Source of the DNA: a virus | Lineage: Duplodnaviria > Heunggongvirae > Uroviricota > Caudoviricetes | IMG/VR virus record: IMGVR_UViG_2585427754_000004 | Direction: 5' to 3' (one strand) | DNA length: 64,000 bases | In this document: one piece after another, positions 1 to 64,000 of the stretch | Layout of the letters: each line of letters starts with the position of its first letter | How positions within the stretch are numbered: the first letter of the stretch is position 1 | Translations under genes and position numbers: made by a program | The notes under the pieces: generated by a model | Database searches by the model: none | What the model was told of the DNA's origin: nothing | The model's input: only the letters and a program-made list of their open reading frames with translations

Positions 1-568
1 TTCCATCAACAGCGGCTCTGGCGCGTGGATAGATATGCGTAACCAGAACGTCATCTTCGGGAGGAACGCTGTAAGTACAAGCTCTGCACAAGCGTTGTTG
101 AGACAAGACCACGCGGATCGCAAATTCTTCTTGGGTGGCTTGGGAAACAGTCAGTTTGGTTTTTACATGATCAACAACTCACGTACCGCAAACGGCACGG
201 ATGCGAACGCATACCTCCAGAATGATGGTACTTGGGTTTGTGGCGGTAATGGCAGCTTTAATGACGTTTATATCCGCTCTGACCGTCGTAGCAAACGCAA
301 TATTCGCAAGATTGAACGAGCGCTCGACAAGCTGGATCGGATCGAAGGTGTTCTGTACGAGATTCAGGTCTGTGACCGGTATGAGCAGTCTGGCGGCCTC
401 ATCGCTCAGGACGTCCAGAATGTTCAGCCTGAACTGGTAACGGTTGACCATAACGATCAGTCAGGAGAGCCTCGTCTGCGTCTTAACTACAACGGCGTTA
501 TCGGCATGTTGGTCGAGGCTGTCAAAGAGCTGCGCGAGGAAGTGCGCGAACTGAAGGCAAAAATGTAA
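1..568 (+). CDS. Tail fiber protein, C-terminal part with intramolecular chaperone (peptidase S74-like) domain; 5' end outside window
   Basis: Translation contains YIRSDRRSKRNIRKIE and GGLIAQDVQNVQPELV, matching the autoproteolytic chaperone domain of phage tail fibers and endosialidases. Open reading frame runs in from the window edge. Confidence 0.7.
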   Translation, partial: SINSGSGAWIDMRNQNVIFGRNAVSTSSAQALLRQDHADRKFFLGGLGNSQFGFYMINNSRTANGTDANAYLQNDGTWVCGGNGSFNDVYIRSDRRSKRNIRKIERALDKLDRIEGVLYEIQVCDRYEQSGGLIAQDVQNVQPELVTVDHNDQSGEPRLRLNYNGVIGMLVEAVKELREEVRELKAKM

Positions 569-634
569 TCAAGGTGAATGGTGAGGGGCCACCCTCACCA
601 ATTCAGGATATTCACATCAAAAAGGAGATTAGAT

Positions 635-1417
635 GTGCCAATTGTCGGTGTTCCCGGTTGGATTGGGTCTTCGGCTGTCAGTGTGACAGGCCAGAGATGG
701 ATGAGTGCAGCTCGAACGGCGGTGCAATTGTCTGCTGCTGGGAATATGTCTCAGTTAGCAGGTCGTTCTAAGGAAATTCAGTACAGCATCGGTGCGAATC
801 ATAACTACAACAAAGACACACTGATCAACTATTTAAAATCCCAGGGGGCGACGCCAGTCGTTGTTACCATTACAGGGGATCTGGTGTCGTCCAGTAGCGG
901 CGTGCCATGTTTAGATTTCCCGAGTTCACTTACCAACTCTTATATCAGCCTTGTAATCAACGCAGGTGTGACTGTCTATGGACGCGGTGGCAATGGTGGT
1001 AGTAACGCTGCCGGTGCTGCTGGTGGTAACGCAATTAATAATGGCATCGGTACACGCTTGCGTATTACGAATAATGGTGCAATCGCTGGAGGTGGCGGCG
1101 GCGGTGGCGGCGGTAACAGGGGTAAACTAATATTTGGCGGCGGCGGTGGTCGCCCATTCGGTGCTGGTGGGTCTTCCTCTCATATGAGTTCCGGTGCAAC
1201 TGCTGGTACTATTTCCGCTCCTGGTAAAGGATCTGTTGGTGAGGGGTCTCTTAGTGCATATACAGGCGGTTCGGGTGGTAATGTCGGTGCTGCTGGAGGA
1301 AGATGTAATACTCAAGGTAACGGTACAGAATATAACGGCGGAGCAGCTGGTAAAGCTGTTACTGGTAATGCTCCAACTTGGACTAAAGTTGGGGCAATTT
1401 ACGGCGCTCATGTGTAA
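635..1417 (+). CDS. Glycine-rich protein, candidate tail-fiber adhesin or host-range determinant
   Basis: Sits directly after the tail-fiber gene. Several poly-Gly tracts (GGGGGGGGGN, FGGGGGRPFGAGG) separate short variable segments, as in T2-type gp38 adhesins. Start uncertain: GTG at 635 follows AAGGAG by 7 nt; ORF track gives 578. Confidence 0.4.
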   Translation: MPIVGVPGWIGSSAVSVTGQRWMSAARTAVQLSAAGNMSQLAGRSKEIQYSIGANHNYNKDTLINYLKSQGATPVVVTITGDLVSSSSGVPCLDFPSSLTNSYISLVINAGVTVYGRGGNGGSNAAGAAGGNAINNGIGTRLRITNNGAIAGGGGGGGGGNRGKLIFGGGGGRPFGAGGSSSHMSSGATAGTISAPGKGSVGEGSLSAYTGGSGGNVGAAGGRCNTQGNGTEYNGGAAGKAVTGNAPTWTKVGAIYGAHV

Positions 1418-1479
1418 GTACTTACCTACCAAGTGTGGGCGTTTTATGATATAAAACCGCCATCCCGATTTGACGATTC

Positions 1480-1815
1480 ATGGAGGAAATAATGTCGAAC
1501 GAGATGGCAGGCGTAACGCCAGAGCAGGTAGAGCGCATTGCCGCTATCGTTGCGCGTGAAGTTGTCGGCAAATTAGGTAAGGAGTTGCGTGAGGAAATTG
1601 GCCAGGAGGTCAACGACCAGCTCAAAACCTACTTTGGCGATATGACGCCTTCGCAACACAGCATTCAGCACTCCAACCTGGACAAACTACTTAATCGGCT
1701 AGACGCCATCTCCAGCGGGTTCTTTGGCGGCATTATCTCAAAGATAACGTCGTTCCTGATTACCGCGCTGCTGCTGGGTCTGGCCGCTTATGGCGTGAAG
1801 AATGGACTGCAATAA
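1480..1815 (+). CDS. Small protein with C-terminal transmembrane helix (holin candidate)
   Basis: 111 aa with C-terminal hydrophobic segment ITSFLITALLLGLAAYGV; lies at the head of the lysis cassette. Confidence 0.3.
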   Translation: MEEIMSNEMAGVTPEQVERIAAIVAREVVGKLGKELREEIGQEVNDQLKTYFGDMTPSQHSIQHSNLDKLLNRLDAISSGFFGGIISKITSFLITALLLGLAAYGVKNGLQ

Positions 1816-1828
1816 CAGGAGATCAAGG

Positions 1829-2521
1829 ATGAAAACTCCGAGAGGCATTCGTAATAACAACCCTGGCAACCTCGACAAAGGTTCGCCGTGGCAGGGGCTA
1901 ATCGACAACCCTGCCGAACCGCGCTTTTGCACGTTTAAAGACCCTGTTTGGGGGATTCGTGCGCTGGCGGTGACTCTAATTACCTACCACGATAAACGTC
2001 GCGCAAAAGACGGCACAAGTATCGATACCATTCGTGAAGTTATTGAACGCTGGGCACCGCCGAATGAAAACAATACTGACGCCTACATTAATGAGGTGTC
2101 TAAAGCCGTTGGTGTAACCGCAGACATGATCATCGATCTGCATGATTACGACATCCTTCGACCTTTGGTTGAGGCAATCATTCGCCACGAGAATGGCCGA
2201 GGCCCGCTAAAAACGCTGAACACCTGGTATGCGGCAGAAGTTATTGAGGAAGGTCTGCGTCGAGCTGGCGTTGTTAAGCCGGTGAAAACCGTGAAGGCTG
2301 TTCCTGTAACTAAAGAAACCGCAGGCGCAACTGTTACAGCAGGTATTGGTCTGGCGCAGCTGGCCGATGTTATGCCGCAGGTTTCCGCTGCTATGGATAA
2401 AGCACAAGGTCATATCTCTAGCGGGGATACAGTACGCATCATCTTCGGTATTGCCACTATTGTTGTGGCAGGATTCATTGCCTGGTCGCAGGTAAGAAAA
2501 CACCAGAAAGGGATGGTCTAA
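1829..2521 (+). CDS. Conserved phage protein with N-terminal RGIRNNNPGN motif and C-terminal membrane anchor; lysis-associated candidate
   Basis: ATG at 1829 preceded by AGGAG. C-terminal hydrophobic helix IIFGIATIVVAGFIAWSQV. Sits between the holin candidate and the spanins. Enzymatic class not established. Confidence 0.3.
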   Translation: MKTPRGIRNNNPGNLDKGSPWQGLIDNPAEPRFCTFKDPVWGIRALAVTLITYHDKRRAKDGTSIDTIREVIERWAPPNENNTDAYINEVSKAVGVTADMIIDLHDYDILRPLVEAIIRHENGRGPLKTLNTWYAAEVIEEGLRRAGVVKPVKTVKAVPVTKETAGATVTAGIGLAQLADVMPQVSAAMDKAQGHISSGDTVRIIFGIATIVVAGFIAWSQVRKHQKGMV

Positions 2522-2522
2522 T

Positions 2523-2774
2523 ATGCTAGGCAGCCTGATGACAAAGCTAAAAGTTGCTTTGATTACGCTGGCTGCCGTTCTTTTCGTTCTTGTCGGCGCT
2601 TACACGATGGGCGGGAATGCGGCGCGACGAGCAATGGAAGAGAAGGCAAAACAGGAAGACAGAAAACGACTTCAAAACACAGTGAAAGTGGTGAATGAGA
2701 CGAGCAGTAAAATACGTCAGAAAGATGCTTCTGCCGTTCATCGTGAGTTGTATGATAAGTGGGTGCGTCATTAA
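2523..2774 (+). CDS. Inner-membrane spanin (Rz-like)
   Basis: N-terminal transmembrane segment followed by a charged coiled-coil region; overlaps the next gene in the classic Rz/Rz1 arrangement. Confidence 0.5.
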   Translation: MLGSLMTKLKVALITLAAVLFVLVGAYTMGGNAARRAMEEKAKQEDRKRLQNTVKVVNETSSKIRQKDASAVHRELYDKWVRH

Positions 2775-2910
2775 ACCACAAACAGCCAGCGTGTTGTTCT
2801 GCGATGGGGCTGAGCCTATCTATATCAGCAATAATGATGTAATGACTGAAGAAACCGAACGCCAAATCCTTTTTCACAATACGATGGGAGAGAGGGTTTG
2901 TGGTTGGTGA
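2695..2910 (+). CDS. Outer-membrane lipoprotein spanin (Rz1-like), start embedded in the Rz-like gene
   Basis: Signal peptide with lipobox (MISGC), short mature region with Cys residues, +1-frame overlap with 2523..2774. Confidence 0.5.
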   Translation: MRRAVKYVRKMLLPFIVSCMISGCVIKPQTASVLFCDGAEPIYISNNDVMTEETERQILFHNTMGERVCGW

Positions 2911-2942
2911 TGTCGAAGTTCCCCTCAAATGAGGGGAACACA

Positions 2943-3464
2943 TTATTCGTCGAACAATTTTTCGATAGATTTTGTAGGATAGAACAAAGAACGCTCGTTG
3001 TTACCAACCAGCTGGATAAAGCCTAAACTTTTATAAAACGCCTTGGCTTTGTCATTTAACGCCTCAACGAAAAGTCCATGAATGCCTACAGCAAGAGATG
3101 CATTGTACACAACGCGCATTGCATGTGTTACAAGCATTGAGCCAAATCCTTGACCTTGAAGGGACTTGTCCAAAGCCAGCCTACCCAAAGTAACACTTGG
3201 AACATTCCGATAAGGAACCTTCTTTTGTTTGCTTCTTGAAGGTAAGGACTCCTTTTCAAAACAACTACCTGACAAAGTGTAATATCCTAACACTTTTGGC
3301 CTTTCTTCTTGAGTGCAAAGCACATAAGCACGAAGAATTTTTCCCTCATGCTGCCTTTTTAAGTGGTTGGCTAAAAAGGCGTTTAGTGACTCTTCGCCGC
3401 AATCAAAACCGTTTAGATCATAATCTTTCTCTCCAGAGAAAATCTCTATCGTTGTATTGCTCAC
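2943..3464 (-). CDS. GNAT-family acetyltransferase toxin (TacT/KacT-like) of a type II toxin-antitoxin pair
   Basis: 173 aa with acetyl-CoA-binding signature QGQGFGSMLV; 7 bp downstream of a DUF1778-type antitoxin gene on the same strand. Confidence 0.75.
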   Translation of the reverse strand: MSNTTIEIFSGEKDYDLNGFDCGEESLNAFLANHLKRQHEGKILRAYVLCTQEERPKVLGYYTLSGSCFEKESLPSRSKQKKVPYRNVPSVTLGRLALDKSLQGQGFGSMLVTHAMRVVYNASLAVGIHGLFVEALNDKAKAFYKSLGFIQLVGNNERSLFYPTKSIEKLFDE

Positions 3465-3471
3465 GAGTAAA

Positions 3472-3741
3472 CTACTCCATGCTTTTCAGACGATCAGCAG
3501 CTCGTTTCAGCTTGTCGTTCGGTGCCGGAGGATTGCTTATAGCGTCCATAACCAGATTCCAGGATTCTTCATTCAGAACTAGTCTACGGTGTTGCTCTAT
3601 AACTTTCACGGCACGTTCAGATGCACTGCTAACCATAAACTGAGTAATGCTCTGGTTAGACATTGCGGCAGCTTCCTCGATGATGCTTTTATCGTCATCG
3701 GTTAATCTCAAATCGATGCGCTGCTTTTTTAGTGCTGACAT
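3472..3741 (-). CDS. DUF1778 ribbon-helix-helix antitoxin (TacA/KacA-like)
   Basis: Translation MSALKKQRIDLRLTDDDKSIIEEAA ... NPPAPNDKL is typical of DUF1778 antitoxins. ATG at 3741 (minus strand) preceded by AGGAGG; ORF track extends to 3780. Confidence 0.7.
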   Translation of the reverse strand: MSALKKQRIDLRLTDDDKSIIEEAAAMSNQSITQFMVSSASERAVKVIEQHRRLVLNEESWNLVMDAISNPPAPNDKLKRAADRLKSME

Positions 3742-3752
3742 GTATTCCTCCT

Positions 3753-3779
3753 GATGGCCGTGATGTAGGAAGGCCATCA
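3753..3779. promoter_or_regulatory. Inverted repeat TGATGGCC-N11-GGCCATCA upstream of the antitoxin gene (candidate autoregulatory operator)
   Basis: Perfect 8-bp arms immediately 5' of the antitoxin ribosome-binding site. Confidence 0.35.
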
Positions 3780-4059
3780 ATCTCCTCTGTTCAAACTGAG
3801 TTTTCGACTCAAAAATTACTTTAAAAGGCTATAGCCCATTACGTGTGCATTATCAAATTGTGTACGGCATATCACCGTACTTGTAATATAGATGTCATTG
3901 TTACTTTTTTCAACAGACAAATACAAGCTATGTTTGCCAATTGTTAATCACAACCTACCATTTAACCTTTACACCGCAGCCGTAGGCATTTAGGCTATAT
4001 CACATATAAGAAAACAAGTTGTTTCAGACGATAATTATATACGCAAAGGGAACTCTCCA

Positions 4060-4728
4060 ATGACCAAGATCTTTGTGGTTGGCGGCACAAAGGGCGGGCC
4101 TGGCAAATCCACCGTTGCCCAGCAAATTGCCGTTTGCCTGAAAGTCAAAAAGAAGAAGAAGGTTTATATTACCGATATAGATATTCAGCGCACGACAACG
4201 AGCTGGTGTGAAGACCGTCGACAGAACGAAGACCTTGAGCTGATTCCTTTTGCATACGTTCAGGATGACATCATTAAGCACCTAAAATCGCTTCAGGGTA
4301 GAGCTGAGTTTGTAGTGGTAGATGCTGGTGGCTTCGACTCCGAAATTCAGCGACAAGCGATGCTGATGGCTGACGTTATCATTATCCCGCTGCGTCCTAA
4401 GCGTCGTGATTTGAAATCTTTACGTGACATCGATCCTATTATCGACAATGTTCGCAATGTAAACGATAAAGTGAAGGTCCGCGCGGTCATGAACCAGTGC
4501 CCGGCTTTGCCATCACAAGTGTCTCGCATTCTGGCGGCTAAAGAGATTGTTGAGACGTTTGGAATCGAGTCTGCGCCAGTCAATCTATATAACCGCAACG
4601 TCTATGATGATGCGGAAGAGTCTGGTCGCTCTATCTTTGAAATGACCGGTAGCGAGCGCGACAAAAAGGCGGAAGCCGAGTTTGAAGAATTTGTAGATTA
4701 TCTGTTGAGTCTGGAGGAAGAAGAATAA
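4060..4728 (+). CDS. parA: ParA-family partition ATPase (small type Ib)
   Basis: Deviant Walker A GGTKGGPGKST at the N-terminus; 222 aa; followed by a small RHH protein. Confidence 0.75.
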   Translation: MTKIFVVGGTKGGPGKSTVAQQIAVCLKVKKKKKVYITDIDIQRTTTSWCEDRRQNEDLELIPFAYVQDDIIKHLKSLQGRAEFVVVDAGGFDSEIQRQAMLMADVIIIPLRPKRRDLKSLRDIDPIIDNVRNVNDKVKVRAVMNQCPALPSQVSRILAAKEIVETFGIESAPVNLYNRNVYDDAEESGRSIFEMTGSERDKKAEAEFEEFVDYLLSLEEEE

Positions 4729-5087
4729 TGTCCATGAAAATGGGTGACCTAGCAAAGCGCAAAGAGCCTGATGCACCGGCTAAGAACACAACTCCTTTGC
4801 GCCAACCAGTCAGACCACAGGGACGCCCGACTCGTGGCAAAGAGAAAATTAAAAGCCGCACAATGTCACTGGAGGACGAATACTTCGAACTGCTGGAGAT
4901 GATGAAGTTCATCCCTCGCTTCGAGAAATTCACCCGTTCAGACGTGATTCGCGCAGCCATTTTCCATCTGGCAGAGAAGTCACCGCAGGAAATCGAGGAC
5001 ATCGTGAAACTTAACGAGGCGATCACAGCTGCCGATGTCACGATGCGTACCGATGAAATCAAACGAGAGTTGATGAAAAAAGGTTAA
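4728..5087 (+). CDS. Ribbon-helix-helix partition protein (ParG/ParB-like centromere-binding candidate)
   Basis: 119 aa with basic N-terminal tail and C-terminal RHH-like segment (TRSDVIRAAIFHLAE); start overlaps the parA stop. Confidence 0.45.
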   Translation: MSMKMGDLAKRKEPDAPAKNTTPLRQPVRPQGRPTRGKEKIKSRTMSLEDEYFELLEMMKFIPRFEKFTRSDVIRAAIFHLAEKSPQEIEDIVKLNEAITAADVTMRTDEIKRELMKKG

Positions 5088-5092
5088 AAATC

Positions 5093-5123
5093 ATGCATTG
5101 GCGCGTACATTGCGCCAATGCAT
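5093..5123. terminator. Perfect 12-bp inverted repeat between the convergent partition and GIY-YIG genes
   Basis: ATGCATTGGCGC-gtacatt-GCGCCAATGCAT. Confidence 0.5.
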
Positions 5124-5139
5124 AACTACAGTGTCAGCT

Positions 5140-5907
5140 TTATGCCGCGCTAACACTATGTTCAGTCCTAACCACCCCAACCTTCACAAAAGGGCTACCG
5201 TAGCTTGGTGGTTTCTTGATTAATTTGCCTACATACAGTTTTCTAATATGCTCATCGGCTATTCTGCCAACAAATTCATAACGTTTTGTGTCGGGGCCAA
5301 GAGCTATATCCCTTGTAAAGTACTGCTGAGAACCGGCTTTGACCCAGCATTCAATCCGATAAACTTCCATTATCAGCCCACCATATGTAGCGTAGGCATA
5401 TTTGAGATTCTCGTCTCTTGGAACCTTTGCCCATACGCCACGCGTAGCTTCATATAATGCCAGAGCGGACATTCCTGACTTGTAGGTGCTGTTTAGCAGG
5501 AAGGCAAGACCGGCGTGCTCAGGAGCAATTTCAGTTTCCTCTTGCAGCACTAAGTGATGGTAGGCGTCCAGTGATATTCTGCCCATCATGGAACCACTTC
5601 CTCGTACCTTATTCGTAAGCTCTCCGACCCCCATAAGGTCGATGCATGTCGCCTCAACAAGTTTGGCTGTGGTTTCATCCATACCATGACGAAGTATATC
5701 TATGCCTAATTTTTTATTAGCCAAAAGTTCTTTGATCCGCATGGATTTGGGAGAGTCATCGGGATACTTGATGTGATCGAGACAACGAGTCGATTTGCCT
5801 TTTCCTATGTAAAACGGTCTTTTCATCTTGTCTTCTGTATCATAGAGACAGTAAACATAGTATTTAGCCTTATCCAATGATCTCGCGTATACCGATAAAT
5901 CGTCCAT
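5140..5907 (-). CDS. GIY-YIG domain protein (homing-endonuclease-like or other nuclease)
   Basis: N-terminus YYVYCLYD ... PFYIGKGK ... R ... H matches the GIY-YIG fold. Opposite orientation to its neighbours. Confidence 0.45.
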   Translation of the reverse strand: MDDLSVYARSLDKAKYYVYCLYDTEDKMKRPFYIGKGKSTRCLDHIKYPDDSPKSMRIKELLANKKLGIDILRHGMDETTAKLVEATCIDLMGVGELTNKVRGSGSMMGRISLDAYHHLVLQEETEIAPEHAGLAFLLNSTYKSGMSALALYEATRGVWAKVPRDENLKYAYATYGGLIMEVYRIECWVKAGSQQYFTRDIALGPDTKRYEFVGRIADEHIRKLYVGKLIKKPPSYGSPFVKVGVVRTEHSVSAA

Positions 5908-6017
5908 TATTGCATCTCTTAGCTACTGACTAATGCGTTCTATTTTACACATAAGTTTTTAATCAATTTAACAGGCTCAAAGTGTAGAGCTTCTGGGCGT
6001 CTAAGACGACAAGTTAT

Positions 6018-6075
6018 GCCTGCTTCTGTATATATATAAATAATAAGTAACTTATTAAATATATACGGAAGCAGG
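6018..6075. repeat. AT-rich palindromic element of about 58 bp, copy 1
   Basis: GCCTGCTTCTGTATATAT ... ATATACGGAAGCAGG with AATAAGTAACTTATT at the centre; a near-identical element occurs at 51287..51345. Confidence 0.6.
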
Positions 6076-6182
6076 TCTTTTAAAAGACACCACCAGAACA
6101 AGTCCCTTCCGTTTCCACTTCCAAAAACTGCCACCAGTCGCTATCATCCGCTCATTGTGATAAGTAAGTAACTACCTACCAG

Positions 6183-6932
6183 GTGAGCCACATGAGCCAA
6201 ATCTTTTTCGATACCATCGACAACGACCAGTACGACTTCATGACAGAGTGGAATACCGCTGTTATGGACAAGTGGGTCGCTGAAAACATTGGTTTGTCGC
6301 GCTGTAAAGATGAGGCTGAACTCTTCGAGACGAAGTGGTTTGATTACCGCGACATGCATCCTCTGATGGCCACCTGTCTATTTACGGAGGCATACAAACG
6401 TCAGTACTCAAATATCATGCTGACGCACGGTCGCGAACACTTTGAAACAGCTCCGTTCACCACCGGGTTAAAACGCCTGCCTTATCAGGAGTTGTCGACT
6501 GCCAATAAAACGTCGCTATGGAAAGCACGCCAGTTTGCGGATCGCTATTGCTGCTCATACGACTACTTTATCTCCACCGTTCTTTCCGCAGCTGCACGAC
6601 GGCTGTGGGACAAGCTGCCGCGTCCGCAGCATTTGTGGCAGCCAGAACTGATTGAGATATTTGAAGATAAATTAGCCAGACGCGCAACAACCCGTCTGGA
6701 TGACTCTCTGGTTAGCTTTAAGCATATGGGAGACATGCAGTTCAACCCGATTCAGGAAAGCTATTTTGAGTGGATTCTGGAGCGTTTGCGCACCATCCCC
6801 CGCAGCAAGCGCATACGCGCAATTTTCTCCGCTATCTGGCTAATGGAAATCGTTCCAGAGCGCCTTATTTCCGCCCACTTTCCAGAAGAACTGGAAGAAG
6901 CACGGCGGTTTATTGATCCCCTATCTAATTAA
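6183..6932 (+). CDS. Hypothetical protein (immediately upstream of the helicase)
   Basis: 249-aa ORF with upstream TAAGTA palindrome motif; no recognisable motif. Confidence 0.35.
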   Translation: MSHMSQIFFDTIDNDQYDFMTEWNTAVMDKWVAENIGLSRCKDEAELFETKWFDYRDMHPLMATCLFTEAYKRQYSNIMLTHGREHFETAPFTTGLKRLPYQELSTANKTSLWKARQFADRYCCSYDYFISTVLSAAARRLWDKLPRPQHLWQPELIEIFEDKLARRATTRLDDSLVSFKHMGDMQFNPIQESYFEWILERLRTIPRSKRIRAIFSAIWLMEIVPERLISAHFPEELEEARRFIDPLSN

Positions 6933-6975
6933 CTAATACTAGAAAACAATTTGTTTAAAAAACAAAGGAAAGCAC

Positions 6976-8316
6976 ATGACCGAACTTTGCCATACAGGAC
7001 GCGGGCTGTCCGAAGAGTTTGATGAAGATTTTCAGAACAGATTGACGGCCTATTTTTGTCGTGATCACGAGTTTCTTACTCGTGCTGGAGATCTGGTTGT
7101 ACCTAGCCAATTTGCCAATGCGGCCAATGCCATATTGGTTAATATGGTTTCGGGCTATTACCGTATGTACAAGAGCGCGCCCTCTTCATCTGCGATTCTG
7201 GATATGCTTAAGCGTGCGAAACGCGATAAGACTATCCGTGAGGAACTATTCGCCGATGTTGTTGCTGCGTTTAAGCGCATCCTTGCAGAAAAATTGTCTG
7301 ATACCTCGTACATGGTTGACCAGGTATCAACCTTCGCAAAAAGTGTAGCGTTTGATGATGCTCTGATTAAGGCTGCTGAACTGAAAGAGAAAGGCGACTT
7401 TCAGGGGGCGATGGCAATCATGGCCAAGGTTCAGCAGATTGGATCGAACGAAGCGACCGGAATCTATGACTACTACACCTCCGCAAGTGAGCGATTGAAG
7501 GCGCGTGAATATGAGGCTTCAGAGGAGTATGTGCCAAACAGCATTACAACTGGACTCCCTCTGCTCGATAGGTTGCTGTACCAAAAAGGCTGGGCGAAGC
7601 GTGAAATGGTGCTCTTCATGGGGTTCGCTAAATCCGGTAAATCGACCGCAATGGGTGAGTTTTCCATAAACGCAACACTTGCTGGCTACAATGTTCTGTA
7701 TCTCTCGCTGGAGGTTCACACCACCATTTTATCCGACCGTTTTGATGCAAGATTGTCGGAGACAGAAATGTCCAAGCTGGTGGAACGGCGCGATGAGGTT
7801 CATCGTAAGTTGGCAGAGTTGGGAGCCACGAAGGGGATTGGTAGTTTGTGGGTGGTTGAGCGTCCGTCAGGAAGTATGTCACCGGCAGATCTGGACCGTA
7901 TGCTTAACAGCATGAAAGCCAACGGCATGGTACCTGACATGGTTGTTGTCGACTACGCAGATTTGATGCGTGCCAGTTATGACCTTCGTGATGATCGCGC
8001 CAACATTCGTAGTATCTACACCGATTTACGTGCTCTTTATGACAAGCATAACGTTGCTGGGATCACGGCATCGCAGACAAACCGTGAAGGTGGCGCGTCA
8101 GAAGTTGCCACAATGATGCACGCTGCCGACAACATCGAAAAAGTACGTATTGCTGACCTGGTAATAACGATCAACAAAACCGAAGAAGAAGAAGCGAAAG
8201 GAGAGGCTCGTCTCTACTTTGCTGGTTCACGTAACCAGCAGGGAGGGATCAGCATTCGCGTTAAACAAAACCTCGAACAAATGCGCTTCATTGAGCGAAT
8301 CTTAGACGTTACCTAA
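6976..8316 (+). CDS. DnaB-family replicative DNA helicase
   Basis: Walker A GFAKSGKST, Walker B VVVDYADLM, RecA-like C-terminal domain; conserved upstream AAACAAnTTGTTT motif and shared translation-initiation sequence. Confidence 0.7.
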   Translation: MTELCHTGRGLSEEFDEDFQNRLTAYFCRDHEFLTRAGDLVVPSQFANAANAILVNMVSGYYRMYKSAPSSSAILDMLKRAKRDKTIREELFADVVAAFKRILAEKLSDTSYMVDQVSTFAKSVAFDDALIKAAELKEKGDFQGAMAIMAKVQQIGSNEATGIYDYYTSASERLKAREYEASEEYVPNSITTGLPLLDRLLYQKGWAKREMVLFMGFAKSGKSTAMGEFSINATLAGYNVLYLSLEVHTTILSDRFDARLSETEMSKLVERRDEVHRKLAELGATKGIGSLWVVERPSGSMSPADLDRMLNSMKANGMVPDMVVVDYADLMRASYDLRDDRANIRSIYTDLRALYDKHNVAGITASQTNREGGASEVATMMHAADNIEKVRIADLVITINKTEEEEAKGEARLYFAGSRNQQGGISIRVKQNLEQMRFIERILDVT

Positions 8317-8325
8317 AAAATAAGC

Positions 8326-9579
8326 GTGGAGAACACCTCCACGCTTGATTCATTGGTGAAACAACTTTTCTTTTGCCAAACCACAAAAGAAAAACACATG
8401 AGCCTTTATGTTATATCAACATTTAGGTTGGTCACAATATTGCCTGTTAAAAGTGGAATTATCGTGAGCGAGCTGAAAGAGCTAATTACCGAATTAGATT
8501 TTGAACAATGGTTGGATACTGAAGGTATCGTTTATCGACGTGGAGGCGTGAGTACTCGCGGTCGTGAAGTGAATATCAAGGAGTGTCCGGTATGTGGCAG
8601 CTCCAACTGGAAGGTATATTTCAATCTGACCAGTGGCGTCGGTAAATGCTTCGCTGGTGATCATCCCGAAGAGATTCAGTTCAATAAGCTGGTCTTCCTC
8701 AAGCACTACAGCGGCAAATCACGACGACAGTTCGAGGAATATGTGCAGAACGCCCTTCTTTCCCAGGGGTGGGCACCAAAGAAAGAAGAGATAGTGCTTG
8801 CAAGCACAGTCGAGTTAGAGGGACCACTTGCACTCCCTCGTCATTACGAACTTCCTATAGATGGCCGTCTTCCAGACTATCTGGTTGAACGAAACATATC
8901 GCCTGAAATGGCAAAGTATTTTGACCTACGATACTGCGTCGAAGGCAAGCACGCTTATGTAGATCCGTATACAGATCAGGTTAAAGGACAGATATTCGAT
9001 ATGCGAATACTGATACCGGTTTACGATCTGGATGGGGTAATGAAGACATTTCAGGGGCGAGACATTACCGGTACAGCTGAACGTCGCTACCTCTTTCCTA
9101 TGCAGCTTCCAGCTTCAGGTAAGTTTCTCTACAACGGCCATAATGCGGTCGGCAAACAGACTGTAGTTGTCTGTGAGGGGGCGTTCGATGTTATGGGAGT
9201 TAAACGAGCTATTTTTGATGAAGAAACATTACGTGATTACGTGGAACCGATAGGAACGTTCGGGATGCATCTATCTGGTAACACCACTCAGGATGCAGAA
9301 GATCAGTTGGGCGCGTTCCTGACGCTCAAGGCGCGTGGATTACGTAATGTGATCATGATGTGGGATAGTGAAAAGCAAGCTATACGCAACACTATGGCCG
9401 CAGCCAGGCGACTGACCAGTATTGGTCTTAATGTCAAAGTAGCATGTTTGGGCGAGGAAGGACTCGACCCAGGCGATGCAACGCCAGAACAAATTATCAA
9501 AGCCTATTATCGGGCAAAACCGTATACCAAACAGTTGGAGTTGCAAAGCAAGGTTTTGGGCATTAAGGCGCTATCGTAA
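8326..9579 (+). CDS. DNA primase (zinc-binding plus TOPRIM)
   Basis: CPVCGSS ... KCFAGDH zinc-binding element, TOPRIM-like VVVCEGAFDVMGV; adjacent to the helicase. Start may be an internal Met. Confidence 0.6.
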   Translation: MENTSTLDSLVKQLFFCQTTKEKHMSLYVISTFRLVTILPVKSGIIVSELKELITELDFEQWLDTEGIVYRRGGVSTRGREVNIKECPVCGSSNWKVYFNLTSGVGKCFAGDHPEEIQFNKLVFLKHYSGKSRRQFEEYVQNALLSQGWAPKKEEIVLASTVELEGPLALPRHYELPIDGRLPDYLVERNISPEMAKYFDLRYCVEGKHAYVDPYTDQVKGQIFDMRILIPVYDLDGVMKTFQGRDITGTAERRYLFPMQLPASGKFLYNGHNAVGKQTVVVCEGAFDVMGVKRAIFDEETLRDYVEPIGTFGMHLSGNTTQDAEDQLGAFLTLKARGLRNVIMMWDSEKQAIRNTMAAARRLTSIGLNVKVACLGEEGLDPGDATPEQIIKAYYRAKPYTKQLELQSKVLGIKALS

Positions 9580-9654
9580 CAAGTGCCGCTAAAATAAGTA
9601 GATGATTACTTATCTTTCTGTAAGAATACTTTCATCTGTTAGCTAGGAGTTGGT

Positions 9655-10431
9655 ATGAAAGACGAAATTCAGAAATTAGCCTGCGACATCATTGATAAAA
9701 CTGGTTTAGAAATCAGCGAGAGCAATCGACTAGACATCATTGAAAAAGCGGTAAAAACAGCAATGGATCATATCGCCACTCGTTTGGTCGAGATCCCGCT
9801 ACCGGGGCTACCTTATCTGAAGGTTAAGTTACACGTATGGGGTGAACCTTCTTGTGCACGGCGTTCTGCATTAGTTGTTTTTATTAGCAAAGAAAACCCG
9901 CTCAGTCTTAAAGTGCAGGTTGGTGCATGGATGGATGGCAAAGTGATCTACACAAATACCGTTTTTTGTCTTTCAAACGACGAAACTATTGAAGCGGCCA
10001 TTCAAGAAGCAGTTCTAGCAATGCGCAGCAGCGGTTTGATGAAGAATAACTACGAAGAGTACTTGCGTTCGATAAGTGGTGAAAAGACATTATCTCTGAA
10101 AGCAGATTTCGTTACCCCGAAAAACCTGTTGGAAGTCTTGCTTAATAAAGGGGCTAATGATGCCGTAAATGTAATCAGAGAGAGTGAGTATGCGTCTCTT
10201 TGCGACATGTGCAAAAGCCAGTTGGATCTGGTGCATATCGTTATTGATGCTGGGAAGGCATGTGATGGCGTAATGGCGGAATTTGCTTGGAAGGTGGTCA
10301 GGATTGCTAACGAATTACCGATGATAGAGCAAGAGGCCAAATCATACGCCACCAATCATGTCACAGAGCTTCTTGTCCCCTATCGCTTAGAAAGCAATCA
10401 GCGCAAGATGGTTAGCTGGGGAAGTTGGTAA
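9655..10431 (+). CDS. Hypothetical protein
   Basis: 258-aa ORF in the replication block. Confidence 0.3.
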   Translation: MKDEIQKLACDIIDKTGLEISESNRLDIIEKAVKTAMDHIATRLVEIPLPGLPYLKVKLHVWGEPSCARRSALVVFISKENPLSLKVQVGAWMDGKVIYTNTVFCLSNDETIEAAIQEAVLAMRSSGLMKNNYEEYLRSISGEKTLSLKADFVTPKNLLEVLLNKGANDAVNVIRESEYASLCDMCKSQLDLVHIVIDAGKACDGVMAEFAWKVVRIANELPMIEQEAKSYATNHVTELLVPYRLESNQRKMVSWGSW

Positions 10432-10486
10432 TCTCTCCGCGCGTCGTTTTTTACGCAAATAATGATAGGTAAGTACAAGATTATTT

Positions 10487-10969
10487 ATGGCGGTAGTTGT
10501 GAAAGCTGATTTGTCAAAAATCCCTTCTATTTCAGGAAATAACGGTTATTCACTTCGTTGTGAGGAAGTAAAGATAAACGGTGAGTCGGCATATTGCAGC
10601 TATTCCGTTTGCCAGCACACCATTCTTGCCTTCAAAGAAAACCGTCTTCCTCGAACTTCTTTCCAGTCGTGCGCAACCGCTATTAAAGCAGGCAAATGCA
10701 AGGCGTTAAAAATGATGGTTGAAGAGATTCGTAAAGGAGAATCTCTGTATTTCGAAGATATGACCGCGCTCATTAAGGAGGTTGAAGAACGGAATAAACA
10801 AGCCAGAACTATAAAACGAAAACGTGACAGTGTAACGATTAATAGCATGGTTAAGAAGAGCACCACATCACAAACAGCGATCACTGACGTGTATGCGGCG
10901 TTGCTTGAAGAAACAACAAAAGAAACACATGAGCAAATCGATCAACATATGGAGGCAAAACAACAATGA
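10487..10969 (+). CDS. Hypothetical protein
   Basis: 160-aa ORF; stop overlaps the ligase start. Confidence 0.3.
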   Translation: MAVVVKADLSKIPSISGNNGYSLRCEEVKINGESAYCSYSVCQHTILAFKENRLPRTSFQSCATAIKAGKCKALKMMVEEIRKGESLYFEDMTALIKEVEERNKQARTIKRKRDSVTINSMVKKSTTSQTAITDVYAALLEETTKETHEQIDQHMEAKQQ

Positions 10970-12288
10970 AAAAGTTGATCGCACTTAAGCATAAGCTGGA
11001 CGAAATGAAAGCTATGGGAACCAATGCAAAAAAAGAGGCATTGGCCAACATGGATGACTTCGAGCAAAGCATGGTTTCATTGATGCTCAACCCTTTCATC
11101 CGTTTTGGGGTAAAGAAATACAAAGTGGCAGAGCCGCTTAGTGAGTCCGTCCCAAGTGACGAAAAAGCCATTGATATACTGAATAAGCTGGCCTCTCGCG
11201 AGCTGACGGGGAACGCAGCAATAGCTGCTGTTGAGTCTATCGTGGCGTCAATGTGCGCCGATGGGCAGGACGTGTTCCGTCGTTTCCTCTTAAAAGATCC
11301 GAAAGCTGGCGTTGGGATTAGCCTATGCAACAAGGTTTTTGAAAATCCCATTCCGAAATTTGAGGTGCAGCTGGCGTCACCGTATAAAGAAAAAGGCGAC
11401 AAATACCCCTTCAAGCCAAATCCTAAAGCCAAATGGCCGATGATTGGCAGCCTTAAGCTCGATGGTTTGCGAGTAATTTGTGAGGTTATTGTTGACGAGG
11501 AAGAGGTGAACTTCCTTTCTCGTACTGGTAATCCAATCACGTCTCTCGATCACCTAAAGCCAGCCATGCTCGAATTAGGCAAACTTTCAGGCCACAAACA
11601 CATCTTCTTCGATGGTGAAGGAACAGCCGGTTCATTTAACCAGTCCGTATCTGCATTGCGCAAAAAGAACGTGCAGGCAATTGGCGCTATTTATCATGTT
11701 TTCGACTTCTTCCTACCGGAATGGCGGGCACAGGCTAAATCCAAAGAGTATGCAAAGACAGGTATGAAGCTGAAAGAGCGCCTGGCTATGCTCGTGGCGT
11801 TGTTCAAAAACGATCGCAGTGAAGGCTACGCACAAGACATTCACCTGCATCCGTTCTATATCATCCATAGCCACGAAGACTTCATCGAACGCTTCATGAA
11901 ACGCCTGGACGATAACGAAGAAGGGGAGATGGGCAAAGATCCGAACTCTGTTTACGAGTTTAAACGTACCCGCAGCTGGTGGAAGTTAAAAGACGAAGAT
12001 TCAGAAGATGGTGAAATTATCGATTTTGAGCCGGGCGATCCGGACTCTGGTTTTGCCAACACGCTTGGAAAAATTGTTATTCGCCTTGAAAACGGTGTGA
12101 TTGTTCGTGCGAGCGGCATTAAGCATAAATATCTGGACGAGATCTGGAACAACAAAGAGAAGTACCGTGGTCGTATTGTCGAGGTTCATTGTCACGAGAA
12201 AACGCAGGATGGCAGCTTACGCCACCCACGACTGAAATGGCCGCGTTGCTTACGCGATACAGAAGATCGAATCGGAGATAAAGAATGA
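10966..12288 (+). CDS. ATP-dependent DNA ligase
   Basis: Adenylation motif I KLDGLR (KxDGxR) and C-terminal lysine-rich motif; 440 aa. Confidence 0.7.
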   Translation: MKKLIALKHKLDEMKAMGTNAKKEALANMDDFEQSMVSLMLNPFIRFGVKKYKVAEPLSESVPSDEKAIDILNKLASRELTGNAAIAAVESIVASMCADGQDVFRRFLLKDPKAGVGISLCNKVFENPIPKFEVQLASPYKEKGDKYPFKPNPKAKWPMIGSLKLDGLRVICEVIVDEEEVNFLSRTGNPITSLDHLKPAMLELGKLSGHKHIFFDGEGTAGSFNQSVSALRKKNVQAIGAIYHVFDFFLPEWRAQAKSKEYAKTGMKLKERLAMLVALFKNDRSEGYAQDIHLHPFYIIHSHEDFIERFMKRLDDNEEGEMGKDPNSVYEFKRTRSWWKLKDEDSEDGEIIDFEPGDPDSGFANTLGKIVIRLENGVIVRASGIKHKYLDEIWNNKEKYRGRIVEVHCHEKTQDGSLRHPRLKWPRCLRDTEDRIGDKE

Positions 12289-12446
12289 TGCTCGGCTGGA
12301 TGATTGCATTTTTAGCAGTTGGTTTTTCATCGGTATTGTGGTGATGTCCAGTTGCATTAATGACTACATTAAAAACGGTGTTATAGAAAGACGAGGTCGC
12401 ATTTATCGCATTGTAGAAATAACCAACACCGTGAAGGAGATTAAGG

Positions 12447-12662
12447 ATGATCGTATTAAGTAAACGGGAGAAGGAAACGCTTCATGAAATCAGTAAGTGG
12501 CCGGAGTTCCCTGAGTACTGGAAGCCTAAAACGCGAGCTAAGTTAGAGCGGTTAGGGTTGGTTGCAAACGTTTCTGAAACGAAGTGTTCGGCCAACTACC
12601 AGTTAACTGATAAAGGGAAAGTATTGCTACAGCAATTAGTAGAATCAGGAGTGTTAAAATGA
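12447..12662 (+). CDS. Hypothetical small protein
   Basis: 71-aa ORF preceded by AAGGAG. Confidence 0.25.
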   Translation: MIVLSKREKETLHEISKWPEFPEYWKPKTRAKLERLGLVANVSETKCSANYQLTDKGKVLLQQLVESGVLK

Positions 12663-12916
12663 TTCCATACATCTCATTAGCTTTTATGGGTGGCTTCCTT
12701 ATCGGCTTCGGCATCTGTCGTGATTTAATTAAGCAGGAACTTAAAACCAAAACACTGTGCATCGGAAAGCGTGTGTATCGGGTAGTTCATGAAACAAAGG
12801 TGAAAAATGAGCAATTTAACTTCTTGGGAATGGTGGTTGGCCACCTATTTCTTAGCGGCCGGAGTCGCATTCGCCTTTTACGTAGGTCAGTTAGTCGTAA
12901 AACTGTTGCTGATTAA
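12659..12916 (+). CDS. Small membrane protein
   Basis: N-terminal hydrophobic helix; start overlaps previous stop; 3' end overlaps the next ORF by about 110 nt in another frame. Confidence 0.25.
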   Translation: MIPYISLAFMGGFLIGFGICRDLIKQELKTKTLCIGKRVYRVVHETKVKNEQFNFLGMVVGHLFLSGRSRIRLLRRSVSRKTVAD

Positions 12917-13097
12917 ATTTGCTAGTCATAAACGTATCGATGATGGTCTGTGGCGTCTTGGCACCCTGGTGGAAACTCGCTACGGGCAACTTAAGGAGAA
13001 CGAAACCATTACTATCCAGGCGAAACGATTCACTGCCACCATCACAAGAACACCTAGTCGTAGAGTGGCCTTGATCAAAAAAGTCACAACCGAATAA
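12807..13097 (+). CDS. Small membrane protein
   Basis: AAGGTG ribosome-binding site; N-terminal transmembrane helix WWLATYFLAAGVAFAFYV. Confidence 0.3.
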   Translation: MSNLTSWEWWLATYFLAAGVAFAFYVGQLVVKLLLIKFASHKRIDDGLWRLGTLVETRYGQLKENETITIQAKRFTATITRTPSRRVALIKKVTTE

Positions 13098-13875
13098 AAA
13101 CATCATGATAAGTATTTACTTACTTATCTTTTATGTATAAGATGACTTTGTTTTCGTTGAGACGCGACTGTTTGAACTTAAATACAAGTGCAAACGAAGA
13201 AGTCTATCTGGCAGTAGCCTAATAAGCCAAACACCAGCGAGGTCAGTTTCCAGCCTCGTTACCGAAATGGGACACACTGAGCGAGTGTGATTGCATAACG
13301 CAGGAGGGAACATTCATGTTCCCTCCGATGAAGTAACAGAATGGGCGGTTGGTATATTTTCAACTCCATATGACTCCCGGATTCTTAGCCACTGACCGCC
13401 CATCCTGTTACGTCATTTTGTTCAATTATGTCGTTTATACTGGGTTAAAAAGCGGCGACGTAGCCCGGCTGGTATGGTTAGCCAGCACACAACGTTGAGG
13501 CCATTACATTTTTATCAATTCTAAGGTTCTATTCACAGAGATACCGGCGAGCGTTGATATGTAACATGTTGGGCAAACATTCAATCGGAGTAGTGGCCTC
13601 AACGTTGTGAAGACAGGATTGTTGTGTAGGTTTAACCACTGTTGCCATTGGTGCCTGTTTTCACAACAAATGATTCCATACATCACATTGTATAAATTAC
13701 AAAGTAGGTGCTGTCCTCAGAAACATCATCTACTTAAAGATTTTGCCTTCTACTATTGAGCGAAGTCGAAAGCGTCTGGCACTAACGAAAAGTGCAAGTA
13801 GCGGTGCGTTTCCTGGCAGAAACTAAACCGTCGCGATTGGCACTGTTGAGTAATAAATACTGGCAGTGCTGAATT

Positions 13876-13950
13876 GATGGTGTAGCTCAGCGGTAGAGCA
13901 GTTGGCTGTTAACCAACTGGTCGGTGGTTCGAATCCACCCACCATCGCCA
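13876..13950 (+). tRNA. tRNA-Asn (anticodon GTT)
   Basis: Cloverleaf folded by hand: acceptor GATGGTG/CACCATC, anticodon loop CTGTTAA, T-arm GGTGGTTCGAATCCACC, discriminator G then CCA. Confidence 0.85.
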
Positions 13951-13955
13951 ATTTA

Positions 13956-14042
13956 GGGGAGTTAGTCCGTAGGGGCAGCGGGGTAGACTGTAAATCTACT
14001 GTCATTGCGACTCGGGTGGTTCGACTCCATCACTCCCCACCA
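13956..14042 (+). tRNA. tRNA-Tyr (anticodon GTA), type II with long variable arm
   Basis: Acceptor GGGGAGT/ACTCCCC, anticodon stem-loop GTAGA-CTGTAAA-TCTAC, T-arm GGTGGTTCGACTCCAT, CCA encoded. Confidence 0.8.
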
Positions 14043-14046
14043 AATT

Positions 14047-14122
14047 GCCGGTTTAGCTCAGTTGGTAGAGCGTCTGCCTTGTAAGCAGGATGTCAGCGGT
14101 TCGATCCCGTTAACCGGCACCA
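14047..14122 (+). tRNA. tRNA-Thr (anticodon TGT)
   Basis: Acceptor GCCGGTT/AACCGGC, D-arm GCTC ... GAGC, anticodon loop CTTGTAA, T-loop TTCGATC, CCA encoded. Confidence 0.75.
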
Positions 14123-14442
14123 ACACAACAGGTAAGAGCATTGGGCGAATCGGCGATACTGACCCACAAGCCCGTAAATCGATAGAGTCAGACCAGTGCT
14201 CTTACCGTTGTGAGGAAGTGCAGCTCTTTGAAGCAACCAGAAGATAAGCATCTGGCTTCACAACACAACGATAAGATCATTACGGTTAATCGTCGTTCAT
14301 GTGCACAATGACTGGTCGAAAGGTAGTGATCTTACCGTTGTGATGAATGCACAGGCTGATGTGCCGCAACTACAGTAGTGCGCGCTTTGCGGGGCTTGCT
14401 ACAACCCTGTGTCGGAGTTCAGCACCGACCATCACAATAGCT

Positions 14443-14529
14443 GGAGAGTAGGGAGCATGGTGCTCAAGCGGTCTTGAAAACCGTCCCATTGCGCAAGCGA
14501 TGATGGTTCGATTCCATTACTCTCCGCCA
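14443..14529 (+). tRNA. tRNA-Ser (anticodon TGA), type II
   Basis: Acceptor GGAGAGT/ACTCTCC, anticodon loop CTTGAAA, long variable arm, T-loop TTCGATT, CCA encoded. D-arm is atypical. Confidence 0.7.
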
Positions 14530-14684
14530 GACACAGCGTTGAGCGGTTTGGCCTTTTAATCACCCAGATTAAGACTCCGCTAACATAAACCAGACCGCTC
14601 AACGCTGTGATAGACAATTACGGCAGACGTTCTTAACCATAGCTTGCTAACATCCTAGCAACACTTTTTTTCAGCGCAAAATTC

Positions 14685-14708
14685 AAAGGGGCTTCGGCCC
14701 CTTTTTTG
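14685..14708 (+). terminator. Rho-independent terminator after the tRNA cluster
   Basis: GGGGCTTCGGCCCC followed by TTTTTT. Confidence 0.7.
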
Positions 14709-14750
14709 CAACTGAAAGAGTCAAGTCTACGAACTTTGTAGGAAGAAATA

Positions 14751-15101
14751 ATGACCAGCAAAGATAACACACCACTAAAAGTCACCCCTGAACACATTGA
14801 ACAACTCATTCAAAGTGAACATTATTTCACTGCATATGATGCCAGCCACGGGGATAACTTCATCTCTGTTTACAATTCAAAAACAGATATCGACAAAGGT
14901 CATGAGTCGTTAAAACTCTTAACGTTCTGCGTTATGGTTCTCAAAAATGGATATACCGTAACGGGAAAATCTGCGTGCGTAAGACCAGAAATCTTCAACT
15001 TTGATGTTGGTCGCGAGTACGCTCGAAAAGATGCTATCGATCAAATCTGGCCCCTGGAAGGCTATCTCCTGAAGCAAAAGTGGCATGAGGCAAAGCAATG
15101 A
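14751..15101 (+). CDS. Hypothetical protein
   Basis: 116-aa ORF preceded by GGAAG; stop overlaps the glutaredoxin start. Confidence 0.3.
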   Translation: MTSKDNTPLKVTPEHIEQLIQSEHYFTAYDASHGDNFISVYNSKTDIDKGHESLKLLTFCVMVLKNGYTVTGKSACVRPEIFNFDVGREYARKDAIDQIWPLEGYLLKQKWHEAKQ

Positions 15102-15343
15102 CGATCACTATCTACGGACGAGATAACTGCTCATACTGCAAACGTGCGGTCGAGCTGGCGAAGCAACTAAAGGGACATGGCTACGGTGATTATGAGTACA
15201 TCGACATCACCACTGCCGATATCGACAAGGAAAAACTTAGTGAAATTGTTGGTAAACCGGTAGAGACTATCCCCCAGGTGCTGATCGATGGCCAGCCGAT
15301 TGGCGGATACACAGAACTGGCTGCATACGTCAGCACCCTCTGA
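15098..15343 (+). CDS. Glutaredoxin (T4 NrdC-like)
   Basis: Active-site CSYC near the N-terminus and C-terminal IPQVLIDGQPIGGY, matching the glutaredoxin fold. Confidence 0.7.
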   Translation: MTITIYGRDNCSYCKRAVELAKQLKGHGYGDYEYIDITTADIDKEKLSEIVGKPVETIPQVLIDGQPIGGYTELAAYVSTL

Positions 15344-15348
15344 TTTTA

Positions 15349-15371
15349 ACGGCTCACAGGAGCCGTTTTTA
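15349..15371 (+). terminator. Rho-independent terminator
   Basis: ACGGCTC-acag-GAGCCGT followed by TTTTT. Confidence 0.6.
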
Positions 15372-15553
15372 TTCCCACCAAACTCACTCCCATTTCCCTT
15401 AAAATTCAAAAAACAACGTCAAAATGATTCCATACCTACTATGTATGGAATCATTAGTAAAAATGAGTTACTTTTACTCTTGATCCTATAAGAATCTATG
15501 CCTAATATACTGTTTACTTATACAGTACATCGGCGTAACTCGGTGATTGTCAT

Positions 15554-16657
15554 ATGAAAAATAGCTTTGACAGAGCACGCGCTGCGGAGAACACCTCAAA
15601 AGAGGCGATTGAGTATCTCGAAAGAGCATCTCAAATGCAGGCCGTTATGATCTCCCAGGTTAGCAATGACATGAGATTCTCGGACGCATTCATGTTATTC
15701 ACTCGCTTATCTCTGCTGATAACCAGACGTCGGCCAGAGATCGCTGTTCATTGTATTTTGATACATGTTTTGCCGCACATTGCCGATGTAAAAGTAAGTG
15801 ATATTAATAGGTTCATGGTGAACCAACTGGTCAACCCACTAATACTGGATGGCAAAATTGTTATGGGCCGCCGCGTTTTCTCTCTGATGAAGCAGTTCCT
15901 TAGCTGGTGCGCCTTCCAGGGGATGATAGACGTGTCACCGTTAAACGATATGTCACTTAACAAAGTTGCCGGTGGCGCAAAGCCCACGCCCCGCGAGCGG
16001 AAGCTGACTGACGCAGAGGTATGGGTGTTCTGGAATATATGGGACTACTTCAATGTGTGCGCTGGTACAAAATGGGCGGCCAGACTGTGTCTTGTATCAG
16101 CAAGACGACCTGACGAAGTACTGCGGGCTAAAAAAAGTGAGTTCAATCTTAAGCGTGGGGTTTGGAATCAAGGCAAGAGGAACAAATCTGCCCGTGAGCA
16201 TTCTCTGCCTTTAAGCTCATTAATGCGCACTTGTATTGAAGAGTTGTTCGAATATGGTAAAGACAGCCAGTGGCTCGTGCCTTCGAATAAAAAAATCGGG
16301 AAAGACCTTCCTATGTCTAAAGTGGCAATAGCCCAGGCATTACGTCGTATTCTGGAACGACCAGAACTGATGGAGCTTGAGCCATTTACACCCCGAGATT
16401 TGCGCCGTACTGCGCGTAGTTACTTCCCAGCATTAGGCATAAGCCAGGAGGTATCACGTAAAATCATGAACCACAGTCTTGAGGGGATAGATCGGGTCTA
16501 CGACCGTCACGATTATATGGACGAGATGCGAGACGCCTTAGAAAGTTTCTCGACGTACATCGCATCAATCGTAGAGCAACCGGATTTAGACGAAATTGAC
16601 CACAAATTTAAGGGAGATCGTCTATCAACAGAGCTTATTCGTGTAAATTTTTCATAG
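15554..16657 (+). CDS. int: Tyrosine recombinase / integrase
   Basis: C-terminal catalytic-domain pattern with Arg (RRPDEV), His and RDLRRTARS, then HS ... VYDRHDY carrying the putative Tyr. N-terminal start uncertain. Confidence 0.7.
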   Translation: MKNSFDRARAAENTSKEAIEYLERASQMQAVMISQVSNDMRFSDAFMLFTRLSLLITRRRPEIAVHCILIHVLPHIADVKVSDINRFMVNQLVNPLILDGKIVMGRRVFSLMKQFLSWCAFQGMIDVSPLNDMSLNKVAGGAKPTPRERKLTDAEVWVFWNIWDYFNVCAGTKWAARLCLVSARRPDEVLRAKKSEFNLKRGVWNQGKRNKSAREHSLPLSSLMRTCIEELFEYGKDSQWLVPSNKKIGKDLPMSKVAIAQALRRILERPELMELEPFTPRDLRRTARSYFPALGISQEVSRKIMNHSLEGIDRVYDRHDYMDEMRDALESFSTYIASIVEQPDLDEIDHKFKGDRLSTELIRVNFS

Positions 16658-17038
16658 AGACTTTATGGCCTCAACAACCTTTTGTGATGCGCCTTTCTCT
16701 TTACCGAATCGCTCGTTATATGCAGCAAGAACCTGTTTTTCGTCCTCGTTAAGAGGAGCAGTGCCTTCTTTGTATAAAAATGCTGCGAGTTCGGGTTGGC
16801 GTTCTTCCAGCACCATCATCATAAGACGACTTGGCTCAATGCCCAGCGCCAGCGCCAACGGACGAACCTTATCGATAGGCAAAGGAATTTTGCCACTTTT
16901 AATTAAAGAAAGGTTGTTGGCATTTTTGTAACCAATAAGTCTGGCTATTTGGGCCTGACTCATAGGTGAGGATTCAATCAACCCTGCGATAAAAGCAGCG
17001 TAGCGACTTTCTATAAATTCAATCTTGTTATCAGACAT
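16652..17038 (-). CDS. HTH (XRE-family) DNA-binding regulator
   Basis: Helix-turn-helix MSQAQIARLIGYKNANNLSLIKSGK; convergent with the integrase; palindromes in its upstream region. Confidence 0.5.
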   Translation of the reverse strand: MSDNKIEFIESRYAAFIAGLIESSPMSQAQIARLIGYKNANNLSLIKSGKIPLPIDKVRPLALALGIEPSRLMMMVLEERQPELAAFLYKEGTAPLNEDEKQVLAAYNERFGKEKGASQKVVEAIKSL

Positions 17039-17289
17039 GGTTACAACCTTTGCGCGTTCAATTCTCTCTGGTAAGTGCTTACCGATATTACATCAAAGGT
17101 TAGGGTTGTAAAGCTATTATCATTTTTTTCGATAGGCACTTAAAAGACCGGTTAAAGGCCATTGCACGGAGAAAAATTAGCCCAAAATAGGTAAGAAAAT
17201 CAACTTGCATATGATATGAATGTATTCAGTATTGATACAAATTTTAGTAGTATTCCTTACCATAGTATAAGTTAGAATGGATTGATTGA

Positions 17290-17502
17290 ATGAAAACCAC
17301 TATTTCCAGCCTAATCGCTCTTGAGATCGGACACGTACAGAAATTAGCTGATGAGTGTGTAGCTGACATCCTCACCGATCTACCGAATGAGCAGATTCAG
17401 GTTGGTGTGAATGACACAACTGGATTTATATTCGAACTTAACAACAAACGCTTCACGCTTCTCAATACCGGCTCCGGGTCTTTAGCCGTCAGAATCTGTT
17501 AA
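17290..17502 (+). CDS. Hypothetical small protein
   Basis: 70-aa ORF followed by a hairpin. Confidence 0.25.
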   Translation: MKTTISSLIALEIGHVQKLADECVADILTDLPNEQIQVGVNDTTGFIFELNNKRFTLLNTGSGSLAVRIC

Positions 17503-17600
17503 CCCCTCTTCTCCCTGCGCGAATGGCTTAGTTCCCTGTTCGCGCAGTGCTACATTAAACACACTAGTAAATAATTTGTTTTCATAACAAAGGATTAGCC

Positions 17601-19709
17601 ATGTCTAAAAAACGTTCCATCAAAGAGGTTCAGGACTTCCGTGACAGTGTAAAACGAGTAGTCGCTCTCCTTTCAGGTAAAAACATCCCTGTTGCAGAAC
17701 GAGGGGACGACGCTTATGTACGCTATAACGATGATGGAGAGCCAATTCTCGTAAACATCCCATCAATCCCGGATAACGCAACACCGGCATTGATGAATGC
17801 TGTGCGCGGATTTCTCGATCATGAGGTTGCTCACATTTTGTTTACCGATATTCGTGTGTCCAACAAAATGAGAGAAAAAGGACGCGTTCCTTCCTGGTCG
17901 CTATGGAATGCCTTAGAAGACGTGTTCATCGAGCGAAAAATGGGTCAGGTCTTTAACGGAACAAGACGTAATCTGATGGCAACTCAGCGCCTTATAATCG
18001 AAAAAGTCTTTAAACCAAAGGCTTCAGAGGCTATTGCTTATTGTGGCAAAGATCAGCGCGCGCTTTTTCTAAACTTCTTTCTCTGTCCGGTTGTAAGAGC
18101 CTGGGATGGCCAAGCACCGTTCGTAGATTTCATGGATGAATATTGGCCTGTCATTGAGAAACCAATTTCATTATTAAAAGAACATGGTATCGATGTGGCC
18201 GTGCGTAACATGTCTTGCACCGAGGATTGTGTAAAGGTGGCTGCGACCATAGCTAAGATCCTCAAAGACACTGAAAGTGAAAGCAAAGGTAAGGAGTCAG
18301 CTCCGGGAAAAACTTCCGATCCTTCAGACGCTGACCAGACGGATGCCTCTGGAGAAAACAATGAAGACAACGAAGATCATGAGACACCCTCATCGTTAGA
18401 TAATCACAAATCTATTAAATCAGAGTCACATAGTAAGCACAAACATGATAATAACGACAGTGATGATTCAGATAATCCTGAATCATCAGAAACAATATTC
18501 GATGATACAGAAAATGATAAAGCGGTATCAGATTCTGATGCTTCTGATAACGCGGCGTCAGAATCATTAACCGCTGACCACGAAAAAAGAAAAACGACAG
18601 AAGACGGCTCTTCAGACATTCCAACTCCGTCAAAAATGAGTCTGGAAGAGGCTTTAGAGGAGTTGGATAGCATGGAAGATGAAGTCGGAGGCATGACAGA
18701 AGATGCGCTATCCGAAACGATTAAAAGCGAGTTAACAGAAAGCTCGAAAAGCGAATACAGGCCATACAATCGCTCATACGACTTCATCGGCTCGATTGAT
18801 CAGGCAGAAGCCCATATCAAACGGCTTATTAAAACATTCTCCGATATTGATTTAGGTGGATATCCAATCAGCCGTTATCGCATCGTTCCTGAAGGCAACC
18901 AACTCTTCGACAAATATATTGAAAAGCACCTTTCGTCAGGTGTTTCGTCGACGCTGGCAAAAGACCTGGAACGTGCAATAGCAAGCAGAAACAGAGTTCA
19001 GTTTATACCTGGCCAGCGTCGGGGGCGCATTCATGGTTCAAGTATCTACAGATTAACAATGAATGATGATCGCGTGTTTCGTAAAAAAGAAGAATCTAAA
19101 GCCGTTAACGCCTGTGTTCAACAAGTGATTGATTTATCGGGTTCAATGAGTGGCGAAACGATAAAACTAGCTCTTGCAAGTGCATATACCATCGCCGATG
19201 CACTTGATCGAATAAATGTTCCCAACATTATCACCGGCTTCACTACATTTGGCAGTCATATGGCAGCAGGAGAACTTAAGGCTATCAAATATGAGTTCTC
19301 TCGCTTTGAATCTTTAATGCTACCTATCATCAAAAATTGGAATGAAAAAGCAAATTCTCGCGAAGTTCGCTCACGTATGGGGTGCGTAGGCTACACATTC
19401 CCACTTCTTAATAACGTGGATGGTGAAAGCATAGCCAGCCTTGCATCGTTATTTTCCGGTCGCTTGGAGGACAGGAAGATCATGCTTGTTCTGAGTGATG
19501 GCGCGCCGTGGGCTGTTGGGAGAGGTTTTGACGCTCATTTGCGTTCAGTTGCGAAGCAAATTGAAACGCAGACTGACATTGATTTGATGGCAATTGGCAT
19601 CATGACTGATGCACCGGAGAGATTTTACTCAAATCATGCCCTGGTAACGAGCGTTGATAGTCTTGGTTCATCTGTAGTTACTGAACTATCTCGTATCATT
19701 TTAAAGTGA
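17601..19709 (+). CDS. von Willebrand factor A (vWA) domain protein with long acidic Ser/Asp-rich insertion (CobT-like)
   Basis: MIDAS motif DLSGSMSGET in the C-terminal half; roughly 150-aa low-complexity acidic region in the middle; conserved upstream motif. Confidence 0.55.
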   Translation: MSKKRSIKEVQDFRDSVKRVVALLSGKNIPVAERGDDAYVRYNDDGEPILVNIPSIPDNATPALMNAVRGFLDHEVAHILFTDIRVSNKMREKGRVPSWSLWNALEDVFIERKMGQVFNGTRRNLMATQRLIIEKVFKPKASEAIAYCGKDQRALFLNFFLCPVVRAWDGQAPFVDFMDEYWPVIEKPISLLKEHGIDVAVRNMSCTEDCVKVAATIAKILKDTESESKGKESAPGKTSDPSDADQTDASGENNEDNEDHETPSSLDNHKSIKSESHSKHKHDNNDSDDSDNPESSETIFDDTENDKAVSDSDASDNAASESLTADHEKRKTTEDGSSDIPTPSKMSLEEALEELDSMEDEVGGMTEDALSETIKSELTESSKSEYRPYNRSYDFIGSIDQAEAHIKRLIKTFSDIDLGGYPISRYRIVPEGNQLFDKYIEKHLSSGVSSTLAKDLERAIASRNRVQFIPGQRRGRIHGSSIYRLTMNDDRVFRKKEESKAVNACVQQVIDLSGSMSGETIKLALASAYTIADALDRINVPNIITGFTTFGSHMAAGELKAIKYEFSRFESLMLPIIKNWNEKANSREVRSRMGCVGYTFPLLNNVDGESIASLASLFSGRLEDRKIMLVLSDGAPWAVGRGFDAHLRSVAKQIETQTDIDLMAIGIMTDAPERFYSNHALVTSVDSLGSSVVTELSRIILK

Positions 19710-19804
19710 ACAAAACAGCCTTAACGATAAGTAACCACTTACGATAGATAATGATATATTTATATAAGAAGTTGAACGCTCATTAGAAAACAAAGGAAAA
19801 ACGC

Positions 19805-21040
19805 ATGACTACTACTGCACTGCAAAATGAAAAAAATCCTTCTGATTACCTTGTTTGCAAGTGGTGCGGAAAATCATTTCACTATTTTAAGTCCCATGTA
19901 GCCAATGGTAATTGCGAGGGCATTCCTGAGTCAGTAAAAGATGCCGATCCTGACACCGTACTGAAAATGTACACAACACAGTTTCCAGATGAGCCAACGC
20001 TATCGAAAAAGGCACTTGATGCAATTCAAGCTAAACGTGCCGAGCAAAAAAGCGAAATGGCCAAATCATCTGGCGTGACCAGTAGCCCAGGCTACACAGG
20101 CACAGTTGAGTACAAGACAGATCTGGTCGCAGCTCACGAACTGCTAAATGTAACGGTGAAAGAACTCGGAACAAAACGTGGGACGCCGCTCATGGTTAGC
20201 GTCAACGTCAATACGCCGTATCCAGAGTTCGTTCCAGAAGTGAAGAAGGGCTACGTATATGGCGACTTCGAACTGATCAAAGATATTTTCATGATGCTTG
20301 AACTTGGCATACCTGGCTATTTGTGGGGTCATGCAGGAACAGGCAAATCGTCATTGCCTACACAGCTATGTGCTTTGCTCAATCGTCCGTTGATCCGTGC
20401 CCAACATACAGCATCAATGGAAGAGGCACATGTTACGGGGCAAATTCTGGCGCGTGATGGCTCTACGTATTTCGAGCCTGGCTTGCTTGCGCTCGCAATG
20501 AAGCATGGCTGGGTTTACCTCGCGGATGAATACGACTTTGCGTTTCCACAAATTCTTGGCGTGTATCAGCCAGTGCTGGAAGGTGAGGCGTTGGTCATCA
20601 AAGAGGCAACTCCAGAATGGCGTCGCATTACTCCGCATGAACGGTTTGCTTTCATTGGCACTGGCAACACAAACGGTTCTGGTGATGAAACCGGCTTGTA
20701 CCAGGGTACAAACATCCAGAACGCCGCGAACTTTTCGCGTTTTGGCATCGTTTCGAATGTGAAATACATGAGCAAAGAGGCAGAGATCAACATGTTGATA
20801 AATGCCGGTATCGTGGATGAATACGCAGAAAAGATGGTTAAGTTTGCCGGTATCGTTCGCGATGGATACGAAGAACACCTTATCAGTCAGCCAATTGGCC
20901 CTCGTGAACTTTTGTTGTCGGCCAAGATTGGAATGATGCGAGGCGACTTTGTGACAGGTATTGAGCGTTCTTTCATTAACAAACTCCCTTCAGCTTCTGC
21001 ACAAGCGGCTCGTGAAGTTGTTCAAAAAATATTTGGTTAA
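19805..21040 (+). CDS. AAA+ ATPase (MoxR/CobS-like)
   Basis: Walker A GHAGTGKSS, Walker B VYLADEYD; N-terminal Cys/His cluster; directly follows the vWA gene. Confidence 0.6.
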   Translation: MTTTALQNEKNPSDYLVCKWCGKSFHYFKSHVANGNCEGIPESVKDADPDTVLKMYTTQFPDEPTLSKKALDAIQAKRAEQKSEMAKSSGVTSSPGYTGTVEYKTDLVAAHELLNVTVKELGTKRGTPLMVSVNVNTPYPEFVPEVKKGYVYGDFELIKDIFMMLELGIPGYLWGHAGTGKSSLPTQLCALLNRPLIRAQHTASMEEAHVTGQILARDGSTYFEPGLLALAMKHGWVYLADEYDFAFPQILGVYQPVLEGEALVIKEATPEWRRITPHERFAFIGTGNTNGSGDETGLYQGTNIQNAANFSRFGIVSNVKYMSKEAEINMLINAGIVDEYAEKMVKFAGIVRDGYEEHLISQPIGPRELLLSAKIGMMRGDFVTGIERSFINKLPSASAQAAREVVQKIFG

Positions 21041-21220
21041 TCGTGCGTAAAGGATGTTTCGGCTCTCTTATCGCTGCTTCTGAAACTGGTAAGGCTTGTC
21101 TGGTGTGTCCAGACAAGCCCGATTGTCACCAATCAGCAAAAGAAGTTGCGATTTCGATGCATGGGAAGTTCGTAGGCTTCCCCAATGACAAAATCAAAAA
21201 AACCAGAAAGGTAAAAACAC

Positions 21221-24200
21221 ATGAAGGCACTGATGGTTCGAACTGACTTCTCACTTGGGGAGTCGGCTCTAAAAGCAGAAAACGCGGTGAAGATTGCCAG
21301 AGAAGCTGGCTACACCGCTGTAATTTCAGCAGATAGCATGAATATTGCGAGCGTTATTCCACTACAACGTGCCGCTGGTGACGACATGGCGGTTATTTGT
21401 GGTGTGAAACTAAACATTGTTGATGATCCCACATACGAACACCGGGCTAAACTTGCTAAAGAATCTATGAGATGTATGGAATCATTAGAGCGGGGACGTA
21501 ACTACTCGTTTACCGCTCTAATTAAAAATGAGCAAGGATATCGCGACATCTGCGAACTAATGACGGCGGCCAACACACGAGAACAGTTCTACTTTGTACC
21601 GCGTCTCTCGCTCGAACAGTTGGTTTCTACATATGCCAAAGGCAACATCATCCTGCTTACTTCCGACATCGGTAGCGTGTTCCAACGCAACGATTTTGCA
21701 AAAATCATAAGCACACTGATTACAGCGGGTGGAAAAGACAACTTCTATAGTGTGGTTTATCCGCACCCTACCCCATTCTACGACCAGATTAACGTCCGGG
21801 CGATGAAAGTCGCCAGCGCATTGAAAATAGAGCCAGTGGCGTTCTATCCCGCTTATTACGAATCGATCGACGATGCAGACATTAAAGACATCGCGCACAT
21901 GGTTACGAACAACATCAAAATCGACCAGCCGCATCGTCTGCGTATCCCCCACCAGCGAGATAACGCCGTCAATGGTCGCCGCCATCTCCTTGAGGCGCTT
22001 AAAGCCTTCTCCGTTCGCATGGATGTGCCTGTAACAGCTGCAATGGCCTCAACAACGCAGGATACCATTATCGATTCCTGCACATGGCGCTGGCATGAAT
22101 TGCCACCAGCACTGCCAAAGATGGCAGACGACGAGCCTGCAACGCTTATGAAACTGGCTGTTGCAGGGCTGCGTAAACGTCTTACCACAAAAGAGTTTGG
22201 CTACACACCACCTGCTTCTGAGAACAGGGTTTATGTTGAGCGGCTAAAGTACGAAATGGACACGCTGACTCGCCTGGGATTTTGTGGTTACTTCCTGATG
22301 GTACGCGATCTGATGAATCATAGTCGTGAAACTGGCATTCCCGTTGGGCCTGGTCGTGGTTCCTCTGCCGGTTCTCTGGTGGCGTGGTGCATAGGCATAA
22401 CCAACGTCGACCCAATCCGTCACGGTCTTCTGTTTGAGCGTTTCATCAACCCTGAGCGTCTCGACTTGCCGGATGCGGACTTGGACTTCAGCCAGGCACG
22501 TCGCCATGAGGTGATCGAGTATCTGAATGAACGCTACGGCGAAGATTACGTTGCGGGTATTCCGAACTTCACCTACCTGGGCGCAGCCTCTGCACTACGT
22601 GATACCGCTCGTATTTATGGTGTGGAGTCCGCAGATATGGCGGTATCAAAAGAACTGAAGAACGCTGAGGATGATAGCCTTCCATTGGAAGAACTGCGCG
22701 AACAACTGGCAAGTCTCGACAAATACGCAACAAAATATCCTGATGCATTCAATGCAGCCTGCAAGTTACAAAGCCTTATGCGTGGCTTTGGTAGACATGC
22801 GGCAGGGATGATCGTAGCAGGTGTTCCTCTGACAGAACGTACACCGGTTGAGCGCCGTGGTGACGCGCGTTGTATCGCATTTGACAAGCGTTACTGCGAG
22901 GCTATGGGCCTAATTAAGCTGGACGTGCTTGGCCTGGCAACTCTCGATTTGCTCGATAGTGCAAAACGCTACATAAAAGAGAACACAGGTGAAGATATCA
23001 ATCTTGATGCCATTTCTCTTGAAGATCGCAAGGTGCTGGATGGTTTTGCTGCTGGGTACACTCAAGGTGTTTTCCAGCTTGAATCAGGCCCAATGCGCAA
23101 GCTGCTTAAAGATTTAGGTGGTGGAATTGAGCCAATGAGCTTTAAAACGGTCGTCGCTACAACTGCGCTCTTCCGGCCGGGGCCAATTCAATCAGGCATG
23201 TTGGATGACTATGTTTCTGTCGCCAAAGGCTTTATGACGCCGGAATCATTACACCCCGTTCTTGATGAACTTACCGCGGAAACAAATGGCGTGATTCTCT
23301 ATCAGGAACAGACGATGAACGCGACTCGATTGCTTGCCGGCTTCACAATGGCTGAAGCTGACGCTGTGCGTTCCGCAATCGGTAAGAAGAACATGGAAAA
23401 AATGAAGAGCATGGGCGAGAAGTTCATCGTTCAGGCTCAAGCTGGCTGGATAGACGTTGAGCTGGAAGATGGCACTACACAGCGCATTCACCGTGCGGAA
23501 CATTTTAAATGCGAAGACGGAACTCTGAAAACTGTCGAAGAGGCACTTGAGCACGGCGCAAAACTACCTATAAACGCAGTACGCGTTACAGCGTCACATC
23601 CAGGGCTATCAGAGATGAAAGCGAAGGAGATCTGGACCGCATTTGAGAAAAACGGAGCCTATCAGTTCAATAAATCACACTCCGTTGCTTATTCTTTAAT
23701 CAGTTATCAGTCTATGTGGCTAAAGACGCACTACCCTGCTGAGTTCTTCGCAGCTGCGCTCACCATTCTGGGCGAGGATAAGCATCAGGGGCTGGTGAAG
23801 GATGCGCTGACCTATGGCATTCGCGTATTGCCACCAGACGTTAATGTGTCATCTAACCGAATTGAGATCCGCACACTCGAAGACGGCAGTCAGGCACTGT
23901 ATGCGCCATTCTCTGCTGTGAAAGGCTGTTCTGAAAATGGTTGTCAGGCAATTATGCGTGCGCGTGAGAAAGTTGGTGGCAAATTCGAGTCAGTGGCACA
24001 ATTCGATGAAGCGGTCGAGAAGCGTGCATGTAACAGTCGTGTACGCGAGTCGCTTCATAAAGTAGGGGCTTTTGCGTCAATTGAGCCAGGCAGTCTGCCA
24101 GCAACTGATCCTGAACGACTGCGCGACCAGGCTGAGCTGATGGGCAATCTCATCATTGACGCTGTTAAAGCATCACGTCCGTTCGAAATGAATCCTAAGC

Positions 24201-24739
24201 GTTCTGCCGAAATCAACGTACTCATGACACGTATGGCGGCTGAAATGGGCTTGGGTGAGGAGTTGATACGCCCGACTATTGGTATTAAACCCAAAATCAT
24301 GATCATTCTGGACAATGCGAACGGCAATGACGCTCGTACCGGCTACTTCATGGAGAACGGATACGACGACTTTAAGGCAAAACTACTGACAGTTGGAGAT
24401 CTGCGCATGGGCGATCTTTATGTCACGGGTGTTTGTAAGAAGGTTAAGGACAAAGAGAAAGACTATACCAAAGACGAGATAGGCCAGTTCACAGACTTTA
24501 TGCGGGAAGAAATTAATCTTGTACGACCAACCTACATTTTGACGTGTGGTAGTCGTTCAACCGCACTATTTAACAATAAGAGTAAACCATCAGATCTGAT
24601 TGGTCGTAAGGAGTACTTCCCAGAGCTTGATGCAACCGTCTTCTACGGATTTAACCCGAATATCCTGTACTTCCGACCGGAAGAAGGAGAGCGACTGGAG
24701 GCCATTCTGGCTGATATCGCGGAGACAATAAATAAGTAA
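21221..24739 (+). CDS. dnaE: DNA polymerase III alpha subunit (DnaE-type replicative polymerase)
   Basis: 1172 aa; GPGRGSSAGSLVAW, FERFINPER, PDADLDF catalytic triad region and FNKSHSVAYSL ... HYPAEFFAA align with bacterial DnaE signatures. N-terminal PHP-like region lacks the usual His residues. Confidence 0.85.
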   Translation: MKALMVRTDFSLGESALKAENAVKIAREAGYTAVISADSMNIASVIPLQRAAGDDMAVICGVKLNIVDDPTYEHRAKLAKESMRCMESLERGRNYSFTALIKNEQGYRDICELMTAANTREQFYFVPRLSLEQLVSTYAKGNIILLTSDIGSVFQRNDFAKIISTLITAGGKDNFYSVVYPHPTPFYDQINVRAMKVASALKIEPVAFYPAYYESIDDADIKDIAHMVTNNIKIDQPHRLRIPHQRDNAVNGRRHLLEALKAFSVRMDVPVTAAMASTTQDTIIDSCTWRWHELPPALPKMADDEPATLMKLAVAGLRKRLTTKEFGYTPPASENRVYVERLKYEMDTLTRLGFCGYFLMVRDLMNHSRETGIPVGPGRGSSAGSLVAWCIGITNVDPIRHGLLFERFINPERLDLPDADLDFSQARRHEVIEYLNERYGEDYVAGIPNFTYLGAASALRDTARIYGVESADMAVSKELKNAEDDSLPLEELREQLASLDKYATKYPDAFNAACKLQSLMRGFGRHAAGMIVAGVPLTERTPVERRGDARCIAFDKRYCEAMGLIKLDVLGLATLDLLDSAKRYIKENTGEDINLDAISLEDRKVLDGFAAGYTQGVFQLESGPMRKLLKDLGGGIEPMSFKTVVATTALFRPGPIQSGMLDDYVSVAKGFMTPESLHPVLDELTAETNGVILYQEQTMNATRLLAGFTMAEADAVRSAIGKKNMEKMKSMGEKFIVQAQAGWIDVELEDGTTQRIHRAEHFKCEDGTLKTVEEALEHGAKLPINAVRVTASHPGLSEMKAKEIWTAFEKNGAYQFNKSHSVAYSLISYQSMWLKTHYPAEFFAAALTILGEDKHQGLVKDALTYGIRVLPPDVNVSSNRIEIRTLEDGSQALYAPFSAVKGCSENGCQAIMRAREKVGGKFESVAQFDEAVEKRACNSRVRESLHKVGAFASIEPGSLPATDPERLRDQAELMGNLIIDAVKASRPFEMNPKRSAEINVLMTRMAAEMGLGEELIRPTIGIKPKIMIILDNANGNDARTGYFMENGYDDFKAKLLTVGDLRMGDLYVTGVCKKVKDKEKDYTKDEIGQFTDFMREEINLVRPTYILTCGSRSTALFNNKSKPSDLIGRKEYFPELDATVFYGFNPNILYFRPEEGERLEAILADIAETINK

Positions 24740-24744
24740 TAAAG

Positions 24745-24772
24745 AAAACCCGCCTGTTGGCGGGTTTATAAA
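24745..24772 (+). terminator. Terminator hairpin after dnaE
   Basis: AACCCGCC-tgtt-GGCGGGTT followed by TATAAAG. Confidence 0.5.
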
Positions 24773-25042
24773 GAATTATGGCGCTTGTTGAGGAAGTCAC
24801 TCCTCTTACGCACTTTGTTTTGCCATGCCGGCAGTTAGCTTCTGCCTTTGACTATTCATGCGGCAACCCCGCATTTCGCCACAATGGGCAATTCACTTTT
24901 ATGGAATAAACTGGCCGTTGTGTCGATTTAATTAGCATGGCCTTACCATGCTAATTTATTCAACTTGTACAATCCTGCAAATCTATCCACTCAGGCTTAC
25001 ACCGTCTTCGTTATTGTAGAAATGAGGATCATCAGCGTTGAA

Positions 25043-25258
25043 TCAGCTTAGAGCAACGACATTTGCTGCTGCTGGGCCTTTAGCCCCATTCTCGATAGAG
25101 AATTCGACCTGCTGGCCTTCTTCCAAAGTGCGGAAATTATTACTCTGAATTGCCGAAAAATGTACAAAAACATCTTTACTGCCATCAGCAGGAGAAATAA
25201 AGCCAAAGCCTTTATCAGAGTTAAACCATTTTACTAAACCAGTCATTTTATTAGACAT
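25043..25258 (-). CDS. Cold-shock protein (CspA family)
   Basis: [23 protein letters not shown] ... VFVHFSAIQ is near-canonical for a cold-shock domain with RNP1/RNP2 motifs. ATG at 25258 with SD; ORF track start at 25354 is probably too far upstream. Confidence 0.85.
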
Positions 25259-25587
25259 AGATATTACCTTCTTAATTTTGTGAGCCACATAGTGCGGCGA
25301 GAATTTGATCTGTATAGATTGGGACTTACTTAGGCACTTAAGGAGGAGACTCACGAAGAAGGGAAATCAGAAGATAACACTGAACTGAGACTGCTTTACT
25401 AAAACTGCTTACATAAGGTCTGTCTTGCAAACCAACGATGCTATTAACGCATACCCCTTCTTTTCATGCAACCTTTATTTTTCAAAGATAACTAATTTTT
25501 GTCACCATTGGTTTAGTAAACGTTAACGAACCAGACGATGCCAGACACCTTTACAGAGAACAGATGCCCGCCAATTGGCGGGCATCA

Positions 25588-26151
25588 TTATGCGCATTTC
25601 GCAATATCTTTGCGGCGTTTAATCAGTTTCTCCGCAATTTGCTCTATTTCGTTGAAATCTTTCGAGACGCTGTTTCGAAGCGCCAGATTCCATTTACTCA
25701 AAGTTCGGGCATTTTGGACAATTTGATCGCCCTCTTTAAGTCGTCCGTTATTCATGAGCCATTCAGCCACATCAGCCCAATCCCAGAGAGGAGACTGGCC
25801 TTTTATGCGTTGTACAGGGCAAGGGAAGTCGCCGCTTCCGCGCTTACCGTCTTTGAGCAACGCCACTGCCTGGCGAGACAGGTCTGTCAGTTCCGCGATA
25901 TCGCTTAAGCCCACAAGAGCCGAGTCGACGGATTCAACAATTGCACCGATACCGGCTGATTCAATATTGTCGACCGCAGATGCGATAGCTGCATCAAGTG
26001 ATTGTGCTTCGCGGTCAAATTCTACATAGACGGAGTTTCCATATGCGCAAATTAGCGCATCGTCACAGCCGTTTTGGTACAGCGCGTCTTCCAGTCCTTC
26101 CGTCTCATACGATACGCCTGAGAGCGTCAGAGTGAAGTTATAAAGCGCCAT
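25588..26151 (-). CDS. HTH-containing protein, candidate antitoxin or regulator
   Basis: Helix-turn-helix LSDIAELTDLSRQAVALL in the middle; start MALYNF with AAGGA ribosome-binding site; 60 bp downstream of a small ORF on the same strand. Confidence 0.4.
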   Translation of the reverse strand: MALYNFTLTLSGVSYETEGLEDALYQNGCDDALICAYGNSVYVEFDREAQSLDAAIASAVDNIESAGIGAIVESVDSALVGLSDIAELTDLSRQAVALLKDGKRGSGDFPCPVQRIKGQSPLWDWADVAEWLMNNGRLKEGDQIVQNARTLSKWNLALRNSVSKDFNEIEQIAEKLIKRRKDIAKCA

Positions 26152-26211
26152 AGTTTTCCTTTGAAGATAGTTGGACAGTTTCTGCAAAAGGCGGCTAATG
26201 CCGCCTTGAAA

Positions 26212-26436
26212 TCATTTACAACGATCAACCATTCGTTTGATCTGTTTGGCATGGTTTTCGGGATTACCCGGAGTCGACCATACGCTCATTTGGTGAGTTT
26301 TGTGTTCACCTTCTGGATTACCGCATCGCAGTCTGCAAAAACAATGTGCAGCACCACCAGCTGCTACCCAGATCCAGCCTTTACTTAATGCATAGTCAAT
26401 GGCTGCTTGAATATGCTTATTCGGATGTTGCTTCAT
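26212..26436 (-). CDS. Small protein, weak HicA-like toxin candidate
   Basis: 74 aa; LSKGW ... GGAAHCF loosely resembles the HicA fold; GGAGG ribosome-binding site; palindromic operator upstream. Confidence 0.3.
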   Translation of the reverse strand: MKQHPNKHIQAAIDYALSKGWIWVAAGGAAHCFCRLRCGNPEGEHKTHQMSVWSTPGNPENHAKQIKRMVDRCK

Positions 26437-26467
26437 TCGCCTCCGATAATAGTATTCTATTCACAGT

Positions 26468-26483
26468 GTTGACATCTGTCAAC
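26468..26483. promoter_or_regulatory. Palindrome GTTGACA-tc-TGTCAAC overlapping a -35-like hexamer for the small minus-strand gene
   Basis: Perfect 7-bp arms containing TTGACA; TATTAT-like hexamer about 17 bp downstream on the minus strand. Confidence 0.4.
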
Positions 26484-26690
26484 GGCGACTGAATTTCATC
26501 CGTTCATGCCACACCCCCATCCATCTCATGTATGTGACCTAAAGATGGTCAGCACAGCTTACCAAAATAAGACAACTAATTATCTTCGGTGATCTCAATA
26601 TTTTCCCCTGAACAAAGTTGACATGACGCCATAAACCCGTTCTCTGTTTGATATAATTGATACAGATTTTATAAGTAGGAACCTATTAGA

Positions 26691-27122
26691 GTGAACACTG
26701 ATATTTTTTCTAAAATCATGGCCGATCTGGAGTTCGACCGCGACAACCTTGAGGAAGTATGGCGTAAACAGCCACGGCTTTTAATGGAGTATGGGTCAAA
26801 ACTAGCGCAGGCAGATCGAGATGTCGCAGAGGCAAAACTTAACCTTGAAGCTGTTGAAGCAAAGCTATACGACACAGAGCGTAAGAACTTGAGTATGAAC
26901 GGCATTAAGTTCAACGAGTCTGTACTGGACGCTAAGGTTAAAACAAACCCACAGTATCTGTCTAAACGGCAGAAGTTGGATGAAGCACGGCACATCGCAG
27001 ACATATACAAACATGCTGTCGCCGCCTTTTCGCATCGCCGAGACATGATCGTTCAGGCGTCAAAGATGGCCATCGTTGAATTAGAGCGATTAGGCTCTGA
27101 ACGCTTTATTACTCCCCGTTGA
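26691..27122 (+). CDS. Hypothetical protein, possible UvsY-like recombination mediator
   Basis: 143 aa, predicted helical; position next to the SSB gene and loose similarity to T4 UvsY. GTG start. Confidence 0.3.
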   Translation: MNTDIFSKIMADLEFDRDNLEEVWRKQPRLLMEYGSKLAQADRDVAEAKLNLEAVEAKLYDTERKNLSMNGIKFNESVLDAKVKTNPQYLSKRQKLDEARHIADIYKHAVAAFSHRRDMIVQASKMAIVELERLGSERFITPR

Positions 27123-27239
27123 TTTTTGATAGATAATAAGTAAGTACTGATCTATCATTTAACAGCTCGAAAGAGCCACGAATGAACGAAAGCCCAACGC
27201 GCATAGCGCCATCGGCCAAATCACAACAAGGAGAAACAC

Positions 27240-28268
27240 ATGTCTAAGACATTACTTGATTTGCTTAACAAAACTCGTGAAGACATTGCCGCCAAACGTG
27301 GCAACAACGTTGATCTGACTCGCTTAAAAGACGGCGTCAACTATATCCGCATCTTCCCGAATAAAGACGACCCAAACGGTAAGTTCTTCCAGACTTTCGG
27401 TATGCACTACGTTAAGTATCAGAACGAGGAAGGTAAAGAAGCAACCAACGCTTATATTTGTGAGCAACATACTCACGGTCGCGCTTGTCAGCTATGCGAA
27501 ATGGTTATGGAAGGTCGCGCTCGTCACAAGGGCAACAAAGCAATGGAAGAACGCATCGGTCAAATGCGTGCCACTCCTCGCTACCTGGTCAACGGCATTC
27601 TTTCTGCTCGTGAGGATTTCGCAGATGCTGAGAAATGCCAGTTAATCGAGCTGCCGTCTACTGTATTCGATGATATCTGCAAAGCAATCACCGAAGACAT
27701 CGCTGATGATATCGGCAATCCACTGAGCAAAGAGGAAGGCTACGCATTCCTGATTAAACGTACTGGCTCTGGTCGCGATACCAAATATGACGTCTCGCCT
27801 AAGCGTAAAGTCTACAAAGGCGATATCGAAGATAAATTCTGGAACACCCAGCATGATCTGATCGCATACGCAAATCAGGCTGATGAAACTCGTCTTCTGT
27901 CGACAGTTCGCACTATGGGTCGTCTGATTGGCATCGCTGCACCAACTGCCGCAGCATCTGCACCAGCAATTTCCTCAACCGCGAAAACATCGGCTGCGGC
28001 ACTACCTGGATTTGGCTCTGTCACTGGTCATACGGAGGGTGCGACTGCTGTAGCAACCGCTCACACCCCAGCTTCTGAACCAACCAGTCTGGTTGATGAA
28101 GAAATCCTCCGTGCCGTTGAAACTGAATTTAAACCAGAAGCAAGTTCCGCTGCCGTTGCCGTATCAGTCAAAGAGTCTGAAGCAGTCGCAGCGACATCTG
28201 TAGCAGCCGCATCTGCGACGGAAGATGAAGGTCTGGATGACCTACTGAGAGAGCTGGACTCTCTGTAA
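27240..28268 (+). CDS. Single-stranded DNA-binding protein (T4 gp32-like)
   Basis: N-terminal YIRIFPNKDDPNG (compare gp32 RFLPSKNDEQ), Zn-binding HTHGRACQLCE, Ala/Ser-rich linker and acidic C-terminal tail DDLLRELDSL. Confidence 0.6.
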   Translation: MSKTLLDLLNKTREDIAAKRGNNVDLTRLKDGVNYIRIFPNKDDPNGKFFQTFGMHYVKYQNEEGKEATNAYICEQHTHGRACQLCEMVMEGRARHKGNKAMEERIGQMRATPRYLVNGILSAREDFADAEKCQLIELPSTVFDDICKAITEDIADDIGNPLSKEEGYAFLIKRTGSGRDTKYDVSPKRKVYKGDIEDKFWNTQHDLIAYANQADETRLLSTVRTMGRLIGIAAPTAAASAPAISSTAKTSAAALPGFGSVTGHTEGATAVATAHTPASEPTSLVDEEILRAVETEFKPEASSAAVAVSVKESEAVAATSVAAASATEDEGLDDLLRELDSL

Positions 28269-28285
28269 TCCCATTACGTGACCAG

Positions 28286-28313
28286 TAAGGCGTCTACGGA
28301 CGCCTTACTTTTT
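28286..28313 (+). terminator. Terminator hairpin (AGGCGTC family)
   Basis: GTAAGGCGTC-tacg-GACGCCTTAC followed by TTTTT. Confidence 0.6.
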
Positions 28314-28328
28314 GGAAGGAATGTACCG

Positions 28329-29273
28329 GTGAATTATCTCTTCGTAGATGGCAATAGCCTTGGTTATTACCACCAACAATCTGACAAATTGCACAACGGC
28401 GAAATGGAAGTACAGGCTGCTTTCGGCTTTGTTAAGAACGTCCGTCGTTATGCCTCCATCCTCCATGCCCGACCTATGATTCTTTGGGATGGATTTAGTG
28501 ACAAGCGTCGCGACTTTTACCCGGACTACAAAGCAAATCGCGACGACGATCCTGATATGAAAAAGATGAAGGAAGGCTTTGCTATCCAGAAGCCATACAT
28601 CCTAAAAATGATGACCGCGCTTGGAGTTACCCAACTCATTGCAAAAGATGCAGAAGCGGATGATCTGGCCGGGCTGCTGGTATCCCGCATGGCACCGCAG
28701 CCAACCGTTGAACACATCTATCTGTTAACAGGCGATAGCGACTGGCTTCAGTTAGTTCGTGAAAACGTAAGCTGGGTAAGCCTGCGTGAAGACGCCAAAA
28801 ACAAGCAGGTTAATTTTGAGCAATTTGCGGAGCTGACAGGATTCGCCACGCCTCGCGCATTTTTGGAAGCAAAAGCATTACAAGGCGATAACTCGGACAA
28901 CATTAGCGGTGTTGGTGGCATTGGTGCTGGCGGTGCGAAAGAGCTGCTGCATGAATGGGGAAGTGTCGCAACGATGGTACGCGGCATCAACGACGGCTCA
29001 ATCGTGGTTAATAAAGGGCGTCATAAGACCGCCTTCAACAAACTAGCGAAGAATGCCTTCAACGAGAAAACAGGCTGTCGAATGCTCGAAGCGTTCAAGA
29101 GAAACATCACGCTAATGAACCTGATTGAGACGAAGTTTCCGCCTACCGAAATCGAAACAATCAAAGGCAATCGTGACGTGAAAGCATTCGAGCAACTGTG
29201 CTACGAGCTGAATTTCCGTTCGTTCCTTGAAGACCTTGAAGTGTTTGTTCTTCCATTCGAAAGGTATTGCTAA
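28329..29273 (+). CDS. 5'-3' exonuclease / flap endonuclease (FEN family)
   Basis: DAEADDLAG, GDSDWLQL and H3TH motif LQGDNSDNISGVGGIGAGGAKEL. Start set at in-frame GTG after the upstream terminator; ORF track 28278. Confidence 0.75.
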   Translation: MNYLFVDGNSLGYYHQQSDKLHNGEMEVQAAFGFVKNVRRYASILHARPMILWDGFSDKRRDFYPDYKANRDDDPDMKKMKEGFAIQKPYILKMMTALGVTQLIAKDAEADDLAGLLVSRMAPQPTVEHIYLLTGDSDWLQLVRENVSWVSLREDAKNKQVNFEQFAELTGFATPRAFLEAKALQGDNSDNISGVGGIGAGGAKELLHEWGSVATMVRGINDGSIVVNKGRHKTAFNKLAKNAFNEKTGCRMLEAFKRNITLMNLIETKFPPTEIETIKGNRDVKAFEQLCYELNFRSFLEDLEVFVLPFERYC

Positions 29274-29539
29274 TGCTTAAATCGATTATCAATGGCGCTA
29301 CAACCACCCCTGCCCAACTGGCAAAAGAGATTGTCTTTTATCACGGTGAGTACGCTGTCATCGCACTGCCGTCAATTCTAGGCGCTGCCGGAATGAAAGC
29401 GACAGATCGCGAGTTTGGATTAGTCAGCGAGCAGGTCGTAAAAATCCTCGCTCGTGTATCCAGACTCCTTAACCACGATGCGATTGTATTCGATGAATCC
29501 GCCGCTTTAAAACGAATCAACGAAACAAAAGGAGCCTGA
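29267..29539 (+). CDS. Hypothetical protein
   Basis: 90-aa ORF overlapping neighbouring stop and start codons. Confidence 0.3.
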   Translation: MLMLKSIINGATTTPAQLAKEIVFYHGEYAVIALPSILGAAGMKATDREFGLVSEQVVKILARVSRLLNHDAIVFDESAALKRINETKGA

Positions 29540-29541
29540 TC

Positions 29542-30615
29542 ATGGCAAAAGGAAAATCCGCACTGGCACTTGCTCTGAAAAAGAAAATCGGTAGCAACGA
29601 CGAAATTCAGAAAGTAACTCATTGGATTGATACAGGCTTTCCACCGTTAAACAAAGCTATTTCTGGTCGTTACGATGGCGGCTTCCCATGTGGTCGTATC
29701 GTCGAAGTATTCGGTCCTCCAAGTGCAGGGAAAACGTTCCTTGCAACAGCAGCGATGATCTCCGCTCAAAAACAAGATGGTCTGGCGGTATTCCTCGATC
29801 ATGAAAACAGTTTTGACGTTGGCCTGGCTGTAGCCAATGGCCTGAACGCAGATGAGGATGACGGTCAGTGGGTATACAAGCAGCCAGATACCTTCGAAGA
29901 CTCTGTAGAGTTGATCGGCACAATACTTAAATTGGTTCGTGATGAAGAGCTTATCCCCGAATCAGCACCTATCTGTATCGTGGCTGACTCTCTTGCGTCT
30001 ATGGTTCCGAACTCCAAAGCCGAGAAGTTCGAAAAGATGGCTGAAGGCACTGCCAAAGACAAAGATCAGCTAAACATGAACGACAATACGGCACTGGCTC
30101 GTGCGACGAGTGCGAACTTCCCTACTCTGGCTTTGTGGGCACGCAAATACAACGCCTGCATCATCTTCTTGAATCAGGTTCGCACAAAAATCGGTGTAAT
30201 GTTTGGCGACCCTACTACGTCGCCAGGTGGAGATTCACCGAAGTTCTACGCTTCTGTACGTATCCGTCTTGGTGCATCGGTGATGAAGGATGGTAAAGAG
30301 AAGATCGGCCAGGACGTAGGCGCAGAATGCATCAAAAACAAAGTTGCACCACCGTATGGCAAATGCACCTGGAAATTCTACTTCGATCCTACTCGTGGCC
30401 TCGACGTTATCGAATCGCTCGTCGAGTACATGCTGGAAGAAGGATACCTGCCAAAGAACGCCAGCGGGCGAGTTGAAATTGGTGACAAGAAATACACAAA
30501 ATCGCAGATCGTCGAGATGTATCGGGAGAAGCCATTAGCAGAAATCATTGCTGCGTTACAGACGATAGATGACCGACGAGAGAAGACATCACCAACAGAA
30601 GAACTAGAAGATTAA
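29542..30615 (+). CDS. recA: RecA-family recombinase
   Basis: GRIVEVFGPPSAGKTFLA Walker A and IFLNQVRTKIGVMFGDPTTSPGGDSPKFYASVR closely match bacterial RecA core motifs. Confidence 0.85.
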   Translation: MAKGKSALALALKKKIGSNDEIQKVTHWIDTGFPPLNKAISGRYDGGFPCGRIVEVFGPPSAGKTFLATAAMISAQKQDGLAVFLDHENSFDVGLAVANGLNADEDDGQWVYKQPDTFEDSVELIGTILKLVRDEELIPESAPICIVADSLASMVPNSKAEKFEKMAEGTAKDKDQLNMNDNTALARATSANFPTLALWARKYNACIIFLNQVRTKIGVMFGDPTTSPGGDSPKFYASVRIRLGASVMKDGKEKIGQDVGAECIKNKVAPPYGKCTWKFYFDPTRGLDVIESLVEYMLEEGYLPKNASGRVEIGDKKYTKSQIVEMYREKPLAEIIAALQTIDDRREKTSPTEELED

Positions 30616-30620
30616 TTATC

Positions 30621-30646
30621 AGGCGTCCAAACGGACGCCTTTTTTG
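30621..30646 (+). terminator. Rho-independent terminator (AGGCGTCC family)
   Basis: AGGCGTCC-aaac-GGACGCCT followed by TTTTTTG. Confidence 0.7.
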
Positions 30647-30708
30647 TATATTGAAAATGTATAAGCACTTACTTATCATTAGCACACAATAACCACATAG
30701 GAAAACAC

Positions 30709-30909
30709 ATGATCAAACTCTATCTTATGGCAGTAGTTACAGGTCTATCTGTAGTTTTCATCTACTGTTTGCTGGTTCCGTCGCTGATCTCTACTAAAAG
30801 CGACATTGCCGTAATGCTTGGAATCATCGTTGCTTTTGGCGCTCCTGTGATCGGGTTTATTGCAGGTCGTAAGTTTCTAAAGTCACTCATCAATTCGAAG
30901 GAGAAGTAA
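30709..30909 (+). CDS. Small two-helix membrane protein (possible partner of the SPFH protein)
   Basis: 66 aa, two hydrophobic segments; stop 3 nt before the next start. Confidence 0.35.
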   Translation: MIKLYLMAVVTGLSVVFIYCLLVPSLISTKSDIAVMLGIIVAFGAPVIGFIAGRKFLKSLINSKEK

Positions 30910-30912
30910 GTA

Positions 30913-31743
30913 ATGAAGAAAGGTTTACTGGCAGTGATCGTGGCCGCTGTTTGCACAATGGGTCTTACTGGCTGCGATCGCGTGGAGCCTGGATACGTTG
31001 GCATCAAAGTAAACAAATTAGGTGAAGACAAAGGGATTGGTGAAGTGGTTGGCGTTGGTCGCCAATGGACAGGTCTTAACACCGAACTTTACGTATTCCC
31101 GACCTTCAAACAAATGAAGACCTACGACGAGCCGTTCACATTCCAGATGAGTGACGGTACTGCTATTGGTCACAAAATTGGCGTTGCGTATCTGGTTAAT
31201 CGTGACAAGGTAACGACGGTGTTCCAGACCTATCGCAAAGGCGTAGACGATATCACCGAATCAGATCTGCGTCAGAAAATTGCCGACTCTCTAAACCGTT
31301 TGGCCAGCCGTATGACCACTGACTCATTTATCGACGGTGGTAAGGCACAATTGCTGGACAACGCACTGAAAGATATTCAGAAAGAGATGTCTCCGGTTGG
31401 TATTGAGGTACTGAGCCTGTCATGGGTTGGAAAGCCTGATTACCCAAAAACCGTCATAGAATCTATCAACGCCAAAGTAACGGCTAACCAGCGTACTCTG
31501 CAACGTCAGCAGGAAGTAGAACAACGTAAAGCTGAGGCGAATATGCTGCGTGAACAGGCTAATGGTGAAGCTGATGCTATCCGTGCTCGTGCGCAGGCAG
31601 AAGCAGATGCCATTCGTCTGCGCGGTGAAGCTCTGCGTCAAAACCCGAACGTTATGGAACTGGAAGCCATCAATAAATGGAATGGCCAGTTACCGCAGTA
31701 CATGACTCAAGGGGCTAACACTCCTTTCATTACAGTGAAATAA
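30913..31743 (+). CDS. SPFH/Band-7 domain lipoprotein
   Basis: Signal peptide with lipobox LTGC; C-terminal Ala/Glu/Arg-rich helix (EQRKAEANMLREQANGEADAIRARAQAEADAIRLRGEA) typical of the prohibitin/HflK fold. Confidence 0.55.
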   Translation: MKKGLLAVIVAAVCTMGLTGCDRVEPGYVGIKVNKLGEDKGIGEVVGVGRQWTGLNTELYVFPTFKQMKTYDEPFTFQMSDGTAIGHKIGVAYLVNRDKVTTVFQTYRKGVDDITESDLRQKIADSLNRLASRMTTDSFIDGGKAQLLDNALKDIQKEMSPVGIEVLSLSWVGKPDYPKTVIESINAKVTANQRTLQRQQEVEQRKAEANMLREQANGEADAIRARAQAEADAIRLRGEALRQNPNVMELEAINKWNGQLPQYMTQGANTPFITVK

Positions 31744-31758
31744 CTCCCCTAAAAAGTT

Positions 31759-31785
31759 CAGGCGTCCAGTTGGACGCCTTTTTTA
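31759..31785 (+). terminator. Rho-independent terminator (AGGCGTCC family)
   Basis: AGGCGTCC-agtt-GGACGCCT followed by TTTTTT. Confidence 0.7.
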
Positions 31786-31834
31786 TCGCAATTATCTTAT
31801 TAAGAAAACAATTTGTTTAAAAGGATAAGAAAAC

Positions 31835-32260
31835 ATGACAGCTATTAAGAAACTCTACGATGCCGCAAACGTGGCTCTGGATGTTATTGATGATGAAGTA
31901 GCAAAAGGCTTTCCTGAACCTGATTGGGCGCATCAGCTACGAAACGCTATCGCAGAAATGACCCCACCAGATCCAACCCCCGACGAGACAGACTGGCAGC
32001 GATTCATCCGTATGTACGCTCAGGAAATAGGTCCAACGCCAACGGCAGAGCAGGCAATGCTGCTGAAATACTTCAAAGAGGCGGGAGAGGATTTACCAAT
32101 TGATGACTCAGCATATTGGTTCCACTGCGCATGGCGTAAGTATGACGTGATATTCACACAAGGCATGGGAAGCAAAGATATGGTTGTGTGGCATCTACTC
32201 CATATAGACACAGCCGTTGACAGAGTTATTGAACAGTTTTTCCCTAAACAAGAAGATTGA
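31835..32260 (+). CDS. Hypothetical protein
   Basis: 141-aa ORF with conserved upstream AAACAATTTGTTTAAAA motif. Confidence 0.35.
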   Translation: MTAIKKLYDAANVALDVIDDEVAKGFPEPDWAHQLRNAIAEMTPPDPTPDETDWQRFIRMYAQEIGPTPTAEQAMLLKYFKEAGEDLPIDDSAYWFHCAWRKYDVIFTQGMGSKDMVVWHLLHIDTAVDRVIEQFFPKQED

Positions 32261-32315
32261 TCGCCTATTCATAACTAACAAAATAAGTAAACACTAACCA
32301 CAAAAGGAAAAACAC

Positions 32316-32591
32316 ATGAGAGTTTTAGTTCGAATCGTTACCAGCACTGTCTATGACGTGTTTCCGCTTTTTATGGTCAAAGCCGATGGCCTTAACGACG
32401 AAGAAACTGACGCGCTGATCCAGCGTATTCTCGTTGAATATACAGGTCATGACGCTGATTCAGTGATGGTTGATGATGATGGTGTTTGTTGGCATAACGG
32501 CAACTGTTGGTACGTAGAAGAGACTCAACAAATCAGTGATGAAGATGCCGAACATCTTGAGCGTATTTTAAGCATCAGCACTTTTGAGTGA
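32316..32591 (+). CDS. Hypothetical acidic protein
   Basis: 91-aa ORF with the shared AAAGGAAAAACACATG initiation sequence. Confidence 0.35.
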   Translation: MRVLVRIVTSTVYDVFPLFMVKADGLNDEETDALIQRILVEYTGHDADSVMVDDDGVCWHNGNCWYVEETQQISDEDAEHLERILSISTFE

Positions 32592-32806
32592 GTTTACAGT
32601 AAAATTTATATAAGTTAGTATCTACCTATCATGAAGATTTTTATTGAATACTTGTTACTCATCGTTTCAATAGCTTTTGTCATCGACTGCATTTTCACTG
32701 GTGTCATTCGTAAAGTCTTTTCCCCGGTGCACGACGTAGTCATAAACGCTTTGGCTATCGTGCTCGTATTTAATTCAGCATTTGATGTAATCAAAGAGGT
32801 GGCAGC

Positions 32807-33142
32807 ATGAAGGCCATCCCATTCGCGCTGTTGTTCCTTTCTTCGATCGTTGTGGCCGACACCACTGTTTATCAGTGTGAAATGTCTGTAGCCGACGTTA
32901 AGAATGGCGCTCTTACCGACGTCATAAAAGCACCATATGGAGCGATGGTCGTAGACAGCGGCGACCAGTTCTATGTTGTGCGTGACGATCGAGTGTTGTC
33001 ATCCCCATATCTCACAAATCGTAATGGCAAATTAACCGGCGTCGGAGAAGACCACTTCGTATACAACAAATACAAGGGCTTCTATGGCGTTCACGCTTCT
33101 CAGCAAAGCTACCTTTTCGATGACTGCAAGGAGGTTGGATAA
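32807..33142 (+). CDS. Secreted/periplasmic hypothetical protein
   Basis: N-terminal signal peptide MKAIPFALLFLSSIVVA. Confidence 0.35.
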   Translation: MKAIPFALLFLSSIVVADTTVYQCEMSVADVKNGALTDVIKAPYGAMVVDSGDQFYVVRDDRVLSSPYLTNRNGKLTGVGEDHFVYNKYKGFYGVHASQQSYLFDDCKEVG

Positions 33143-33354
33143 TGGCATTAACACTGGCAGGTCTGGAAATCGAGAAAACAAGCGGCTACTGGCGTGCTAA
33201 GGGTTTCAAGCAGCCTGGCATTCTTGAGCGTCTGGAACGTGAAGATGGGTATATCGTCCACCAGCGGCGTGAATGGCGTATGTACGATCCAGAAACAGGA
33301 AAACTGACTACAAAAGCCGGAACACTTTGGGGTCTGTTGAAGAAAATTCACTGA
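33142..33354 (+). CDS. Hypothetical small protein
   Basis: 70-aa ORF, start overlaps previous stop. Confidence 0.25.
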   Translation: MALTLAGLEIEKTSGYWRAKGFKQPGILERLEREDGYIVHQRREWRMYDPETGKLTTKAGTLWGLLKKIH

Positions 33355-33360
33355 TAACAC

Positions 33361-33843
33361 CAACCACTGCGGTGAGTAGTCTGCTCACCGCATTCGTATC
33401 CAGCTCATTATCCACTGTAGTCAGTAACAAAACCTTCCTACATATCTGCTAACCACTGTAGCGAGTAGACAGCCTTTCATTCGCATCAAACAACCACTAT
33501 GGTGAGTATTGGAGTGAGATGTCCAGCGGGTATCCACTATGGTGAGTAAGCCTTTGCTGTTTTCAGTGGATATCCACTCGCCACAGTGGATACGCTCAAA
33601 GATGAGGGCGACAACAACCACTATAGACAGTAAATTTTCCAAGATACCCAGTGACCACTAACCTCGCAGCCCTTGTTTCATCAGTGTTAGTGATCACTAA
33701 CATTTAATTCAGTATTTGCATTCTACTGCCTACAGTGGTTATCAACAGATAACGATACTCACTATAGTGGATAGCGAATTACAGATATAAGTAAGGCTCA
33801 CTACAGTGGATAGTGAGCCTTACTACTAACTACAGTGGTTGGG
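33361..33843. repeat. Iteron array downstream of repA (about 10 copies, both orientations; incA-like copy-control candidate)
   Basis: Repeated AACCACTRTGGTGAGTA / CTAYAGTGGWT units, e.g. at 33363, 33446, 33492, 33530, 33614, 33757, 33795, 33828. Confidence 0.6.
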
Positions 33844-34899
33844 CTATTTGCGAGTCTTTGCCTTGCGCAACTCTTCGAGAAGCGCCAGTTCTTCTTTACT
33901 CAACATGACCATTTTGCCTTCTTTTTCGTCAGGCACAACGTCGATAATGTCATCTTGATTCTCATCTGGGAGGCTATATTCCGTCTCATCATTATCGATT
34001 TTTGTTGATATTTGTGCCTGGCGTAACTTTGGCCGCCTATAGTGGATGACGAAGTAGACCGAGTTTCCGCGCTTAACTTCCGTGTAATCGAGATATCCTA
34101 TCTCTCGCAGCTGTTCCATAGCCTTTCTTACCGTCGCATTCTGAGTAATAGTGCGACTTGTCAGATTAAGTCTGGCGCGTAAACGGGCTAGTGATATTGG
34201 TGCCGGATCAGGCGGCAAACTTTCAATAAAAGTATAAAGCGCCTGAGCGGATTCTTTTCTTGAGAGTTCGTTTATAGCCCGGAGTTGCAGAAGAACCTTT
34301 TTGTCGAACTGGTAGAGTTCGAAAATCTTGGGATCTGCTTTCAGTTCGACCGTATCGTGCTTGACACTATATTTTGCCGTTTGCACAAGATGCGTTACGT
34401 AAAACTCATCAGAGCCTTTGCTACGGAACGAGATGGTATTTGTGGCAATACGGCTTAGCGAACTGTCCAGGCGTTTGCGTAACTTCGCTGATGACCTGGC
34501 GGTCGGAATGCCACACAGCCTTACAAACTCAACGAACGGCAACGTGACAGTATCGCCAACGACCTTGTGTTTGGCAAACGCGTGGATTATTCCCACCCAC
34601 GTTTTAAAGTCGTTATCCATATCAAGCCGAAGGCCAGAGATCCTTATGTCTTCGTACCCTTCGGCTTTTGCCAGAGACAGCTGTTTGAGTTCAGCAGAGG
34701 CATCCATAGAGACCATTTGCCCCTTTCTTCCTCTGGATGTCGATTTCAGCGTCGGAACGAAGAGGCCCAGACGCATCAAAGCAACAGGCTGAACAGTGTT
34801 ATTAGTGTTAGGAACCAACGTAACAACTTCGCCTGTCTTTTTATCTGTTTCTGAAAATGCTTCAACGATCGCTATGTTTTTATTGCCGTTTTCGCTCAT
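33844..34899 (-). CDS. repA: Iteron-type plasmid replication initiator (RepA-like)
   Basis: 351 aa with winged-helix-like C-terminal region; flanked on both sides by iterons of the same sequence family; DnaA box and GATC cluster upstream. Confidence 0.55.
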
Positions 34900-34987
34900 T
34901 CCAAATGTCTCTTGTTATTCGACGGCTTTGGTGGCCTTTGCTGATTACAGTGGATAGTAGCACTCATCACAGCGGTTATCCTACCGT

Positions 34988-35059
34988 CTATAGTGGTTTT
35001 TCTCCTCTCTATAGTGGTTGCTTTGCTCCCTATAGTGGATTATTCGCTCTCTATAGTGG
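34988..35059. repeat. Four direct iterons (CTATAGTGG core) at exact 21-bp spacing upstream of repA
   Basis: Core starts at 34988, 35009, 35030, 35051. Confidence 0.7.
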
Positions 35060-35173
35060 ATATCGATCATGTCTGAAGGCAGATGGCACAACGGTTTGAG
35101 GTTGGCGGGGATCTTATTGGGTCTTTATGGGTCTCTTTGGTTCTCTTTGTGATCTGAATTACTGGATCGGGCC

Positions 35174-35182
35174 TGTGGATAA
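35174..35182 (-). promoter_or_regulatory. DnaA box (TTATCCACA on minus strand)
   Basis: TGTGGATAA on the plus strand is a perfect 9-mer consensus; two 8/9 matches nearby (35221..35229, 35548..35556). Confidence 0.5.
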
Positions 35183-35345
35183 AAATCAGAGGATTTCAAG
35201 AACAGGTAACTCTACTCTTCTGTGGATATTTAAGGACATAAGAATCATGACTAAGAGTAGAGTTTAAAATATATCTATTTATATCAGTATGTTAATGAAG
35301 AATTAAGTCATTAAGTTATCCATAAAAGACAATGTGCTCTACTCT

Positions 35346-35440
35346 CTACAGTGGATATATACAGCTCTCCAGAGTGGTTGTTTTACTCTTCATAGCGGTT
35401 ATTCAGCTCTCTACAGAGGTTTCTTTGCTCTCCATAGTGG
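35346..35440. repeat. Second array of five iterons at about 21-bp spacing
   Basis: CTACAGTGG, CAGAGTGG, CATAGCGG, CTACAGAGG, CATAGTGG cores at about 35346, 35369, 35390, 35411, 35432. Confidence 0.6.
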
Positions 35441-35483
35441 ATGGCAACACCCTTTCAGACCAGTAACCGCAACGGCTAGAGGC

Positions 35484-35541
35484 GATCGGGGATCTCTTTG
35501 GATCTTCTATTTGATCTTACTTGGGATCTCTTATTTGGATC
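35484..35541. promoter_or_regulatory. Cluster of six GATC sites in 58 bp (candidate Dam/SeqA-regulated origin region)
   Basis: GATC at 35484, 35491, 35501, 35513, 35525, 35538; a smaller cluster at 35065..35168. Confidence 0.5.
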
Positions 35542-35642
35542 TATCCAGTGGATAACTGGGATAAGTAAAACAGGCAAATGCAGATTAAGGTATGCCTAAT
35601 GAGTTATCGTAGCATCGGCCAATAACTACTGAAAAAACGATT

Positions 35643-36287
35643 ATGGATCTAAAACGCACGCGCTGGGTTCGTCGTCTTGATGACGGCTCCTACACTATCG
35701 AATCAAATTCCAACCTGAATAAGCAGAAGTTACTTTGTGATATCTGCGGTATAGCGGCGAAGTGCCCGATCTACGAAACCAGAATTAAACTTGATAAGGC
35801 TGGTGTGAACTTTCATTTGAATAGTTGTATCAGGTACGTTCCATTGCTCGCATTTCGTAAACCGATCATCGGATTGGATGCGCCCTACTTCAACACACTC
35901 CGTTCAGGAGTAACGTGGCGAGATCGTTTATCACCAGACAAACTGATTTGCCTTGTATCCGCAGATACAGGAAAAATCATTCGTTTTGGGAAAGTAGACA
36001 AGGTTTACTCAGGCCCAGTTGACGAGATGTTGCGGAAACACAGCCGGTTTAATCACCTCTGCATGGGTGGTGAGAAAATCGAGAAGGTTGAAGAAGTGAT
36101 CCGCAAATCCTACGGACACTTCCTGACCAAAGATAGCCTGCTCACTGCAATCTACATCAGACATGTAAAACGTGAGTTCGACCTTGAATACCATAGCGAA
36201 GAAGAACTGAACCTTGTCGATCCACGTCCTAAAGCTGGCGTCATAAGCATAAATGCAGCGCGTAAAAAGCCCACTGACGCGCTGTAA
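35643..36287 (+). CDS. Hypothetical protein adjacent to the origin
   Basis: 214-aa ORF preceded by a GATC-rich region. Confidence 0.3.
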   Translation: MDLKRTRWVRRLDDGSYTIESNSNLNKQKLLCDICGIAAKCPIYETRIKLDKAGVNFHLNSCIRYVPLLAFRKPIIGLDAPYFNTLRSGVTWRDRLSPDKLICLVSADTGKIIRFGKVDKVYSGPVDEMLRKHSRFNHLCMGGEKIEKVEEVIRKSYGHFLTKDSLLTAIYIRHVKREFDLEYHSEEELNLVDPRPKAGVISINAARKKPTDAL

Positions 36288-36541
36288 CCCTCCAGATCGT
36301 ATATTGGCGTAGATAGAATCTACGCCCCCTCAAAATAGCTCTCATAGCGTTCTACAGTGATCCTGTCTTATTTTTAGTCATACAGACAAGCAAAGTTGCG
36401 CCACGATAAATAGGTATATACTTACTTATAAATTTTGTATATTAAGGCGCTCGTTTCATTCCTAACATACCGTTATGCATAGTTGTTTACCTCCTCATTG
36501 CTCTTAGAATTTGTATCAAAATAACCACAAAGGAAAAACAC

Positions 36542-37627
36542 ATGACTTTGCCATACGGCGTCATTTCTGACTGCCACTACCACAAATGGGATGCGTTCTC
36601 CACGACGAACGCTGAGGGGCTTAACTCCAGACTTGAAATACAGTTGGAAGCAACGAAAGAAGCAGCCATCGCCATGAAGAAGGCCGGTTGTAAGTACATG
36701 TTGGTTGCCGGTGATACATTTCACGTCCGAGGAACTGTGTCCCCTTCTGTTTTGCATTACGTAACTGAAACGTACAAGTGGATTATCAACGAGCTTGATC
36801 TGACAGTAGTAATGCTGGCCGGTAATCACGATCTTGAAACCAACGATTCAGTATATAGCGCCAACGCAGCAGCATCGCTGAGTTCTATCGGCGTGGTAAT
36901 CGTATGTGGCAAGCGCCCACACTCAATAAAAATTGGCGATGTGACTGTCCACCTGATTAGCTGGCGTAACAATCATGCGGAGCTTATCAGCGATCTGAAA
37001 GCATTACGTAAGAGCGTAGAAGGTGATAATCATGACGTTGTTATCCATACATCCATTAACAAAGCCATTCCAACAATGCCTGACGTCGGTATCGATGCGC
37101 AGGAGTTAAAGGATATCGGCTTTCGTCTCGTGCTTAGTGGGCATTACCACAACCACAAAGAGGTCATTCCTGGAGTTATCAGTGTCGGTGCACTGACTCA
37201 TCAAAATTGGGGAGATGTTGGATCTCTGGCTGGCTACATGATCGTAAACCCGGACGGCAGTTTCAGTCACTACGAAACCAGTGCGCCTAAATTCATTAAC
37301 CTGGAAGATGATGTTGCTGATGACCAAATTCGCGGCAACTACGTGCGTTTCCGCGCCGTAATTGAGAACGATGAAGAAGGCATTAAGTACCAGAACATCC
37401 TCAAAACAATGGGTGCAAAAGGTGTCGTGTGCAACTTCATCCGTAAGTCATCAATGATGGAAGGTACAGCCAGCACAACTGAAACCAGCAAAATCGATAG
37501 CCTGGGAGAGTCGGTATCTGCTTATTGCAAGATTGTCCACGATACTGACGGCGGATTTGATCTGAGCAAATTGGATATTTTGTGTCAGGAAATCCTCACC
37601 GAAGCGGAGAGTTCGGAGGCTGTGTGA
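36542..37627 (+). CDS. Mre11/SbcD-family nuclease (T4 gp47-like)
   Basis: Calcineurin-like phosphoesterase motifs DCHYH, AGDTFH, LAGNHD, SGHYHNH; shared initiation sequence. Confidence 0.8.
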   Translation: MTLPYGVISDCHYHKWDAFSTTNAEGLNSRLEIQLEATKEAAIAMKKAGCKYMLVAGDTFHVRGTVSPSVLHYVTETYKWIINELDLTVVMLAGNHDLETNDSVYSANAAASLSSIGVVIVCGKRPHSIKIGDVTVHLISWRNNHAELISDLKALRKSVEGDNHDVVIHTSINKAIPTMPDVGIDAQELKDIGFRLVLSGHYHNHKEVIPGVISVGALTHQNWGDVGSLAGYMIVNPDGSFSHYETSAPKFINLEDDVADDQIRGNYVRFRAVIENDEEGIKYQNILKTMGAKGVVCNFIRKSSMMEGTASTTETSKIDSLGESVSAYCKIVHDTDGGFDLSKLDILCQEILTEAESSEAV

Positions 37628-37856
37628 AGCAAAGTCGTTATGGGAGCTTTCGAGACTTTGCCATCACGATGAAAAGACTTGAACGAGGCCAGACGGTGAT
37701 GTTTCACAAGCCCTACCCGCCACAAGGAAATCCCGTAGCGTTTTATCTTGGAAGGTTAACAAGAAAAGGCGTATTGAGGCGCAGATCCTTCCCGGCGCAT
37801 ACGGAGTTCAGATTGAAAGAAGGCCAAAAGCTAACACGCGGTATCAGAGGTGTTAT

Positions 37857-39773
37857 ATGAAGTTTTTAAAGCTCCAGGTTGAGAATTTTATGGCTATCGC
37901 CAGCGCGGAGGTCGAGTTAGATCAGCGTGGTTTAGTGCTTATTCAGGGTGTTAATAGTGATGATAGTTCCGCATCAAGTAATGGCTCTGGAAAGTCAACT
38001 CTAATGAATAGCCTGATGTGGTGTCTTTATGGCGAAACAGCTCATGGTGTGAAGGGTGACGATGTGTTGTCTACCGACCATGAAAAGAACTGTCGTGTTG
38101 CAGTAACCATCGAGGATGAAGGCAAGAGATACGCAATCATTCGTCACCGTAAACACAAAGAGTTCAAAAATCGTCTTATCGTTCGTGGTGAAGATGGCGA
38201 TATGACGAAAGGCAAAGATGCGCTGACGCAGGAGTTCGTCGAGCGTCTGATCGGTGCATCTAAAGAGGTTTTCATGGCTTCCATCTATGCGAGCCAAGAA
38301 GCTATGCCAGATTTACCTGGAATGTCCGACAAAAACCTCAAAACCATCGTAGAAGAAGCCGCTGGCGTTGACAGACTGACACGCGCCTACGCTATTGCTC
38401 GTGAGCGAGCTAATGCAGCTGCCGCACGTATGGATGTGGTTAAAACCAAATTGGAGTCGACAATCTCGACCATTGAGGCAACACAGTCAGAAATTGAGTC
38501 AGCGAAAGCCTCCTCTGAATCATGGGAGCAAGAGCGTTCTAAACGTTATGACGATGCCCTGGCTGGGCTGGCCAGTGCCGAAGTTGAGTTAACGGAAGTT
38601 GAACTTGAGATCCGCACTCTTCCCGAACAGATACGTGATACCGAGAAGGCAATCGAAAGTGAGCGCAAAAAGTTAGCCTCAAAAGAAGAACATGACGCCA
38701 AGTTGCTCAAAGTTCGTGGTGCGATAACTGATATTCGGGCAAGCATCAAAGCTACAGAAAATAGTCAGGCTGATGCAATGAACCGCGCGCGTAATTTTAA
38801 GACCAAAGCAGAAGAGGTTGGTACTAAAGTGGGATCACCATGCCCTACTTGTGGCAAAGCCTACTGCGAAGAAGATCTATCAACGGTGAAGGAGAGTTTC
38901 ATTGAACAAGCACGTCAGGAAATTGGTCAGGCGAAGACACTTGCAGAGGCAATGGCTAAACACAAAACGAATCTTGAGAAAGCGTTAAGCATTGAGTCTG
39001 CCCTTGTTAAAACGACACCTGATGTAACGGCTATCATTGCCCGGATTGAAGAGCTTACGAAACAACTCTCATCTTTGCGTCATCGTGAGAAGGAGGTTGT
39101 TGCTATTGAGTCTCTTGTGACTCGTGCTCGTACTGAGGTCGATCGTATATCAAAAGAGATTAATCCGTTTATTGCTCTTATCGCCAGACACGAAGATAAC
39201 TTGGTATCCAGTAAGTCTACCTTCAAGTCCTTAAAAGATGAGTTGAAGGCTATTCAGGAACAAACGTTGCTATTGGAAAAAGCTCGTCAGGTCTACTCTC
39301 CTGCCGGGGTGCGTTCTCATATTTTGACGTCTGTTACGCCTTTCCTGAATACACGCACTGCCGAGTATCTCAATACGTTGTCTGACGGGAATATTACTGC
39401 TGAGTGGTCGACGATGGATGTCACTAAAAAAGGTGAGTATCGCGACAAATTCAACATTAGTGTGCAGAAGAAAGGTTCAAGTAAGTCGTTCCAGACCCTC
39501 TCTGGTGGTGAGAAGCGGAAGGTTCGCATTGCGTGTTCTTTGGCATTGCAGGATCTGGTTAGTAACCGGGCGAGTAAAAACATCGATTTGTTTATCGGCG
39601 ACGAAATTGACGATGCACTCGATACAGCCGGTCTTGAACGCCTCATGGGTATTCTGGAGTCCAAAGCTCGCGAGCGAGGTACTGTGCTGATTATCTCCCA
39701 TAAAGAGATGAAGTCATGGTTCCGGGAAACTATTACGCTGGAAGTTAAAGAGGGGCGCAGCTATGTCGTTTAA
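37857..39773 (+). CDS. Rad50/SbcC-family ATPase (T4 gp46-like)
   Basis: Walker A GSGKST, long coiled coil with CPTCGKAYC zinc-hook-like motif, C-terminal signature LSGGEKRKVRIA and Walker B FIGDEIDDALD. Confidence 0.8.
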   Translation: MKFLKLQVENFMAIASAEVELDQRGLVLIQGVNSDDSSASSNGSGKSTLMNSLMWCLYGETAHGVKGDDVLSTDHEKNCRVAVTIEDEGKRYAIIRHRKHKEFKNRLIVRGEDGDMTKGKDALTQEFVERLIGASKEVFMASIYASQEAMPDLPGMSDKNLKTIVEEAAGVDRLTRAYAIARERANAAAARMDVVKTKLESTISTIEATQSEIESAKASSESWEQERSKRYDDALAGLASAEVELTEVELEIRTLPEQIRDTEKAIESERKKLASKEEHDAKLLKVRGAITDIRASIKATENSQADAMNRARNFKTKAEEVGTKVGSPCPTCGKAYCEEDLSTVKESFIEQARQEIGQAKTLAEAMAKHKTNLEKALSIESALVKTTPDVTAIIARIEELTKQLSSLRHREKEVVAIESLVTRARTEVDRISKEINPFIALIARHEDNLVSSKSTFKSLKDELKAIQEQTLLLEKARQVYSPAGVRSHILTSVTPFLNTRTAEYLNTLSDGNITAEWSTMDVTKKGEYRDKFNISVQKKGSSKSFQTLSGGEKRKVRIACSLALQDLVSNRASKNIDLFIGDEIDDALDTAGLERLMGILESKARERGTVLIISHKEMKSWFRETITLEVKEGRSYVV

Positions 39774-40506
39774 ATTAAGCCGCTCGCAGTTTTTGCAGGT
39801 ATTTGCAGTGATGCAGTCGATAAAACTGATCAATGGGCATACTTCCAATGGTGCGGCTCCACGTATTCTGTGGGGCAGCAACAATATTGACGGAGTACAA
39901 TTCGCCGCGTTGCTTGGTCTAATATCCGAGACGCCATTGATGCAAAGTTTGAAATCACTACCACCTGGATGTATTGCGCCGATCCTGATTAATCCTTTTG
40001 TTGAGGGGGGATATCTTCCCAACGTCGGGCCTGGGTTTATTGCATCCCATGAAACTGAAGATCTTAACATTAATAGCGAAGGGTTCTTTGGGGGAATGGG
40101 TGCGCATCACTGTATGGCTTTCACGAACCTTATTCGACTTGCCAATAAGCGGGTGGATAGTTTGGCATCGCCAGGTGATGCTTTTACTGGTTTCCTTATC
40201 CAAAGGAGGGATAAAAAGTACAGTGCGGACAAACTACAGTTTGTTGGTAAGTATGGAGAAATGGTAGAAATCGAACTTCAGCTCCCTCATGTTTTAGCAA
40301 ACGATAGTGCAGACAGTCGGAGGCTATTGGGCATCATGCGTCATTTCATAGCAAGTGGTGTTAAACATGCCGCAGATAAACGTGTCACGCAGGAAAATGA
40401 GTATTCAGACTTTGCAAACTATCCCCAACCAACGTTGCAAACGGCAATAGTAGCCAATTCGTTGGAGGCGAGATTATTGGAAAACCCTATATGGGGAACA
40501 TGGTAA
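39763..40506 (+). CDS. Hypothetical protein
   Basis: 247-aa ORF overlapping the SbcC-like stop. Confidence 0.3.
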   Translation: MSFKLSRSQFLQVFAVMQSIKLINGHTSNGAAPRILWGSNNIDGVQFAALLGLISETPLMQSLKSLPPGCIAPILINPFVEGGYLPNVGPGFIASHETEDLNINSEGFFGGMGAHHCMAFTNLIRLANKRVDSLASPGDAFTGFLIQRRDKKYSADKLQFVGKYGEMVEIELQLPHVLANDSADSRRLLGIMRHFIASGVKHAADKRVTQENEYSDFANYPQPTLQTAIVANSLEARLLENPIWGTW

Positions 40507-40515
40507 GGAGACTAT

Positions 40516-41085
40516 ATGAGTAAAAAAATCAGCGTAGTTGGTGTTGATCCCTCAATGAGCAACTTTGGGCTTGCTGTGGGCACTTTAGACCTTGAGACGG
40601 ACGAACTTGAGATTCACGGCCTTACTCTTGTTGAGACTAAAGCGGGGAGTAACAAAAAGACCGTTCGTGTGAACAGTGACGATCTGCGCCGCGCCAGTGA
40701 AATATGGCGTGTTGCGAAGCCAATCATTGATAAGGCAAATATGGTTTTTTGTGAGCTACCGGTTGGGAGCCAAAACTCTCGTTCGCAGACGTCTTACGGT
40801 ATTTGTATCGGTGTACTTGCGTGTGTGGATAAGCCATTGATCCAGGTTACTCCAAACGAAATCAAGCATTTTGTCGGCAATAAACTTACTACATCGAAAG
40901 AAGAGATTATCCAGTGGGCTACGAAAAAACACCCTAAAGCACCGTGGCTGCGTCGTAAGCAATCTGGACAGGATGTTCTCGTGAACAAAAACGAACATTT
41001 GGCTGATGCGGTGGCTGCCATCCATACCGGTATGCAAACAGATCAGTTCCGCCAGGTGCGCGATGTTCTTAAGTCTCTCATTTGA
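40516..41085 (+). CDS. RuvC-like Holliday junction resolvase candidate
   Basis: N-terminal ISVVGVDPSMSNFGLAVG (compare RuvC ILGIDPGSRVTGYGV) and C-terminal EHLADAVAAIH (compare RuvC DAADALA). Confidence 0.45.
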   Translation: MSKKISVVGVDPSMSNFGLAVGTLDLETDELEIHGLTLVETKAGSNKKTVRVNSDDLRRASEIWRVAKPIIDKANMVFCELPVGSQNSRSQTSYGICIGVLACVDKPLIQVTPNEIKHFVGNKLTTSKEEIIQWATKKHPKAPWLRRKQSGQDVLVNKNEHLADAVAAIHTGMQTDQFRQVRDVLKSLI

Positions 41086-41118
41086 TTTCATTGATAGGTA
41101 AGTGCTTATCTATTAACA

Positions 41119-41149
41119 TGGGCCACTATATTTAGTGGCCCTCTTTATT
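41119..41149 (+). terminator. Rho-independent terminator
   Basis: GGGCCACTA-tattt-AGTGGCCC followed by TCTTTATTT. Confidence 0.6.
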
Positions 41150-41158
41150 TGGTGATAC

Positions 41159-43474
41159 ATGATAAGCATCGTAAAACGTAACGGCCAAACAGAGCCGTTA
41201 TCCGAAGAAAAATACAACCGCGTCGTAATGTATGGCGTAGAAGGCATTCGTGGTGTAAGCGCATCCGCTGTAGCAATGGGAGCTGCGGCCAGCATTTTTG
41301 ATGGGATTACCACCAGCCAGTTGCATGAGGCTTTGGTTAAATCTGCCGCTGATTTGATCTCACCAGAAGCACCAAATTACTCACAGGTGGCTGCCCGCCT
41401 GAACATTTTTAAAATCCGCAAAGATGCCTTCGGTCGTTACGACTATCCGAACTTCTACCAACACATTGTCAAGAACGTTAACAAGGGCGTTTATGACAAG
41501 GATTTGCTGACACATTATTCGTTTGAAGAGATCGAAGAACTCGGCAATTACATTAAGCCGAAACGTGACGATCTTTTTGGCTATGCAGCTACGGTGCAGT
41601 TGCAAAGCAAATACCTCGTTCAAAACCGTGTTACTGGTGAGATTCATGAGGGGCCGCAACATATCTATATGCTGGTAGGCATGTGTCTGTTCCAGAATTG
41701 GGAAGACGACTGCGCTGGCAAAACACGTATGGAGATGGTCAAAGGTTTCTATGACGTTACAAGTACGTTCAAACTGTCTCTGCCCACACCAATCATGGCC
41801 GGCGTCCGTACTCCAACCCGTCAGTTCTCCAGTTGTGTGCTGATTGAGTCTGGCGATAGTCTGAAAGGGATTAGTGCAGCTTCAGCCGCAATTATCGACT
41901 ACGTTTCACGTCGTGCTGGAATTGGTATTGGTTTTGGCCGTATCCGTGCGCTGGGCAGCGAGATCCGCAATGGTGAAGCCACCCATACTGGAGTTATTCC
42001 ATTCCTGAAGCATTTCCAGACGGCTGTTAAATCTTGTTCGCAAGGTGGTGTTCGTGGTGGCGCAGCAACAGCGTTTTACCCGATCTGGCATCTTGAAGTT
42101 GAAAGTCTGCTGGTGGTGAAAAATAACCGTGGTATTGATGAAAACCGCGTTCGCCATCTTGATTACGGCGTCATGAGTAACCGTCTAATGTACCGTCGAC
42201 TCGTCAGAAGCGAGAACATCACTCTGTTCAGCCCGCATGATGTGCCTGATATGTACGAAGCCTTCTTCACAGACCAGGAGCTGTTTGAAAAGCTGTACCA
42301 TAAATACGAAGCCGATGATTCAATTCGCAAGAAGTCAGTACCTGCCATTGAGCTGTTCTCATCTCTGATGCAGGAACGAGCGTCCACGGGCCGAATTTAT
42401 ATTGCGAACGTCGATCATATTAACGAGCATGGCGCTTTCATTCCTGCTCTTGCACCTGTTCGCCAGTCAAACCTGTGCATGGAGATCACTCTACCCACTC
42501 GTCCACTGGCATTTACCGACGACCCGAACGGTGAGATCGCGCTATGCACTTTATCCGCTTTTAACCTCGGAGCCATCCGTTCACTGGAGTCTCTTAAAGA
42601 GGTGGCGTTCTATGCCGTTGCTGCACTGGATTCGTTACTGGATTATCAAGACTATCCGATGGAGGCAGCCGAAGTGCCTGCCAAAGCTCGTCGTAGCTTG
42701 GGAATTGGTGTAACCAACTTTGCTTATTACCTGGCAAAGAATGGCGTTCGTTATTCTGATACCGCTGGCAATAAACTGGTGCATGAAACGTTCGAAGCTA
42801 TCCAGTATTACCTTCTTGATGCCAGCTGCCGACTTGCTGAAGCAAAAGGTGAGTGTGACTGGTTTGAGCAGACCAAGTACGCAATTGGTCAGTTGCCGAT
42901 CGACCATTACCGTTCTTCATTAGACGAAAGTGGCGAAACCAACTTTGAGTTAAAGATGCCGTGGGAAGAACTGCGTGAACGTATTGCAAAATACGGCCTT
43001 CGCAACTCCACACTGACGGCACAAATGCCATGCGAGACTTCCAGCCAGATCACTAATTCCACCAACGGCATCGAACCGCCTCGTGGACCGGTGTCGGTGA
43101 AATCTTCTAAGGACGGCATCGTTAAGATGGTCGTGCCTGAGTTTGAAAAACTGAAGGAACAGTATGAATACCTGTGGGATATGCCGGACAACCGCGGCTA
43201 TCTGACAAAGGTGGCGATCATCCAGAAGTTCTTTGACCAGGCTATTTCAGCCAATACCAACTATGACCCTTCTCGCTTTGAAGGCGATAAAGTCCCAATG
43301 ATGACGCTACTGTCAGATTTGCTTCTCGCCTACAAGATGGGAGTTAAAACGCTTTACTACCACAACACCAGAGATGGTGCAGGAAAGCGTGATGACGACG
43401 AAGCGCAGAATCCACTTACGCAAGCTGTAGCCGTCGAGCCAGAAGATGAGTGCGACGGAGCCTGCAAAATCTGA
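41159..43474 (+). CDS. nrdA: Ribonucleotide reductase class Ia alpha subunit
   Basis: N-terminal ATP-cone, active-site region NLCMEI and C-terminal CDGACKI redox tail; 771 aa. Confidence 0.9.
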   Translation: MISIVKRNGQTEPLSEEKYNRVVMYGVEGIRGVSASAVAMGAAASIFDGITTSQLHEALVKSAADLISPEAPNYSQVAARLNIFKIRKDAFGRYDYPNFYQHIVKNVNKGVYDKDLLTHYSFEEIEELGNYIKPKRDDLFGYAATVQLQSKYLVQNRVTGEIHEGPQHIYMLVGMCLFQNWEDDCAGKTRMEMVKGFYDVTSTFKLSLPTPIMAGVRTPTRQFSSCVLIESGDSLKGISAASAAIIDYVSRRAGIGIGFGRIRALGSEIRNGEATHTGVIPFLKHFQTAVKSCSQGGVRGGAATAFYPIWHLEVESLLVVKNNRGIDENRVRHLDYGVMSNRLMYRRLVRSENITLFSPHDVPDMYEAFFTDQELFEKLYHKYEADDSIRKKSVPAIELFSSLMQERASTGRIYIANVDHINEHGAFIPALAPVRQSNLCMEITLPTRPLAFTDDPNGEIALCTLSAFNLGAIRSLESLKEVAFYAVAALDSLLDYQDYPMEAAEVPAKARRSLGIGVTNFAYYLAKNGVRYSDTAGNKLVHETFEAIQYYLLDASCRLAEAKGECDWFEQTKYAIGQLPIDHYRSSLDESGETNFELKMPWEELRERIAKYGLRNSTLTAQMPCETSSQITNSTNGIEPPRGPVSVKSSKDGIVKMVVPEFEKLKEQYEYLWDMPDNRGYLTKVAIIQKFFDQAISANTNYDPSRFEGDKVPMMTLLSDLLLAYKMGVKTLYYHNTRDGAGKRDDDEAQNPLTQAVAVEPEDECDGACKI

Positions 43475-43479
43475 CATAT

Positions 43480-43510
43480 GGTGGGGTATATCCCCACCTT
43501 ATCTTTGATT
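43480..43510 (+). terminator. Terminator hairpin after nrdA
   Basis: GGTGGGG-tatat-CCCCACC followed by a T-rich run. Confidence 0.6.
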
Positions 43511-43574
43511 TGTAAGCCTTGTTTAAACACATAAGATAACAACTTGTTTAAACACATCAAAAAAGGAAAAACAC

Positions 43575-44717
43575 ATGTCATATTCAACGTTCCGTTTGGG
43601 TGCTAATGATGCAACCAAAGAGCCTATGTTCCTCGGACAATCTGTCAACGTGGCACGTTACGATCAGCAAAAATACCGTGATTTTGAAAAGTTGATTGAA
43701 CGTCAATTGTCTTTCTTCTGGCGGCCGGAAGAAGTTGATATTTCGAGTGATCGTATCGACTTCAACACGAAGCTGCGGGACCACGAACGTCACATTTTTC
43801 TGAGCAATCTCCGTTATCAAACGTTACTCGATTCAGTTCAGGGACGTAGCCCAAATGCAACGCTTCTGCCGCTTATCTCTATTCCTGAACTGGAAACGTG
43901 GGTTGAAACATGGTCTTTCTCTGAGACTATCCATAGCCGCAGCTACACCCACATTATTCGTGGCATGGTGGACGATCCGAGTATTGTTTTTGACGGTATT
44001 GTTACGGATGAAGAAATCATCAACCGAGCGATCAGTATCTCTGCTGAATATGACAGGCTTTATGGGATGACCTGCGAGCGCCAGTCGTTAGGTGAGAAAG
44101 AGTTTGAACGTCTGTACGTAAATGAATATGGCTGGGAGCCATACCCTTTGCACCGTCAGCTTTTCCGCACGTTGGTGTCCATTAATGCGCTTGAGGCGAT
44201 CCGTTTCTATGTAAGTTTTGCATGTACGTTTGCCTTTGGCGAACGGAAGTTGCTTGAGGGTAACACCAAAATTATGCGCTTTATTGCCCGTGATGAAGCT
44301 CTGCATTGCGAAGGAACTGAACGCATGATCCGCTTCATGCGTACCGGTCGCGAAGGCTTATTGTGGAAAGAGATTGCTGCTGATGAAGAAAACGTCATTT
44401 ACGACACCATGAAATCAGTCGCCGAACAAGAAATGAACTGGGCAGACTATCTCTTCAAAGACGGTTCGATGATTGGTTTAAACGCGGATATTCTGAAGAC
44501 CTATGTAAAATACCGCACCAATCTGGCTATGAATCGTCTTGGCCTGAAGGCTTTATTTCCAGAAGTTACCACAGATCCGCTGGTCTGGATGAACAAGTGG
44601 TTGTTAACCGACACACTGCAAATTGCACCACAAGAGGCAGAGCAAAGCACATATCTGGTAGGTCAGATCGATTCTACCGTGGATAAGGCTTCTCTAAGCC
44701 AGTTTGCAGACCTGTAA
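43575..44717 (+). CDS. nrdB: Ribonucleotide reductase class Ia beta subunit
   Basis: Di-iron/tyrosyl radical motifs ([23 protein letters not shown]); 380 aa; no intron interruption seen. Confidence 0.9.
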
Positions 44718-44794
44718 ACCGATACAAAGCATTATGTGGCCTGGCAACGCTGGGCCACAATGGATCACAAGAATTAAGAAGGAACAAAACTAGC

Positions 44795-45664
44795 ATGAAC
44801 TTTACCAAACTGACTGACCACCTGAAACTTGCCACCGATCGTCTCATTGGATTTAAGCCAGAACCATATGAGTTGCATGAAGGTCATGGTGTAGCTACTG
44901 AAAGTATTTACAAGATGGTCGATCAGTTTCATGAACTCTTCCTGCATCCGAGACGCGTTATGCCGACACCAGAGCTGCTTCGTCTCCGTGCAAGCCTGAT
45001 TCATGAAGAAGCTGTAGTGGAAGGTATTCCAGCCGCAATGAATGGGGATATTGAGCAACTGCTGGATGCAATGGCCGACTTTTTATACGTTGGTGTTGGT
45101 ACGATGGTCGCCATCAAAGGTGGTATTTCTACCGGCATGACCTATTACACGCAGGAACAGAGCATTGATCGCTTTATGCAGACAATTTTTGTGCCCGGTA
45201 ACACTGTTTTCGATGATATGGCAATGCCATTTCAGGAAGCTCGTGAGGCGTCATGTATGCTCGAAGAGCTGGCAGATAAACTTGAGAACAAGACTGTTAA
45301 GGATTCTGAGCTGATTCAGGAACTGCGCCGTGTCATGAACAAAATCTATGTGGCGTGCATGATGACCTATCGACTGGCTGATTTCCTCGGTATCAATGTA
45401 GTCGAGCTGGTTGGAGAAATTCATCGGTCTAACATGACAAAATTATGGCCTGCTGATGTAGAGGAACGTCGCCAGGCTGTGGCCAACTGCAAATACGACT
45501 CTTCAGACCTGGGATTTCGCCATGCTGATGGTACCGATAAGATGATCGGTTTTCGAATTTCCGATGGAAAGATTCTGAAGTCTCCAACCTATAGTGATGT
45601 CGATTTATCCTCCTTTGTTGAGCAAGCTAAAGCCTCAGCAATGTACGGAATGATCAAAAAATAA
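44795..45664 (+). CDS. Hypothetical protein, possible all-alpha NTP pyrophosphohydrolase (MazG-like)
   Basis: Segment EEAVVEGIPAAMNGDIEQLLDAMADFLYVGVG resembles the MazG/HisE metal-binding helix pair; weak. Confidence 0.3.
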   Translation: MNFTKLTDHLKLATDRLIGFKPEPYELHEGHGVATESIYKMVDQFHELFLHPRRVMPTPELLRLRASLIHEEAVVEGIPAAMNGDIEQLLDAMADFLYVGVGTMVAIKGGISTGMTYYTQEQSIDRFMQTIFVPGNTVFDDMAMPFQEAREASCMLEELADKLENKTVKDSELIQELRRVMNKIYVACMMTYRLADFLGINVVELVGEIHRSNMTKLWPADVEERRQAVANCKYDSSDLGFRHADGTDKMIGFRISDGKILKSPTYSDVDLSSFVEQAKASAMYGMIKK

Positions 45665-45732
45665 TTGTAGGTAGTTATCTATCTGTGTATATTTAACATG
45701 CGTAATAAAACTCTGGAATGACTATTCGTTTT

Positions 45733-45758
45733 GGTGGCCTATGGCCACCATTTTTTTA
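45733..45758 (+). terminator. Rho-independent terminator
   Basis: TGGTGGCC-tat-GGCCACCA followed by TTTTTTT. Confidence 0.7.
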
Positions 45759-45834
45759 TCTGTCTGGTCTTGTTCTCTCAATGAATGTAAACTCACACGA
45801 TGAATAAGTAATTACTTATCTTTGTGAGGTTTTT

Positions 45835-46938
45835 GTGTCACTCCTTTTGAATCGAGAGCATACGAACGGTCAGGTAACAAACGCATCGTATGCAAAAGTT
45901 ATTGAGACGGTGCTTAAAAGCGGCGTGCAGGCTGATGATCGCACAGGCACTGGTACTTTAAGCACCTGCTACGTTCCCTCTTACTACATGCTTACTGGTG
46001 GGACTGTGCCGCTTATTTCTGGAAAGGCGGTAAATCTTAAGCCACTACTTGTCGAACTTGAGTGGTATCTGAAAGGCACGGGCAACATCCAATTTCTCAA
46101 GGATAACGGCGTTAAGATTTGGGATGCATGGGCCGATGAGAATGGCGATTTGGGGCCGGTTTACGGTAAGCAGTGGCGTCGATGGGAAGATACCCGCATC
46201 GTGAGCCATAGTGAATATCTGAGCAAGATCGCTACTTTCCGTGAACGCGGGTACAAAGTCGAGGGATACCTGGGTATCAGTGAAGATCGCGTAGTGCTGT
46301 CCCGTGAAATCGATCAGCTACAGCGTATTGTCGATACACTGCGCACGAACCATACCGATCGTCGCATCATGCTTAACGCATGGAACGTAGGCGAGCTTGA
46401 GGATATGAAACTGCCACCTTGCCACTTTGTCTTCTCTTTGTGGAGTCGTGAGCTGGATTTTGAAACCCGTTTAACGATGGCAACTGACATTGGTCTTCAA
46501 CACAGTCGCCTCGGTTACGAGTCTATCTACACCAAGATGCTATACGATCTGGAGATGGACGGCAGTGTTACTGAAGCTGAACTGGATGAACTTGGAATCC
46601 CCAAACGCATCCTCAACTCCTGCCTCGTACAGCGTAGCGTAGACACTTTTGTTGGTATGCCATTCAATATTGCTGGCTATGGCATTCTCACTCATTTTCT
46701 CGCGAAGATTACGGGTCACATGGCCGGTGCATTTGTGCATTTTGGCTTTGACGTGCATTTGTACAACAACCACATGGAAGGTGTGTGTGAGCTAATGAAA
46801 CGACAGGCTCCAGAGCATTCAGATCCGGTCGTTATTTTCCCTCATGAATGGTCAGAGTTGGATGATTTCAAATGGGACGAGGTTTTAATTCTTGGCTATG
46901 ACCCTCTACCGTGGATCAAGGTTCCAGTGGCGGTGTGA
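45835..46938 (+). CDS. thyA: Thymidylate synthase (ThyA family) with two internal insertions
   Basis: DRTGTGT, catalytic PPCH, QRSVD ... PFNIAGY (Asn indicates dUMP specificity), DVHLYNNHMEG and C-terminal GYDPLPWIKVPVAV. GTG start. Confidence 0.8.
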   Translation: MSLLLNREHTNGQVTNASYAKVIETVLKSGVQADDRTGTGTLSTCYVPSYYMLTGGTVPLISGKAVNLKPLLVELEWYLKGTGNIQFLKDNGVKIWDAWADENGDLGPVYGKQWRRWEDTRIVSHSEYLSKIATFRERGYKVEGYLGISEDRVVLSREIDQLQRIVDTLRTNHTDRRIMLNAWNVGELEDMKLPPCHFVFSLWSRELDFETRLTMATDIGLQHSRLGYESIYTKMLYDLEMDGSVTEAELDELGIPKRILNSCLVQRSVDTFVGMPFNIAGYGILTHFLAKITGHMAGAFVHFGFDVHLYNNHMEGVCELMKRQAPEHSDPVVIFPHEWSELDDFKWDEVLILGYDPLPWIKVPVAV

Positions 46939-46939
46939 T

Positions 46940-47353
46940 ATGGCAAGAGGTATGTATGTCTTATGCGAAATTGAAGGTGTGCTGGCAAATGCCAGCCATC
47001 GTAAATCAGTATCTGACGCGGATGCAGGCCAGCTCATTGCCGGTGATGAACTCATTTTCCCCACCAGCCGTATGTTGCGTGGTTTTGCTCGCTCAGGGGC
47101 TGAAGTGGTGCTTATCAGTAGCCGCTCTGAAACTCTTGAAGCGCCAACTAAACGATGGCTGAAAGATTTTGGCGTTGATTATGACTGGCTTCATCTTGTA
47201 CCGAATGGCACCAGTTATGAGAAGCATATTAAGCGCACATTAGCGGAGCATAAAGGCGATCTGCTTATCGCTGCGCTGGTGCACGATCCTCGACTCCGTG
47301 CCGCTTTAGCCGACTCTCACCATCGACCGGTCATCTATGAGGTGAGCAAATGA
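46940..47353 (+). CDS. Hypothetical protein
   Basis: ORF between thyA and the DHFR gene; start set at first ATG after the thyA stop. Confidence 0.3.
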   Translation: MARGMYVLCEIEGVLANASHRKSVSDADAGQLIAGDELIFPTSRMLRGFARSGAEVVLISSRSETLEAPTKRWLKDFGVDYDWLHLVPNGTSYEKHIKRTLAEHKGDLLIAALVHDPRLRAALADSHHRPVIYEVSK

Positions 47354-47826
47354 AGATGATCGCTGCTGTTGGCCGTAACTATGAGATCGGCATAGCGAAT
47401 GAACTCCCCTGGCGTTGTTCTACCGATCTGAAGCTATTTAAGAGACTCACCAAAAACGCCACTGTCGTTATGGGGCGTAAAACGATGGAAAGTCTCAAAC
47501 GCCCTCTTCCAGAGCGTCATAACCTCGTTTTGACGCGCTCTCATGGCTTTGTACCAAATGGATTCTACCCTGCTGGTGTGGATGATGTGTTGCGATTACC
47601 AGAGCCTGTGTGGGTGATTGGCGGGGAACAAATTTACTCGCTATTCATGCCGCATGTTGAAGAGATTTGGCTCTCCCACATCGGCGTTGATGTACCAAAC
47701 GCCGATGCATTCTTCCCGGCAAGCATGATGCGTAACTTAGGCTTTGTGCCTGTTGAAACAGCTTATACCCAACGAGCCAGCGAGGAAGAGCCTGGCTTTT
47801 CGCAGATCGTATACAGAAGGTCGTAA
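47350..47826 (+). CDS. Dihydrofolate reductase
   Basis: MIAAVGRNYEIGIANELPW ... VMGRKT ... VWVIGGEQIY matches the DHFR fold signature; 158 aa. Confidence 0.8.
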   Translation: MKMIAAVGRNYEIGIANELPWRCSTDLKLFKRLTKNATVVMGRKTMESLKRPLPERHNLVLTRSHGFVPNGFYPAGVDDVLRLPEPVWVIGGEQIYSLFMPHVEEIWLSHIGVDVPNADAFFPASMMRNLGFVPVETAYTQRASEEEPGFSQIVYRRS

Positions 47827-48470
47827 TGGATTACCGGATTGGGATCACTGGTGCTCAGGGCAGTGGGAAAACAACCCTGGCAAAATATATCGACAAACAT
47901 TACGGAATCCCTTACGTGGATGCTGGTGTCGGAAGTTTGATGAGCCGCCTCGGTGTTCGAGTAGGTGAGTCTATGCCTCTATATGAGCGGCTTCAGATTC
48001 AAATGGAAATAGCAAAGCATATAGAGCTACTTACGCGTGGTGTTGAAGGCTTTGTTATCGATCGCACACCTGCTGATGTTATGGCCTACACGTTGGATTT
48101 GGTCGGCCATACCAATGAAGATCGATGTATTGAGTTAGCCCTCGATATCGAAAAGTTTTGCCACAAAACTGCTATTTCAAACTTTAACGCCATTGCTGGC
48201 TTACGCCCGGGAGTCGCTCTCTCAGAGCGAGATTACTTGCGATCACAACGAGCATCATTAGACCGTCTGTATGTCGCTCGTATTGATGCGTTGATGTGCG
48301 GGGAACTGACAAAAATTCACCTGCATCCGCAAAGGGGGGATCTGCAAACCTTCGTCGTTTCCAACCGATATCGCACGGTTGAAGCAAGAGCCAGATCAGT
48401 GATGAGAATGCTAGATAACGCTGTAGAAAAGATAGAAAACCGGTTCTGTGGCCGAGTGACCGTTCATTAG
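47826..48470 (+). CDS. P-loop nucleotide kinase-like protein (dNMP kinase candidate)
   Basis: N-terminal Walker A GITGAQGSGKTT; sits in the nucleotide-metabolism block. Confidence 0.45.
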   Translation: MDYRIGITGAQGSGKTTLAKYIDKHYGIPYVDAGVGSLMSRLGVRVGESMPLYERLQIQMEIAKHIELLTRGVEGFVIDRTPADVMAYTLDLVGHTNEDRCIELALDIEKFCHKTAISNFNAIAGLRPGVALSERDYLRSQRASLDRLYVARIDALMCGELTKIHLHPQRGDLQTFVVSNRYRTVEARARSVMRMLDNAVEKIENRFCGRVTVH

Positions 48471-48531
48471 AAATTGTTCGCCTCTTCGACATTGCGACAA
48501 TAAAACTCTCAAAATGGGTTAAGGATAAAAA

Positions 48532-48951
48532 ATGTTTAGTGAAATGTTGCTTGAAGATGAACTGGATCGGAAAACAACAGAGGCTTTGATTCGTGTAGCG
48601 GACGAACATTCCCGGTCGCTTATGAGCGATCGAGAGGCTCGTCTGGCTATTCGTGCCATATTCGAAACTGCGCAGGGGCTTGTTGGCGCACAAGTAGGTG
48701 AAGCCATTAACATCGCCATGTCTCAGTTCAGTGAAGACAGTAAAAAGCCTCTGTTTCCTATGCATTTGATGCTGGCTGGTGGCACGGTGCTTTATATCTC
48801 TGTTTGTCTGGATAGCAACCAAATCAATATTCTCAACACTGCGTCAGGTAAGTGGAAAGATCCGATTGTCTGTGAAACCAGTGAAGAAACTTTGAAAAAA
48901 GCGGCTCAATTTGTACGTAGCGCACTACTTAAGGGCGCTAAGAAGTTGTAA
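48532..48951 (+). CDS. Hypothetical protein
   Basis: 139-aa ORF. Confidence 0.3.
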   Translation: MFSEMLLEDELDRKTTEALIRVADEHSRSLMSDREARLAIRAIFETAQGLVGAQVGEAINIAMSQFSEDSKKPLFPMHLMLAGGTVLYISVCLDSNQINILNTASGKWKDPIVCETSEETLKKAAQFVRSALLKGAKKL

Positions 48952-48960
48952 GGAGTTCTG

Positions 48961-49518
48961 ATGACAACGATTGTTGCAGGCATCGATATCGAGTCTACGG
49001 GACTGGATTTCCTTGCTGGTCATAAAATTATTGAAATCGCAATTACCCGCTATGAACTGGAGACACAGAGACATATTGATAGTCTGGAGATGCGTTTTAA
49101 CCCTCGCAGAAACATAGATCCGAAAGCTCAAGCCGTTCATGGCATTTCATTAGAACAGCTCGCAGCTGAACCTTTGTTGTCAAATCATGCCAGCGAAATT
49201 GGCGCTTATATGGGGGCATGTAGTGCGTGGATTGCTCATAACGGCGAAGCGTTTGATATACCATTTATTCGACACGAGTTTTCAGGGTATGGAGTAAGAC
49301 TGCCAGACGTTCCCGTTATAGATACTATGTTATCGGGATTGTGGGCCACAGAAGACGGTAAACGTCCTCGCCTTGAAGAGTTGGCCTTCTCTCTTGGCTT
49401 TATATACGATCATGCCAAAGCACATAGTGCCTTATATGACACAAACTTAATGATGCAATGCTTCTTTAAGGCACGTAATAAGTACGGATTTTTTAAATTA
49501 CCCTCTGAAATTGTGTAA
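48961..49518 (+). CDS. DnaQ-like 3'-5' exonuclease (DEDDh family), likely proofreading partner of DnaE
   Basis: Exo I GIDIESTGL, Exo II AHNGEAFDIPF, Exo III HSALYDT. Confidence 0.75.
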   Translation: MTTIVAGIDIESTGLDFLAGHKIIEIAITRYELETQRHIDSLEMRFNPRRNIDPKAQAVHGISLEQLAAEPLLSNHASEIGAYMGACSAWIAHNGEAFDIPFIRHEFSGYGVRLPDVPVIDTMLSGLWATEDGKRPRLEELAFSLGFIYDHAKAHSALYDTNLMMQCFFKARNKYGFFKLPSEIV

Positions 49519-49678
49519 AACAAAAGCCTACTTTAAAGAGAGTTTAAAGTAGGCTTTCTTTTAAAGAACAGCCGCCTTTCAATCATTTCCTGCCTGTATT
49601 TAATACTTTTCCGCCTGATAGGTTTAGTCAAAATGTAGCTATCGAAACGCAAATGTAACCAAGCAGAAGGAGACTTAC

Positions 49679-50488
49679 ATGAGTTCGGTTGAAAATGTAA
49701 TGACAAATGATGATCTGGACGAGCTGACAGCCATGTTGCAATCACTTGATGAACCAGTAAAAAAAGCCGCACAGGTTGAAAATACTGATGATATTGACGA
49801 TCTGCTGCTCGGCCTCGATGCTGGCGTAGCCATGAGTTCTGATGATGTTGCCGAAGAACTGTTCAATGAAGAAAAAGCAGGTGATTTCAGCTCTGCTTTA
49901 AATGAGTTGGAGTTAGCGCATGAGCCTATAAACGTAATTAACGCTGAAAGTGTTGAATCTGCCGAAAACGAGCCAGAACAATTGGGATTGATTGAGGTTG
50001 AAGAGTGTGTTGATGTTAATGATGAATTAAAAGTTCAACAGTCAAATGATAGCAACACAAATAAAAAAGCGCGTACTGCAAGAGGTCCTCGTTTTACTTT
50101 AAGTGATAAAGATGATTCGTTTTTCAATAAAGCAGGCTTAGAAACAGATATTTTCTTAGACGCTTACGAAAACGCGCCTGTCAAAGCAAAGGATAAGATA
50201 TTAAACCTTCTTAATTGGTTTAGCGGAGGTCCAGATATTAGTGTTTACACGGTAATTTCCATGAGACACCTTCTCACAGAAAAGAAGGCTACAAGTAATA
50301 GTATTAAGATTGCTTTAATGAGCAATCCAGAAAAACCGTATCCGCTTAACACTGCGTCAACTCAGGCTGGGCAAATGATGGCTGTATTTCCAGCGACAGG
50401 AATTGCCGTTAGAGACGGTGGAAATCTAACATTGAACGAAGAATCACCGATCGTTAAGAAGTTTGTAGCGGAGTACACTATTGGATGA
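49679..50488 (+). CDS. Highly acidic hypothetical protein
   Basis: N-terminal 120 aa dominated by Asp/Glu; 269 aa. Confidence 0.3.
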   Translation: MSSVENVMTNDDLDELTAMLQSLDEPVKKAAQVENTDDIDDLLLGLDAGVAMSSDDVAEELFNEEKAGDFSSALNELELAHEPINVINAESVESAENEPEQLGLIEVEECVDVNDELKVQQSNDSNTNKKARTARGPRFTLSDKDDSFFNKAGLETDIFLDAYENAPVKAKDKILNLLNWFSGGPDISVYTVISMRHLLTEKKATSNSIKIALMSNPEKPYPLNTASTQAGQMMAVFPATGIAVRDGGNLTLNEESPIVKKFVAEYTIG

Positions 50489-50671
50489 CGTCCCCCTACT
50501 GAAAATAAAGCCCATAGAGAGCTTTATAGTGCTGGGTAAGCCAATCACATATCCAGCACCACAAAAACGCGCCAGAGAGCTTCTCGTTTGCATTTCTGGC
50601 GCGTTTTATTTGATTGCCAGACATAAAATCAAATGCAAAAATAGGTAATCACTTACCTATCGAGAAAGACG

Positions 50672-51265
50672 ATGATTGCAGCCGAAAAAATCAAACAGCG
50701 AAAGCGCGACAACTCTCTTCGTGACCTCTGGAGAACACCTGACTGGCTGTTTTCTGCCATTCAACGTTATCTTGGAGTGACATTTGATGTTGACGTTGCC
50801 TGCAACAAGGACAATGCGAAGCTGCCTAATTTCATAGGCGTTGAGCGTGATGCTTTGAAATCTGAATGGGGACAGCCAGGTACAATTGCCTTCCTCAATC
50901 CACCCTACTCCAAAATCTCCCCCTGGATTGATGCGGCTATACGTGAGCAGGCTCGCGGAGTTACAACAGTGATGCTAATTCCTCAATCCCTCGATACAAA
51001 GTGGTATGAGCGTGCAACAGAGTGTGCGAATGAGACGATTATTCTGTCTGGTGGCCGCGTAGCGTTTGTCGAGCCTGACGTCAATTTGGGTCAGGTAGAA
51101 GTAAACATCAACCCCGGTGGCAGTATGCTCGTTGTTTTTCGAGGATTTTGTCAGGACGCTGGGCACTCTATAAGCAAGATCCCTTTGGATGTCATGAAAA
51201 GTCTGGGAGGGTATGATCCTGCGAATGTGATCAGGAAAAAAAGACCATCAAAGAAGGCTGCTTAG
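50672..51265 (+). CDS. Small phage-type DNA N6-adenine methyltransferase
   Basis: Motif IV NPPYS in a roughly 190-aa protein. Confidence 0.55.
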   Translation: MIAAEKIKQRKRDNSLRDLWRTPDWLFSAIQRYLGVTFDVDVACNKDNAKLPNFIGVERDALKSEWGQPGTIAFLNPPYSKISPWIDAAIREQARGVTTVMLIPQSLDTKWYERATECANETIILSGGRVAFVEPDVNLGQVEVNINPGGSMLVVFRGFCQDAGHSISKIPLDVMKSLGGYDPANVIRKKRPSKKAA

Positions 51266-51286
51266 TTTGTTCTGGCGTCTGTAATT

Positions 51287-51345
51287 AGCCTGCTTCTGTA
51301 TATATAAATAACTACATATTAATTATTAATATACGGAAGCAGGCT
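51287..51345. repeat. AT-rich palindromic element, copy 2 (also a likely terminator)
   Basis: AGCCTGCTTCTGTATATA ... TATACGGAAGCAGGCT followed by TGTTTTA; near-identical arms to the element at 6018..6075. Confidence 0.6.
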
Positions 51346-51427
51346 GTTTTATATCAGAGACTCCCAGACCTGAACACCACTACAGAATCCACTAGAACCC
51401 CTTCCCAGACGCTTTAAAATCGATTTT

Positions 51428-51682
51428 ATGAACCACTTTAAGGAAACCAACATGTCATACCCGACTAATGTCGTTGCGCTCGTAGAGAGCGATTTTCTGG
51501 CCCAGGCTCGTGAAATGATGAAAGATCGTGAGCAGGCTTTCAACTTGTACGAGTGGGCAATTAAGTGCTTACATCTTGGCGAGCATCGCGAACTTGTTGA
51601 ACAGCTTTTAGGTGAGTTGATCAATGAGGTGTTTGCCTTGAATGTTCAACTACATGGTCGAGAAAATAATCAATCACAATGA
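51428..51682 (+). CDS. Hypothetical protein
   Basis: 84-aa ORF preceded by GGAAACC. Confidence 0.3.
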   Translation: MNHFKETNMSYPTNVVALVESDFLAQAREMMKDREQAFNLYEWAIKCLHLGEHRELVEQLLGELINEVFALNVQLHGRENNQSQ

Positions 51683-52263
51683 TAGATAAGTACAAACTAT
51701 TCATAAAGTGAATTGTAAGTGCTAAGATCTGATAGTTTCCAGTCGTAGACTGGAGGCTCGACCTGATGGGTGGGGGTAAGCGTCACTGGCGTCAGGTTTA
51801 AAAAAGCTCACTACCAGCGTAGAACCGGTGCCGTATAGGTGTCGGGGAAGGGGGAACCAAAGTGAGCAGAGACAAGGGTCACTTTATGATTGTCGAGTCT
51901 GGGGTGTTTCGAGAGGTTGAATCCAGTACTCCCCTTCATAAAGTGTGGGAAGATCTCGGTTCTGGGGTGCTGTCATCCATAACTTCCCAAGTCTAAGCTG
52001 GCAGTAGACTTAGACCATAGCTTTTCAGGTTATGAAACGACCAGGTTGGTGAGGAATTTTATACTCACCTCCCTGGGAGAGTATTACCTGAAAAGACAAC
52101 CTCTCACTTCGTTCGAGGTGAACTTCACTCACTTCGTTCGTTCAGTTCAGGTTTATAAAAACCTGTTCTGGGAAGTAATTTGTTTATTTTAATAATTATT
52201 AACACGCACGCGTGTGCGCACGCGCGAGGAAAAATCGGCGCGGCGCTTGATTCAGGAGTTTAT
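51683..52263. other. 580-bp non-coding region with G-rich blocks, a 13-bp direct repeat and an alternating GC palindrome
   Basis: No convincing ORF. CTCACTTCGTTCG at 52103 and 52128; ACACGCACGCGTGTGCGCACGCGCG at 52201..52229; GTCTGGGG repeats. Confidence 0.4.
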
Positions 52264-52854
52264 ATGACGACGAAGACACCAGCCCGATCGCAAGCAAAAA
52301 CTCGCAAAAAAGACAAAAACAAAAATTCTCCCCGCACCAATCCCACAACGCCTGTCGTAGAGTTCAATCCCCAGCTCAAAACCGTGAAAATCTTTAGTGA
52401 TGGCTCTTGCCTTAAAAATCCGGGTGGCCCGGGCGGTTACGGTATCGTTCTCCAGTATCGTGGTGAGGAACGCGAGTTCTCAGATGGTTTTCATAGCACC
52501 ACCAATAACCGCATGGAGATGATGGGGGCACTTATCGGGCTGGAGCGTTTGAAATATCCATGCAACGTTATTTTGCACTCTGATAGCCAGTATCTGAAAA
52601 ACGGCATGACACAGTGGATGAAATGGTGGAAACGCAATGGATGGATGACTTCTGACAAAAAACCGGTAAAGAATGTTGATCTGTGGAAGCGTCTGGATGA
52701 GGCCGCAAGTCGACATAATGTTCGCTGGAAGTGGGTTAAAGGTCACGCCGGGCATCGTGAAAATGAAATATGTGATCGACTCGCGAAGATCGCAGCTTTT
52801 TCAGCAGCAGATATGCCTCACAAGAAAGATATTGGTTTTGTTTATAACAAATAG
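52264..52854 (+). CDS. rnhA: Ribonuclease HI
   Basis: FSDGSC ... GGPGGYG ... HSDSQY ... [18 protein letters not shown] matches RNase H catalytic motifs. Start at MTTKT; ORF track begins at 52180. Confidence 0.8.
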
Positions 52855-53002
52855 TAAGTAAGTGTTTACCTATCATTTTAAATCATGTATCTTATCGGCG
52901 TCAGGATGACAATGTGTCGGTAAGACACAGTTCCAGGATGGAACGAGAAAGGCGGCTGGCAATCGCCAGCCGCAACTCTTTCTGACACTGGATGGAGTCC
53001 AC

Positions 53003-53497
53003 ATGGCACGTCAAACCTATTTCACTTCTGCAACTAAACGTCCTCGTTCACTACGTCAAATTTTGGCCGAATTATTTAGCGGTCGTGTTCTGTCACGTCT
53101 TGATGAACTGGAGACTACCGTTCGGTTGCTGAATGAACGTTTAGATAAGCAAGCGTCAGTTGTTGCGAACGTGGGGGCGATTGTTACCTCTGGTTCTTCA
53201 CACCAAGCGAAAAATGCACGGCCTTTAGTGAAGGAGAAAAACAACAAGGACAGTTCGAATGGAAAATTTTCAAAGAAAGAGGCTGAAACCAATGGCCTAC
53301 GTTCTCATTATAGTTTCACTGGCGACGGTAGCTGTTCCAGCCGGCCAGAGCCTTTTGATGCCGGATTCATCCATCACCACACCTCCGTCGACGACAATTA
53401 CCACCACTCCAGTAGAGCGTCCTGTCACTCTGGATGGGATGACGGTGGATGCGATACCTCAATTTCATCCAGTTACTCAGGATCATGTTGTGACTAA
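53003..53497 (+). CDS. Hypothetical protein (frame conflict with 53292..53510)
   Basis: N-terminal 90 aa look coiled-coil; C-terminal part is Ser/Cys/His-rich and overlaps a second frame that encodes a signal-peptide protein. Confidence 0.25.
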   Translation: MARQTYFTSATKRPRSLRQILAELFSGRVLSRLDELETTVRLLNERLDKQASVVANVGAIVTSGSSHQAKNARPLVKEKNNKDSSNGKFSKKEAETNGLRSHYSFTGDGSCSSRPEPFDAGFIHHHTSVDDNYHHSSRASCHSGWDDGGCDTSISSSYSGSCCD

Positions 53498-53506
53498 GGC
53501 GGTTGT

Positions 53507-53695
53507 ATGAACTTGTTTTCAAATCACTTTGGAAAAATTTGGCTGGCAATTCTGGCCCTCATGGCCGCCGGTTGGGTATCGAACATTATAAAACTTGTTT
53601 GCTCTGGCGATCTCCAGTTTCAGGCTGGCATGACCTTGGCTCGTGTAGTTGGGGTTTTTGTTTTTCCAGTCGGTTCGGTACTTGGTTATTTCTGA
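53507..53695 (+). CDS. Small membrane protein
   Basis: 62 aa, two hydrophobic segments. Confidence 0.3.
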   Translation: MNLFSNHFGKIWLAILALMAAGWVSNIIKLVCSGDLQFQAGMTLARVVGVFVFPVGSVLGYF

Positions 53696-53788
53696 CGGCT
53701 GTTAGTGCATATGCATTGACCATCTTTGCGTAAGCAATTTATGAAACTATAAAACAACTTGTTTTGACAAATAACAAAAGGAAAACAC

Positions 53789-54214
53789 ATGTTAGGTTTC
53801 TTCAAAAAGAAAACTCGTAAAGCTGTTATCGAAGTCAAAAAAATGGAGAACCGTGATGCGGTTGAGGCCACCGTGTGGGGCGCGTACATGATCTCCTATG
53901 CCGACGGCACATGTGACGCAAAAGAAATTGCCATTCTTGAGAAGACAATTGCAGCTCTGCCTGCGTTTTCTCCGTTTGCTGGTGAAATTGCCCAAATGAG
54001 CGCCAATATCCGTGCTCGTTACGAAGCGTCCCCTCGTTCTGCTAATGCACAGGCTATTCGTGAGCTGTCTGATATTGCGGGTACTCCAGAGGCGGTCGAT
54101 GTTCTGTGTCTGTGCCTTGATATTGCCGATCAGGACGGCATTGGCGAACAAGAAGAGCAGGCACTTAAAAAGATCGCCCAGGCGCTTCAGTTGTCACTGG
54201 ATGCTTATCTCTAA
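53789..54214 (+). CDS. TerB-like domain protein
   Basis: MLGFFKKK ... ISYADGTCDAKEIAILEK ... CLCLDIADQDGIGEQEEQALKKIA follows the TerB two-repeat pattern; conserved upstream motif. Confidence 0.45.
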   Translation: MLGFFKKKTRKAVIEVKKMENRDAVEATVWGAYMISYADGTCDAKEIAILEKTIAALPAFSPFAGEIAQMSANIRARYEASPRSANAQAIRELSDIAGTPEAVDVLCLCLDIADQDGIGEQEEQALKKIAQALQLSLDAYL

Positions 54215-54374
54215 TGCTTGAGAGATTCCGGCTTGTGATCGTCATTGCTCTTCTGGTGATGGCGGTGTTGGTGGATTTTACGGGAAAGATGATGTCTGTC
54301 ATTTCTGATGGCGTCCTCATTGGTCTGGCGATCTACTTCGCTTATCCGCTAGTCCGTAAAGCAACGTGTTAATG

Positions 54375-54403
54375 ACAAGGGCCAAATGGCCCTTGTGTTT
54401 CGT
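54375..54403 (+). terminator. Rho-independent terminator
   Basis: ACAAGGGCC-aaat-GGCCCTTGT followed by GTTTCGTT. Confidence 0.6.
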
Positions 54404-54511
54404 TGACCGAAATAGAGAGTTTGCACCTTTACGTTTAGCTTGCTCCCCTTTTATGCCACATCACAATAAAGCCAATAAGAAAACAACTTGTTTAAGCATT
54501 AGGAAAAACAC

Positions 54512-55081
54512 ATGTGCAAGAAATGCAAAGCGATAGCTGATGAACAAAACGCCTTATTCGAAGAAATGGATGCTAATGAACTGGTCAAAATGTTAGCCAT
54601 TCTTCGAGGAATAGAAGACGTTTCCATATTTGAGAGAGTGGTTACAGCACTTAATTTTGAGTCCACCTTTGAAGAGCCAACTCAGGTTGTAGCTTTAGCA
54701 CATCATTTCGGTGTTCATTATCTTGCTGAAAAAGAGCGCGCTGATAAGTTGCAGGCGACTTTGGATATGGTGAGCGAGACTCAACGAACTGATGACACTA
54801 ACAAGAGTGAGGCGATTATTGCCAGCAAAGATCGTGAAATTGCTGGGCTTAAATCCTCTCTAACGATGTTGATGTCTGCGTTCAATCTTATGTCTTCTCA
54901 GGCGGGTTATAAAATGCCATCACTAAACAGCGATGATCCGATGGCCGTTCGTCAGCTTTTGGGAGCAATGGCCGACCAACTCGACGACACAAAGAGTCGG
55001 CTTGAAGACATGATGCGTGAGTTAAGCCATCGACATAACCTCGCAACACAGCCACACAAAGCCTTTCAAAGCTCTAATTGA
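54512..55081 (+). CDS. Hypothetical protein
   Basis: 189-aa ORF with conserved upstream motif. Confidence 0.35.
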   Translation: MCKKCKAIADEQNALFEEMDANELVKMLAILRGIEDVSIFERVVTALNFESTFEEPTQVVALAHHFGVHYLAEKERADKLQATLDMVSETQRTDDTNKSEAIIASKDREIAGLKSSLTMLMSAFNLMSSQAGYKMPSLNSDDPMAVRQLLGAMADQLDDTKSRLEDMMRELSHRHNLATQPHKAFQSSN

Positions 55082-55136
55082 TCTGATATGGCCGCATGAT
55101 CGGCCATATTGTGTTGATAAAAAACAAGGATGAAAA

Positions 55137-55418
55137 ATGGCATACGGTACAGGGATTTACAACAATAAAGGAATTAACGTTACTGGCTTCCTTACTCCTA
55201 TTTTTTTTCTTGATCGATTTACTGCGTCATCAGGCTCTAAGACGTACTCCAATCCGCCACCGGGTAAATCGCTACATGCCGTGTGGTCATTGATGCCTCT
55301 TAACAACGACAACTACATTAATTTACCTGTTCCAACAGTTACTATTAATGGAAATACGGTTAGTTGGTCAAATTTATATACGGGGCTTGGTTCTTACATA
55401 TACACATACTGGGGATAA
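55137..55418 (+). CDS. Hypothetical protein in low-GC segment (contains T8 tract)
   Basis: 93-aa ORF; T8 at 55201..55208; 3' end overlaps the next ORF by 55 nt. Confidence 0.3.
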   Translation: MAYGTGIYNNKGINVTGFLTPIFFLDRFTASSGSKTYSNPPPGKSLHAVWSLMPLNNDNYINLPVPTVTINGNTVSWSNLYTGLGSYIYTYWG

Positions 55419-56035
55419 TTATGTTCGGGATGTCAATTACTCAATCAGATGGAAGTTTGTGGATGAGTCCAGAATTTACTCCGCAAAATCTGATTAATAA
55501 AGGGACAATGTCTACATCTAAAGGTTCTGTTTTTCAAACATCAATCCCATCAAACAAATCATGTTTTTTTTTCATAAAAAGCAGTAATAAGGCGAACATG
55601 ATGTTTATTCATGAGCATAGTAACGGATACAATGCTCTCAGATTGCATCAGGTAAATGGTAGCCCCGGAACAATAACAGTTTATGCTTTTTCTGATATGG
55701 TGTTACCACATTCTGGCTATGGCATTGCCATGTATAACAGCGCAGGCGCAATGGTGTATCACGGTGAGATGATGCCCCTTGATGCGAAACTTATCACTAT
55801 TTCTGACCCTCAATTTACAATAGATATGGGGTATCCATGTGCGGTAATGCCTGCTATGGTTGGGGTATATAACTATAGACGAACCGATTACGACAGACCT
55901 GTCTATGTAACAATGACAGGTGCAACTGGAAACCAAGTATATAACGGTCAATGGTATTCCGGTAATGTCACATGGGATATTAAGAAGATTTATACAAACA
56001 AAATTCTGGTGATAAATACCTCCAAGTATGATTAG
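55364..56035 (+). CDS. Hypothetical aromatic-rich protein in low-GC segment (contains T9 tract)
   Basis: 223-aa ORF; T9 at 55564..55572 encodes CFFF. Confidence 0.35.
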   Translation: MVKFIYGAWFLHIHILGIIMFGMSITQSDGSLWMSPEFTPQNLINKGTMSTSKGSVFQTSIPSNKSCFFFIKSSNKANMMFIHEHSNGYNALRLHQVNGSPGTITVYAFSDMVLPHSGYGIAMYNSAGAMVYHGEMMPLDAKLITISDPQFTIDMGYPCAVMPAMVGVYNYRRTDYDRPVYVTMTGATGNQVYNGQWYSGNVTWDIKKIYTNKILVINTSKYD

Positions 56036-56138
56036 CCAATGCCTTTATTTGAACGATTGCCTGTTTATTTCTATTTAGTACCTTTTCATTTTTGAAATAA
56101 TTGCACCATTAAACAAATCACTTCTTAATGGTGCAATT

Positions 56139-57824
56139 ATGAATACAGCCCTTTCCATCATCGACGATGCCAACTCAAACACTGCTATCGACTATCGGCA
56201 GGAAATGAACGTCATCCACGAAATTGTGGCCGAGTGCGAGAAAGAGATCGCCTTCATGTATCAGGTACACGACTTCGTTTATGGCGACGAACGCCACAAC
56301 ATGATTAATCGCCTGCTGAGACTAAACCATCGACCAGATGAAGATCGCTCGCGTTTAAATCGAGGTTGGTTGGATAAAGTCGATCTGGAATGGGTGAAAC
56401 AGAATATTTGGGCCGAGTACTGGAGTAAGGTCACGGACATGACTAACGTTTTGCTGATCATGCCAGCTTCCCGTCGAGATGAGTGGCGCGAGCAGTTTAT
56501 AGAGGGCAAACAGGAAGTCATCAAAACTGACAGAACCGGCTACCAGATGAAGGTTAAAGAGTTCGTTGGTGTACCGGAGTTCAAAGCAGAAACGGTCATA
56601 CCCACGATGCTTAATTTGCTGAATGACAGGCACAAATATCTCTCTGAGCGCGTGTATGGCTTGTTTAAGGCGCTGAGTCCTGCGCACAAGACAAATAAGA
56701 CAAACGGTTTCAGCGAGCGTCTGATAATCGCTGACTGCATTTCTGATTTCTGGCGGGACAGCGTTAGCGTGAACTATCGCAAAGAGGACTACATCGACGA
56801 TCTGCGTGTCTTGCTTCATTTCTTCGCGCACAAAGAATTTATTACCATCAACCGCACTGCTGAGGTGCTATCAGCTGCGTATCGAGCAAACGACTGCCAG
56901 ACCGGTGACTGGATGAACGTCGATGGAAATCTGATGCGCGTGAAGATGTTCAAGAACGGCAACGTTCACTTTGAAATACATCCTGACGTGGCCTGGAAGT
57001 TGAATGAGGTGCTGGCTTACAGTATGCCTGCTGCAATCCCCGCGCCATGCCGAACTGCGCCAAAAACACGGGCACCAAAGCAGTTCGGGTTAATCCAGAA
57101 GACGATCTCCGTGCCGGTTCGCACTGCGCTTCGTGACGGGCGATTGAGCAAAGACAAAGGCGTATGGTACTTCTCTGATTCAGCTCTCCAGAAGTCGCAG
57201 GTGGAAGAGCTTGAGCGCACACTGAGCTTCATTGGCGGCGTGCAGGAGAAAAAGCACTGGCAGTTCCCGTATGACATCGGCCATACGCTAAATACGATTG
57301 TGGCTACCGGTTTAATACCGGATACAAAATCACACCAGTTCTACCCTACCCCACGCTTGATTGCTGAGTACGTTGCCAGAGCCACTGAATTGAAGCCTGG
57401 TGAGAAGCTGCTGGAGCCTCAAGCCGGACGTGGGGATCTTCTGGCCTATATTAACGCCGATCTGGAAGATGTTACCTGCATAGAAATCGCACCTCTCTTC
57501 GCTGATATCCTGCGTGGAAAAGGGTATACGAACACGATTTGCTGCGACTTCATAAAGTGGTCTGAGGACAACGCAGGTTATCAGTTCGACAAAATCGTTA
57601 TGAACCCGCCGTACTCGCTTGGTCGTCATAGAGAGCACACGCTGGCTGCGCTGGGGCATCTGAAAGTCGGCGGGCGTCTTGTAGCAGTATTGCCGGGCAC
57701 TGCGCCAATACTGGACTGGATGACGATGGATAATTACGTTTATGCCAGAGGGAAGTCGTTTACCAACGAGTTTGAAGACACAGGGATCACAGTCAGCGTA
57801 TACGTTTTCAAACGCGTTAAATGA
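56139..57824 (+). CDS. Large protein with C-terminal SAM-dependent N6-adenine methyltransferase domain
   Basis: Motif I LEPQAGRGDL followed by motif IV MNPPYS in the C-terminal third; about 370-aa N-terminal region of unknown function. Confidence 0.5.
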   Translation: MNTALSIIDDANSNTAIDYRQEMNVIHEIVAECEKEIAFMYQVHDFVYGDERHNMINRLLRLNHRPDEDRSRLNRGWLDKVDLEWVKQNIWAEYWSKVTDMTNVLLIMPASRRDEWREQFIEGKQEVIKTDRTGYQMKVKEFVGVPEFKAETVIPTMLNLLNDRHKYLSERVYGLFKALSPAHKTNKTNGFSERLIIADCISDFWRDSVSVNYRKEDYIDDLRVLLHFFAHKEFITINRTAEVLSAAYRANDCQTGDWMNVDGNLMRVKMFKNGNVHFEIHPDVAWKLNEVLAYSMPAAIPAPCRTAPKTRAPKQFGLIQKTISVPVRTALRDGRLSKDKGVWYFSDSALQKSQVEELERTLSFIGGVQEKKHWQFPYDIGHTLNTIVATGLIPDTKSHQFYPTPRLIAEYVARATELKPGEKLLEPQAGRGDLLAYINADLEDVTCIEIAPLFADILRGKGYTNTICCDFIKWSEDNAGYQFDKIVMNPPYSLGRHREHTLAALGHLKVGGRLVAVLPGTAPILDWMTMDNYVYARGKSFTNEFEDTGITVSVYVFKRVK

Positions 57825-57884
57825 TAGGTAAATACTTACTTAATTTGTGTAAGAATGTAATAACTAAACGATAAGAGAAAACAC

Positions 57885-58589
57885 ATGAACAACCTCCAGT
57901 TAGAGCATTTTAACGTCACAGGCCATTCTGATTTTCCTTTCAAGTTTACATTGAAAGGTTATGCAGAGGATGCGGTAGGCCAGATCATTATTGATAAAGG
58001 CATCGTTAAGTTTGAGGGGGATTTTGATGAATCCGCGAAAACATTCATAGACTTCGTTGCCAAACGTTGGAGCGAGCAATGGAAAGACCTGGAAAAGCGC
58101 GCTAGTGAGTTTGATCGGTTCATGGATGCAATGGATACAGCAAAAGAGGCTCTTGCTGCCGGGACTCCGTTAGATCTGGAGTCACTTTTCAACGGCGAAG
58201 TGGCCTCTGCGATGTTCGCCACCATGTTCGCGGGTGAGTTCGTCCGCAGCGGTGCCAAAAACTACCTTGAGCTGGATTACAACGTCCCTGCAATTGGCGA
58301 TTTCGTCGTTACCATCCAACGCAAAGAAGGTAAGACGCCAGGTGAACGCGTCGCAGAGCTTGAGGCCGTTGTGGATCAGCGTAACGGAGAGTGTGACCGT
58401 TTGATCAACGAGCTTCATGCACTTCGGGAAGAAAGAATATGCGCGGGTAGCAATACACGTAATGCAGCGGATATCTACTTCCAGTTAGTTGAGGAATGCC
58501 AGATTCCACCAGGCGGCTCTCTTGTCGATTACGTCAGACATTTAATGACGGAAGTTAACTCCAGCCATAAAGATGGTGAGGTGCGCTGA
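57885..58589 (+). CDS. Hypothetical protein
   Basis: 234-aa ORF with AAAACACATG initiation sequence. Confidence 0.35.
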   Translation: MNNLQLEHFNVTGHSDFPFKFTLKGYAEDAVGQIIIDKGIVKFEGDFDESAKTFIDFVAKRWSEQWKDLEKRASEFDRFMDAMDTAKEALAAGTPLDLESLFNGEVASAMFATMFAGEFVRSGAKNYLELDYNVPAIGDFVVTIQRKEGKTPGERVAELEAVVDQRNGECDRLINELHALREERICAGSNTRNAADIYFQLVEECQIPPGGSLVDYVRHLMTEVNSSHKDGEVR

Positions 58590-58969
58590 TGTTTGGCATT
58601 GACGCACAGCGTGTAGCCGCTTTTGCAAAAAGCCCTCTTGATAATCCCTTGTCTCGTAGTGAGCAAATGGAGCTGGCAAGGCTTTTTCTTCACATTCAAA
58701 AACAGGCAGACATTTTCAATAACATGCCTAATCAACCTATTCTGGATGGTCACATCCAGATGGTCATTAACAGTCATGAGAAAGGCTGGGCTGCAATCGT
58801 CCCCTGCACAATTACATACAAGTTGGCGAAAGAGGTTCAAGAGTTTCGAAAAGCCAGTGTCGAATCGGAGTCTACCAAAGCCGCAATAAACACTCTTATT
58901 CGCATGGGGTTCACATGGACCGGTGGAGCCTACTGGCAAGCACCTCAACCCATTTTATCCGGCAATTAG
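58589..58969 (+). CDS. Hypothetical protein
   Basis: 126-aa ORF, start overlaps previous stop. Confidence 0.3.
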   Translation: MFGIDAQRVAAFAKSPLDNPLSRSEQMELARLFLHIQKQADIFNNMPNQPILDGHIQMVINSHEKGWAAIVPCTITYKLAKEVQEFRKASVESESTKAAINTLIRMGFTWTGGAYWQAPQPILSGN

Positions 58970-59107
58970 GCGCTACAAATCCTTCTGCATGAATAAATAA
59001 AGGCCATAAGTTATGGCCTTAAATAAATTGTTTTCTACCTTTTCTTATTTGTGAAAATAAACCAGCACTTGGTAGTGCTTATGTAACAGCAAAGAAGAGA
59101 AAAACAC

Positions 59108-59659
59108 ATGAGTAACAAAATCGAAAATCCCGTAGTTCTCATTCACAAGCGCGAGAACCACGACTCCTATGCGGTGGCGATCACCAATGGGAGTCACGAT
59201 TTTTACGATGGCCTGCTAATGGCCTCAGTGTCGCCTGATGAGGCAGATAACTCTTTTGCCGTCTTCGCTATGGTTGGTTACTACATGGCTGCCGAAATTG
59301 AGAAGTTGCGGGCGCAGAGAGACGCATTAGCGGCGGAGAATGTGGCATTGCGATCTAAGGCTGCGGAACTGGCACATGAAGCGTCAAAAATTTACTCGGC
59401 ATATAACGCCACTATCACAGAGCCTGACGGGGATTTTATGGACATGCAGACATTGCATGAAATGCAGTGCATAGAAACTCCAGCCACCGATGCTTTTCTG
59501 GCTGAAGTACGTGCGCAGGGCGTGGATATGGCTCGTAACGCGATGATTGATTTTGTTGATGGTGAAGTTGGGCCAAACAAGAACGTTCCGGGGCTGATTA
59601 GAGGCGCAGAGATATGCGTAAGTATTGCTGAACAGCTTCGCAAAGGAGGCAACCAGTGA
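59108..59659 (+). CDS. Hypothetical protein
   Basis: 183-aa ORF with AAAACACATG initiation sequence. Confidence 0.35.
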   Translation: MSNKIENPVVLIHKRENHDSYAVAITNGSHDFYDGLLMASVSPDEADNSFAVFAMVGYYMAAEIEKLRAQRDALAAENVALRSKAAELAHEASKIYSAYNATITEPDGDFMDMQTLHEMQCIETPATDAFLAEVRAQGVDMARNAMIDFVDGEVGPNKNVPGLIRGAEICVSIAEQLRKGGNQ

Positions 59660-60732
59660 GCAAGATTGACTATCAGGCACTGCGTGAAAAGGCAGAGAAA
59701 GCAACGTGTGGCGAGTGGTCGCTAGAATATGGAGATGGCAGATTTGATGGTGATGATGCACTAATTCATCGCGAGGCTGCTGGATATATTCCCATTTGCA
59801 GAATTGAAGGAGCGCATCCTGAAAGCGGTTTCGATGAAGATTTCCAAATGGAGCAGCAGGCCAATGCTGAATTCATCGCCGCAGCCAACCCGGCTACTGT
59901 GCTGGTATTACTGGATGAACGGGAAAGGAACCAGCAATACATCAAACGCCGTGACCAGGAGAACGAGGATATTGCGCTAACGGTTGGGAAGCTGCGCGTT
60001 GAGCTGGAAGCCGCAGAGAAGCGCATTGCTGAACTGGAGTCACTGATGGAACCAAAGTTACCGCAGCCAGCGGTGGTTGACAACGATAAGTTCCGAGCGG
60101 ATTTTGAACGGTGGATGGTTGAGGATGAAAAGTGCATCGTAGGAAGCTCTGACCCTTATCCAGCTGGGATTGAGTCACGCAACTGGAGAGCATGGAACGC
60201 CTGCCGCGCCGCCATGCTTCAGAGTCAAGATAGTGGCATTAAGGATAGCTGGATAAGCTGTAGTGAGCGAATGCCTGTAATCGGCGAGCTAAATTGGAGA
60301 ACTGGTTTTCCTTTGCTGATTACGTGTGAGATCGGCGTTATACCAGCTTATTACGGCTTTGTGAGCGTTAATGGGGGTAAGCATTATGGTTTTATGGAAA
60401 GTTTTAAATACGGAGACGATAACGGCAACCATCCTCAAACTAATGAATATGGTCTGATTAGCAATGTCACACACTGGATGCCACTACCAGAACGCCGCAG
60501 GAGTCGAACAGTGAATAATGCAGAGTTATTTCAGAAAATATCGGCTCTCGCGACTGAATGCCACGCTATAGCATCTGAGCTTGATGTTGGCGATGAACGA
60601 ACCGAGATGTTCGAAATATACAGTGTGCTGCGCAATCTCTGTCGGCGTGGCTACGCCACTCAAGTAGGGCGAATGACTAACCCACTACTCTCATCCTGTG
60701 ATGAGGATGACTCGGATGAGGATGACGAATGA
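59656..60732 (+). CDS. Hypothetical protein with central coiled coil (possibly Ead/Ea22-like)
   Basis: 358-aa ORF overlapping neighbours; coiled-coil segment LTVGKLRVELEAAEKRIAELESL. Confidence 0.3.
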   Translation: MSKIDYQALREKAEKATCGEWSLEYGDGRFDGDDALIHREAAGYIPICRIEGAHPESGFDEDFQMEQQANAEFIAAANPATVLVLLDERERNQQYIKRRDQENEDIALTVGKLRVELEAAEKRIAELESLMEPKLPQPAVVDNDKFRADFERWMVEDEKCIVGSSDPYPAGIESRNWRAWNACRAAMLQSQDSGIKDSWISCSERMPVIGELNWRTGFPLLITCEIGVIPAYYGFVSVNGGKHYGFMESFKYGDDNGNHPQTNEYGLISNVTHWMPLPERRRSRTVNNAELFQKISALATECHAIASELDVGDERTEMFEIYSVLRNLCRRGYATQVGRMTNPLLSSCDEDDSDEDDE

Positions 60733-61112
60733 TGCATAAATCAGTAGCCGGTGAGTTTCAGAAGGAAGTCGATAATACCACTGATCTATTGGACGATATT
60801 TTAAGCATTCTCGCGCTGCTTGAGGCTGGCGATTGGTCAGAACATTGCACTAAAACAGAGCTAGGCGGTCGGCTTGAAAGAGAGATTACACGACTGATTA
60901 GCGATGCCCAAAATGATTTGTCACCTGAGCATCTCCCCTGCGATGTAGTTCTTGTGCCAGGGATGAGGATACACGAAGGCGTCAGAACGAAAACATTATT
61001 AACCGCATTACAGAGAAGAGCCGAACTAAGCTCGCGGATAAAGTTGATGCCATCCAAAATATTTGATGTCGTCAAATTTACGCCATCGCAACATACCGAG
61101 AGAGATAAATGA
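60729..61112 (+). CDS. Hypothetical protein
   Basis: 127-aa ORF, translationally coupled to neighbours. Confidence 0.3.
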   Translation: MMHKSVAGEFQKEVDNTTDLLDDILSILALLEAGDWSEHCTKTELGGRLEREITRLISDAQNDLSPEHLPCDVVLVPGMRIHEGVRTKTLLTALQRRAELSSRIKLMPSKIFDVVKFTPSQHTERDK

Positions 61113-61735
61113 GCACGGTAGCGAAAGATCTCACAGAAGATATTCTCAATGAAATTATTGCTGGTGCAAATACCTCGCTTGAGCAACTTCTTGCGTTAGC
61201 ACTGAGAGCCGAACGTCGAGACAGAAATCGTTTTTATGAGCGATTACCAGGGAAGCGACCAGATAGATCGGATGAAGAAGGTTGCGATATAGACTACATG
61301 GAGCCTTCAGAGATTTATCAACTTGGTAAAGATGACGGCTGGAACGCTTATCACGATGCTGTGATGAAGTTGGATGAAAAAGTTAAACCTCTTTCTCGAC
61401 CGGTAGATCACGGTTTCCGCGATAACTGCGAATGCTCTAGTTGCCAGACCACGGCCCGTATTTGTTCCGAATTGACAGATAAGTCCAGCCTAATCTACGA
61501 AGTTAATGTAGGCGGTAATACATGGGTCGAATGCACAAGAGCTGCATACGTAAGAGCAAAAGACAAGGGTGAATTAACCAGAGTTGTTACCAATCACCCA
61601 AATAATGAGCTTAAAGATCACCAGATTCGAGAACTGGTGAACGAGTTGAGAGATATTGCGGTTCAGTACCACGGAACGCAGCAATTGCGGGAGAAGATTG
61701 CCAGAGCAGTGAACAACTCAGTCCGTAAAAAATAA
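61109..61735 (+). CDS. Hypothetical protein (last gene of the co-directional block)
   Basis: 208-aa ORF followed by a hairpin at 61753..61777. Confidence 0.3.
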   Translation: MSTVAKDLTEDILNEIIAGANTSLEQLLALALRAERRDRNRFYERLPGKRPDRSDEEGCDIDYMEPSEIYQLGKDDGWNAYHDAVMKLDEKVKPLSRPVDHGFRDNCECSSCQTTARICSELTDKSSLIYEVNVGGNTWVECTRAAYVRAKDKGELTRVVTNHPNNELKDHQIRELVNELRDIAVQYHGTQQLREKIARAVNNSVRKK

Positions 61736-61948
61736 GCAATAGTACGATAAAGAGGCCCCATGCTCTTGATGGGGCCTGTAGCAACTAGCGTTATGGACGC
61801 TGGTTTACGTACTCAATGATCGCTTTGATAATCGCGAACATCGGCGGCACGATTTTGAACAGTAAGTTAACCATAACAGGCCTCACTTAGTTTTATCGCG
61901 CCTAGCTGCAAATACCTTTGGGATTGCCTTTGCAGTTGCAATATCTGT

Positions 61949-61968
61949 AGTCGCCAGATACTTACGGC
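61949..61968 (+). repeat. 20-bp direct repeat, copy 1 (AGTCGCCAGATACTTACGGC)
   Basis: 19/20 identical to the copy at 62122..62141, 173 bp away, in the non-coding stretch between the mobile element and the umuD-like gene. Confidence 0.6.
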
Positions 61969-62121
61969 ACGATTTCGAGTTAAGGTAAGGTTTTAGAGTC
62001 ACCAAAAACCTGGACTTAAATCTTCTTTGAGAACAACGATGTTTAGTAAATGGTCATTATTACCTGGTATGACCACTCAACGTTTCTTGATGAATCCAGT
62101 ACATTCGGTTAATCTTAATTC

Positions 62122-62141
62122 AGTCGCCAGATACTTATGGC
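62122..62141 (+). repeat. 20-bp direct repeat, copy 2 (AGTCGCCAGATACTTATGGC)
   Basis: See copy 1. Confidence 0.6.
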
Positions 62142-62174
62142 TCAGGAACAGAGCCTCAAACTCTGTTTCCCTTT

Positions 62175-62205
62175 AAAAAGCCCAGCCTAGTCAACTGGGC
62201 TTTTT
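62175..62205. terminator. Bidirectional terminator hairpin
   Basis: AAAAAGCCCAG-cctagtcaa-CTGGGCTTTTT, preceded by a second hairpin at 62145..62170. Confidence 0.6.
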
Positions 62206-62500
62206 AATGTCTATTTTTAACCCAACATACCCTCAATACTGCAACATCAGTGTCTTGCGAATTAAGATAGTGTGAATAGATTTTTCATGCAAGTGCATAA
62301 GCCTGTGGATAACTCAGGAAGGAAAAAGTGACTTCTGCGCACTTTAGACCGGACAAGGCGTTCGAAAAAGTCAATGGGAAGAAAAAATTTGTTAAAAATA
62401 ACGTTTGTTTGAATTGTATATATTTATGCCTTTCAATAGTTAGCATCTTATTAACATCTTTTTTAAGAGATAGAGTTCAAAAATATATAGCTTCAATATA

Positions 62501-62520
62501 TACTGTATGTGTATACAGTA
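62501..62520 (+). promoter_or_regulatory. LexA (SOS) box
   Basis: TACTGTATGTGTATACAGTA fits CTGT-N8-ACAG and is nearly a perfect palindrome; 16 bp upstream of the umuD-like start, with AAGAGG ribosome-binding site between. Confidence 0.75.
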
Positions 62521-62536
62521 TTAAGAGGCGAGTATT

Positions 62537-62926
62537 ATGGGCTTCCCTTCTCCTGCGGCGGATTATGCTGAGAGCCGTATTTCTCTTGATCAGCAGATAA
62601 TTAGACATCCTTCAGCGACCTACTTCATGAGGGCAGCTGATAGTCATCATCGTGAGGGAATATTACAGGGTGCATTGCTGGTGGTCGATTCCTCACTTAC
62701 CCCGGTTGATGGTTCTCTGCTTGTATGCGCTCTGGATGGGGAATATCGCGTAAAAAGATACCGGAAGTACCCACGTCAGCATCTGGAGGATTTAAGAACC
62801 GGTAAGAAGGAAGCATTGCCAAAGGATGACGATGGATGCACGGGCAGCAATGCCGTGTTTGGTGTGATCACTCACATTATCAACGACGCAAGAAGTGGCG
62901 AGTTTGATGATTGTCCCGTGATGTAG
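62537..62926 (+). CDS. umuD: UmuD'-like protein (LexA/S24 peptidase fold) encoded without the N-terminal arm
   Basis: Starts MGFPSPAADY, i.e. at the Cys-Gly cleavage site of UmuD; retains the Ser (AADSH) and Lys (RVKR) dyad and GVITHII near the C-terminus. No umuC follows. Confidence 0.65.
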   Translation: MGFPSPAADYAESRISLDQQIIRHPSATYFMRAADSHHREGILQGALLVVDSSLTPVDGSLLVCALDGEYRVKRYRKYPRQHLEDLRTGKKEALPKDDDGCTGSNAVFGVITHIINDARSGEFDDCPVM

Positions 62927-62938
62927 GAGAACTGATTA

Positions 62939-62963
62939 GGCGGTGCAATGCACCGCCTTTTTA
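62939..62963. terminator. Bidirectional terminator between the umuD-like gene and apbC
   Basis: GGCGGTGCA-a-TGCACCGCC followed by TTTTTA. Confidence 0.65.
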
Positions 62964-64000
62964 TCACACTGCGCGGAATGCGATTTCGCCAGGTATTACT
63001 TCACCTTGCCAATACATTTGGGCGGCAACGCGATCTGCGAGGTCACGATAAATAGCCGTAAATTCGCTATCTGGACGACTAATAACGGTTGGTGTTCCGT
63101 TATCCAGATCTTCACGAAGAGAGATATGAAGTGGCATTTGGCCTAACAACTGCGTGTTGTATTTCTCGGCCAGTTTCTGTGCGCCACCGGTGCCAAAAAT
63201 TGGCTCGTGATGACCGCAGTTACTGCAAATATGCACACTCATGTTTTCGACGATACCCAGTACCGGCACTTCGACTTTTTCGAACATCACAATGCCTTTC
63301 TTCGCATCGATCAGCGCGATGTCTTGCGGCGTAGTTACCACAACCGCACCAGTTACAGGAATGTTCTGCGCCAGCGTCAACTGAATATCACCAGTGCCCG
63401 GCGGCATATCGAGAACGAGATAGTCCAGATCAGGCCATAGAGTTTCCTGCAACATCTGCATCAGCGCCTTGCTGGCCATCGGTCCACGCCACACCATTGC
63501 ATTGTCGTCGGTGACCAGATAACCAATAGAGTTGGTTGCCAGGCCATGAGACATGATAGGTGCCATGTGAGTACCGTCAGGTGAGGTTGGACGTTGGTTT
63601 TCCGCGCCCAGCATGGTTGGAATTGATGGACCATAGATATCGGCATCCAAAATACCAACTTTCGCACCTTCAGCAGCCAACGCCAGTGCCAGGTTTACCG
63701 CCGTGGAGGATTTACCCACGCCGCCCTTGCCTGAGCTGACGGCGATAATGTTCTTAACGCCATTAATGCCTGGTTGGTTTTTGACGCGCTTAAGCGTGGC
63801 AATGTTGTACGACAGCTTCCAGTCAATAGCCTTTGCGCCAGTGATACGGAGCAGATCACCACTACATTGCTCTTTCAGGTCTTCAAAAGGCTTATTCCAC
63901 ACGAAAGGCATGATTAGTTCGACATGCAGTGTGTCATCCATCAACGCAACATGGTGTAACGCTTTAAGCGTAGTCAGGTTGTGTTTCAGGGTTGGGTGCT
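62964..64000 (-). CDS. apbC: Fe-S cluster carrier ATPase ApbC/Mrp, 3' portion (5' end outside window)
   Basis: Near-identical to enterobacterial ApbC over the visible length: Walker A SSGKGGVGKSSTAVNLALALA, CSNCGHHEP and C-terminal WQGEVIPGEIAFRAV. ORF runs off the window end. Confidence 0.9.
   Translation of the reverse strand, partial: HPTLKHNLTTLKALHHVALMDDTLHVELIMPFVWNKPFEDLKEQCSGDLLRITGAKAIDWKLSYNIATLKRVKNQPGINGVKNIIAVSSGKGGVGKSSTAVNLALALAAEGAKVGILDADIYGPSIPTMLGAENQRPTSPDGTHMAPIMSHGLATNSIGYLVTDDNAMVWRGPMASKALMQMLQETLWPDLDYLVLDMPPGTGDIQLTLAQNIPVTGAVVVTTPQDIALIDAKKGIVMFEKVEVPVLGIVENMSVHICSNCGHHEPIFGTGGAQKLAEKYNTQLLGQMPLHISLREDLDNGTPTVISRPDSEFTAIYRDLADRVAAQMYWQGEVIPGEIAFRAV

Follow-up and report, generated by a model that had tools for sequence, protein, structure and literature searches.

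The locus and the element that carries it

The window, meaning the whole stretch of 64,000 nucleotides that was analysed, carries two genes for putative adenine methyltransferases, termed ORF A and ORF B (Table 1). Both genes are located on the plus strand, and the translation of each contains the NPPY motif IV that an earlier note on this DNA had described. They are 4.9 kb apart, and because the genes that separate them are unrelated (RNase H, TerB/TciA-like, Cor-like and others), the interval 50672-57824 is not a single locus. The plus-strand surroundings of ORF A and ORF B contain genes for RNR, ThyX, DHFR, a DnaQ-like exonuclease and RNase H.

At 98.7% identity, the window matches both the E. 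coli phage-plasmid Cyrano (pLF82) and the phage-plasmid CMS-2020a, and it shares 83% identity with SSU5. On these identities the source element is an E. coli SSU5-like phage-plasmid. E. coli, Salmonella, and Klebsiella commonly harbour such phage-plasmids, some of which bear resistance genes. ORF A and ORF B are ordinary genes that had been annotated earlier in close relatives, both of them in phage Cyrano, and the observation of them is confirmed. The result is a confirmation of routine annotation, namely that SSU5-like phage-plasmids encode two orphan adenine methyltransferases.

Table 1. Features of the two methyltransferase genes and of the plasmid origin, in window coordinates
Feature	Position	Strand	Basis or remark
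Rep3-type RepA	33844-34899	minus	
Six GATC in 58 bp within the plasmid origin	35484..35541		context for GATC cluster
ORF A, 197 aa, minimal phage-type DNA N6-adenine methyltransferase	50672..51265	+	PF05869 / TIGR01712
ORF A motif IV NPPY, aa 76-79, within FLNPPYS	50897..50908	+	translation; N76, P77, P78 invariant
Perfect 16-bp inverted repeat: ATAATTGCACCATTAA, 12-nt loop, TTAATGGTGCAATTAT	56097..56140	+	
ORF B, 561 aa, DUF4942 (PF13708) protein with C-terminal methyltransferase core	56139..57824	+	
ORF B aa 1-90, variable acidic helical N-terminal segment	56139..56408	+	low conservation
ORF B aa 91-305, DUF4942 core, with the highest conservation in the protein	56409..57053	+	
ORF B aa 306-395, basic (pI 9.6) fast-evolving linker and small alpha/beta module before the core	57054..57323	+	
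ORF B aa 396-561 and stop, class I SAM-dependent amino-methyltransferase core, gamma-type motif order	57324..57824	+	
ORF B motif I EPQAGRG, aa 426-432, SAM-binding loop	57414..57434	+	
ORF B motif IV NPPY, aa 489-492, within VMNPPYS	57603..57614	+	

ORF A, a phage-type Dam

The smaller protein had been likened to phage Dam-like enzymes, and the family profiles bear this out. ORF A reaches 131.8 bits against PF05869 “Dam”, where the cut-off is 28.1, and 113.9 bits against TIGR01712 phage_N6A_met, where it is 97.05; it also matches phrog_111 (E 1.6e-65). Its counterparts are CYRAN_79 in phage Cyrano and SSU5_088 in phage SSU5. Alignment with the enzymes of T1, HK140, and Aaphi23 reveals that D18, T22, D41, A43, and N76-P77-P78 are kept, together with S80, P104, W111, and G128-R129, and the conserved N-terminal D-x-W-x-T-P and D-x-D-x-A motifs are present. 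The SAM-binding residues, whose lack had been named among the grounds for refutation, are intact in the alignments of both ORF A and ORF B, as are the catalytic motifs. The profile matches of the two proteins are at family level (E-values 1e-20 to 1e-38) and are not chance motifs.

With phage-type Dam enzymes, which include T1 Dam, the Dam of Stx phage VT-2, and the Dam of Haemophilus phage HP1, ORF A has in common a minimal architecture of ~170 aa, matches to the family HMMs that exceed the cut-off, and the motifs D-x-W-x-T-P, D-x-D-x-A, and NPPYS. Like them, it is phage-borne, has no restriction enzyme, and lies near replication genes; it differs from them in a basic 25-residue C-terminal tail. 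T1 Dam and other reference phage-type Dam enzymes methylate GATC (work listed among the references of PMC7556043), and ORF A probably recognizes GATC as well. This specificity is not assured, because ORF A shares 25% identity with T1 Dam (E 1e-18) and ~39% with the methyltransferases found in phage HK140 and in several Stx-converting phages.

ORF B, a DUF4942 methyltransferase

The placement of the methyltransferase domain of ORF B in its C-terminal third was correct. The core (aa ~396-561 of 561) makes up the final 166 residues, or the last 30% of the protein, and has the gamma-class order X-I-II-III-IV. It includes a loop for SAM binding, an acidic residue in motif II, and NPPY. Among 133 representatives, E426 and G430 of motif I are 100% conserved and P427, A429, and G432 at least 96% conserved. 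In motif IV, N489 and P491 are 100% and P490 is 98% conserved, with Y or F at position 492 among homologs. Motifs I-IV are kept throughout the alignments of 30 and 133 homologs. The last core strand occupies aa 551-559 in the structure model, which has no C-terminal target-recognition domain. Since the protein stops at this strand, any recognition function of ORF B must be N-terminal or in insertions.

The “large unknown N-terminal domain” of the earlier note is a misnomer, as this part of ORF B contains a named Pfam domain, DUF4942 (PF13708), which covers aa 140-295 with 72.2 bits (gathering score cut-off 25). No solved structural relative was found for this domain, which is the most conserved in the protein. 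Conservation of DUF4942 across the 133 representatives equals that of the catalytic core, and its invariant polar residues are S180, H183, T185, N186, D221, R223, D262, H277, and N289. On its N-terminal side, the segment of aa 1-90 has helices at residues 20-48 and 52-62 in the structure model and matches phrog_25525 and phrog_16000. Its counterparts elsewhere occur as short stand-alone ORFs (P0121, P0123, P0124, P0201, P0206), and it has plasmid matches (H35, H38, H39). On the C-terminal side, two chimeric alleles (P0044, P0045) have a recombination breakpoint near aa 305, and aa 306-395 is a candidate specificity region.

ORF B has an exact (100%) match in an NCBI protein cluster; its identity is 30–31% to the copies on IncHI1 and IncHI2 plasmids and 32–39% to prophage copies. 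An alignment of 30 homologs is collinear end to end, and among the best matches listed for aa 1-395 alone, 133 of 149 are 480–620 aa long. ORF B has the architecture of this family, which is a DUF4942 N-domain followed by a ~165-aa class I core in a total of 500–590 aa. The family comprises more than 600 clusters at 50% identity, and every homolog context examined was a phage, plasmid, or prophage. Judged from these matches, DUF4942 is a conserved hallmark of a widespread family of mobile-element methyltransferases, and not a fusion peculiar to this element. ORF B is a full-length collinear member of the DUF4942 methyltransferases of plasmids, prophages, and genomic islands, with nothing distinctive save its variable first ~90 residues. 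The literature yielded no characterized member and mentions DUF4942 in passing only.

Substrate of ORF B

Both proteins had been called N6-adenine methyltransferases, and their assignment as amino-(N6-adenine-type) methyltransferases stands. For ORF B, DNA is a presumed substrate; the best structural match of its core is METTL5, an rRNA m6A enzyme. It could be that ORF B modifies RNA (rRNA or tRNA m6A/m2G) or protein, with DUF4942 as a substrate adaptor. This is quite unlikely, given that the DNA enzymes BseCI, TaqI, CamA, and HsdM trail METTL5 by just 1–3 Z units, that in sequence ORF B is matched most strongly by DNA methyltransferases from mobile elements and from defence systems (PADLOC mad2 1e-15, MTase_II 2e-10, PHROG “DNA methyltransferase”, IncF YdcA), and that the homologs lie in replication or early modules of phages and plasmids beside other DNA methyltransferases. 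The fold fits both RNA and DNA m6A enzymes and the context favours DNA, which we infer to be the substrate.

Target-recognition domains are typically much less conserved than DUF4942, whose invariant residues include His, Asp, and Asn. The domain may have an activity other than DNA binding.

Restriction partners

It had been stated that neither gene has a nearby restriction partner, and the searches agree. No restriction-like Pfam or PADLOC match was found among the neighbours of ORF A and ORF B (47.8-60.7 kb), and no restriction enzyme is named among the 126 annotated features of Cyrano, about half of whose proteins are annotated as “hypothetical”. Seven contexts of distant ORF B homologs were inspected (IncHI1, IncHI2, an IncHI-like contig, two lambdoid prophages, a phage contig, and a helicase/primase module), and no recognizable endonuclease partner was found beside the homolog in any of them. 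By annotation and profile searches, neither ORF A nor ORF B is part of a restriction-modification system, and both are orphans. In five of the seven contexts, another orphan DNA methyltransferase lies within ~3 kb of the homolog.

The MADS defence system was considered and rejected. PADLOC mad2 matches the ORF B core alone (aa 394-523, E 1e-15), and the six ORFs neighbouring ORF B gave no PADLOC match, the other mad genes being absent there.

ORF B might also be a single-chain modification-plus-effector protein of Type IIG-like or defence type, with DUF4942 as a second catalytic domain (a nuclease or other). The strictly invariant polar residues of DUF4942, conserved to the same degree as the catalytic core among the 133 representatives, are consistent with this reading, which we nevertheless hold to be very improbable.

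Plasmid origin and expression in the lysogen

The GATC cluster to which the earlier note had drawn attention is real. It adjoins RepA, 21-bp iterons, and a DnaA-box-like AGTGGATAA at 35547, and a density of six GATC in 60 bp is reached by ~0.1% of random placements. E. coli Dam methylates GATC, and to our knowledge Dam of the host does so in every known host genus. The cluster at the origin can be methylated by the host's Dam. In Dam+ Enterobacterales, a further GATC methylase is superfluous except where host Dam is limiting.

The oriR of P1 depends on Dam methylation. In the same manner, ORF A could methylate the origin GATC sites and thereby license or time RepA-dependent initiation. The unusual cluster beside iterons and a DnaA-box-like site points in this direction, as do the membership of ORF A in the family of T1 Dam and the dependence of P1 on Dam/Dmt methylation (PMC12707154). 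RNA-seq of the near-identical Cyrano lysogen in LB argues otherwise. There, ORF A and ORF B reach 6.0 and 7.8 normalized counts over a floor of 5.0, compared to 133 for RepA and 96 for the repressor, about 15-20-fold above both methyltransferase genes (PMC9928086 S1 Table). Because ORF A is at the floor, the Cyrano plasmid, which is present at 5.5 copies per cell (PMC9928086), replicates without measurable ORF A expression. In addition, ORF A lies 15 kb from the plasmid origin in the lytic DNA-metabolism block, and host Dam already serves GATC. The silence of both genes in the lysogen argues against control of plasmid replication, which is unlikely, and for self-methylation in the lytic phase. 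A role of ORF A confined to lytic replication is folded into the explanation that follows.

Proposed role

ORF A and ORF B would be two independent, restriction-less DNA adenine methyltransferases that pre-methylate phage DNA in lytic growth, a reading that we consider somewhat favoured. Both genes lie in the DNA-metabolism (early/middle lytic) block of an SSU5-like phage-plasmid. They are off during the plasmid state and would presumably be turned on with the replication genes of the element after induction or infection. We infer this lytic timing because the genes are silent in the lysogen and because of their position. The two enzymes would then methylate newly replicated phage DNA ahead of packaging, and progeny genomes would reach the next cell bearing protective m6A marks. 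An anti-restriction role of this kind is reasonable, and its benefit is presumed. ORF A would keep GATC sites fully methylated when replication outruns host Dam. The DUF4942 module, N-terminal to the TaqI/EcoKI-like core, would position ORF B on its DNA substrate, with aa 306-395 and an insertion at aa 521-540 as the likelier determinants of any sequence preference.

More speculatively, DUF4942 could link the TaqI-like adenine methyltransferase with a specific state of the DNA or with a partner instead of acting as a conventional sequence reader, or could provide a second catalytic activity; we regard this as rather unlikely. Possible examples of such a state or partner are replication forks, DNA that is entering or single-stranded, and the replisome of the element itself. 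If DUF4942 is such a coupler, the family would consist of mobile-element “stealth” methylases that act broadly and with weak sequence specificity; in role, though not in ancestry, they would resemble M.EcoGIX and M.EcoGII. A Dam-type enzyme is paired with a DUF4942 methyltransferase on unrelated replicons (SSU5-like, IncHI1, IncHI2, and the IncHI-like contig), and this recurrent pairing would then reflect a two-enzyme methylation strategy. Once known, the target of the DUF4942 methyltransferases would help in predicting the restriction systems that such elements evade, with consequences for the host range of both phage-plasmids and IncHI resistance plasmids.

Comparison with known systems

YdcA (187 aa), from the leading region of IncF/IncI conjugative plasmids, has a core homologous to aa 400-517 of ORF B (31% identity, E 2e-14), and both have a family-specific His after NPP[YF]. 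Like ORF B, YdcA is an orphan on a mobile element, and it is found among anti-restriction and SOS-inhibition genes. Unlike ORF B, it is a stand-alone core without DUF4942. YdbA, encoded upstream of YdcA, is a DUF3560 protein that is unrelated in sequence to the N-domain of ORF B.

The ORF B core also resembles the methyltransferase module of polyvalent proteins (P1 DarB type; EcoKI/TaqI-like family). It matches methyltransferase segments of PHROG profiles with lengths of 1.4-3.9 kaa and, in structure, TaqI, BseCI, and HsdM. TaqI/EcoKI-like methyltransferase domains are the common module by which phage and plasmid polyvalent proteins are proposed to counter restriction, in phages and conjugative elements alike (PMC5512222). 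Unlike polyvalent proteins, ORF B lacks both an SF2 helicase and an LPD36 domain, is only 561 aa long, and gives no hint of virion packaging.

We know of no packaging role of GATC methylation in SSU5-like elements, unlike in P1, whose Dmt is likened to ORF A by description. It is an orphan Dam-like enzyme of a phage-plasmid with lytic action, and the P1 origin and pac site use GATC methylation (PMC12707154). Silence in lysogens and activity during phage development are described for P1 dmt, M.EcoGII, and Mom (PMC12707154).

M.EcoGIX and M.BceJIII are single-strand-specific, promiscuous SAY methyltransferases (PMC7736820, PMC4288162), and the M.EcoGII/phiP27 L24 type comprises non-specific phage methyltransferases (PMC7736820, PMC4288162, PMC12707154). 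As orphan adenine methyltransferases of mobile elements that protect transferred DNA, both groups are functional analogs only (PMC7736820, PMC4288162, PMC12707154). Membership in the M.EcoGIX family was rejected, as the IncF M.EcoGIX-like protein belongs to PF01555, has the beta-class order, and differs in family from ORF A and ORF B. It has no BLASTP similarity to ORF A or the ORF B core (E 0.6), and BLASTP of this protein and of phiP27 L24 against ORF A and ORF B gave E 0.07 or worse.

Inverted repeat at the start of ORF B

The 3′ arm of the inverted repeat before ORF B terminates on the AU of the start codon. As RNA, the repeat folds with -20.6 kcal/mol (z = -5.8), and 0 of 200 shuffles were as good. 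In SSU5 the 3′ arm alone is conserved. The repeat may be a translation-occluding hairpin or an operator.

Element and gene neighbourhood

Over its full length, the 8.6 kb around both genes shares 98.7% identity with Escherichia phage Cyrano (OV696614), which is the phage-plasmid pLF82 of E. coli LF82, and with phage CMS-2020a. Identity to PhiR41_1 is 96%, and identity to Salmonella phage SSU5 is 83% over 60%, which makes the element an SSU5-like phage-plasmid. The open reading frames of the smaller (ORF A) and larger (ORF B) methyltransferase were both confirmed on the plus strand, within a DNA-metabolism block (RNR, MazG, ThyX, PNK, DHFR, DnaQ-like exonuclease, RNase H). Their SSU5 counterparts, SSU5_088 and SSU5_095, are each annotated "DNA methyltransferase"; annotation of both genes already exists in close relatives, and the finding is an ordinary one.

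The span 50672-57824, presented in an earlier note as one feature, is not a single locus. The 4.9 kb between the two genes is filled with unrelated genes (RNase H, TerB/TciA-like, Cor-like and others). These include a TerB-like gene (phrog_632, P1 TciA-like) and a gene (phrog_425) homologous to that of the T1/N15 "membrane associated protein", the DNA of which is about 78% identical to JenP1/JenP2 phages. The two are probably superinfection-exclusion or moron genes with no relation to methylation. Promoter and terminator scans gave sites no more numerous than in shuffles, and an Rfam scan of 50000-58600 gave no match near any gathering score.

Coordinates of the features discussed (window positions unless a homolog locus is named)
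Feature	Position	Strand	Remark
RepA gene (Rep3_N/Rep3_C)	33844-34899	minus	
Plasmid origin	34963-35555		adjoins RepA
DnaA-box-like site	35174		TGTGGATAA
GATC cluster, distal origin module	35484-35541		six GATC in 58 bp
DnaA-box-like site	35547		AGTGGATAA
ORF A	50672-51265	plus	197 aa
GATC trio, 3' end of ORF A gene	51178-51229		three GATC within 52 bp
CYRAN_81 counterpart	about 51862-51996		44 codons
Intervening genes, including TerB-like and phrog_425	53789-54214; 55364-56035		
Inverted repeat	56097-56140		perfect 16-bp arms, 12-nt loop
ORF B	56139-57824	plus	561 aa
First 60-157 residues of ORF B	56139-56609		stand-alone in plasmid hits H35, H38, H39, H57; proteins P0121, P0123, P0124, P0201, P0206; phrog_25525, phrog_16000
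YdbA-YdcA, IncF leading region	L003 4506-6477		
PF02086 and DUF4942 genes, IncHI2	L004 5351-9635		
PF02086 and DUF4942 genes, IncHI1	L005 5327-9608		
PF02086 and DUF4942 genes, IncHI-like contig	L016 4655-8638		

The smaller, phage-type Dam enzyme

The proposed resemblance of ORF A to phage Dam enzymes is borne out by Pfam PF05869 "Dam" (131.8 bits, cut-off 28.1), by the NCBIfam equivalog TIGR01712 "phage N-6-adenine-methyltransferase" (113.9 bits, cut-off 97.05), and by phrog_111 (E 1.6e-65). The NPPY-type motif IV is present in both proteins, as FLNPPYS in ORF A and VMNPPYS (aa 487-493) in ORF B. Aligned with its SSU5 orthologue and the enzymes of T1, HK140 and Aaphi23, ORF A retains all columns invariant in that set: D18, T22, G35, D41, A43, N48, N76-P77-P78, S80, M101-L102, P104, W111, E121, G128-R129 and F132. 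Because every invariant column is kept, the objection that SAM-binding residues might be lacking fails for this protein.

Characterised phage members of the Dam family (T1, VT-2, HP1) methylate GATC; PMC7556043 cites the primary literature. ORF A is 25% identical to T1 Dam (E 1e-18) and about 39% identical to the HK140/Stx-phage enzyme, and at these identities GATC specificity would be a reasonable guess. No related solved structure was found in the PDB by sequence or by profile, and the literature yielded nothing specific on PF05869 and no specific methylome data for pHCM2, SSU5 or Cyrano. The 3' end of the ORF A gene itself carries a GATC trio, which is the sole cluster of at least three GATC in 60 bp outside the origin in the window; it is probably due to chance, since random placement often gives clusters of that size.

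Expression and the plasmid origin

Expression in the plasmid state, in which Cyrano is kept at 5.5 copies per cell (PMC9928086), can be read from RNA-seq of E. coli LF82 carrying Cyrano (PMC9928086 S1 Table). In overnight LB, the normalised counts (fpkm + 5, floor 4.99) of the two replicates were 7.06 and 4.99 for ORF A (CYRAN_79; mean 6.0) and 8.63 and 7.06 for ORF B (CYRAN_90; mean 7.8). The means for RepA, the putative repressor and CYRAN_81 were 133, 96 and 117, respectively. ORF A stayed at or below log2 4.14 in the remaining four conditions (PMC9928086 S1 Table), and ORF B reached a maximum of log2 5.97, only in macrophages at 6 h. With values this near the floor, both genes are essentially off during plasmid replication. 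This fits what is described for M.EcoGII, Mom and P1 dmt: silence in the lysogen and action during phage development (PMC12707154).

Few Cyrano genes are expressed strongly in the lysogen; CYRAN_81 is one of them, at 12-fold above local background (PMC9928086). Its counterpart is a short ORF between the Dam-like gene and RNase H, in a region with no Rfam family match, and may act as a small toxin, regulator or sRNA.

The origin consists of two tandem copies of one module, about 380 bp apart, each built from 21-bp iterons (CTCTCTATAGTGGWT), G(G/A)TCT repeats at 10-12-bp spacing, and a DnaA-box-like site. In the copy nearer repA the repeats have decayed to GGGTCT/GGTTCT and just three GATC are left, while the distal copy holds a cluster of six. 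Random placement reaches six GATC in 60 bp in 0.1% of cases, and the cluster is real; it resembles P1 oriR. Across the window GATC is neither over- nor under-represented (278 observed, 259.5 ± 15.6 expected).

The earlier note had proposed that the smaller enzyme could methylate the GATC clusters at the origin. The cluster itself stands, and a housekeeping role for ORF A there is unlikely, because the plasmid state shows no expression of ORF A, host Dam can supply GATC methylation, and the gene lies 15 kb from the origin. ORF A may top up GATC methylation in lytic replication. Of the two functions suggested for the pair, control of plasmid replication is unlikely and anti-restriction plausible.

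The larger, DUF4942 methyltransferase

As proposed, the methyltransferase domain of ORF B is confined to the C-terminal third, its core being the last ~166 residues (30%). Phrog_6263 "DNA methyltransferase" matches the protein end to end. Structural matches to the core, with their Z scores, were METTL5 (19.2), PH1948 (18.0), M.BseCI (17.8), M.TaqI (17.5), CamA (16.5; 27% identity) and Type I HsdM subunits (15-17). The core has the gamma-class motif order, and the chain stops at its last strand, without the usual C-terminal target-recognition domain. Its nearest relatives by sequence are DNA methyltransferases of mobile elements and defence systems, with PADLOC matches to mad2 (1e-15) and MTase_II (2e-10). 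It also matches the methyltransferase segments of very long PHROG profiles (1,394-3,925 positions). Iyer et al. (PMC5512222) describe TaqI/EcoKI-like adenine methylase modules as a core means by which the polyvalent proteins of phages and plasmids counter restriction.

The N-terminal part, described in the earlier note as a large unknown domain, is not a private fusion but contains PF13708 (DUF4942; aa 140-295, 72.2 bits, cut-off 25), which is shared by a large family. A protein 100% identical to ORF B exists in the database and belongs to a cluster of 1,384 sequences. A HMMER search of the whole library, restricted to aa 1-395 as query, gave 615 clusters (50% identity), of which 415 had E <= 1e-10. 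Among the 150 best of the 615, nearly all are 500-590 aa long, and the N-terminal domain is therefore almost always accompanied by a ~165-aa core. No characterised member of this family was found in the literature, and its biochemistry is where the remaining interest lies.

Among 133 full-length representatives, the DUF4942 core (aa ~81-305) equals the catalytic core in conservation. Residues W95, L179, S180, H183, T185, N186, W258, H277, N289 and L292 are 100% invariant and D221, R223, D262 and E279 nearly so; the variable stretches are aa 1-80, 121-140, 201-220, 241-260, 321-360 and 521-540. Compared with Klebsiella-type alleles, ORF B is 76-78% identical over aa 91-305 and 49-54% over aa 396-561, and among SSU5-like elements DUF4942 changes more slowly than other parts of the protein. 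Two homologs, P0044 and P0045, are chimeric, with aa 1-305 of the E. coli/Citrobacter type (97%) and aa 306-561 of the Klebsiella type (99-100%). Their catalytic half has thus been exchanged by recombination, with the joint at the DUF4942 domain boundary. We infer that DUF4942 may be a conserved module for binding a substrate or partner, not a variable domain for reading sequence. The fast-evolving and basic segment aa 306-395 (pI 9.6), together with the insertion at aa 521-540, would be better candidates for any sequence preference.

Short stand-alone ORFs matching the first residues of ORF B are also present in other plasmids and phages, either as truncated remnants or as an independent small module. 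An inverted repeat has the AU of the ORF B start codon as its last two bases; as RNA it forms a hairpin of -20.6 kcal/mol (z = -5.8), and SSU5 keeps only its 3' arm (TTAATGGTGCAAT). It could occlude the translation start of a potentially toxic methylase, or be an operator.

Several family assignments were rejected. YdcA (187 aa), an IncF leading-region methyltransferase, is homologous to the ORF B core (31% identity, E 2e-14), and it lies directly downstream of YdbA, a 453-aa DUF3560 protein. ORF B is not a fusion of this pair, as YdbA has no similarity to its N-terminal domain. In YdbA/YdcA, too, a small methyltransferase core is accompanied by a domain of unknown function, and the pair is flanked by an ArdB/KlcA-type antirestriction gene on one side and ssb/psiB/psiA on the other. 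Neither ORF belongs to the M.EcoGIX family, the IncF M.EcoGIX-like protein being PF01555 (beta class) and dissimilar to both. Neither is of the M.EcoGII/phiP27 L24 type; L24, a relative of the experimentally non-specific PhiOS31_p25, resembles neither ORF A nor ORF B. Membership of ORF B in MADS fails because the other mad genes are absent.

Orphan status and homolog contexts

The absence of a nearby restriction partner held up: Pfam and PADLOC gave no restriction or defence match among the neighbours at 47.8-60.7 kb. No restriction enzyme is found among the 126 annotated features of Cyrano, about half of which are "hypothetical". Both proteins are orphan adenine-type methyltransferases, plausibly with an anti-restriction role, and are unlikely to be plasmid replication controllers.

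Seven other contexts of ORF B homologs were compared: IncHI1, IncHI2, an IncHI-like contig of 116 kb, the early regions of two lambdoid prophages, a phage contig, and a helicase/primase module. In no case is there a recognisable endonuclease partner. Five of them have a second orphan DNA methyltransferase within ~3 kb (PF02086 Dam, PF01555 or PF00145). On the three IncHI-type replicons a PF02086 Dam-family gene and a full-length DUF4942-methyltransferase gene are divergent, the former ~1.5-2 kb upstream of the latter, with replication initiator genes close by. The pairing of a Dam-type with a DUF4942-type enzyme is thus seen again on unrelated replicons, where the Dam belongs to another family.

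Follow-up and report, generated by a model that had tools for sequence, protein, structure and literature searches.

A structured non-coding RNA gene of about 450 nt, probably of a new family, lies upstream of rnhA in SSU5/pHCM2-like phage-plasmids

The 64,000-nt stretch of DNA that we analysed (the window) comes from an E. coli SSU5/pHCM2-like phage-plasmid, and within its DNA-metabolism module we found a gap that, in our judgement, is probably the gene of a + strand non-coding RNA of about 450 nt, belonging to a new family (type A) and acting in trans as a folded, protein-binding scaffold. The limits of the gap given by the first-pass annotation, 51683-52263, are exact, since the upstream ORF stops at 51682 and the ATG of RNase HI is at 52264. 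Its description as the longest stretch without a credible ORF was roughly right: when ORFs of 60 aa or more are counted on both strands, it is the second-longest gap of the window (497 nt), the longest being one of 592 nt (61736-62327). The same annotation had proposed a structured RNA gene, a second origin or a regulatory hub, an interpretation that is partly supported overall. The RNA gene agrees with a conserved promoter, strong covariation, a stable fold of the + strand (z-score -5.9, compared with -4.0 for the - strand) and an independent transcript in published RNA-seq data. The proposal had been made to hinge on a transcript and on repeats shared by related elements, and both were found: the repeats are conserved, a transcript maps to the region and the whole block in the gap is conserved across genera. 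The coordinates of all features are given in Table 1.

Table 1. Features of the gap and of the genes on either side, in positions of the window.
Feature	Position	Strand	Basis or remarks
76-aa ORF	ATG 51452, stop 51682		mechanical version is 84 aa from 51428
Operator-like motif, degenerate copy TAAGTACAAACT	51687..51698	+	just upstream of -35; alignment A1
Sigma-70 promoter, extended -10	51700..51728	+	conserved key positions, alignment A1
Non-coding RNA gene, type A, ~450 nt (451 nt)	51735..52185	+	covariation, fold, conservation, RNA-seq of homologue; ends predicted
P1, 5'-terminal hairpin GUUUCCAGUC-GUA-GACUGGAGGC	51735..51757	+	4 pairs with compensatory changes in A1
P2, 13-bp hairpin with G-rich GGGUGGGGG	51761..51797	+	helix 1: 5/13 pairs with two-sided changes, 99.6% of cells paired
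P3 domain	51807..51866	+	helices 2-5: 3 + 2 pairs with compensatory changes
Spurious GTG ORF, 44 codons	51862..51996	+	inside the RNA; CYRAN_81 "hypothetical protein" in phage Cyrano
P4 domain	51880..51945	+	helix 6: 7/9 pairs with compensatory changes; helices 7-9 covary too
Candidate long-range pairing, 5' partner GAGAGGUUG	51911..51919	+	P4 apex; 9-nt perfect complement of 52097-52105
P5 (UGGGAAG/CUUCCCA)	51946..51989	+	helix 10: 3/7 pairs compensatory, 100% of cells paired
P6 hairpin GUCUAAGCUG/UAGACUUAGAC	51991..52015	+	helix 12: 5/10 pairs compensatory, 100% of cells paired
P7 domain	52016..52095	+	inner hairpin CCAGG..GGUGAG/CUCACC..CCUGG: 2 compensatory pairs
Candidate long-range pairing, 3' partner CAACCUCUC	52097..52105	+	complement of 51911-51919
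Direct repeat copy 1 CUCACUUCGUUCG	52103..52115	+	loop and 3' strand of P8
Direct repeat copy 2	52128..52140	+	inside P9 (UGAACU.. 52119-52128 / ..AGUUCA 52140-52149)
P10 hairpin CAGGUUU-AUAA-AAACCUG and 3' tail	52148..52178	+	UA>GC compensatory changes, pairs 472:482 and 473:481
A/T-rich spacer	52179..52202	+	variable sequence and length, indels, poorly conserved
Alternating purine-pyrimidine (CG/CA) tract	52203..52226	.	outside the RNA core, upstream of the rnhA ribosome-binding site
rnhA	52253..52854	+	Shine-Dalgarno CAGGAG from 52253; RNase HI ORF 52264-52854; neighbour, outside the RNA

No other segment of the neighbourhood is as well conserved as the RNA, which evolves more slowly than the protein genes beside it. 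Between the window and the elements of Salmonella, Enterobacter, Citrobacter and Klebsiella, identity is 91-95% in the RNA core, against 75-77% in the Dam gene, 75-79% in the 76-aa ORF and 76-81% in rnhA for the same pairs. The product of the 76-aa ORF is acidic, has no domain match and does not track the RNA type; that of rnhA matches Pfam RNase_H at 1e-44 and has, in translation, a basic N-terminal extension of about 38 aa. We found the RNA in 687 of the 728 PLSDB plasmids carrying the neighbouring small ORF, with Klebsiella, E. coli, Enterobacter, Salmonella, Citrobacter and Cronobacter as hosts, in 232 of 5,426 complete E. coli genomes (4%), and in S. Typhi pHCM2-type plasmids and Salmonella phage SSU5. 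Diverged copies were reached through tblastn and homologous-protein searches. In a 21-mer scan of metagenomes, 57 of 68 loci were the same RNA; the other 11 were rejected, as they are peat or soil contigs sharing the 21-mer only, in unrelated repeat or 5'-UTR contexts. An RNase H query for distant loci in genome contigs returned chromosomal rnhA genes only, the 76-aa ORF alone found only close relatives among viral contigs, and in a Moellerella plasmid (L243) no comparable RNA lies directly 3' of the small ORF. The RNA itself is always unannotated, its locus being left blank or given a spurious ORF, as in the Cyrano and PhiR41_1 relatives, and the literature that we searched on SSU5, pHCM2 and phage-plasmids yielded no account of it.

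Host RNA polymerase with sigma-70 would start transcription at about 51735, the predicted 5' end of the RNA, 7 nt past the -10 of a conserved extended -10 promoter. This promoter consists of a -35 box TTCATA (51700-51705), a spacer of 17 nt and TGcTAAGAT (TG at 51720-21, -10 at 51723-28). Across 30 sequences, T11 and T12 of the -35 are invariant and A14 nearly so, T31 of the extended -10 is invariant and G32 nearly so, and T34, A35, A38 and T39 of the -10 are invariant, while the promoter spacer varies. The diverged lineage keeps the pattern as TTTACC-N17-TGcTAACAT. The promoter, with 8/12 hexamer matches plus the TG, was not listed by a strict promoter scan. In SSU5 and the Klebsiella relatives the operator-like motif has the canonical form TAAGTACTTACC, the first 10 bases of which, TAAGTACTTA, are a perfect palindrome, and the window has 9 occurrences of the motif TAAGTA-N1-8-TWACY where 0.67 would be expected. 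Judging from the sequence, the 3' end would be at approximately 52175-52190, in the U-rich stretch after UUCUGGGAAGUAA and probably in the first U-rich part of the A/T-rich spacer. No canonical intrinsic terminator was found at the 3' end of type A, and the RNA could therefore be a leader that is processed or attenuated.

Beyond this end, the alternating tract is the sole run of at least 20 such bases in the 64 kb (0.03 expected). The first-pass annotation had it as a 25-bp palindrome just before the RNase H start; the tract is there, but it is 24 nt long, imperfect (12-nt arms, 92% complementary) and ends 37 nt ahead of the rnhA ATG. It can form GC hairpins and is found in most relatives, with varying length and repeat number and with partial deletions in L090, L131, L145 and L157. 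With the A-run that follows, it makes up a distinct spacer of variable length ahead of rnhA. The regulatory hub survives in a weak sense only, as one promoter with an operator-like motif ahead of it and a separate GC-rich spacer before rnhA.

The gap matches no known RNA family. Searching the whole window against Rfam 15 at the gathering score returned only cspA and tRNAs, and at E <= 10 the only matches within 51200-52400 were miRNA- or snoRNA-like chance ones below threshold, the families covered including GOLLD, ROOL, OLE, HEARO, raiA, RNAI, C4, tmRNA, RNase P and 6S. ARAGORN found no tRNA or tmRNA at the gap. There is also no ORF of at least 20 codons common to all lineages within the RNA. 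The 44-codon ORF, which has been scored as a protein "moron" in the literature, shows no conservation in the copies of Klebsiella, Buttiauxella, L231, L247 and L253.

The annotation of this ORF in Cyrano allowed us to use published RNA-seq data, since CYRAN_81 lies inside the Cyrano copy of the RNA, which is 97% identical. Normalised counts, taken at gene level over the 135-nt annotated ORF and for this one relative, were 117 for CYRAN_81, compared with 9.5 for CYRAN_80 and 8.4 for RNase H (PMC9928086 S1 Table). In LB, CYRAN_81 was 12-fold over the prophage background (PMC9928086 Table 1), and its log2(fpkm+5) values in LB were 6.8-6.9, reaching 10.3 at 6 h in macrophages, with the flanks at 2.6-5.8 (PMC9928086). 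The RNA region is up about 10-fold inside macrophages. The Cyrano homologue has a transcript of its own, distinct from its neighbours and made in lysogens. By extension, the type A RNA would be transcribed while the element persists as a plasmid (in lysogeny), without dependence on the genes to either side.

The secondary structure is supported by compensatory changes. In the named structure, 37 of 99 pairs carry compensatory changes on both sides among 20 diverse copies, compared with 14.6±2.6 in shuffled controls (0 of 500 reaching the observed 37) and 2-7 when the partners were slid, and 98.3% of the predicted pair cells hold a canonical pair. RNAalifold gave 20 pairs with compensatory changes among 30 close sequences and 37 of 102 after copies of about 70% identity were added. 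One copy, L254, was left out of the alignment as it is C-to-T converted (bisulfite-like). Since much of the RNA is invariant, covariation is uninformative for about half of the proposed pairs. The strand was assigned as + because of the many invariant G·U pairs and the lower minimum free energy of the + strand (-168 compared with -138 kcal/mol).

The RNA would open with a protective 5' hairpin and fold into about ten helices, P1 to P10, with at least one candidate long-range pairing. P1 takes at least 10 different stem sequences in the relatives, all of them hairpins of 6-11 bp that begin 5-9 nt past the -10. P3 consists of a closing helix CUCACU/AGUGAG, an inner hairpin CCGGU/GUCGG and a G-rich GGGGAAGGGGGAACC segment, and P4 of a long stem CACUUUAUGA/UCAUAAAGUG, an inner GAGU..GG/CC..ACUC and an apical hairpin UUCGA/UUGAA. 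P5 encloses an invariant AUCUCGGUUCUG and the hairpin P5a (GGGUG/CAUCC; helix 11, with 1 compensatory pair), and a 45-nt block within it is invariant in the main lineages. For the closing of P7 there are two options, a 13-bp stem CUUUUCAGGU.AUG/UAU.ACCUGAAAAG, paired in 94.8% of cells without double changes, and a local hairpin CAUAGCUU/AGGUUAUG with 1 compensatory pair. P8 is formed by CCUC (52100-03) and GAGG (52115-18), and P9 (helix 16) has 4 pairs with compensatory changes. The candidate pairing of 51911-19 with 52097-105 holds in 97.8% of cells and shows one compensatory double change, G>U / C>A in L250; P8 and the apical hairpin of P4 are competing structures. A closing helix between ACUUCCCA (51982-89) and UGGGAAGU (52167-74), suggested by the single-sequence minimum free energy fold, was rejected because covariation is seen in the local P5 partner but not in the 3' tail. 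An all-against-all stack scan for extra long-range pairs was very noisy, because so many columns are invariant.

The unpaired parts of the RNA are conserved as well. The direct repeat seen in the first pass, two exact copies of CTCACTTCGTTCG with starts 25 bp apart, was confirmed, and no further exact copy exists elsewhere in the 64-kb window. The sequence AACCUCUCACUYCGUUCGAGG, in the P8 region, is kept even in copies that are only about 70% identical overall, and in the diverged lineage the second repeat copy is reduced to CAUUCGUUCGG, with only UUCGUUCG retained twice. This motif (TTCGTTCG/UUCGUUCG) has 2 copies in the RNA where 0.01 would be expected, and UUCUGGG (TTCTGGG) also has 2, at 51960 and 52166, with 0.04 expected; both are kept in the diverged lineage. 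The second UUCUGGG is part of the 3' tail (52166-52178), which is invariant in A1. Regarding the repeated G blocks of the first pass, TCTGGGGTG is indeed repeated (TCGAGTCTGGGGTG at 51893 and TCGGTTCTGGGGTG at 51956), but GTCTGGGG is single-copy.

Stems that covary next to long unpaired or loop segments that are invariant, including the twice-repeated UUCGUUCG and UUCUGGG, suggest selection on a folded RNA. Our best guess is a trans-acting, protein-binding folded RNA, which would act as a scaffold for one or more host or phage proteins through its invariant motifs and would perform a core task for the phage-plasmid while it is being carried. A CsrA sponge of the CsrB/RsmZ type was considered and rejected, as GGA occurs 7 times compared with 8.3 expected and A.GGA 0 times compared with 2.0 expected.

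Searching the syntenic gaps of distant plasmids with type A by nhmmer gave no similarity, and this led us to recognise a second RNA, type B, at the same locus in 30 Klebsiella plasmids (e.g. pCAV1099-111, NZ_CP011594.1). Type B is undescribed before this analysis. It resembles type A in its order of Dam methylase, small ORF, RNA and RNase H, in its size of about 430 nt, in a promoter that follows a TAAGTA..TTTACTTA motif, and in a covarying 5' hairpin and covarying helices; unlike type A, it has a multi-branch fold closed by a long-range helix and a clear intrinsic terminator just before rnhA. The presence of RNase H next to both RNA types hints at a functional link, one that the trans-scaffold model does not explain. 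In L251, the small ORF and RNase H are 74% and 60% identical to those of the window, yet the RNA is of type B, and this incongruence between RNA type and flanks looks like cassette exchange. An assignment of pCAV1099-114 as an SSU5-like element, considered with regard to co-residence of the two RNA types in one strain, proved wrong. As a tentative possibility, which goes further than the scaffold proposed above, the locus may hold at least two exchangeable RNA cassettes of about 450 nt, with the pseudoknotted type A as a new large RNA class, either an RNA-protein machine or an RNA-only assembly, that is up in macrophages and acts as a type-specific determinant of the carried state (e.g. immunity, compatibility, copy control or counter-defence).

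An immunity or compatibility RNA would exert type-specific control, with the RNA types marking hetero-immune or compatible lineages. The c4 RNA of P1/P7, CI of P4 and CA of N15 are produced during lysogeny and keep an antirepressor or an early operon switched off. Type A shares with these plasmid-prophage RNAs the expression in the lysogenic state, the occurrence of alternative types in sister lineages, here type B, without detectable sequence similarity and with incongruent flanks in L251, and the position upstream of a same-strand block that in some relatives includes an antirepressor gene: in SSU5 and the type B plasmids, Ant- or Rha-type genes follow on the same strand after 1.7-2.5 kb, and the operator-like motif ahead of the promoter would also suit such a role. 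However, the downstream ORFs tested in the E. coli window showed neither an Ant nor a Rha domain, the known RNAs are 70-90 nt long and act at short complementary sites whereas type A has about 450 nt, and there is no match to Rfam C4 or another family. Nor does the rest of the 64-kb window, to which this count is confined, show complementarity above chance, with 16 complementary 11-mers compared with 13 expected and 3 12-mers compared with 3. We regard this explanation as unlikely.

A cis-acting role, in which the RNA serves the rnhA operon as a long, folded 5' leader and most transcripts end or are cut before rnhA, letting the leader build up and keeping rnhA low, appears still more doubtful to us. 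The RNA is directly upstream of rnhA on the same strand in both RNA types, the type B terminator sits just ahead of rnhA, a GC hairpin and an A-run separate the type A RNA from the rnhA ribosome-binding site, and in the Cyrano data the RNA is about 14-fold over rnhA and the two increase together in macrophages. Yet the linkage is not obligate, as the RNA is intact in four copies that have lost rnhA: its 3' neighbour is a gene on the opposite strand in Buttiauxella L086 and K. quasipneumoniae L244, betT in L090 and unrelated ORFs in L087. In addition, the protein downstream of the RNA in L247 is not homologous to RNase H, the RNA is far more conserved than rnhA, and no riboswitch or leader family matches it.

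The second origin proposed by the first-pass annotation found no support, as there are no iterons, the only two repeat copies are motifs of the RNA and the cumulative GC skew runs through 52 kb without an inflection. A more specific version, in which the G-rich RNA forms a lasting hybrid with the template downstream and is cut into a replication primer by the adjacent RNase H, deserves little credence in our view. The model would be RNA II of ColE1/pMB1; ColE1 RNA II is of comparable length and requires a defined fold. Type A is likewise a structured sigma-70 transcript of several hundred nt with G runs (7 GGGG in the 451-nt RNA compared with 2.5 expected), it is followed by an A/T-rich stretch, a GC-rich segment and an A-run, and it lies in a DNA-metabolism module with the RNase HI gene directly downstream, as does type B. 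But type B is strongly terminated before the spacer that would hold the putative origin, and the spacer downstream of type A is the part with the weakest conservation, with partial deletions in some copies. Type A also has no antisense partner of the RNA I kind: RNAI (RF00106) gave no match at E <= 10, and the sole - strand promoter-like site touching the 5' end of the RNA (51741 to 51712) reads away from it. Finally, an origin signature is missing, the RNA is abundant in non-induced lysogens and the element already has its plasmid replicon, IncFIB repA, elsewhere.

That the region instead works at the DNA level, as a pac site, iterons or another array of protein-binding sites, or that it encodes a small protein (the 44-codon CYRAN_81 ORF), is hardly credible: although direct repeats and a palindrome are present, the vB_KpnS_p4727 phage record and two plasmid records begin or end near the region and the ORF is annotated in two relatives, the compensatory changes pass on one strand through G·U pairs, which is a signature of selection on RNA and not on DNA, there are just two repeat copies and the diverged lineage has not kept the second, the start points of circular records are arbitrary and the ORF is not conserved.

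Among known RNAs, the trans-acting folded RNA that we favour is best compared with GOLLD (RF01998) and ROOL (RF03087), large and ornate non-coding RNAs of prophages and phages to which no function has been assigned. Like these, type A is a large (>400 nt) multi-helix RNA of a temperate phage element, with strongly conserved loops, covarying stems, its own promoter and no associated protein that would explain it. Unlike them, it has no adjoining tRNA genes, the tRNA cluster being 37 kb off, its hosts are phage-plasmids of Enterobacteriaceae and it is expressed in the lysogenic state; cmscan matches it to neither family, at the gathering score or at E <= 10.

To our knowledge, large structured bacterial and phage RNAs of unassigned function are rare, with about a dozen classes, and earlier examples of large RNAs proved to be ribozymes, RNA-protein machines or self-assembling cages. 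The RNA described here is carried by clinically widespread elements, where the spurious ORF annotation can now be corrected and from which a covariance model for the family can be built. It raises the questions of why a phage-plasmid carries a folded RNA of 450 nt during its carried state and why sister lineages have, at the same place, an RNA without detectable sequence similarity.

The gap between the 76-aa ORF and the RNase HI gene (rnhA) carries a promoter-driven, independently expressed, non-coding and highly structured RNA, here called type A. The first-pass annotation had offered a structured RNA gene, a second origin or a regulatory hub, and the first of these is borne out by a conserved promoter, covariation beyond controls, a fold on the + strand and a transcript in the homologue of phage Cyrano. 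The window is an E. coli phage-plasmid of the SSU5/pHCM2 type: in the 1.4 kb that surround the gap, identity is 98-99% with Escherichia phages CMS-2020a, PhiR41_1 and Cyrano and 77-81% with Salmonella phage SSU5 and Klebsiella phage-plasmids, and plasmid NC_023916.1 (E. coli H89) is 100% identical over the gap. DNA-metabolism genes, all on one strand, enclose it in the order thymidylate synthase, DHFR, AAA ATPase, epsilon-like exonuclease, Dam methylase, 76-aa ORF, gap and RNase HI. The limits first drawn for the gap were correct; it ranks second in length among ORF-free stretches of the window (ORFs of at least 60 aa). Another ORF-free gap, with terminator-like hairpins, is present in the E. 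coli lineage (Cyrano, CMS-2020a) and absent from the SSU5 and Klebsiella phage records, so conservation of the kind seen for the RNA does not extend to it.

The Dam gene and the 76-aa ORF are separated by DNA with a long, A/T-rich inverted repeat, which gave chance miRNA-like matches only against Rfam and may be a terminator or regulatory hairpin. Elsewhere the window has a four-tRNA cluster and matches the cspA thermoregulator over its full length; the element has a gene for a cold-shock protein, preceded by its thermosensing 5' UTR. In the diverged Enterobacter lineage of contig L247, the RNA is followed after ~1 kb by a gene that weakly matches the anti-Thoeris protein Tad2. Together with the orphan methylases, this gene hints that counter-defence genes, too, belong to the block.

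Features of the type A locus, the rest of the window and related loci (window positions unless a contig or phage is named)
Feature	Position	Strand	Remark
Gap	51683-52263		ORF stop 51682; RNase HI ATG 52264
-35	51700-51705	+	TTCATA; TT.A conserved in A1
Extended -10	51720-51728	+	TGCTAAGAT; TG.TA..AT conserved in A1, 17 nt past -35
Predicted RNA start	~51735	+	
RNA core	51758-52178	+	
TAAGTA-N1-8-TWACY sites	1415, 6161, 9595, 13109, 32284, 45805, 52855, 57827		degenerate copy at 51687
Palindromic site	45805-45818		TAAGTAATTACTTA
Direct repeat	52103, 52128		CTCACTTCGTTCG
Shared unit of blocks	51897, 51960		TCTGGGGTG
UUCUGGG	51960, 52166	+	
Alternating tract	52203-52226		
Candidate long-range pairing	51911-51919 / 52097-52105	+	GAGAGGUUG / CAACCUCUC
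Rejected closing helix	51982-51989 / 52167-52174	+	
CYRAN_81	Cyrano 78657-78791		window equivalent 51862-51996
Second ORF-free gap	61736-62327		592 nt
Inverted repeat	51282-51350		AGCCTGCTTCTGTATATA...TATACGGAAGCAGGCT
tRNA cluster	13876-14529	+	Asn-GTT, Tyr-GTA, Thr-TGT, Ser-TGA
cspA thermoregulator	25018-25436	-	RF01766, 185.7 bits
RNase HI N-terminal extension	52264-52380		~38 aa
Tad2-like gene	L247:4105-4416		
Type B RNA	L241:2760-3205; L242:2760-3206; other Klebsiella plasmids		~430 nt; syntenic to the gap
21-mer-only contigs	L262, L263, L265, L289, L294, L299, L312-L314, L316, L324		AACCTCTCACTTCGTTCGAGG

With the gap alone as blastn query, 687 PLSDB plasmids were matched at 88-92% identity over query positions 74-576, their hosts being Klebsiella, Escherichia, Enterobacter, Salmonella, Citrobacter, Cronobacter and others; of 728 plasmids with the neighbouring 76-aa ORF, 687 have the RNA, as do 232 of 5,426 complete E. 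coli genomes. Between the window and SSU5, Enterobacter, Citrobacter and Klebsiella elements the RNA core is 91-95% identical, against 75-77% for Dam, 75-79% for the 76-aa ORF and 76-81% for rnhA in the same pairs, and invariant blocks inside the RNA reach 45 nt. In these sequence comparisons the non-coding stretch is the best conserved. The RNA is a core gene of the phage-plasmid family under strong purifying selection, and RefSeq annotation is blank over its region. A 21-mer of the RNA also occurs, separate from the remainder, in 11 peat and soil metagenome contigs, where it adjoins repeat elements or, on the opposite strand, supplies an anti-sigma-like ORF with its 5' UTR and ribosome-binding site; these matches are probably coincidence within abundant repeats.

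In A1, an alignment of 30 non-redundant RNA copies, the first 45 columns vary except for a few promoter positions, and this pattern, kept in copies only ~70% identical overall, is an extended -10 sigma-70 promoter. In relatives TAAGTACTTACC lies just upstream of it, the first 10 bases forming a perfect palindrome. The motif TAAGTA-N1-8-TWACY has nine occurrences in the window versus 0.67 expected, one copy lying directly after rnhA and another being a perfect palindrome; a phage-plasmid regulator probably uses it as an operator or promoter-associated site.

All lineages have a 5' hairpin directly behind the predicted start, and its stem, 6-11 bp long, occurs in at least 10 different sequences. 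From A1, RNAalifold predicted 142 pairs, of which 20 show compensatory double changes. Additional divergence was obtained by searching for homologues of the 76-aa ORF and then taking their contigs, among which L247-L249, L253 and L255 hold RNA copies ~70% identical; on A4, an alignment of 20 sequences and 488 columns that includes such copies, RNAalifold gave 102 pairs, 37 with compensatory changes. In the named structure (helices P1-P10, numbered 5' to 3') 98.3% of cells are paired and 37 of the 99 pairs have changes on both sides, whereas shuffled controls gave 14.6±2.6 such pairs (0 of 500 reached 37) and moving the 3' partners by 1-3 columns gave 2-7. Several compensatory pairs each are found in P2, P3, P4, P5, P6, the inner P7 hairpin and P9. 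The + strand has numerous invariant G·U pairs, which would read A·C on the opposite strand, and the fold energy is -168 kcal/mol (z = -5.9) for the + strand and -138 kcal/mol (z = -4.0) for the - strand. A candidate long-range pairing that involves the P4 apex is 97.8% paired, with one G>U / C>A double change in L250; if it forms, the RNA fold would be pseudoknotted. The closing helix of the MFE structure was unsupported, and the local P5 partner covaries instead. One locus copy, L254 (Logan SRR8137545), has C-to-T changes throughout; it was most likely assembled from bisulfite-converted reads, hence an artefact, and was left out of the alignments.

The earlier description of the repeats stands with small corrections. 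The direct repeat has exactly two copies, both of one conserved RNA motif: the first is in the P8 loop, within the RNA's most conserved stretch, AACCUCUCACUYCGUUCGAGG, and the second, in P9, is shortened to CAUUCGUUCGG in the diverged lineage, UUCGUUCG being the part retained twice. A repeated block exists where GTCTGGGG had been reported, with a different shared unit; UUCUGGG is likewise retained twice, and the G tracts are located in P2, P3 and P4/P5. The alternating purine-pyrimidine tract is real and unique in the window (0.03 expected), its palindrome being imperfect. It lies outside the RNA core, and across relatives the kind of sequence is kept, length and CG/CA repeat number vary, and several copies are partly deleted; its sequence allows GC hairpins with an A-run after them, which is no terminator for + strand transcription.

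In the RNA region phage Cyrano (pLF82, from E. coli LF82) shows 97% identity, and its annotated 44-codon ORF CYRAN_81 lies inside the RNA. In the re-analysed RNA-seq dataset GSE154648, CYRAN_81 is among the prophage genes 12-fold above local background in LB (PMC9928086 Table 1), its normalised count being 117 and those of CYRAN_80 and CYRAN_82 (RNase H) 9.5 and 8.4 (PMC9928086 S1 Table). Its log2(fpkm+5) values are 6.8/6.9 in LB, 9.3/9.0 in B1, 6.9/6.9 in B6, and 9.0/8.2 and 10.35/10.3 in macrophages at 1 h and 6 h, those of CYRAN_80 and CYRAN_82 being 2.6-5.8 (PMC9928086 S1 Table). Since CYRAN_81 is high and both neighbours are low, a transcript maps here in non-induced lysogens; in these gene-level counts from one relative it is 10-40 times either flank and rises ~10-fold inside macrophages. 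Another "hypothetical protein", CYRAN_43, is reported to be 723-fold above prophage background in LB (Cyrano OV696614.1, PMC9928086 Table 1) and could be another mis-annotated small transcript of the phage-plasmid family.

The RNA lineages have no ORF of 20 codons or more in common, and over the RNA region neither cmscan against Rfam 15 (at gathering score or E ≤ 10) nor ARAGORN gave a match. Our literature searches found no description of the type A RNA, which constitutes a new family with no detectable relative among described ones. We propose that, while the element is carried as a plasmid, the folded RNA would act in trans, probably binding protein via its invariant repeated motifs; GGA motifs are not enriched in it.

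A different RNA, type B, occupies the same locus in Klebsiella plasmids. Where the small ORF is only 45-51% identical to the window's (e.g. K. oxytoca pCAV1099-111, K. pneumoniae IR12073), the order Dam, small ORF, a 570-650 nt gap and RNase H is retained, and this gap is conserved in 30 SSU5-like plasmids of Klebsiella; nhmmer detects no resemblance between it and the window RNA, and it has no match in Rfam. In type B there are a promoter of its own, a TAAGTA..TTTACTTA motif, a 5' hairpin that covaries and a clear intrinsic terminator, and 24 pairs show compensatory changes. RNA type is incongruent with the flanking genes (L251/L252 and L247 versus window 51452-52854): L251, whose small ORF and RNase H share 74% and 60% identity with those of the window, has a diverged type B, and L247, with a small ORF just 60% identical, has type A. 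This incongruence suggests that RNA cassettes are exchanged at a fixed locus by recombination. The A/B pattern, as well as lysogenic expression, favours a type-specific immunity or compatibility RNA, which we still consider unlikely; the RNA has no target complementarity within the window.

That the RNA is a processed leader of rnhA seems to us quite improbable. RNA-rnhA synteny is conserved, and the RNA is intact where rnhA is truncated or replaced, in Buttiauxella p1WJP83 (L086), K. pneumoniae pKP1078-111K (L087), Enterobacter pECL-90-1 (L090) and the type B plasmid K. quasipneumoniae pKqq_SB1124_3 (L244); in L247 the protein downstream of the RNA is not an RNase H homologue. The RNA does not depend on rnhA. 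The RNase HI itself has a lysine/arginine-rich N-terminal extension before its RNase_H domain (residues 40-178), and RNase H proteins linked to type B also begin with a basic tail; the extension may bind nucleic acid. An RNA II-like primer is very unlikely; GC skew shows no inflection, and no antisense partner was found.

The structured type A RNA, which we favour as a trans-acting molecule, belongs to a family that resides in clinically common elements, and its expression data are already published, under a wrong (protein) label.

Follow-up and report, generated by a model that had tools for sequence, protein, structure and literature searches.

Organization of the tciA-tciB locus

The DNA analyzed in this study, a stretch of 64 kb referred to below as the window, is an E. 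coli phage-plasmid of the SSU5-like type, ~99% identical to pLF82/phage Cyrano. An initial annotation of its sequence had described a stand-alone TerB-like gene at positions 53789-54214, preceded by a conserved motif and situated in a right-hand accessory block. The open reading frame (ORF) exists as described, and the motif, AAACAACTTGTTT, is indeed present 24 nucleotides before its start codon. The gene is the first member of an overlapping pair, tciA and tciB, and the features of the locus are as follows:

53716-53745, plus strand: candidate weak sigma-70 promoter (TTGACC, an 18-nucleotide spacer and TATGAA), read by eye
53752-53764, unstranded: 13-basepair palindrome AAACAACTTGTTT, 24 nucleotides 5' of the tciA ATG
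53778-53782, plus strand: Shine-Dalgarno sequence of tciA (AAGGA), 6 nucleotides 5' of the ATG, read from the sequence
53789-54214, plus strand: tciA, with an ATG start, encoding 141 amino acids, stop codon included in the coordinates
54214-54372, plus strand: tciB, encoding 52 amino acids with two hydrophobic segments (DUF3927)
54375-54396, plus strand: terminator-like hairpin with a 9-basepair stem (6 GC pairs), directly 3' of tciB
54481-54493, unstranded: next copy of the palindrome AAACAACTTGTTT, 18 nucleotides 5' of a backbone gene encoding 189 amino acids (54512-55081)

The end of tciA and the beginning of tciB are merged in the sequence TAATG, such that the final base of the tciA stop codon is also the first base of tciB. 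This overlap between the tciB ATG and the tciA stop codon implies that translation of the two genes would be coupled. Taken with the hairpin at 54375-54396 and the palindrome at 54481 ahead of the following gene, it identifies the locus as a compact two-gene unit that is bounded by a palindrome of the phage backbone on one side and by the terminator-like hairpin on the other. The palindrome copy at 54481 marks the start of the next transcription unit. A scan for consensus promoters listed no sigma-70 promoter 5' of tciA, and the candidate -10 element that we identified by eye lacks the final T. If that candidate is used, transcription would begin close to the 5' edge of the palindrome at 53752-53764.

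TciA belongs to the TerB family

The assignment of TciA to the TerB family, which the initial annotation had made from the sequence without database searches, held up under profile searches. TciA matched the Pfam TerB profile (PF05099) with 31.5 bits (curated cut-off 24.4; E 2.4e-7) across residues 33-136, and matched PHROG 632 (‘tellurite resistance’) over its full length with an E-value of 4.8e-63. An exhaustive HMMER search collected 179 representative relatives, nearly all of which are 140-150 amino acids long; all of the aligned full-length family members (103/103) matched Pfam TerB, and 26/103 also touched DUF533. The profile of the TciA family aligned with the structure of Klebsiella TerB (2JXU) with an E-value of 6.3e-28, such that profile positions 8-146 correspond to chain residues 11-150 of that protein. 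A search of PDB sequences using TciA alone as a single-sequence query returned nothing meaningful, 2JXU being found only with the family profile, and searches of TciA against NCBIfam and PADLOC gave no matches.

The AlphaFold model of TciA (pLDDT 93.3) is all-helical and comprises seven helices. Its top PDB match in Foldseek is the TerB-like protein PG1108 (2H5N; probability 1.0, TM 0.51-0.57), which is the best structural match to TciA but which, like DUF533/YebE, resembles it only at the level of the fold (18% sequence identity). The best viral fold matches are phage proteins of approximately the same length. Two ADG...E repeats (D39-G40-E46 and D116-G117-E122) form the most conserved alignment columns of the family, at 90% or more, and an N-terminal M-x-G-x-F-x-K-K motif is also conserved. 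Charge is distributed unevenly along the protein: the basic N-terminal helix (residues 1-22) carries a net charge of +6, and the remainder, corresponding to the acidic TerB domain, carries a net charge of -11.

The probability that the ORF call or its TerB match is spurious is negligible in our view: the Pfam score obtained from the single sequence is only modest at 31.5 bits, and the single-sequence search of the PDB came back empty, but the idea is refuted by the full-length PHROG match, the profile match to 2JXU, the confidence of the AlphaFold model and the existence of hundreds of conserved TciA homologues that are accompanied by a conserved partner gene. We regard the identification of 53789-54372 as a TerB-family TciA/TciB pair as practically certain.

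TciA is paired with a small membrane protein

The second protein of the pair, TciB, matched Pfam DUF3927 (1e-12) and PHROG 1470, ‘TciB-like’ (2.8e-21), and its hydropathy profile, with two hydrophobic segments, is that of a small membrane protein. The description of the TerB-like gene as stand-alone therefore does not stand, since tciB overlaps its stop codon and the neighborhood in relatives contains the pair throughout: a TciB-like ORF begins between -3 and +12 nucleotides from the tciA stop codon in each of 83/83 IMG/VR loci (mostly close relatives, to which about ten hand-checked distant phages can be added), and the two ORFs overlap by either 1 or 4 nucleotides in 80 of those 83. Scans that used distant phage TerB proteins as single-protein queries yielded between zero and two loci each, and a protein search with TciB returned only near-identical sequences. 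Beyond the close relatives, the pair is found at 30-40% TciA identity in the second allele of phage P1, in the lambdoid phage JLK-2012, in Salmonella N4-like phages, in Pantoea phage LIET2 and in Pseudomonas phage Nican01, and Erwinia phages, among them a jumbo phage, carry a divergent form of tciA-tciB. It is the TciA-TciB pair, and not a TerB protein by itself, that constitutes the functional unit.

In-frame fusions of TciA and TciB are occasionally found as single ORFs in databases. These are probably frameshift or assembly variants, and they fit a topology in which the C-terminus of TciA and the N-terminus of TciB lie on the same side of the membrane.

A different arrangement is present in Vibrio phage vB_VpaP-MS02, in which a TerB-like gene from the TciA family (35% identity to TciA) again adjoins the gene of a membrane protein. 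The partner in that phage is a 339-residue TerC-family protein (Pfam 3.6e-41) encoded directly upstream (375-1920 for the two genes), rather than a DUF3927 mini-protein encoded downstream, and no TciB is present at the locus. This hints that TciB and TerC may be alternative membrane partners of a TerB-like protein.

Small tciB genes have been overlooked in some phage annotations. Positions 2435-2617 of the Nican01 locus that we examined hold an unannotated ORF of 60 amino acids with a GTG start, directly after the TerB gene, and its product is a DUF3927/TciB homologue (Pfam 1.4e-8).

Distribution of tciA and comparison with phage P1

The 4-kb neighborhood of the pair is 98.8% identical to Escherichia phage Cyrano (equivalent to pLF82) and 99% identical to non-mobilizable plasmids of ~108 kb from E. 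coli and E. albertii. Cyrano has been described as an SSU5-like phage-plasmid that is induced by ciprofloxacin and that produces siphovirus particles. The two genes are annotated in Cyrano as ‘P1 TciA-like’ and ‘P1 TciB-like’, and are labeled by PGAP as ‘tellurite/colicin resistance protein’ (or ‘TerB family’) and ‘DUF3927 family protein’.

Copies of TciA that are 100% identical to that in the window are already annotated in plasmids, and homologues were found in 100 phage records and in 789 PLSDB plasmids (771/789 of them non-mobilizable). Among complete E. coli genomes, 209/5,426 (~4%) carry a homologue, and 211/213 copies are on plasmids, which places TciAB among the more widespread phage gene pairs. 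Homologues are also present in virulent N4-like and jumbo phages, and in lambdoid phages tciA-tciB is located between Q and the lysis genes. A TerB gene in a mobile element, which the initial annotation had considered unexpected, is thus anything but: P1 has an orthologue, and many phages and phage-plasmids carry the pair. tciA is an ordinary, already known gene that is annotated as TerB-family or TciA in hundreds of records, and the value of its identification here as a discovery is correspondingly small.

The closest described relative is the tciA-tciB-tciC locus of phage P1 (Lobocka et al. 2004 annotation; AF234173), the TciA of which is 78.7% identical to that of the window over 141 amino acids. 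Both elements are phage-plasmids, both have the same overlapping tciA-tciB layout with a DUF3927 TciB, and in both the pair lies 3' of an operator linked to lysogeny, this being the C1-controlled ban operator in P1 and, putatively, the palindrome in the window. The window differs from P1 in having the SSU5-type palindrome in place of the C1 operator and a terminator-like hairpin of its own, and in carrying tciAB without the ban operon and the flanking tRNA genes. It differs further in tciC, which follows in P1: no TciC-like ORF is present after tciB in the window, and a tblastn search of the window for TciC gave no match better than an E-value of 8.

Two genome records of P1 differ at this locus. 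Their tciA alleles are 78.7% and 35.4% identical to the protein of the window, and their tciB and tciC genes are near-identical, which indicates allelic replacement of tciA inside a single phage lineage.

We also observed that phage tRNA genes are frequently found within 3 kb of tciA. In P1 and JLK-2012 these encode tRNA-Asn/Thr; in approximately 9 of the 20 enterobacterial loci outside the SSU5 group that were scanned they encode tRNA-Thr(tgt), either alone or together with tRNA-Gly(tcc); in Erwinia and Pseudomonas phages tciA is found among tRNA arrays. The tRNA cluster of the window is ~40 kb from tciA, and the linkage is therefore partial and not obligatory.

A palindrome of the SSU5-type backbone precedes tciA

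The sequence pattern AAACAANTTGTTT, which describes the palindrome 5' of tciA, has five exact copies in the window against an expectation of 0.01, a number that was reached in 0/100 shuffled sequences; two further copies with one mismatch are also located at gene starts. In addition to the two copies at the tciA-tciB locus, these sites are:

4012-4024, unstranded: palindrome copy 5' of a ParA-like gene (4060-4728)
6944-6956, unstranded: palindrome copy 5' of the replicative helicase gene (6976-8316)
17569-17581, unstranded: palindrome copy with one mismatch, 5' of a gene encoding 702 amino acids (17601-19709)
31806-31818, unstranded: palindrome copy 5' of a gene encoding 141 amino acids (31835-32260)
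43537-43549, unstranded: palindrome copy with one mismatch, 5' of nrdB, the gene of the ribonucleotide reductase beta subunit (43575-44717)

The palindrome AAACAAnTTGTTT is positioned 16-35 nucleotides 5' of start codons, and is kept in relatives. Across the entire genome of Cyrano we found 18 sites that deviate from the palindrome at no more than one position, which precede early, replication, partition and accessory genes and two of which are located 5' of the small terminase gene; none of the 18 falls between positions 83 and 29,258, the region of the structural and lysis genes.

The palindrome is flanked asymmetrically: AAGA directly adjoins it on the 5' side, and an AATTA-like element lies 12-16 nucleotides upstream. 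Several sites display a clear extended -10 element (TGnGATAAT) approximately 13 nucleotides upstream, and because of that spacing the palindrome would occupy about +7 to +19 of the transcript, a position appropriate for an operator. An alternative reading of the palindrome as an RNA hairpin was rejected, as its six A/U-rich pairs and one-base loop would not form a stable stem. A translation-initiation context, AAAGGAAAACACATG, is nearly identical at five of the genes led by the motif (those beginning at 6976, 17601, 43575, 53789 and 54512), and the promoter, operator and ribosome binding site may together represent a reusable module.

The palindrome belongs to the backbone and does not travel with the pair. 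In Klebsiella relatives it is conserved 5' of tciA in flanks that have diverged, and in SSU5 it occupies the same slot in the absence of tciAB. It is missing 5' of all tciA copies of 88% identity or less, which belong to lambdoid and other phages, and P1 lacks it as well. Because it is kept in SSU5 without the pair and is missing from the P1 and lambdoid copies of tciAB, we conclude from these comparisons that the palindrome is a predicted regulatory element of the SSU5-type backbone, behind which tciAB is carried as cargo. The proposal of the initial annotation that tciA is regulated like the core genes is plausible in this light, given a palindrome that is common to parA, the helicase gene, nrdB and other early genes.

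The slot that holds tciAB (53752-54372) lies between conserved backbone genes encoding 62 and 189 amino acids. In SSU5 the same slot contains an anti-repressor (Ant) gene (2774-3671 of the examined locus), and its description as part of an accessory block is accordingly fair. Both cassettes sit behind the same palindrome and between the same backbone genes, which suggests exchange of cassettes at a fixed regulatory site, with tciAB here and Ant in SSU5. We take the palindrome to mark early transcription units into which such cargo is swapped.

The full set of sites looks like an undescribed early-promoter and operator system of SSU5-like phage-plasmids. To our knowledge, the palindrome does not match the LexA box or another host-factor site. 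Our search of the literature found no paper that describes the palindrome AAACAAnTTGTTT.

tciAB is not part of a ter operon

TciA is homologous along the full chain (E 6.3e-28) to the TerB proteins of terZABCDE operons (Klebsiella 2JXU; R478 and pTE53), is close to them in size and has their helical fold and ADG...E repeats. It differs from them in being paired with a membrane protein of 52 amino acids, in being carried by a phage and in being silent in overnight lysogens (described below). The annotation of the entire genome of the near-identical phage Cyrano includes no TerZ, TerA, TerC, TerD or TerE, and a tblastn search of the window with TerC found nothing. tciAB is not part of a ter operon.

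Published RNA-seq data for strain LF82 provide an indication of when the pair is expressed. Values in that study are given as log2(5+FPKM), for which the floor is 2.32; in overnight LB cultures, CYRAN_85 (TciA) gave values of 2.32 and 3.18 and CYRAN_86 (TciB) gave values of 2.32 and 2.32, and both genes are outside the published list of morons expressed in Cyrano lysogens. In the non-induced columns labeled B1, which we read as a short regrowth condition, the Cyrano tciAB transcripts reach ~5.4-6.0, about tenfold higher, along with those of neighboring genes 83-87. Given that increase, tciAB may also be expressed in growing lysogens.

These observations bear on the explanation that is implied by current database labels, namely lysogenic conversion, in which a resident tciAB would provide its host with resistance to tellurite or colicins, with tolerance of oxidative stress or with inhibition of other phages. 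Homology of TciA to the TerB of operons that confer such phenotypes, the label ‘tellurite/colicin resistance protein’ itself, a proposal to this effect for P1-like elements in a review, and the elevated transcripts in the one non-induced condition (B1) are all in keeping with it. Tellurite resistance, however, has been reported to require terB, terC, terD and terE together, and the partners are lacking both from the window (TerC) and from the annotation of Cyrano (TerC, TerD and TerE). Transcripts of tciAB lie at the detection floor in lysogens grown overnight, the two genes are outside the set of Cyrano morons, and those carriers of homologues that are strictly virulent have no lysogens to convert. 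We consider lysogenic conversion unlikely. The absence of the ter partners, the silence in overnight lysogens and the presence of homologues in virulent phages also indicate that the resistance label is probably misleading for tciA.

Comparison with defense systems

TerB domains are also found in the defense systems Shango and Bunzi, which TciA resembles in the domain itself and in a proposed association with the membrane, and from which it differs in being encoded by phages, virulent ones included. PADLOC gave no match for TciA, TciB or three other neighboring ORFs that were tested, and in the neighborhood of tciAB we found no helicase, ATPase or other partner of the Shango or Bunzi type, the annotated neighbors being backbone phage genes.

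A role in counter-defense would have TciA mimicking or titrating the TerB-domain components of the host (those of ter-operon phage inhibition, Shango or Bunzi), or masking a membrane signal that they monitor. The TerB-containing defense systems that have been validated are thought to survey the membrane, and terC contributes to phage resistance. The tciABC locus has moreover been described as one of eight hypervariable regions in P1-like elements, and alleles as dissimilar as those of P1 (~35% and 79% identical to the TciA of the window) form a pattern typical of arms-race loci; the presence of tciA in virulent phages points in the same direction. The lack of a PADLOC match, in contrast, implies that TciA is not close to the TerB proteins of defense systems, and counter-defense leaves the obligatory TciB partner unexplained. 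As an explanation in its own right we judge it to be quite improbable.

An action of tciAB on host cell division, suggested by a preprint on the P1 transcriptome that classes tciA, tciB and tciC, along with icd and kilA, among the genes of division control, is highly improbable, as that grouping is based on gene name only and our Pfam, PHROG and PDB sequence searches found no similarity to known division inhibitors.

A possible role of tciAB in lytic growth

We tentatively favor, with considerable reservation, the interpretation that tciAB is a membrane-tethered module of lytic growth and not a determinant of tellurite resistance. In the mechanism that we propose, TciB would tether the acidic TerB domain of TciA to the inner membrane on its cytoplasmic side, an attachment to which the basic N-terminal helix of TciA may contribute, and the acidic ADG...E repeats would probably bind a divalent cation. 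Binding of divalent cations by TerB domains was reportedly proposed by Anantharaman and co-workers in 2012. A link between the pair and the membrane is suggested by the hydropathy of TciB, by the division of charge within TciA, by the pairing with TerC in vB_VpaP-MS02 and by literature in which TerB is located at the membrane and forms a complex with TerC.

Transcription of tciAB would proceed from an early promoter of the SSU5 type, and the palindromic operator would keep its level low in the plasmid-prophage state. The pair would then act during lytic development, in homeostasis of the envelope or of ions, or in the exclusion of competitors. Several observations point to a lytic role: virulent phages carry the pair, the lambdoid copies are situated between Q and the lysis genes, the copy in P1 lies behind a C1 operator, and the copy in the window follows an early-type palindrome and stays silent in lysogens grown overnight. 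Any such role must be conditional, because CRISPRi knock-down of tciA, tciB and tciC in P1 caused no plating defect and the three genes were scored as non-essential. The mechanism is also weakened by the loss of the operon from approximately half of one P1 subgroup, by the raised Cyrano transcripts in B1 and by the poor quality of the sigma-70 elements 5' of tciA. TerC-type transporters of the host, membrane stress and the exclusion of competitors are possible targets, among which the data do not discriminate.

A more far-reaching version of this interpretation would describe tciAB as a widely shared lytic ‘membrane-state’ module, which either counters membrane-surveillance immunity based on TerB or on ter genes or blocks superinfection, and which SSU5-like phage-plasmids carry as one of several interchangeable cargoes behind the fixed palindromic operator of an undescribed, genome-wide early regulon. 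In that complete form we believe the proposal to be distinctly unlikely.

Reading frames upstream of the locus

The ORF at 53003-53497 (164 amino acids; PHROG 10411) is a backbone gene that is also present in SSU5; its product ends in a tail rich in Ser, Cys, His and Asp (...SSSYSGSCCD) and received no family assignment. The start listed for the RNase H ORF at 52180-52854 is a distant upstream TTG codon that would yield a protein of 224 amino acids. Public annotations of the same gene give ~197 amino acids, and translation probably does not include the long N-terminal extension.
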